From Antedon mediterranea (Eukaryota; Animalia; Echinodermata), in the NCBI RefSeq assembly GCF_964355755.1, contig NC_092670.1, positions 5,322,201 to 5,386,200 on the forward strand: a stretch of 64,000 bases of DNA. Direction: 5' to 3'. Shown here piece by piece: positions 1-64,000 of this stretch. The number at the start of each line of letters is the position of its first letter. The first letter of the stretch is position 1. The notes below the pieces were generated by a model. The model ran no database searches. It was not told where the DNA came from and was given only the letters and a program-made list of their open reading frames with translations. Position numbers and translations under genes: made by a program.

Positions 1-56
1 CTAGTCTATACGTCAAATTATACGTTTATGTAAGTAAAGTAACGTTCTTCAGTTAC

Positions 57-3000
57 CTAAATTAACGCATTCGACTCCAGCATCTTCAGAATGATCGCAG
101 TTTTCTATTCCCACACCTGCATGTCGACAAGTTGTAATCAACGTTTCATCTCCATTACACGCAATATCGTCAAGATGTATAGGTCCTGTTCCCTCGCCCC
201 AGGAGGCCTCTGATGTTGTTCTTACAGCATATAAATAGCCAAGCTGTTTGCAAACTACTGTACCGTCTGCAATGTCCCAACTATCATCACAAACTGTTCC
301 CCATACGCCATTGTAGAGTAACTCGACACGTCCTTCGTTCGAGGTAGAACCACCCCGAAGCCTAACAGTCACTAACAATTATACAAAAAAAGAAATCTAA
401 TTACAGTTGGTACAATCTCGACGACTGAATAATTTTTTATGTGTTATTTTAATTTTAAATGTCTTAGAAAAACCTTTAAATTGGTAGATACAGTAGATAA
501 AAATGGAAATAAATATTATATACTAGTGCATCACCAATAATAACTTAATTCCTACCGGAGCATCGAACACCAGCATCATCAGAATGACTACAGTGTTGTT
601 GACCTTTATGTCTTGACAGACACTGATGCAGACCAGTTTCTGTACCAACACACGCAACATCATCCAGCAAAATAGCACCAGATCCCTGTCCAAAATGCGC
701 ACCAGAGAACGCTTCACTTGGGCCTGTGTACGACATTGAATTGCAGACAACGTCTGCATCTTTAACTCCCCACGAATTGTCACAAACAGTTCCCCAGTTA
801 CTCTGGTAAAATATCTCAACACGACCCTCAAATTCATTGGCACCTCCAACAAGACGCACTACAATTGTATTAAGAAACAATAAGTTACATAAAACAAAAA
901 TTAACATTATAATCATGAGTTTTTTTAAGTTGTATCACCTAACACAGCTAGTGAAATGATGACAGTTACCTAAATAATGGCATTCCACTCCGGCATCTTC
1001 AGAATGACCACAGTTTTCTATTCCAATACCGGCGTGTGAGCAGTCTGTAATTAATGTTTCATTACCGTTACACCTAACATCGTCAAGGTGTATAGGTCCT
1101 GTTCCTTCACCCCAGGAGGCATCTGATGTTACCCTTGCAGCACCTGGATATCCAAGCTGTTTGCAAACTATCCTGCCATCTGCAATGTCCCAGTCATCGT
1201 CACAAACTGTTCCCCATACACCGTTGTGCAGTACCTCGACACGTCCTTCATTTGAGGTAGAGCCACCTCGAAGTCTAACACTAACAGGCTCTAAACAAGC
1301 AAGGGCCGTTTTTATATAAACTATATAATGTTTCAATTTATCTAACTGTAACTTGTCTATTACCCTTTTCACATGGTCCTAGCTAGACGCAAACAATCTT
1401 AATGGAGAATATAAAGAAATGTTGTGGATGTTAAATTTGGGAACGTAAAACTTCATCAACAATCGTCTACATTGAAAACTTGACAACAAATTTGTCATAG
1501 CCATTCGGCAAACCTTCAACTGTTTATATTAAAAAATTCCCATTTTCACTCCACGCCAGCCGTCAACTAACTGCTGGATACGACTCAAAGGTTGTGATTA
1601 ATGATAGGCGATTCACAGAAACAAGTAATTTGAATATACAAACATAAAACCTTACCTGAGCATCTCACGCCAGCGTCTTCAGAATGACCACAGTTGTGCT
1701 CTCCAATACGATTTGACGGACACTGATGCAGACCAGTTTCTGTACCAACACATGCAACATCATCTAGCAAAATAGGACCAGATCCCTGTCCAAAGTGCGC
1801 AACAGAGAATGCTTCACTTGAGCCTGTGTATCCTAGAGAATTACAGACAACATCGGCGTCTTCAACTCCCCACGAATCATCACAGACTGTCCCCCAGCTG
1901 TCCTGATAAAATATCTCAACACGACCCTCTAATGCAGTAAAACCTCCAGTAAGACGAACTACAAAAATTAAACAATACACAACTAAGATTTTTCAACGCG
2001 TTATCCAATATATATTAACGCCTATTAAGTATAGGGTCGCACTACAAAGTAACGTTTGTAGTACAGATGTAAAGTATTCACAAAGTATTTACTAGATGAT
2101 CCAATCATTTCTGTACTTCCCTTCGTCGAATTACCTGGTTTACAAGAAGGTTATAATAAGCTATAAGCTATTTTTTATTACTAATAGGCCTACAATTTCA
2201 TTCTGTATTATCTCGTTTGTGTATTGTGTATTATAACTTTTTCCAAAAGTATAGGATGTACAGGTCTATGAAATTAAAGGGATGATGGGTGACTAATGAT
2301 AAATCAGTTACCTAAATTAACGCATTCGACTCCGGCATCTTCAGAATGACCACAGTTTTCTATTCCAAAACCAGCGTGTGAGCAATGTGTAATCGACATT
2401 TCATCCCCATTGCAGTGTACATCGTCAAGATGTATAGGTCCTGTTCCTTCACCCCAAAATGCATTCGTTCTTACCCTTACCGCGCCTGGATATCCAAGCT
2501 GTTTGCAAATTACTCTACCGTCTGCTATACCCCAGTCATCATCACAAACTGTTCCCCATACGCCGTTGTTCAGTATTTCGACACGTCCTCCGTTCGGGGT
2601 AGAACCACCCTGAAGCCTAACAGGCACTAAAGTTTAATAAACGAAAAGTAAAACAGTTAACATGGGTAATCTGTATATCTACGTAATATGTTGCAGGGTT
2701 TTGAAGAGCCTATTTCTGCTGGGAAAACCCCGGATTTTAAACGAATTTTAAATACGTTAACGACGTGTCTGACACGGGAAATGGAACTACTGACAAATTA
2801 AAACACTATGCTGTCTCAATCGTAAAACCGGTTTTTTAAATGGTTTCCGTTCAGCTGCAACATAAATTCAGAAGGTGACTACTCTCTGTAGATAATAAGT
2901 TTGGCAGCATCCGCCTTCCATACAAGACTTAAGTTATATAAAACTGCTCGATTATTAATATTGTTTAATGTAGACTACACCAGTGTTACACGCTGTGCAA

Positions 3001-3328
3001 TTGTATCCTAATCCTTACTAATTCTTAATAATTATTCACTATCTAATGTTTATTATATCTAATCCAGCTAACGTAAATAGTTAAAAAGTTTAGTAATTTT
3101 AATGCGGAGAGCCTGCCTACCATTGTCTTTATTCATCAGACTCGATGGGGATTTCTTAAATAACAATATAACTTTATAATTTGTTGAATAGAAATCCAAA
3201 CAATAAATAAGTTTATTTCGAATGTTTAAAAATTAATTCTTACCAAATGTCCTTTTGAATATATCCCATTCGGGATTTTGTATTGCCGCAGCGGCATTCA
3301 AAAATAGCGCACACAAGAACATCTTCAT
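57..3328 (-). CDS. Secreted multi-domain scavenger receptor cysteine-rich (SRCR) protein, DMBT1/sea-urchin SRCR-like; 3' end lies outside the window
   Basis: Signal-peptide exon 3328-3244 ([28 protein letters not shown]). It is followed by five phase-1 exons, each one 6-Cys SRCR domain (VRLxGG...GRVE...WGTVCDD...EDAGVxC): 2626-2312, 1958-1656, 1290-970, 858-556, 371-57. All have AG/GT boundaries. Putative non-coding first exon has its donor at 4537. Confidence 0.93.
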
Positions 3329-4175
3329 AATTCGCTAACAAATCTGTAGTGGTTTGAGTGGATCAAGATACACAATCTGAATTACTGTAACGGTCGATAT
3401 CAAAATATTGAATACTAGCAAATACTAGTACAATTCTGGTCAATTTGATAGCCTACTTATCCCCTCCAAAACACCCCAAAACTTCCAACCCATTCCCGGG
3501 GTGAATAAAATACTTTTGAACTTTCGTAGTACAAATCTGGTCCTTTTTCTTTTTAGGTAATTTTTTTTTCTATCCAATTTTTAGTAAAAGTAAATAACTA
3601 TTATGTAACATTGAAATTGCATATTAAAAAGAAAATGTTAAACAATTTTTTTCAGGGGGACAATACATCATTAAATAAATGAATTATCAACATTCGACGA
3701 ATAATTCAATTCCATTTCTTTTATTTCGGAAAAAATTCATCCATATCAACAAACAGAAAAAGAAAAAAAAAGAAAATTCGCAAATAATAAACAGTTATCA
3801 TTTGTTTACTGAATACCACATTTACTTTTCCAAATTTAACTTTTTCTCAATCAAATCCACCGCATTCATCTTAAATGAAAAATCTTAAGGATGCAACAAA
3901 AAGACGATTTTTGCCGCAGCGCTGTAAAAAAGATATTCACCTCAGGGCGATTTCCCGTTAGCCCAGTGTGGTATTCAACAATATTGTTTTATTAAATAAA
4001 AAAGTAGTTATCGTTGACAACTATGCGTTGGACCACGTGAATCAAATTAATAAAACGGCAGAGTAAGAGTCTGTTATAAATGAGTTGATTGCAAAAAAAA
4101 CCAAAATAGTGTTTTATTGAATAAAAAAGTAGTTATCGTTAATCATTATGTTATAATCGGAAATTGCGTTACCAT

Positions 4176-4374
4176 TTTTTTAGTCGCGTGGACGCGACTC
4201 TATAGTTCACTATGTCGGTCGGTCGGTCTGTCTGTCGGTCCGGTATCACTATGCGTTTTATCGCTTTTCTGTACTTTTTGAACTGTTTTGATATACAGAA
4301 AAGTTTTAAAGTACATTACTTTTTGAAAGTTCATTTTTTTCTGAGAGCACGCGACTTATGGCTGTTGGCCTTGT
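4176..4374 (+). mobile_element. Helentron/DINE-like non-autonomous element (HINE-type)
   Basis: T-run, then AGTCGCGTG...ACGCGACT sub-terminal inverted repeat, a (GTCG/GTCT)n microsatellite, and a 3' CACGCGACT plus short hairpin ending GGCCTTGT. Confidence 0.6.
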
Positions 4375-4537
4375 GTTTATAGTGCGCCACTAGTCGCGAA
4401 TCTAGTTTCTAAAATCTAAAGTATATAATTAATCAATCAATTAAATCTATAACAGCGGTTAATATAATAGTAAAATAAATATAAAGTAAATATAGAAGGT
4501 TATTAGTTGAAATTATTAAGAGAAGCAAGTGTCTTAC

Positions 4538-4607
4538 CGTCTAAGTCGTGCTACCATACACTCGGATGATGCTGCGAAGTTGAAAGAAAACTGCAAAATG
4601 AAAATGC
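4538..4607 (-). other. Putative non-coding first exon of the SRCR gene
   Basis: Minus strand ends ...TTAGACG|GTAAGAC. It is homologous (inverted) to the plus-strand exon at 5706-5772. An acceptor at 3344-3345 precedes the ATG exon. Confidence 0.6.
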
Positions 4608-4899
4608 TTGTATTTAGTTCCTCGTTCTCTTATTCAAATTATTCGAGATAAAAATCATTAACTATTGTTCACTAATAGAAAATAAAACCAAAAACTAAAT
4701 ACTGTACATAATCCTTTCAACTTTCAACGTGACATCCGATTATTGCATGATACGGGAAATCATTGGAATTGCTTTTGTGTTGTAACCATTGTATTACCAT
4801 CATAAATACATTCACAAACAGGCCTATAATGGAAACCATTCCTATTTGACTGCCCTAGATAACAAAACAACTTCTATTTCGATGTCGCTGTGTTGCTGC

Positions 4900-4952
4900 A
4901 GTGATGTGTGACGTAATGATGAAAGATGATGGACGTTGTTTCTGATTGGTCA
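4900..4952. promoter_or_regulatory. CRE/ATF-like site and CCAAT box between the two divergent first exons
   Basis: TGACGTAA at about 4908-4915 and CTGATTGG (reverse CCAAT) at about 4943-4949. Motif match only. Confidence 0.3.
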
Positions 4953-5705
4953 GAAGTTCCTTTAATAAGACGAATGATTTTTTTGTTCTGATTTTACGTC
5001 CCCTGTAGATTAATTCGACGAAACATAATTGATATTGATAATAAGTTATATAACCCTAACCCTAACGGTCCATGCCAATCTTTCATCAATTGTATTATGA
5101 ATACAATAGCGCATACTTTAAGATGATGCAAACCTGTTTCAGATAACCAATTGTCGCGTATCTAAAACTCAATATGCATGAAGAGCAAAATAAAAAGTAA
5201 ATTTTTGTTGGTTTTATGTATTAAAATTATGTAGCATTAAAATTGCATACTCAACAATAACATTTAAAAAAATTATATTTTTTCAGGGGGACAATACATC
5301 TTTAATTGGAACCCACATACGATTCTTTTTATCTTCCCTAGAAATGGCACCAATCAACTTAGGACGCTGGAGTGTAGCGCATCCATTGCATTCCATAAGC
5401 TTTTTCTACGCTTTGTGTATACACGTATATTATAAATTGTCTAATGGGCAATATATATTATTCTTTAAACGTTTCACAAACTTAAAGAAGAAGCGAATGC
5501 CTTATTACAAAATGAAAGTTAGTTTAGTTCCTTGTTCTTGATTGATAATTCTACGAATTATTACCATTGTTCACAAACAGAAAATAAAAGCAAGTAGATA
5601 CATGATTATCAAAACTCATTGTACGATACTTTCTTTCAGGAAATCATTAGAATTGCGTTGTTTGGTACCCAAATCAAGAACGTGGAACTATAACTACCCT
5701 CTCAC

Positions 5706-5772
5706 GCATTGTTTCATTTTGTAACTTTATCTCAACACCGTAGCATCATCAAGGTATACGGCAACTGAGACG
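5706..5772 (+). other. Putative non-coding first exon of the 1146-aa gene
   Basis: TATA-like TATAAC at about 5689, Inr-like TCATTT at about 5714, donor GAGACG|GTAAGAC at 5773. Acceptor TACAG at 6643 lies 15 nt before the ATG. Confidence 0.6.
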
Positions 5773-6104
5773 GTAAGACACAATTATTTGCTTCTTATAT
5801 TAACAACTTTTTAATGAAAAATAATATTAACGCTTTCTATTAATAACATTTATTATAACCATAATCATGTAGTTATAGAAATTTTCAATCTTGGGATGGT
5901 AGGAATATCAAATATAATAAGTTAACGACTAATTATTTAAATTTAAAATCAAATTATAAAAAAAAATATTTCAAAGTAAATTCACACTATTTTAAAACCA
6001 TTAAACATTGTATCTTTTATTGTATACTTTTTCGAGATTTTTACAGTTTTATTAGTAAGTTTTTAAATGTTGGATGTTATTTATTACTTTTTATAAAGTT
6101 CCAC

Positions 6105-6487
6105 AATAACAATAATACAGGTCTCTCTCTCTCGCGAAGCCTTGTAATTGAAATGAGTACTCTTTAAATCATCATTTAACGAGGATCTATTGAAGGGCAA
6201 AATTCCAGCTCCAATAACGTATATTAAAGTTGTTTCAGTTAAAACGCTCGTAGTTGGATCTTGGGCCTATAGACTCGCGGCCCGCCCTGCCCCTTCTCTC
6301 AGTTTTCACCCGGTTCCCTTGTTTGAGTGGCGGAGGTTTACTTTGAAAACATTGGAGTGATCAAAGCAGGCTATACGTCTGAATAGCAGAGCATGTAATA
6401 ATGAATGGAATAGGACTTTTGCTGTTGCGTTTGTTTTTTGCAACTCGAGGTAATGATAAAGAGGGACTTTCGTATTGCGGTGTGAGA
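6105..6487 (+). pseudogene. Decayed 18S (SSU) rRNA fragment covering roughly the V3-V4 region
   Basis: Colinear blocks recognisable as eukaryotic 18S: TGTAATTGAAATGAGTAC, TTTAACGAGGATCTATTG.AGGGCAA, AATTCCAGCTCCAATA.CGTATATTAAAGTTG, GCTCGTAGTTGGATCTTGGG, TTTACTTTGAAAA, TCAAAGCAGGC, ATGGAATAGGAC, GAGGTAATGAT.AAGAGGGAC, TTCGTATTGCGGTGTGAGA. Many substitutions and internal deletions, so not a functional rRNA. Confidence 0.9.
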
Positions 6488-6517
6488 TATGTGTTTATAT
6501 AAATAGATACCGTATAC

Positions 6518-6613
6518 AATGAACGAATGAAGGGACGAATGAATGAATGAACGAACAAACGAGCGAGCGAGTGAGTGGGCGAGTGAGCGAACACACGAAC
6601 AAATGAATGAATA
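6518..6613 (+). repeat. Compound tetranucleotide microsatellite (GAAT/GAAC/GAGC/GAGT)n
   Basis: Directly visible tandem tetramers just downstream of the 18S fragment. Confidence 0.8.
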
Positions 6614-6658
6614 AATTGTATAACTATATATTTTTTAATACAGATCTAAAAAGTCGTC

Positions 6659-9600
6659 ATGTATCCGGTAACCGCTCTGTGTGTACTTCTGGTAGTTGCA
6701 ATGATGTCAACAGCAACCGCACAATTAAGCAAGAAGTCCATTCATAATGGCACAACTGTACCTAATGATGAGCTCATGAATGCTTTATACATCTCTGATC
6801 CCGATCCGTCGACAGGATATATGGACTTCTGGAAATCTTGGCACACAAATTACATTCTTGCTAGGCTAACTTCAAGTTCAGTGGAATACGACACCTGGTT
6901 GGAAAGAGAACACGATGCCAATGAAGCCATAACAAATCTTTGGTCGTATACAGCACATATGGTTGTTTCAAACTTATTTGATCTATATGGTCATTTTAAG
7001 GTTACTGAACAACTAGGAAACAACAAACCAACAGGTGTTATTGATTTCAAGACACTATCGTCCCATTTTCTTAACGTTAGTCAAACCTTTGATTCATATA
7101 ATGATACCTGGCCCTATTCATCGTTTAGCAAAGATTTTTTCAAGGACTTTTCTGTGGCTCTTCTACACTTGCAGCAAATGGTAAATTTCCATGATGCACG
7201 TATTCTGTATTTTTCAAACTTGGGCGTTGACAATTCGTCAAGATCTGATGTACTAGAATCTCTCTTTTCTACCACATTACTGAATTATATTCCAAGCCAA
7301 GCTACTAGCAATGTATTTTATCATTCTATAGTATTGGAAGCTATCGACTCATTTACTAGAGACAATTGGTCATATTCTCCTCAAGTAGAAACCGAAGTAA
7401 CCAGAAGGTGTTCGGATCTGTCAGGTTCTCCCGTTGCCACTGAATATTATTGTAAAGCTAAAGATGTTACTGTGTTACTAAGAGAGTGCCTTAGTTTGAA
7501 TGACGTTGTTCCATGTCTGTATTATCCCTTGTTTCAAGACTACTTCGAAAAAGGTAGATTTAGATCTCAAGACGAATTAGCTTTAATAACATGGGCCGCC
7601 GAGAAAACACGCATCGTGCTTACCTCAATTAAAGATAGTGTTTCCGCAGAAAATGAGGCTGGAATCAGAAAGTTCGTTCAAGAATACAACTCACATTTTA
7701 CAATCGTAAATGTCAAGCAATGTGTTCATAATTGGCCGAAATCCTTTGACTGTGATGGTAATTATACGTGTATGATAAACACTATGTACAGATTTGACTG
7801 TTTGATTCGATTCCTGATAGATCAAAGTCAGAAACTATTGGATGTAAAATCCTCAAGACGATGGTCTGACCCAATCGTTTTAACGGCTAAGAATAACGTA
7901 ATGATCTGGCTATCTTACTTGCCTATGGCTAATTATGTTAGCTTTGATTCTGATGACATCAATGATATAATCATATCAACACAGAGAACTGTTAATGATT
8001 ACGTTACAAGTTATAATATTGCCGGCCTTACGAAGTTTTCATTGAATCTTCCACCAGTTACACTCGTTCCACTTTGGGCCAGAAATGCTGCTTGTCAAAC
8101 GGTAACACATAACGAGGCCTACACCATATATTGTACCTTAGAGCCATTGTTGAACAGCGTTCACATGTTTGTGAAAGCATACAAACATGGTCGTAAATCT
8201 TCTGTGAAGGTGTTGAATCCAAATGTTAATTACAGAGTTTTAATCGAACAACTTCAACTAGATCGTATTCAACAATATATCAATGAACAAACACAGTCGT
8301 ATTTCAATGATATCACCAGTCAGCTTCAACACAATTTTGGATCACTATCAACTTATTTTTCATCTTTAGCTGATTATGATAAGCGGAAAGCAACTGCTGA
8401 TATTTACTCCATTGATGAAAAACTTAAATTTTTTAGTGGTCTAGTAAACACACTTACCGATAAAGTAAAATCTTCATTTTCCGTTGTCCTGGGTTTTGCC
8501 ATTGGTGCCAATACCGCTGAAGCAGTCCAGAAAACTGTTCAATATGGTGTTGCCGTTGCTCAAGTAGCTAATCCTTTGTCAACATTACTTGGAGGTTCTA
8601 GTATTCTTGATTTGATGGACAGCATTAATGATTTGGCTCAGACTAGTGTTACTACAGCTGTTTTGGTAAATCTCAGTGAGGATGAATTCCCAAAGATCGC
8701 AAATTTGGCCAAAAAAATCGGCACTGGGTTTCTTGCTAATAAGGAGCATTTGGATAATACTAAAGCATTAATTGATGGTATAAAAGAGGGTACGCCTAAT
8801 ATGGATGACATAGCGCTCACATTCCTTGAACAAGACGAGGCCTACGATTCACAGGTTTTGAAATCTGACATATCTTTATACGGAGAAAAACTTGCGACTG
8901 TCGCTGAAACATTATGTGAAGCTGCGTTTTCAGGAGATACAGCTGCTAGTGCTTTGGTTGAAGTAGGATTAGCTACCAGTGGAGATTGTACTAAAATAAG
9001 TGCAATGATTGCTCAATTAATCACTGTTTATGAAGAGCTTTATGATTTCCAATTCGATCTCATGGACACATTAGCTGACGCTGTCCGCGCTAATTTAGCA
9101 TTTGAAAAAGCAAATAAAATGAAATTGATATACACCAGCGGAACTAGAGTTGACCAGGCCTTTTTACAGAGTAGTGCTGTAAACACTTACATGGTTTCTG
9201 TTATGCATATTTGGGCAGTTATTACTGAATATTGTAATGTTCTAACATATATAAGAGGGGGAGAGGTGCCTAAAAAGTGTGATACAGCTATCAATAGTCC
9301 GTCCCACGAGAATGTTGCTCAGGTTCTTAGCTATAATCCCGCTCCACTTTGTCATGTCAACAACGAGATTACAAATTTCCATGTTATACCAACTCAACCT
9401 AGTGGAGCCGGAGATAAAGGTTATATCGATCTTGAAAAACTATATAATCTTGAAGAAGTGACATTTCAAATTCCAAACCATCAATGGCTTCAAAATAATG
9501 GCTGGGTACATGTTTCAGAAGACGAAAAACCCACCTATGTAAGTAGATTTGAATTGTATCTTCCTCCAATGTCGGGCACTTCTCAGCACACAGTTGAAAT

Positions 9601-10099
9601 CACAGCTAAACCAAGTTCACAAAACTATTTGTCAAATGGCGGAACTAAGTACATATTGCCTGTTGATGGATATAGCTGCAGGTATACTGAAAACAGTCAC
9701 AATTGTTATAAGAAATTTGTAAATAATCCATATACTTTGTGCAGAACCAACCCATTAAGTCAGCTATGCGTTACCTCCAATGGGCATGTTGACAGATATA
9801 TTCAACCATCCATATACAATGAATGGAAAGTATCAGCTACATCTTTGCCTTTGAATCAAGTTGCTCCAAAGCCCACTACTGATTTTAAGCTACAGGTTGG
9901 TATAACTATGTGCAGACCTAACTTAGCCAACAGAAAACGGCGTGATGTAGCAGAGTCTTTGCAAGAAACTGTCAATTTCATTAGAAACCGAAGAGGTGCT
10001 CAGCATTGTTGCAGCTCACACCAATACTGGAATGGCACAGCTTGTACCACCTGTCCATCCGGATCAAGTCAAAGACATAATGGTTATTATTGTCAGTAA
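6659..10099 (+). CDS. Uncharacterised secreted 1146-aa protein in a single coding exon; possible helical pore-forming toxin-like effector
   Basis: Uninterrupted 3.4-kb ORF in roughly 65-70% AT DNA. Signal peptide MYPVTALCVLLVVAMMSTATA. Long helical middle section with a hydrophobic Ala/Gly/Val hairpin, a beta-rich C-terminal domain, two furin sites (RKRR, RNRR) and a Cys-rich tail. The gene is certain; the function is inferred. Confidence 0.92.
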   Translation: MYPVTALCVLLVVAMMSTATAQLSKKSIHNGTTVPNDELMNALYISDPDPSTGYMDFWKSWHTNYILARLTSSSVEYDTWLEREHDANEAITNLWSYTAHMVVSNLFDLYGHFKVTEQLGNNKPTGVIDFKTLSSHFLNVSQTFDSYNDTWPYSSFSKDFFKDFSVALLHLQQMVNFHDARILYFSNLGVDNSSRSDVLESLFSTTLLNYIPSQATSNVFYHSIVLEAIDSFTRDNWSYSPQVETEVTRRCSDLSGSPVATEYYCKAKDVTVLLRECLSLNDVVPCLYYPLFQDYFEKGRFRSQDELALITWAAEKTRIVLTSIKDSVSAENEAGIRKFVQEYNSHFTIVNVKQCVHNWPKSFDCDGNYTCMINTMYRFDCLIRFLIDQSQKLLDVKSSRRWSDPIVLTAKNNVMIWLSYLPMANYVSFDSDDINDIIISTQRTVNDYVTSYNIAGLTKFSLNLPPVTLVPLWARNAACQTVTHNEAYTIYCTLEPLLNSVHMFVKAYKHGRKSSVKVLNPNVNYRVLIEQLQLDRIQQYINEQTQSYFNDITSQLQHNFGSLSTYFSSLADYDKRKATADIYSIDEKLKFFSGLVNTLTDKVKSSFSVVLGFAIGANTAEAVQKTVQYGVAVAQVANPLSTLLGGSSILDLMDSINDLAQTSVTTAVLVNLSEDEFPKIANLAKKIGTGFLANKEHLDNTKALIDGIKEGTPNMDDIALTFLEQDEAYDSQVLKSDISLYGEKLATVAETLCEAAFSGDTAASALVEVGLATSGDCTKISAMIAQLITVYEELYDFQFDLMDTLADAVRANLAFEKANKMKLIYTSGTRVDQAFLQSSAVNTYMVSVMHIWAVITEYCNVLTYIRGGEVPKKCDTAINSPSHENVAQVLSYNPAPLCHVNNEITNFHVIPTQPSGAGDKGYIDLEKLYNLEEVTFQIPNHQWLQNNGWVHVSEDEKPTYVSRFELYLPPMSGTSQHTVEITAKPSSQNYLSNGGTKYILPVDGYSCRYTENSHNCYKKFVNNPYTLCRTNPLSQLCVTSNGHVDRYIQPSIYNEWKVSATSLPLNQVAPKPTTDFKLQVGITMCRPNLANRKRRDVAESLQETVNFIRNRRGAQHCCSSHQYWNGTACTTCPSGSSQRHNGYYCQ

Positions 10100-11137
10100 G
10101 CAGCTAAAGAGTTTGTGACATACTCTGAAACATTTAGAGAACTTCAGACCTTAAAGACAAGCTGTCACCATGTCTATAATTATGTGGGTGATGTTAATCA
10201 TTTTCATACTGGTAATGTAGAAAGCATTTCCTTTTTCTAATTTTTCTATTCTATTTTTGCGCTTTGGTGGTTTGTTTTGTTTACTTTTTTTCTTTCATTT
10301 TCCACATTTCAATCTTTTTCTATTTTTTAAATCTTTAATTTCTTCTATAGACAAAGAAACTCCAAATTTATGGATGAGTACCGCCGATCTGCACTTATTT
10401 TCTCCCTTTTCCCCAGTTTATTTAATAGTTTCTTTATTGACTTCTTGGGTCACTGGGTGATGATGACATCATGTTTGATCACTTGCTCGAAATAATGTAT
10501 GCGTGTAAGAGACTGAACAAGGGAAACATGCAATCATAAATAATAATTAATATAATTTAATAATGTAAACAATGTAGAACTGCTGTAGAATTTAATATGC
10601 TTATCGTCAATTACATAGTTAGTGAAGTCTACTTATCAGCGTAATTAATAAACAGATCAGAGCTATATAATAATGAAATATATAATAATTAATTAATAAT
10701 AATTAGGTATGAAGGCTTACATGTACTAACTTTAGATATTGCAGATACGAAATGCCATAACATTATGACTAATATTCAGAATAATATTATAGAATTATTA
10801 AGCTACCCATTCGTTAAAAGCGTTCAGTGCAAAATATTTTGAAAACATGGTATCGTAGGTAGAATAAGCTATTAATTAATTAAAGTAAAAATTAGAATTA
10901 GAGTGAAAATATGAAATCTGTAGCACATGATTATATCAATAAATATACAAATCATTGCGAAACGTGTTTTTTGAAAATGTTTAACCAGTTGTAGTTCTTT
11001 TTACTTTGCACTTATTACGCATCGGATGGGAATGTGGACGTGTGAGCGGCATGTAAGCTGAAGTAACTAACAGTTCTTGTAGTTCATTAGGACCCAGTGC
11101 TCACTCGTGTACCAAAAAGAAGGGACTCATAATCGAC

Positions 11138-11530
11138 GATAACTCTTGTCAACGACCACTTCTCTTAATCACCACAGTCTCTCATAAAGGATCCGCTTCT
11201 CATAAATAATAACTACCTGTCGTAAGCAACCACCTCTCTTAAACGACTACAACCTCTTCTAAAGCACACATTTAGACAATTTTCATGTCACATAAAAATT
11301 CAAAAACATAACAATCATTGTTATGTTTTGATTTTTATGAAATGAAAAATATTTAAAATGGCAAATCAACTCAAACCACACAGAAGCACAACGTAGCTTA
11401 TGAGAGGTTGAGGTCGTTTAAGAGAGGTGGCCGCCGGTTATGAGAAGCGGTCCCTTACGAGATGCGGGGTGGTCCTTTAAGACAGGTAGTCTTTTACGAG
11501 CGGTGGTCGTTACAAGAGGTTTTACTACAT
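11138..11530. mobile_element. Degenerate MITE with inverted arrays of sub-terminal repeats (Tc1/pogo-like end GAGGTTTTACT)
   Basis: Left-side ACCACCTCTCTTAAACGAC-type units are mirrored by GTCGTTTAAGAGAGGTGG-type units on the right, around an AT-rich core. Confidence 0.6.
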
Positions 11531-13521
11531 TTAACGGTGGACATTTGCTTCAATATTAGCTGTCGCTTTCTAGATTATCGGTTGTAACACGCGCCTCTCT
11601 ATTGTTTAGAATATCTTATCTGCTGGTGCTGCGATGTGGAAGCAAAACAAAACAAAATGCGCATAAAGGTAACGTCGCCACCTCTTATGGTTAAATTATG
11701 ACGACGATGATGATGACGACTACAACTTGGAAGGGTGTGAGATCTGAAGGGAAGTAGATAGAAAGCAAACATGAGGATTTTAGTCGGACATCTCAACACA
11801 AGGCGAACATTGTAACATTTGTCTTCGGCCATTTCTCTTCCTCGCGAAATCGTTTTCGTGTGTCCGTCGTGTTAACGAATGCTTTGCGGCCGAGTGAATT
11901 TTGCAACTTAAAGGCGATGTTGAAATGCATGTTTTTGTATAAATCGGAAACGCATACGTTCTCGGATCGTCGTCCTTTCGCCAATCTTATTTTAAACTGG
12001 CAGTCTTTGATGTGGCAAATGTTATCGCCCTGTTGACGAGTCGTCGGATTGCATGCTGTTTTGGAAATGAGCTATCCGTTTGTTTGACGGTACCTGAATT
12101 TGTGCACTTCTCCAATTTCTTCTTCAGTGTCTTACTCTCTCCCGATCTGAATGTTTGCATCAACGAATCCTTTCGACAAAGAGGAGAAACGGCAAAGGTT
12201 TTGTTGTTCAGGTCGATCAATTTGAATGCAACGTTTATAGTTTGGATAAAAGAAATAATGACAAAACTGGTTTCGTATTTTATACTTTAGACCTAACATT
12301 CGCCATCGTTTTTTCTCTATGTCGTCATCATCTCCACCTATTTACTCAGGTCAAGGCGTTAATTGGCCAGAATATAAGTAGCGACGCATCGCTATCTTTG
12401 ATAAACTACATCATAAACACAAAGAACTTTACAAATACAAGGCTCAAGTTTATTAAGCATATTCAAACTTTTACCATATCTTATAATATATGATTAGGGA
12501 AGTGTAATTCCACTCTTCCCTGGTATGACGTTCTTTACAATTTATACAATATAATACATATTAATAATAAAATGGAATTGTTTAGTTTGGATATTAACAC
12601 GATTTTGTACCATTACGGATTTCTACAATCTGCATTTTAACTACAGTACTGTATTATGTCCGGTTCCTAATTCAGTTAAAATATGCATAATCACATGTTC
12701 AGAAATCCCAGTAGAGTTAGGTAAATCCTCATTTCTCATGGCTATACAGTACTTGTATTTGTAATATAATGAAATAAGTACATATGTTGTACTTTGTTTA
12801 CAACTTACAGTACAGAATGTACCAGTATAAATTAATACAGTAAAAATGAAAAACTTGCAAGATCAGCAGCATAATTCAGATAGCGCCCTCTATCGACATC
12901 TGGCAAAAATGCTACAGTATTGACATTTTTTATAATACAGTAGTTTTGTACTGAAAATTATATTTGTTCATCTTCACTGAGCTTGCTTTAGGATCACAGC
13001 TGAAAATAATGTAATAAATTATACAATAGCTTTCATTTTATTGGACATTTTTTAAAAGAAGTTAACACAATGGAATATAAAAACTGTTCTTGTAGAAAAT
13101 TACTAGGCTACTCAAAACAGGAGTAGGTGGGAGGTTCAGTTCTTCCCTGCTAAATGTGGCTAGATGAACCAAGAGGTCACCTTGCAGGATAAAGACCATC
13201 AGACCATTAAAATGATGCATCACCAAATGATCAAGATACCACGCATCTCTTCAGTTCAGGTCATCATTTAAAAACATGTTGACAAATGTTTCGAAAATTT
13301 TAAAGAAGCTGTTCAATACTGATTGTTAGTTTGTACAATTTACTAATGGCCAGACAAAATGTCAAAGGACTGAATGAACACTTGCTTCAAAGCCCAATAT
13401 GAGGTGGCAGATCTCTCCATCAATCAATGTAGTGTCTGGGCTAGATGTTGATTAGATGCTAATTGTTGAATCTTCAACAAGCTTCACATAGGCTTACATT
13501 AACATGATTGTTTTAAACCAA

Positions 13522-16294
13522 TCATAGCTTAGTGAGAGTAACAACTTCAAATGAAGGATTTGTGAAACTTGATGCTTCTGCGTTGTCTGGCTTATCACCT
13601 TCAAATGCCAGATTTTCAGCACATTTCATTTCGGTCTTACTTTCCTATAAAAATAAATAATATACAAATAATGAATGAACTAACTGTTTAAAGCTGAACA
13701 TGTGTTTTCATGAAAGTACATTATTGTCATGCAGCGCCCTCTCTATTACAAAAAAACAAACTAAAAATCCAAGGTATTAAGCTAAAAAAGTTATACAAAT
13801 TACTGCCCTTCCTGACCTTTGATCCTAATTCCATGAACACCACATGAATGGGAAGTGATGCCAGTCATGCTAGGCAACTGTAGTAGCATTTTGAAGTGTT
13901 GGTGGAAAGAAAGGAAGAAATGGCTGAAAAAATAGAACCCAGTCAGCAGAACTAGTCGGCTGCTGACTGGGTAAAGAAATGGACTGAAAAAAACAGAACC
14001 CGGTTAGCTGAAGCTGACTGGGTAACAATACCTACTAACCTTAGGAAGTTCAATGTGCATACTCATAAATTCCAGAGGTACATTGTTTTCTTGCCAAGAC
14101 TTAGGACGGTCATTCTTCTCTCCATTCTTAATCAATTCAATACTTGGTTTAGTAGTGTCTGGTGTCATTTTAGCTTTGTACCATATATTTGTTAAAACTG
14201 AAATGAAAAAAAATGAATATTAATATAGTTGACAGATCATTGGCACATTGGCATTAACTAATATAACTGAGCTTCTTGCATACAGTCCCACCTATAAAAA
14301 AACACATTTATTAATTTTAATATTATTTGGTATGTTTAAATCAACAGGAAAAAAAATGTATCGTGCATAAAAAAAACATAATTCTTGGCCTTCAAATGCT
14401 CTAACCAGCCAGTAAAAAAAATGTATCATGCATAAAAAAAACCAAGAATTCTTGGCTTTCAAATGCTCTAACCAGCCAGTAAAAAAAATGTATCATGCAT
14501 AAAAAAAAACCCAGAATTCTAGGCTTTTAAATGCTCTACACAGCCAGTAAAAAATGTATCATTGGTATATGGAATGCAAGGTGAATTTATACTCACATAT
14601 TAAAAATATTGTAAGGAATGTACCAAGAAAGACGGCAAACCACTGAGGTATACTGAGAAGTGGCTCCCTGGCACTACTACTACTGCTAGCTGTTCCCTTT
14701 ATTTCAGTAGGCTTTGTTTCTTCAGTGGTTTTTATTGGTAAAAATGGTTTTGTTGTTTTAATAGGAGGTTCAGTGGCTACTTTTGTAGTAGACAACGCTA
14801 CTTTTTCTGTGGATTGAGGATTCTGTACTGTAGTGAGAGACTTGGATGTTTTGGTGGTTGTACCAGCAATTGTTGTTTTCCCATTTATTGTCGTTGAATT
14901 GGAATGTGTAGACGGATGTGGTTGTTCACTTAATGTTGTTACTAGAGGATGAGGTGTAGTCCTTTCTTGTGTTGATTGTCCACTTGGTGTCGTTATTTGA
15001 GAACCAGTGGTTGTTCTTTTCAATGAAGTTGTTTCCATATTTAGAGTAGTCTCTTGAGAATCAAGGGTTGTTCTTCCTTTTGATGAAGTAAGTTCTGTTG
15101 ATTCAATATTTGATTCTGTCGTTTTATCAGTAGATCCCTGAATATTAGTTGTTTCAAAAATGGTTGTTGCAGAGTTTGGAATGGTGCTGACTATTGCACT
15201 TTTACTGGAAGGAATTAAAGTTGTTGGCAGAATTGAACTGGAAGGCTTTCTTGTGGATGCTGGTGCAAAAGATGTCAGTCCATCAATGGCTGCGGAAGTT
15301 AGTGATGTATGCACCAAATCAGATGTTTTAATGTCTGTTGTTAAGATATCAGGTGTTGTTTGGGACTGTGCCATGGGTATGAGCAAAGATACGAGAAAGA
15401 CTAGAAGAAAAAAAACCCAAAAATGTTATACTTTGTTACTATACTTTATATTTTTTATAGTATACTTTCATTGATAAAACAAAACCTAAAACATGCAAAA
15501 AACTTTCTCTTTTTATTGTTTTGAATAGTAATTAGTATACAACAAAGTATTAAAAAATTAGTCTTTCACTCAGTTCCACTATACATAAATACTAACTGTA
15601 CATGTAGGTGTTCAGTAATAACATTACAACATTTGCAATTTTCAAACGTCTCACTATCCAACAGATAGAGGGCAACAAATATTAGTTGGTTTGTCTTGTG
15701 TATTTTAGTATTTTTCATCATTATTGGTTATTCTTAAAATCACCCAACCAATTATTTTATTTTTCAGATTGTTGACAACTTCAAAAAATTCACCATATTT
15801 TTCTTATAACCCAGCAGGGGTTGGAAGGTCTCATATAGCCAGTTGTATTGTTAGTGGATTTAATATTTCAGCATGCAACTATTAATACATTAACACTGAC
15901 AGGAAAACAAGAATTAGCTATATAGGTATAAAACATTCTAAAATCTTTCATTTTTTAAAACAAGATTGGTCCAAGTATTTATCCTCACTCATGCTAACTA
16001 GATGGTTTTCTTTTTTGCCTCATCCTCTCTTGATGGAACGTAAAGCTGCTGAACTGATGTACATAATTAAATGCACAATAAAAGAACTATGCTGGATAGT
16101 TTCTGGATTTGCTGACAACGTGATACATATTTCCCCACTCTATAAACTAAGGACGAATACACTTACTGTACAATTTGTAGAATATCTCAATGTTTTATAT
16201 AAATAATGATTTAAGTTTAAAAGGACATACAGTATTACATGAAACAGCAAGTAATAATCTAATTATTCTACTTACCAATTAATATGTTAATCAT
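13522..16294 (-). CDS. Mucin-like type I single-pass membrane protein of about 367 aa (podocalyxin/CD34/endomucin-like architecture)
   Basis: Exons 16294-16276, 15400-14597, 14197-14040 and 13644-13522 join in frame (phases 1, 1, 0). Signal peptide MINILIVFLVSLLIPMAQS, Thr/Ser/Pro-rich ectodomain, TM WFAVFLGTFLTIFLIFLTNIW, and a cytoplasmic tail ending NPSFEVVTLTKL*. Confidence 0.88.
14348..14560. repeat. Intronic minisatellite, about 66-bp unit x3
   Basis: AAAAAATGTATCATGCATAAAAAAA...AATTCTTGGC.TTCAAATGCTCTAACCAGCCAGT repeated three times. Confidence 0.85.
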
Positions 16295-16714
16295 GATGTC
16301 TTAAGAACAACTAACACAAAGATTATATTAAATTCCAAGCTTTTAGATCATAAATAACAAACTTTAAATTTTCTTCTCTAATGTACCCTACTAAACCAGA
16401 GAATTAGTGAAAGTGGAATGAACATTGCTAGACCAACATGAGACAAGCACAGCAAACCACTTTATACTCAACTCATAGTCTCTGCCCATGTATTGTAGTT
16501 GCATGGACACTGATTGGCTGGCTGCTATATGATTGGCAGGTTTAGGTTCATTGACTTCAGATGTTTATTCATTATAATATTTATGGTCAGTAATATAGTG
16601 CAATAAATAAAAGGCATTGTGTAGTAGGTCTACTGTCAGTACAATACTGTATGTACTTTGACATACATACTGTACACAACAATATAAGAATATCAATTTT
16701 AAACAACCATCTAA

Positions 16715-17368
16715 GACCCCATTTACACTTACGATTTAGGCCGGCCCTGGGTCGGCCCTGGGTCGGCAATTGATAAGTGTAAATACTCCAAAAAGTTAGG
16801 CCGGCCCTGGGCCGGACGCAGATCTGGGCCACCTCTCCAGGTAGGTTCAGGAGCGGCTTTTACGTTTGGGCCGGCTTACGCAGTGAACCGTGAACAACAT
16901 TTGACCTTTTTATGAGGTTGTTGTTATGACGATCTGACATTTTCAGTACATACCTTCCTCCTTTTCGGGCGACAATTTGTTTTCTTCATCATTTATATAG
17001 TTAAATTTATTTTCAGACATCTTCTTTCAATAAAGTATTCCTCCGCTTGTTTCGCATATACATAAAATACAGCCATATTATATATAAAACAGTGGGGTTC
17101 ATTTTGTTTTTAATGGGACAAAAAAACAACAATACAGTATAAATATAAAACGGTCGGTTCGCGCGGAGAGTTGAATTGACGATCGAGAGAGAAAAAATGT
17201 AAACAAACTGTACTTTGTATCCCAGCATGCAATGGTACTTCCGATAAAATTATTTACGACCAGTAATCTGCGTCGCTAGTGTAAACGCTCTGGGGCCGGC
17301 CTAAAAGATAAATATTTGCAACCGGCCCAGGACCGGCCCTGGACCCAAACGTAAGTGTAAATGGGGTC
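16715..17368. mobile_element. PIF/Harbinger-type MITE
   Basis: Perfect 19-bp TIR GACCCCATTTACACTTACG / CGTAAGTGTAAATGGGGTC, TAA TSD on both sides, GGCCGGCCC sub-terminal repeats. Confidence 0.9.
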
Positions 17369-18302
17369 TAAGATTTGAAAAAAATGTATGATGGAGTTTA
17401 TAAAGTTTGATTTTTCATTTCATTTCATTTATTTTGTCTCAGATATAAAAAAACAAACAAACAAACAATAGAGAGGGACAGGATTCCCAAAAGCGAACTA
17501 AATCAAACTATCAAGTGGGTCTCCAAAACAAAACATAATCATCCAACAAAGAAATATAAAATTACAACATTCATTTAATATCTTCAGCTACAGTATTGTG
17601 ACATACCAAATATGAGCATATGATTCCATTTACACATATAGAACGTTTAATTTTGCAAGTTTGACGATGCAAGATTCAATTGTTTTTACTGAACACAATC
17701 ATTAAATAGCTAGACTAGGGCATTTCAAGCTTATGTCTGCCTACAGTTAAATTCTGCTACAAAAAAAATGTCCTCCCGAAAATATTTTGTGATTACCACT
17801 GTATTAATATTAATAATATTGATAGTACTTTGTATGATTTGGCTTAATTGCATTACCCTGTGTATAGGAGTTTGGTGTAAAGAGATACGTTCTTCCCATT
17901 GTTGTCCACTTTCTTTAATAATGATTTGAAGTCACATTTTTAAATTTCATATACCAGTATTCTATTAGCATAGATCCATGGTATTAGTAACTCTAGTTTA
18001 TTTAATCTTGTTTATTTTGTTGTTCAATGAAAATTTTGTAAACAAGACCTCCATTTTGTACTGCATAAACATAAGAACCAAGTATATTTTTTCCAAAGTC
18101 GGTTGAAGCTCTTTTGAAAGTTTATTGATTTGAAATAATTGTAAATTATTCATGAATATCACGATCACTGTGCAACTTTTAACTACAACACAAAATAACG
18201 ATTATTTGATTGTCAGCTATATAATAGTAGTATCTTGAAAGATTGCATTTTGGCTAATGTTAACATTCAATGACCAACTGTTAATTTAAACAGTTATTTG
18301 GG

Positions 18303-19368
18303 GGGTGTCACGAAACCTAAGACCACGAAAGCTAAGATCCCCTAAGACCTAAGATCACGAAAGCTAAGACCCAAGAACTAAGATTACATATTCTAAGATA
18401 TACTACAGCTTAAAAACAATACTTGTTTATCCATACATAATTTTAAACATAGTAGGTTTCATTTAATACCACAAATAAAATTAAATACTACCGCAAAACA
18501 TAGATAAACTCACGTTATTTTCGCCCGTTGAGTAAATGTATATTTTTTCTTTACAACAAACAAACTTGACGGGTTGTTTGTTGGTATATATTTACTCCAT
18601 TGTGTTGGTTCAGAGGATGTTTTTCTTTCGCACCTGCCTTTCTTGTATTTTGACTCCAAATGTGTTAACTAACTTTATCCTGAATACCACACTTTAAAAT
18701 TAGGACTTATAAGTACTTTCAGAAGGAGAAACACATAAAAACAAATAAATAAATCCTTTAAATTGATGATTTTACAGACGTGTTTCTTTGTATACTGTAA
18801 CTCCTCATGCTCAATGTTTTTGTTTCTATGGAGCGCCAAAAGAGCAACAATAATAGTAGAAGTATAAAAACAGAAAGAAAACGAAACAAAAAAACTAATA
18901 TTATCATGATTTTTAAATTAAATTTTATTTGCGAGTATTTATTTCTTCGTACTAGCATGATATATATACTATTATCATTACAATTTTAATTTTACATTGT
19001 TCCATCCACACTGTAGATGGTCTCCACAGAGTTTTCAGCTCTTTTGACGTTCCATAGAAACAAAAACATTGAACATGGGGTAGGCCTACTGTACTGTTAG
19101 GCTAGTCATGCAAAATTCGCAAACAGTATGTGTGCGAGAAAAACGTCTGTAAAATCATCAATTTAAAAATGTATTTGTTACTTTTTATGTGATTCTTTTT
19201 CATAAAAGTGCTAATTCTAAGGTGTGGTATTCAGATTCATGTTGGGAGTTAAAATACAAGGCAGGTGCTAAAGATAAATATTTGTAATCTTAGTTCTTGG
19301 TTCTTAGCTTTCGTGATCTTAGGTCTTAGGGGGTCTTAGCTTTCGTGGTCTTAGGTTTCGTGACACCC
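18303..19368. mobile_element. Mutator-like/foldback non-autonomous DNA transposon
   Basis: About 85-bp near-perfect TIRs starting GGGTGTCACGAAACCTAAGACC with internal CTAAGA repeats. A 10-bp TSD GTTATTTGGG (18293-18302, 19369-19378). Further internal inverted arms at about 18630-18845 and 19038-19270. Confidence 0.9.
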
Positions 19369-21414
19369 GTTATTTGGGAGCACAAATTTAGCAGAAATTT
19401 GGTCAGTTGAAGTAATTATTTTATTGAAATTTATTCAGAGGTTTATGCTTAAAAAAGTGTTGTTTTTTAGCCTTAATAAAAACAGAGACAGAAAAAATGT
19501 AAGTTCAGATAACTATCAATGTAACAAATAATATCCACCAACAGGTGTTAAGTTAAGTTGAGTCCAAGGAGAATGTAAATCATTATAAAATAATAAAGTA
19601 CAAGAGTCAAGATGCTGGTAATGCAATAGGCACTGTAATTAATACTCACCTGTTGTTAATATACTGTTGCCATAGAGACATCCTTAATACAACAGGTTGT
19701 TACCCAATGGGAGCAATAATCATGTTCAACTTTGTACAGACTACAGTTCATTTCCTACCTGAACTACACTTTTTTAGGATACAGTACTTTCGCAAAAATA
19801 CAAAAAACAAAAAAAAAAAACCAACAAAAAATGTAAGATTGATATTTGTTTATAACATTTAGAAAATCCTGTCTGTTTTTTCCATTACAACGAAATAATT
19901 TATATGATAGCAGGATGTACTGTATGATACATTGATAGTGACATTGAGAAAATCACTTTCATATTGTGGTAATGATCATTGTAGTGTAATAGTCAGAACA
20001 CTAGTCTGATACCTGTAGTTTCATCAACTTTGTAAACACTGTATTGTTATCCTAGAAGGACTAACATTTTTAGAACACTCAAATCCACCAAAGAAAAAAA
20101 AAACAAACCTGTCTTACAATTACATGAAATACAAAAGATTACATATTCACTTCCATGATCTTAATTATGATCAACAAAGATCATGTTGCAGACTAATTGT
20201 TACTATTAAAAATAAAGCAAGTTTGGTGCTTGCCACTGTAATGACAACATTATTCACAGAGTACAGTTAGGCAAATGTGCATGCTGTTTGATAATTTGGT
20301 ATCAAATTAAGACTGGATTGCATTTTAAACAGAAAAGAAATCATATTGAAAACTCAAAAACAAGTATTGCAAATTAATTAGAGTTACTGGTGTTTTTCTT
20401 TTCTTCCTTCCTTTTTTTCTTATTGGTAATAGTAATACTGTACTAGAATCCATATTTTTCCAAAAAAAATTCCTAACAAATACAATTGTTTAAACTGTCT
20501 TTCTTTCTTACAAATATCAATGCACTTAATCTGTAAATGTTTCAGGGACATAACAATTTTTTTTAATTTGTGTAATTTATCCAAATCAGGAAATCGTACT
20601 GGGTTTTTCTGAACGCCTCAACAGTACAAAATACATACTGTAGCCCTGGTCTTAAAGATGTCAATTGAAACCCCTGCTGTTGTATGGATACCAGCAGCTT
20701 AAATACAGGAGCCTAGAATTTACCACAAACTGTTTATTTTGTGAATTTATATGAACATTCTGGATATGACTGAAAATTATTATTTTGAATATGAATGTAC
20801 TGTGGACTTTGCTCTACAATTACTAATTACTATTATTATTACCTCTATTATTACCCTATTACCTTATTACTGTATTATCGATTAAACATTTAATATTTTT
20901 ATATCGTTTTCATTCTTTGAAAGGAAGCGAATTGTTGATTTGATTGTCTGACATGAACTTTATACAGAGAGAACTGAGCAGCACAAGTGCAATTATTGGT
21001 TGACTGGCTTCACTGGATCTCTCAGCTGGATGAAAGAATGTCAATTGAGAGATTCCCTCAGGAGGTAAACTTTACACTGACACTGACACACCAGTAAAAA
21101 TTCACCATGGTCCATGTAGTTCAAAATATGCTTTTTAGTAAGTAGAGAGTGCTGTTATTTACTATACAATACAGTACAGCAGTTTTAGAACATACTGTAC
21201 TAACATACTATAGAATTTGAATAACCAATTTAATAACAATTAATAGGAAATGACTACAACACGAAAATTATTGTTAAAATTTGATTTTAAACATCTGATT
21301 ACTGTATATTATTCTCAAGAATGTACAATATAGCCAATAAAATTCAAATAAAACCAAGATGATACAGTATGCCTTATTTTTGTATTTATGTTTCATTTTC
21401 ATACCCAGGATATA

Positions 21415-21508
21415 TAATTCCCTTACCCACCTCGTATATAAACCCCTCCCTCGAATAAATTCCCTTACCCACCTCGTATATAAACCCCTCCCTCGAATAA
21501 ATTCCCTT
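21415..21508. repeat. Tandem duplication, 42-bp unit x2.2
   Basis: AATTCCCTTACCCACCTCGTATATAAACCCCTCCCTCGAATA repeated perfectly. Confidence 0.9.
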
Positions 21509-21847
21509 CGTCCTGAACAATAACTTCCCTGTTAGTGTTAGGCATTTATTCAAATAAATGTATAGCACATATCAAGTATTTTCTAGATTTTCTAGGAATC
21601 TAAAATATGCAATAGAGGCACACACACATGACAAACAAGTGCTTCCGGGGTTTTCTCCATCCTATGTGTGGTGGTAATTCGTTTCATGATGCACTCAAAG
21701 CATCTACAATGCAGAAAATCATTGAAAGAAATCAGAGAAATTAATTTAAGACTCTACATACTGTAGATTTTCTCTAGCCTCAGTGAAAGCAAGTTTAAAG
21801 CCGGCTTTTCACTAGGCAAATTTATTTGCATGAATTGAATAGTATTA

Positions 21848-22661
21848 AGGCCTGTTTCTATAGAGCAGAGAATATGGTATTGAATACCGTTCTTTTCAAG
21901 AACCATTTTTTCTTGCCAGCAGAAATGGGTCCCCACAAAAAACCCCAAAAAAGAACCAATCTTAAAAACGGTTTCAAAAACCCCAATTGATTGCGGTCTC
22001 GATCGCAAAGAACCGTTCTGAAACCAGTTTCCGCGGAGCAATTTTTAGCTGCAACACAATCGCGGTCTCAATTTGACCCCAAAAACTGAACTCTGCAGTC
22101 TGCTGCACTGGGACGATTGCGGTCAACTCGCAGTCAAACCCGCGCGATAGGACCTAGGTCTAAGTCATTGTTATTTCTCTAGATAGTGAGTATTTTATTT
22201 AACTAAAAAATGTTGACCGATGCCATTACGAGGTTCGTAAAAAATATGTGAAGGGAAGAAGATGAGGGGACTTGTCGGGAGTCAGAAGAAAGACTCACGT
22301 AGGCCTAGGCCTACATGTTTTTAAGAATATTGTAAAGCGAGTTCAACTTGACAATATCAGAGGGTGCGACGTACCTATACTTTAACCAAGGACCACGATA
22401 ACGTTGTTATTCCCCCTTCTATGATGAAATGGATGCTATTTCTTGGGGATCGAGCTATGCGAAAAAAAGTAAACATGACCTCGATCCAATCGCGCTTCCG
22501 CCTAACGAACTGCATTGTGGTGTATATAATGAACGCACATGGACCGAACCGGTTTTATTGGAACAAAAATTGAGCTGCAACGCGATCTTTATTTATAAAC
22601 AACAGCCGAAACCGGTTTCCAAAAAACCGTTCTTTTTTTATTTTTCAATAGAAACAGGCCC
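21848..22661. mobile_element. PIF/Harbinger-type MITE
   Basis: TIR GGCCTGTTTCTAT / ATAGAAACAGGCC, TTA TSD on both sides, repeated AACCG(G)TT sub-terminal motifs. Confidence 0.85.
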
Positions 22662-22729
22662 TTAGACTAATGTCGACGCGTATTATATCAAATCAGAACT
22701 CAGGAATGTTTGAAAAGGGTATTGCTAAA

Positions 22730-23043
22730 TAATAATAATAATACCACATTTATATAGCGCCCTTTTCATGAGTAATCATGCTCAAAGGCGCTTTACAAGC
22801 ATTACCCCAGTATTTTTTGGGATCAAACACGTATGGAAACATACTCCCATAATGCAGCCGGTAACCAGCGCAAAGTTGTGTCTAGATCTAACTGGGTACC
22901 CATTTATACACCTGGGTGGAGAGAGGTAACGTAAGTAAAGCATCTTGCCTACGGATACAAGCAATGCGGCGAGAGTTGGATTCGAACCTAGGTCTGACGA
23001 TCGGTAGTCCAACGTCCAACACACTGCGGCACACGCCCTCACG
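22730..23043 (-). mobile_element. tRNA-derived SINE with MetaSINE-like core and L2-type tail
   Basis: Minus strand: B-box GGTTCGAATCC, core CTCTCCACCCAGGTGTATAAATGGGTACC, tail GTAAAGCGCC...GGCGCTATATAAAT followed by (TAT)n. A second copy lies at 41443-43449. Confidence 0.85.
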
Positions 23044-59683: not shown

Positions 59684-59846
59684 ATAGTAGTAACCCTCCT
59701 TTGGCACACCTCTATTCAAGCGACACCCCTATTAAAAGTCCTAATTATGACCCTATCAAGGGTCCTAATTGTGACCCCTATTAAGGGTCCTAATTGTGAC
59801 CCCTATTAAGGGTCCTAATTGTGACCCCTAATAGGGGTTCAACTGT
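59684..59846. mobile_element. Degenerate Tc1/pogo-like MITE with about 25-bp tandem repeats (GACCCCTATTAAGGGTCCTAATTGT)
   Basis: Four tandem units; right end TAATAGGGGTTCAACTGT. Confidence 0.5.
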
Positions 59847-62217
59847 TGACAAGATCAGTTGCAACAAATTAGCAATCACAAATAAATCTTATTAATAATT
59901 ATAGCTTTTTAAAATAATATTGCCATGCATATTTATTATAATGCTGCATATTCTGTAATGTAGGCATCCAGATTTATATTATTTTTTAAATTATGAATTT
60001 ATTTTGTAGCATAAAAATCATCATTTTAGCATTGTTTTTATGTTTAATCTAGACAAACTGCACCACATGTTTTGTTTAAAGTGCACCTAATGTTTAAGTT
60101 TAACCTTTTCAGGATGTTTATGACTAAAATGTCAAGCAGTTGTTGCTCACTGGCTAAACCCAGGGCACCAGAGTTTAAGGGGCCCCAGATGAACAGCCTC
60201 AATGCAACTACCCAGCATTGGAAGGCCCCTTAGGTGTACTAAACCAGTGGCCTTTTCCCCTGTGTTACGCCACTTGTACAGTATCTGCACATGAATACAA
60301 ACCAATCATTTTTGCGATAGCTGCCTTCACAATGCTCATTGCTACCTCGATATCAAAGTTTTATTTGCACGATATTTTGCATTGCATAATTGTCACCATC
60401 GCATCGTGCCATAAAATATCATTACGTAAATATGACTAGAGAAGCAGTAGAAGAATTTAAATAAGTATTTTAGGTACTGAACAGTTTAATAATGTTCAAA
60501 TTGAATACTATTGCAACTACTGTGTTTGTATGATAGCAAGGGAATTATAGGGAGTACTGTATCCAATTGTAAATTTATATTGAACAATTTAATGATGTCA
60601 TGATTATGATTACTTTGTAATCATAAGTGTTTAAGCTTGGTTCCCACTGGGATGTAAGAACAATGCAAGCGAGTTGGCCAATGAGAAGAGACAGTTTGAA
60701 TGATACATCGCTTGGGATTGGTCAAAACACTTATGTTGTGTTGTGTCCTAGTGGTAGTCCAAGCTTTACTGTCAATAATATAAAAAAACTTGAGTTACTA
60801 CAAACATAACTTAGGAGAAAATATTAATATTGTTTTTCTCCCTGCTACGAAGAAATCTGTTTTAATAATTAATGTATTGTGATTGCAATACTAAAAATAT
60901 GTAGGTTAATTTTCATATTTCATACACTTATTTCTTTGTAGTTTAAATGCAATTCTGTGGCGATTTTAACAGTCATTTTATCGAGGTACTTGTTTGGTAC
61001 TGTGCACAGTACCGGATCCACAATTTCATTTTAGCTGTAAAAATGGAGTAACTAACTCCTAGCGCAACTTGTCTGTTGTAGTGCGACTAAAGCCATATTA
61101 TTATAGTGGTCTGTACAGGCCAGATTGTGGACCACAGCTGTACAGTAGGCAATATTTTTAATTACAAAAGTTATATATTAGTTTCTTCATCCGTCGACCA
61201 TTTATTAAACAATAAATATTTAATTTAATTCTCTCATCATGTTGTGTTTAAAAATACTCATTGTTTGGGTAATATACATTTTTTGTTTGGTGTTTATTTG
61301 CGGTGTTTTAGATAGGCCCCACATAATTTTATATCTGTATATTTAAAAAAAATAGCAATCCATGAAATATGTATATTTAAACAGATGTAATGCAAGGCTT
61401 TACCTTGCAAAGTAAAATAATTTTGTACTGAAAAACATATGCCAACATTATGGGAAAACAAATTGGAAATGTGTTATATGTAAACAGAAAAATATTTTGT
61501 ACAAAATTGTGAATTTAAAGGATTATTCCTAATTGTGAATTGCCTGTTCATGAATCGATCACAAAATTTAAGATTTATTTAGAAAATTTTATATAGAAAA
61601 TAAAAATGATCATGGAATCAAAATGTTAATATAAATGTTTATTTAAATTTTAAGTGGTAATTTTGTATGATTTTATTTTATAATCTGGGAATCCCTGTAC
61701 ACCTAAAAAATAGATTTAAATGTAATGGTTGAGTAACTTCATTTAATAACAAGCTGTTTTGTCCAAAATTAATGTTTGGTTTCCATTCTGTATAACCCTT
61801 TCAGAACACTCATTTTTTATCCTAATTGCTAACTCTTAAAAAGTGATTTCAATTCCATAATACACACTGGTTGTATAAATCACGTTTGAAATTAAACTTA
61901 AGTACCATGTCAATTTAATTATTGCCCTTGTTTGGTATAATTTTATAAACACATTATTTGTTTCATACCCAAACATTTATAGGTTCTAATGACTTGTTCT
62001 ACATTAGGGATTGGTACATTATAATTAGTTTTTACAACCGTTATATAAATTATCTAATAATTTTTGTTGTAAATGAAAATATTATTGTATTCTATTTATA
62101 TCTATCGTAGCGATGTCAACTAAGGGTTTGGGTTTATTTTTTAAGTATATGTTATTAAAACATTTTATGATATATAGATGATTGATTGATGGATTTCATT
62201 CGATATTGAATTAAAAT

Positions 62218-62587
62218 AGTAAAATATAAAAAGTACATAATTAGACCTGTGGTAGAATATGCTACACCGGATTGGCACCCAAACCTTAGCGATGAACATA
62301 CCAATGCTATTGAAAGAGTATAAAAACGTGCGTGTCGAATCATCTTCAATTATGTCTCATATGACGCAGCTTGTTCAAATTACAACCCCTTAAGGAACGA
62401 AGAACTGAATTATGTATTAAGTTTCGTACTTCTTTACTTAATTCTGAATTTAAAGAATGGTCACCACCCCTAAGAGAAGAAGCCCATAAGTACAATTTAA
62501 GAAATAGGAAACACCATACGATCCCCAGTGTCAAAACAGAATGATACAAACGTAACCCCATTCCCTACCTCGTAAATATTTAAATAA
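62218..62587 (+). mobile_element. Decayed LINE RT C-terminal fragment (L2/CR1 group)
   Basis: IIRPVVEYATPDWHPNLS...IERV*KRACRII...ERRTELCIKF...YNLRN...KTE*YKRNPIPYLV, with stops and frameshifts. Confidence 0.8.
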
Positions 62588-62944
62588 CCGGGCCTAATGC
62601 ATTTTACTTTTAATTCATATTCGCGGGGCAATTTCATTTCATTTATCTTTTTATTTCGGAATATCATGGTGACATAATATTATATCCATAGCAAAAGAGA
62701 GAAAAAAAAAATCTTAATCTAACAATAATATTATATTATTCCAAATTTCTGTTTTTATAATTGTATTTTATTATATAATGTATATTTTAAATTGTTTATC
62801 ATTTGTGTTCAATTCAATTTATTTCGAATTTCACAATACAAACAATAACACATATATCACACATGTTAGAAGAGTTGACTCTTCCTTTTTTTTAAATTCA
62901 CTTATTTTTTATTGGCATGATTTGCAAATGTAGCCTACTGTTCA

Positions 62945-63700
62945 CTATTTATTTTGCATTTGTGCAGATGCTTTTTCAAATTTAAGCAGCTTTGCCTTTG
63001 CTCGCCATAAATCAACTAATGTCCACATCATACATCCATTCTCATCCCTAGTGTTCCCACAATGTGTATCTTTTTCAAAGATCTCCTTCAATCCCTTGTA
63101 CAATGTCAAATCCTTGTCATACGGCCTTGAGTATCCAAAATCTAAAAGATGTTTCTCAACCTTTAACCGGTCTACTTTATTCTTGAACACGCTGCAAAAT
63201 ATGTCCTGCCTGTCTTTAAGTCCCTCGGCTATCTTATCTAAATCTTGGTTGATTTTTCTATATTCTGAATCCTGTTGATGAAGCGCTTTTTGAAATGAAA
63301 TCTGTGGATTTTTAGCTTCAAACTCATTCTCACGTTGTTTCAGAGCTGTAAGCTCACGTTGTAACTCTTCCTCTCTTTGGCGGTTTGAATTTTCTTTTCT
63401 TTTCGCAAGCCATACTGTAAAACAAAAAATTACAAATTCAAATAATAGTACTGTTGTATGAATGTTAATGGTCATACAAGCAATCATTCTTTTGATTTTG
63501 TGCTCATTTATATGCATCCTCCTTTAGTTCCCCCTCCCACCCAGCTTCCAAAACAAGAAAAAAACCAACTTACAAAAAAATGCAGTTGTCGCTGGTATTA
63601 AGAATGGAATCGCCTCACCAAAAATTCGACTAAGTCGCTGCTTCCATGGCTCATCACCAGGAGGCAGACTAAGATTATTTAATTTGATTTCATCTTTCAT
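62945..63700 (-). CDS. CCDC127: Coiled-coil domain-containing protein 127 homologue (198 aa)
   Basis: Exons 63700-63574 (MKDEIKLNNLSLPP...IPFLIPATTAFF) and 63414-62945 join in phase 1. Motifs LKDRQDIFCSVF...RLKVEKHLL...GLKEIFEKDTHCG...NGCMMW match my recollection of CCDC127 (LTERQNIYCSLF...RLEIEKSLL...GLTDIFQHDTYCG...NGRLMW). An acceptor at 63717-63718 implies an upstream UTR exon. Confidence 0.85.
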
Positions 63701-64000
63701 GGCTTGTTAGTATAGTCTGAAAAAAATGTAAAATAAAAATATTAGTAGAACTAGAAGTATGATCTTTATTTGTCATTTGCCTGTAGGCAATAAATAAATT
63801 ATAAATAGCGATTTATTTAGCTTTTTGGTGGCCATACTATTTGCTCAATTAATCATGACCGACGACGCAATAGTGCTGAAAACATCGCAGGTTTGATTTC
63901 ACGCAGGCGAGGGCAAACACAATTATTAGAAGGGCATTTTCTTACGTTGCGTAGATTGCGTTACGTCCCCCACCAGGAGTTTCATCCCTGAAAAGTTTCA

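Follow-up and report, generated by a model that had tools for sequence, protein, structure and literature searches.

A copied and inverted donor-ending segment as candidate first exon of two unrelated secreted-protein genes in Antedon mediterranea

In the window analyzed here (a stretch of 64 kb of Antedon mediterranea DNA) two genes for secreted proteins lie head to head, and a similar segment ending in a splice donor faces each of them. We asked how the two genes came by the same 5' segment and whether both use it as first exon. The initial annotation had described an inverted, homologous first exon and promoter shared by an SRCR sensor and a toxin-like effector. The account that we favor, with a probability slightly above even, is that three copies of the segment arose by tandem duplication of the 5' module of the SRCR gene followed by a fold-back, and that the right-facing copy is the likely non-coding first exon of an intronless gene for a predicted TcA-like pore former. 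The features are collected in Table 1.

Table 1. Features of the locus, with positions in the window and strand ('.', no strand)
Feature	Position	Strand	Remarks
Five SRCR-domain exons (2312-2626, 1656-1958, 970-1290, 556-858, 57-371)	57..2626	-	ORFs, splice sites, spliced joints; gene runs past window start
Left exon 2: 15-nt leader, ATG 3328, signal peptide, phase-1 donor	3244..3343	-	Record P0173 starts with the same N-terminus
Predicted left intron 1, with high-copy repeats 3557-3674 and ~4175-4350	3344..4537	-	
Left copy, candidate non-coding exon 1, ends G/GTAAGA	4538..4634	-	Putative exon use; homology extends into intron to ~4439
Spacer A', upstream of left exon	4635..4788	.	Homologous to spacer A in direct orientation
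High-copy repeat, direct match to 3557-3674	5197..5310	.	Depth in thousands
Third, eroded exon copy, left arm of interrupted palindrome	5480..5543	-	Head kept 5543-5505
Spacer A between palindrome arms, candidate core promoter, opposite direction for right gene	5544..5671	.	Putative promoter role
Right copy, candidate non-coding exon 1, ends G/GTAAGA	5672..5772	+	Putative exon use; weaker homology to ~5883
Predicted right intron 1, decayed 18S rDNA fragment 6064-6596, T-rich acceptor	5773..6643	+	
Intronless ORF, 1146 aa	6659..10099	+	Contigs of RNA-like run X1 cover most, run to 10458

The segment 4634-4439 (-) aligns in inverted orientation with 5672-5883 (+), with 144 of 184 aligned bases identical (144/224 or 64% when gap columns are counted), a z value of 15.6 and a score that none of 300 shuffles reached. 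The exon homology claimed by the initial annotation thus stands, and it does include the splice donor: the longest exact run in the alignment, 14 nt, spans the donor, and this run was matched by 183 of 20000 column permutations in a test picked after the alignment had been seen. The last exon base is predicted at 4538 (-) and 5772 (+). Between 3300 and 6700 the motif GGTAAG occurs once per strand, precisely at the two candidate donors; with a crude 9-base donor consensus each of them reaches 7/9 and merely ties for the best value on its own strand. Each gene therefore has a homologous segment with an intact donor that faces its own acceptor. Exon, intron flank and spacer have diverged to nearly the same degree (66, 60 and 64% per column), so that the donor alone points to selection; a moderately old duplication would fit this uniformity as well as selection does. 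From these sequence features we infer that a donor-ending segment, copied and flipped toward both neighbors, is likely the first exon of both genes.

In the DNA-run depth (88% likeness) the bins 4603-4956 and 5311-5664 lie at 18-20 and the bin 5665-6018 at 31, compared to about 17 for the ORF, and adjacent repeat bins reach 2,000-65,000. At this likeness the depths (18-31 versus 17) speak against a high-copy repeat or MITE, and no further copy of the segment was found in the 64-kb window. Searching for structured RNA in the shared segment gave three Rfam rows (E 0.56-0.92), all below the gathering score and all outside the shared copies.

What did not hold is the inversion of the promoter. Upstream of the exons, 4594-4788 and 5508-5671 match in direct orientation (131/164, z 15.8), which means that the upstream spacer is flipped relative to the exon between the two genes. 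We also observed a third, partial exon copy at 5543-5505 (-) that had been missed earlier. About 55 nt of this copy are deleted, the donor included, so that the donor is kept in the two copies facing a coding exon and lost in the third. Over 39 positions it matches the right copy's head at 37 and the left exon at 33; its head has the letters of the right copy, and the insertion in the intronic part of that copy is absent from it. The arms 5505-5543 and 5672-5724 fold back on each other (z 7.0), and the whole palindrome folds as DNA with z -4.97 (0/200 shuffles equal), the spacer itself not being self-complementary. Inverted arms flanking a single-copy spacer are the form of a fold-back inverted duplication. 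The resulting order is left exon (-) and spacer A', then at some distance eroded exon (-), spacer A and right exon (+). A fold-back later than the tandem step would leave the eroded copy closer to the right exon, as observed; this order of events rests on 39 bases, and conversion between the palindrome arms could fake it. The duplication did not take in the CRE-like and CCAAT elements at 4909-4949, which counts against our preferred explanation. Two further matches were set aside: the direct match between 3557-3674 and 5197-5305 is a high-copy repeat and no part of the module, and an intron-wide inverted homology reaches a z value of 3.6 only, in AT-rich DNA, and was not counted.

In the favored history, exon and spacer would have been duplicated in tandem as one module. 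An inverted copy of the second module's exon would then have been placed beyond the spacer, giving the usual fold-back shape with a single-copy spacer, after which the left arm would have decayed and the right arm retained the donor. No other GGTAAG precedes the acceptor at 6644 on this strand. Spacer and conserved exon head may start transcription both ways. The two genes would then have some of their regulation in common, and the cells that secrete one product would overlap with those that secrete the other. In this account the SRCR protein would bind microbial surfaces on its own, as a soluble molecule, and a physical complex of the two proteins is not required.

The product of the left gene is an annotated Antedon mediterranea protein (record P0173, 765 aa), secreted, as had been proposed for this SRCR gene, and with seven SRCR domains. 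Run X1 shows its SRCR exons spliced together, the joints having CT..AC ends, and the phase-1 donor of exon 2 joins the first SRCR exon in frame. DMBT1 binds microbes, and DMBT1 proper combines an SRCR array with CUB and ZP domains. With its signal peptide and tandem SRCR domains P0173 is a soluble multi-SRCR protein; no CUB or ZP domain was matched in it, which sets it apart from DMBT1 proper. It resembles the DMBT1-like soluble group B SRCR proteins of echinoderms in having a signal peptide and an SRCR array with each domain encoded by a phase-1 exon of its own, and the record bears a DMBT1-like name, but it consists of seven SRCR domains only. With 5 T in 20 nt the left acceptor is poor in T compared to the five SRCR acceptors (6-14), which also weighs against our preferred explanation, and another AG lies 6 nt before the left ATG. 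As the left product is SRCR-only, the shared 5' end does not reflect whole-gene paralogy. A left gene composed of SRCR domains plus the core of the right protein was rejected, since the annotated product stops after the seventh SRCR domain and SRCR-fused cores form a distant clade. Exon 2 resembles cathepsin-L; for an origin from cathepsin-L no Pfam or PDB support was found over its 28 residues, a stretch too short to decide by.

The acceptors at 3343 and 6644 each lie 15 nt before the ATGs at 3328 and 6659, as the initial annotation had stated. These positions were confirmed and a common origin was not: between the two genes no homology was found in the acceptor and signal-peptide regions (465 and 196 of 500 shuffles score equal), so that the equal spacing looks like coincidence. 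That the coding sequences are unrelated was correct. The sole RNA-like set is X1, a run guessed to be RNA and present in contig form. Neither predicted junction is among the nine joints listed for it, and X1 has no cover over 4460-5197 and 5321-5812; the lack of junctions carries no weight as evidence. Across the right acceptor an X1 contig of depth 5.3 is unspliced from 6381 to 6887, a second one lies in the right intron (6110-6285), and intronic contigs of a depth of about 4 occur in both introns. These contigs count against our preferred explanation; their source could be pre-mRNA, carried-over DNA or a 5' end that is not spliced. That the right ORF is decaying was rejected, as it departs from 2 of 36 family-conserved columns, which is near the median. 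For a bacterial source of the right gene, 151 pattern matches in a search of genome contigs gave none that was confirmed, and no plasmid match was found. A bacterial cluster scores 0.93 by features against the right protein, which is a lead only.

The right protein is built of signal peptide, helical N-terminal half, long-helix core, beta domain and cysteine-rich tail, and the family-average hydropathy peaks at residues 609-647, in a hydrophobic turn between two long helices. For the predicted model (pLDDT 84.6, pTM 0.73), all Foldseek matches with E <= 0.001 (12/12 and 16/16) were Tc A subunits, the best at 5e-5 and 3.8e-7. They align core model residues ~21-607 collinearly with the last 500 of TcA, over helices and beta domain. 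Structural alignment to TcA gave Z 7.3-8.0, values in the range of generic helical bundles, with rmsd 5.2-6.2, 236-253 aligned residues, TM 0.15-0.20 and about 10% identity. A wide structural search puts designed bundles, FERRY and cytochrome b561 at the top, and TcA is absent from its best 50, which does not exclude TcA. With the full model, ClyA-type pore formers scored 6.2-7.7 and TcA 5.8-5.9. The ClyA superfamily (AhlB, ClyA, XaxB, Cry6Aa, MakE, SmhB) aligns to the helical bundle 560-880 with these Z values of 6.2-7.7 and rmsd 4.7-7.8; the scores are in the generic range, the C-terminal beta domain stays uncovered and Foldseek E is 0.02 or worse. By sequence, no Pfam family was found in the right protein and no solved TcA chain in the PDB at E <= 10, and PF18276 was not among the 25 families listed of 46 for 32 core members. 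Language-model neighbors include TcA_TcB_BD clusters at 0.86-0.87, again a lead only.

The Tc (ABC) toxin A subunits include TcdA1, XptA1/2 and YenA2, with Pfam family PF18276 and a shell of neuraminidase-like and Ig-like receptor-binding domains (PMC10317148); a fungal Tc example is described as well (PMC13236867). The prediction gives the right protein a long hairpin of helices with a beta domain C-terminal to it, as in TcA. Unlike TcA, it is half the size, has a signal peptide, 26 cysteines and a cysteine-rich tail, and lacks a Pfam match. The model also shows no beta-rich N-terminal domain of the neuraminidase-like or Ig-like shell type, residues 77-900 being helical but for one 3-residue strand. 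No TcB or TcC genes were evident among the 42 ORFs >= 90 aa of the window, 6 of them Pfam-scanned. The right core is predicted to resemble the TcA channel and TcB-binding end, and on the strength of the model the earlier label 'toxin-like' appears apt. That the protein forms an oligomeric alpha-helical membrane pore used in defense, built like the TcA channel with its C-terminal beta domain, seems to us only a little more probable than the contrary.

Which alternatives could explain the three copies? The duplication may have taken place and yet do nothing for the right gene, whose ORF would have its own, nearer promoter without this intron and whose facing copy would be a decaying by-product. 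We consider this unlikely: the X1 contigs across 6644 and at 6110-6285, the even divergence of exon, intron flank and spacer and the lack of homology between the acceptors all fit it, whereas the intact donor of the right copy, deleted in the third and covered by the run that 183/20000 permutations matched, and the T-rich acceptor 15 nt before the right ATG do not, and contigs of like depth in the left intron fit pre-mRNA or DNA. The same three pieces would also result if the right gene had owned exon and spacer, and a fold-back followed by a tandem copy had given the SRCR gene its 5' end. This reverse direction predicts an eroded copy that is sister to the left exon, while in fact it is closer to the right one (37 versus 33 of 39), and we regard it as very improbable even though the right gene comes from an old family with near full-length relatives and has the stronger acceptor. 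Hardly credible is a remnant of a small transposon in place of a first exon, with spacer A enclosed by 5505-5543 and 5672-5724 as terminal inverted repeats. Arms of 40-50 nt around a 128-nt interior do fold back (z -4.97) and true high-copy repeats lie nearby, but the homology continues 160 nt beyond the right arm through the donor, the left module is single-armed, depth is near single-copy with no other copy in 64 kb, and no target-site duplication was seen at the arm ends.

The strong form of the initial annotation is a two-component unit under selection: the SRCR protein would attach to microbes and bring in or direct the pore former, as a split form of SRCR-core fusions. In 14 of 154 relatives SRCR domains are fused to the N-terminal side of this core, and other heads on the core include olfactomedin (5/38), HYR/Sushi, ricin-B, PAN and LDLa. 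Such fusions would suit a sensor-effector reading, as would the signal peptides of both proteins and the head-to-head layout with a shared module. The fusions, however, form a single clade far from the right protein (distance 3.4-4.2) and thus probably go back to one event; the right protein retains its own 480-residue N-terminal half, which is common to Lottia relatives; SRCR domains are very common in echinoderms, so that an SRCR neighbor is not rare; and the spacer is flipped. On balance we judge this unit improbable.

The favored duplication and fold-back has partial parallels. Known intronless genes with a neighborhood promoter likewise have an intronless coding sequence and one 5' UTR intron (predicted here). 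Their promoter is shared in place or new, whereas here a neighbor's exon and donor were copied and inverted, and the intermediate survives. A preprint describes two cases, the BRCA1/NBR1 bidirectional promoter, which was duplicated in tandem, and Janus/sunaJ at CCDC200, an inverted duplication (bioRxiv 10.1101/2025.11.08.687349). These are also duplications of promoter and first exons, tandem and inverted, that make new 5' ends, but their copies span about 4 kb and drive expression of a pseudogene and a long non-coding RNA. The module here measures about 350 nt, and the gene that it faces is protein-coding, intact and unrelated. Should the exon be used, the locus would preserve a rare route by which an intronless gene gains promoter and 5' exon from an unrelated neighbor, recorded within 1.5 kb with the intermediate included, and datable with two or three other crinoid genomes.

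The right gene also opens a family of at least 263 members, large and secreted, whose core is predicted to be TcA-like and whose heads vary; it carries no family name, and no description of it was found in the literature searched. For the locus itself, searching by protein, DNA, position and words gave no earlier report. Were the family members to form pores, they would represent a novel class of effectors in animal defense or venom. A wider and distinctly doubtful idea is that eukaryotes carry undescribed stand-alone secreted TcA-like pore formers with swappable heads (SRCR, olfactomedin, Sushi, ricin-B), of which the feather star has a split version, the fold-back having wired SRCR binder and pore former to copies of one first exon as an operon-like defense pair; the birth of the pair would then be readable stepwise in the DNA. 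The layout of some family members is like that of glycerotoxin of Glycera, a large secreted animal toxin with N-terminal recognition modules and an unassigned C-terminal part (PMC5336659), a likeness of architecture only. The six named relatives of the right protein are Lottia proteins.

The reverse complement of 4439–4634 aligns with 5672–5883 at 144 of 184 identical bases (z 15.6, 300 shuffles), which corresponds to 64% identity when all columns are counted. Both splice donors lie within this alignment, so that the inverted homology including the donor, as described in the initial annotation, is borne out. With the alignment cut at the donor, z was 18.4 on the exon side (0 of 500 shuffles as good) and 3.1 on the intron side (4 of 500). 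Identity per column is 66% in the exon, 60% in the intron flank and 64% in the spacer; of the parts of the module, the donor alone is conspicuously conserved. It lies inside the longest exact run (14 nt), which was equalled in 183 of 20 000 permutations in a test chosen post hoc, and GGTAAG occurs once per strand in 3300–6700, each time as a shared donor. The shared segment is low-copy (depth 18–31 versus 17 in a DNA run, with adjoining repeats at 2000–65 000) and no further copy was found elsewhere in the 64-kb window, which speaks against the high-copy repeat that had been considered.

Features of the two-gene region and of the remaining window (window coordinates)
Feature	Position	Strand
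Left gene, signal-peptide exon	3244–3343	−
High-copy element in left intron	4175–4350	
Left candidate exon 1	4538–4634	−
Upstream ATG in left exon copy	4555–4557	−
Left spacer	4635–4788	
CRE-like and CCAAT motifs	4909–4949	
Third exon copy	5543–5505	−
Right spacer	5544–5671	
Right candidate exon 1	5672–5772	+
Right predicted intron	5773–6643	+
Decayed 18S rDNA fragment	6064–6596	
Right ORF	6659–10099	+
Mucin-like membrane ORF	14559–15425	−
Element with inverted arms	18303–19368	
Argonaute exons	38352–51197	+

The DNA 5′ of the two exons is also homologous: 4594–4788 matches 5508–5671 in direct orientation (131 of 164, z 15.8), which contradicts the inverted shared promoter that had been proposed. 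The third exon copy retains the head of the exon and has lost about 55 nt including the donor; it is nearer to the right exon (37/39) than to the left one (33/39). This copy and the right exon are the arms of an interrupted palindrome whose spacer measures 128 nt (z −4.97, 0 of 200 shuffles). These alignments establish the duplication and anatomy of the module. In the simplest history, whose order rests on few bases, exon and spacer would have been duplicated in tandem, the exon would then have been copied by fold-back across the second spacer to its other end, and the left arm would have eroded afterwards. Since the right candidate exon stands at the opposite spacer end from the exon of the left gene, shared regulation would require a spacer or exon head that is active in both directions. 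The CRE-like and CCAAT motifs, which are located between the two modules and are not duplicated, could act on both genes.

We consider it fairly probable that the exon copies serve as first exons. The acceptors and ATGs of both genes were found where the initial annotation had placed them. Their surroundings are non-homologous (465 of 500 and 196 of 500 shuffles score as well), so that the equal 15-nt acceptor-to-ATG leaders, noted earlier for both genes, are likely a coincidence. The left exon copy contains an upstream ATG, absent from the right copy, which once spliced would begin a short reading frame that ends in a stop codon overlapping the main ATG. Five sequencing runs contain this stretch, none of them recorded as RNA, and one of these (X1, available as contigs) behaves like RNA, because SRCR exons are spliced in its contigs. 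X1 covers most of the right ORF and extends to 10458. Over 3230–6900 it shows nine joints, the predicted junctions not among them, and neither exon copy is covered, a gap that counts neither for nor against the splicing. Intronic contigs with a depth of about 4 occur in both predicted introns, and one contig (depth 5.3) runs unspliced through 6381–6887 across the right acceptor, which is slight evidence against the right splice unless it stems from pre-mRNA or DNA. The 18S rDNA fragment (Rfam RF01960, 88 bits), situated within the predicted right intron, is matched by one X1 contig with 3 differences. Nine listed X1 differences in the right ORF, a small part of all, comprise six residue-changing and three silent ones, and the signal peptide carries a 9-nt in-frame deletion in X1.

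One SRCR exon of the window is 100% identical to a public Antedon mediterranea protein (P0173). Its N-terminus corresponds to the predicted signal-peptide exon and is followed by seven SRCR domains and nothing else; judging by this record, the left product is a soluble multi-SRCR protein. The earlier assignment to the DMBT1 type therefore holds for signal peptide and SRCR domains and not for DMBT1 proper, and the same composition rejects the left gene as a paralog of the right one.

The right gene encodes 1146 aa in a single ORF; the product carries a signal peptide and matches no Pfam family. This protein was missing from the candidates that our search for relatives scored, so it may be unannotated. 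In the representative library 263 relatives were found (E ≤ 0.001), and most of the 150 listed share residues 480–1146. Whole proteins of 38 selected and 54 additional relatives were scanned against Pfam; their heads include SRCR, olfactomedin (5), HYR/Sushi, ricin-B, PAN and LDLa, and 49 of the 54 had no Pfam family. With a profile built from the window's SRCR exons, SRCR was found in 14 of 154 relatives, one of them below the Pfam cut-off. A tree was built from 132 cores, one from the window protein and 131 from relatives, leaving out cores that cover <450 profile positions. In it these 14 occupy 14 of the 15 tips of a single clade (support 0.98) that is distant from the window protein; the relative P0101 was labelled SRCR from the Pfam scan of further relatives. 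At the start of four SRCR-fused relatives (P0084, P0102, P0144 and P0153) stand a propeptide and a short segment, E-C-C-x-E-like, which is Gla-like by eye, with no Pfam match to a Gla domain. The named relatives are six paralogous proteins of the limpet Lottia gigantea, which are 42–57% identical to the crinoid protein (next, unnamed relatives 34–37%) and cluster with it (support 0.87). Transfer between animals or heavy loss might account for this closeness.

In the predicted model of the right protein (pLDDT 84.6, pTM 0.73) the N-terminal half is helical, long helices measure 67, 43 and 51 residues, a beta domain spans 903–1085 and the tail is rich in cysteine. The hydropathy maximum of the family (609–647) lies between two long helices. 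All Foldseek matches at E ≤ 0.001 are Tc toxin A subunits (TcA; 12/12 for the whole model, 16/16 for the core, best 3.8e-7), but with TM-scores of 0.11–0.20. On a second look they align the helices and beta domain with the last 500 TcA residues (Z 7.3–8.0, rmsd 5.2–6.2). By structure generic bundles rank higher, TcA is absent from the top 50 of a wide structural search, and ClyA-type pore formers outscore it for the whole model. By language model, the protein lies next to an unnamed bacterial cluster (0.93) and to TcA_TcB_BD clusters (0.86–0.87). Compared with the TcA features listed in PMC10317148, the right protein lacks the neuraminidase-like and Ig-like shell domains as well as any sequence match, and it fails as a TcA member. 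Its function is inferred: it probably acts in the manner of a TcA at its channel end, and a TcA-like pore is slightly favoured. In outline, glycerotoxin (PMC5336659) resembles some members of the right protein's family. Tc toxins are known in bacteria (PMC7861908) and fungi (PMC13236867).

That the two genes form a selected sensor–effector pair, as initially suggested, appears improbable to us; the interest of the locus lies in about equal parts in its readable fold-back history and the unnamed protein family. Intronless genes that acquire promoters and additional 5′ UTR exons have been described (PMC3670739), and tandem and inverted duplications of promoter and first exon are on record at BRCA1/NBR1 and CCDC200 (10.1101/2025.11.08.687349). 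Our literature search, with most subscription papers outside it, found no report of a fold-back first-exon copy serving an unrelated protein-coding gene, nor of an animal TcA-like family.

Elsewhere, the window contains a mucin-like membrane ORF rich in Ser/Thr as well as Argonaute exons with a Piwi match. An element present in very many copies and bearing a GTCG/GTCT microsatellite lies in the left intron; it is reminiscent of DINE-1/Helentron-type elements. In a further element, inverted arms of 89 nt that are 97% complementary stand 888 nt apart; it is likely a non-autonomous transposon.
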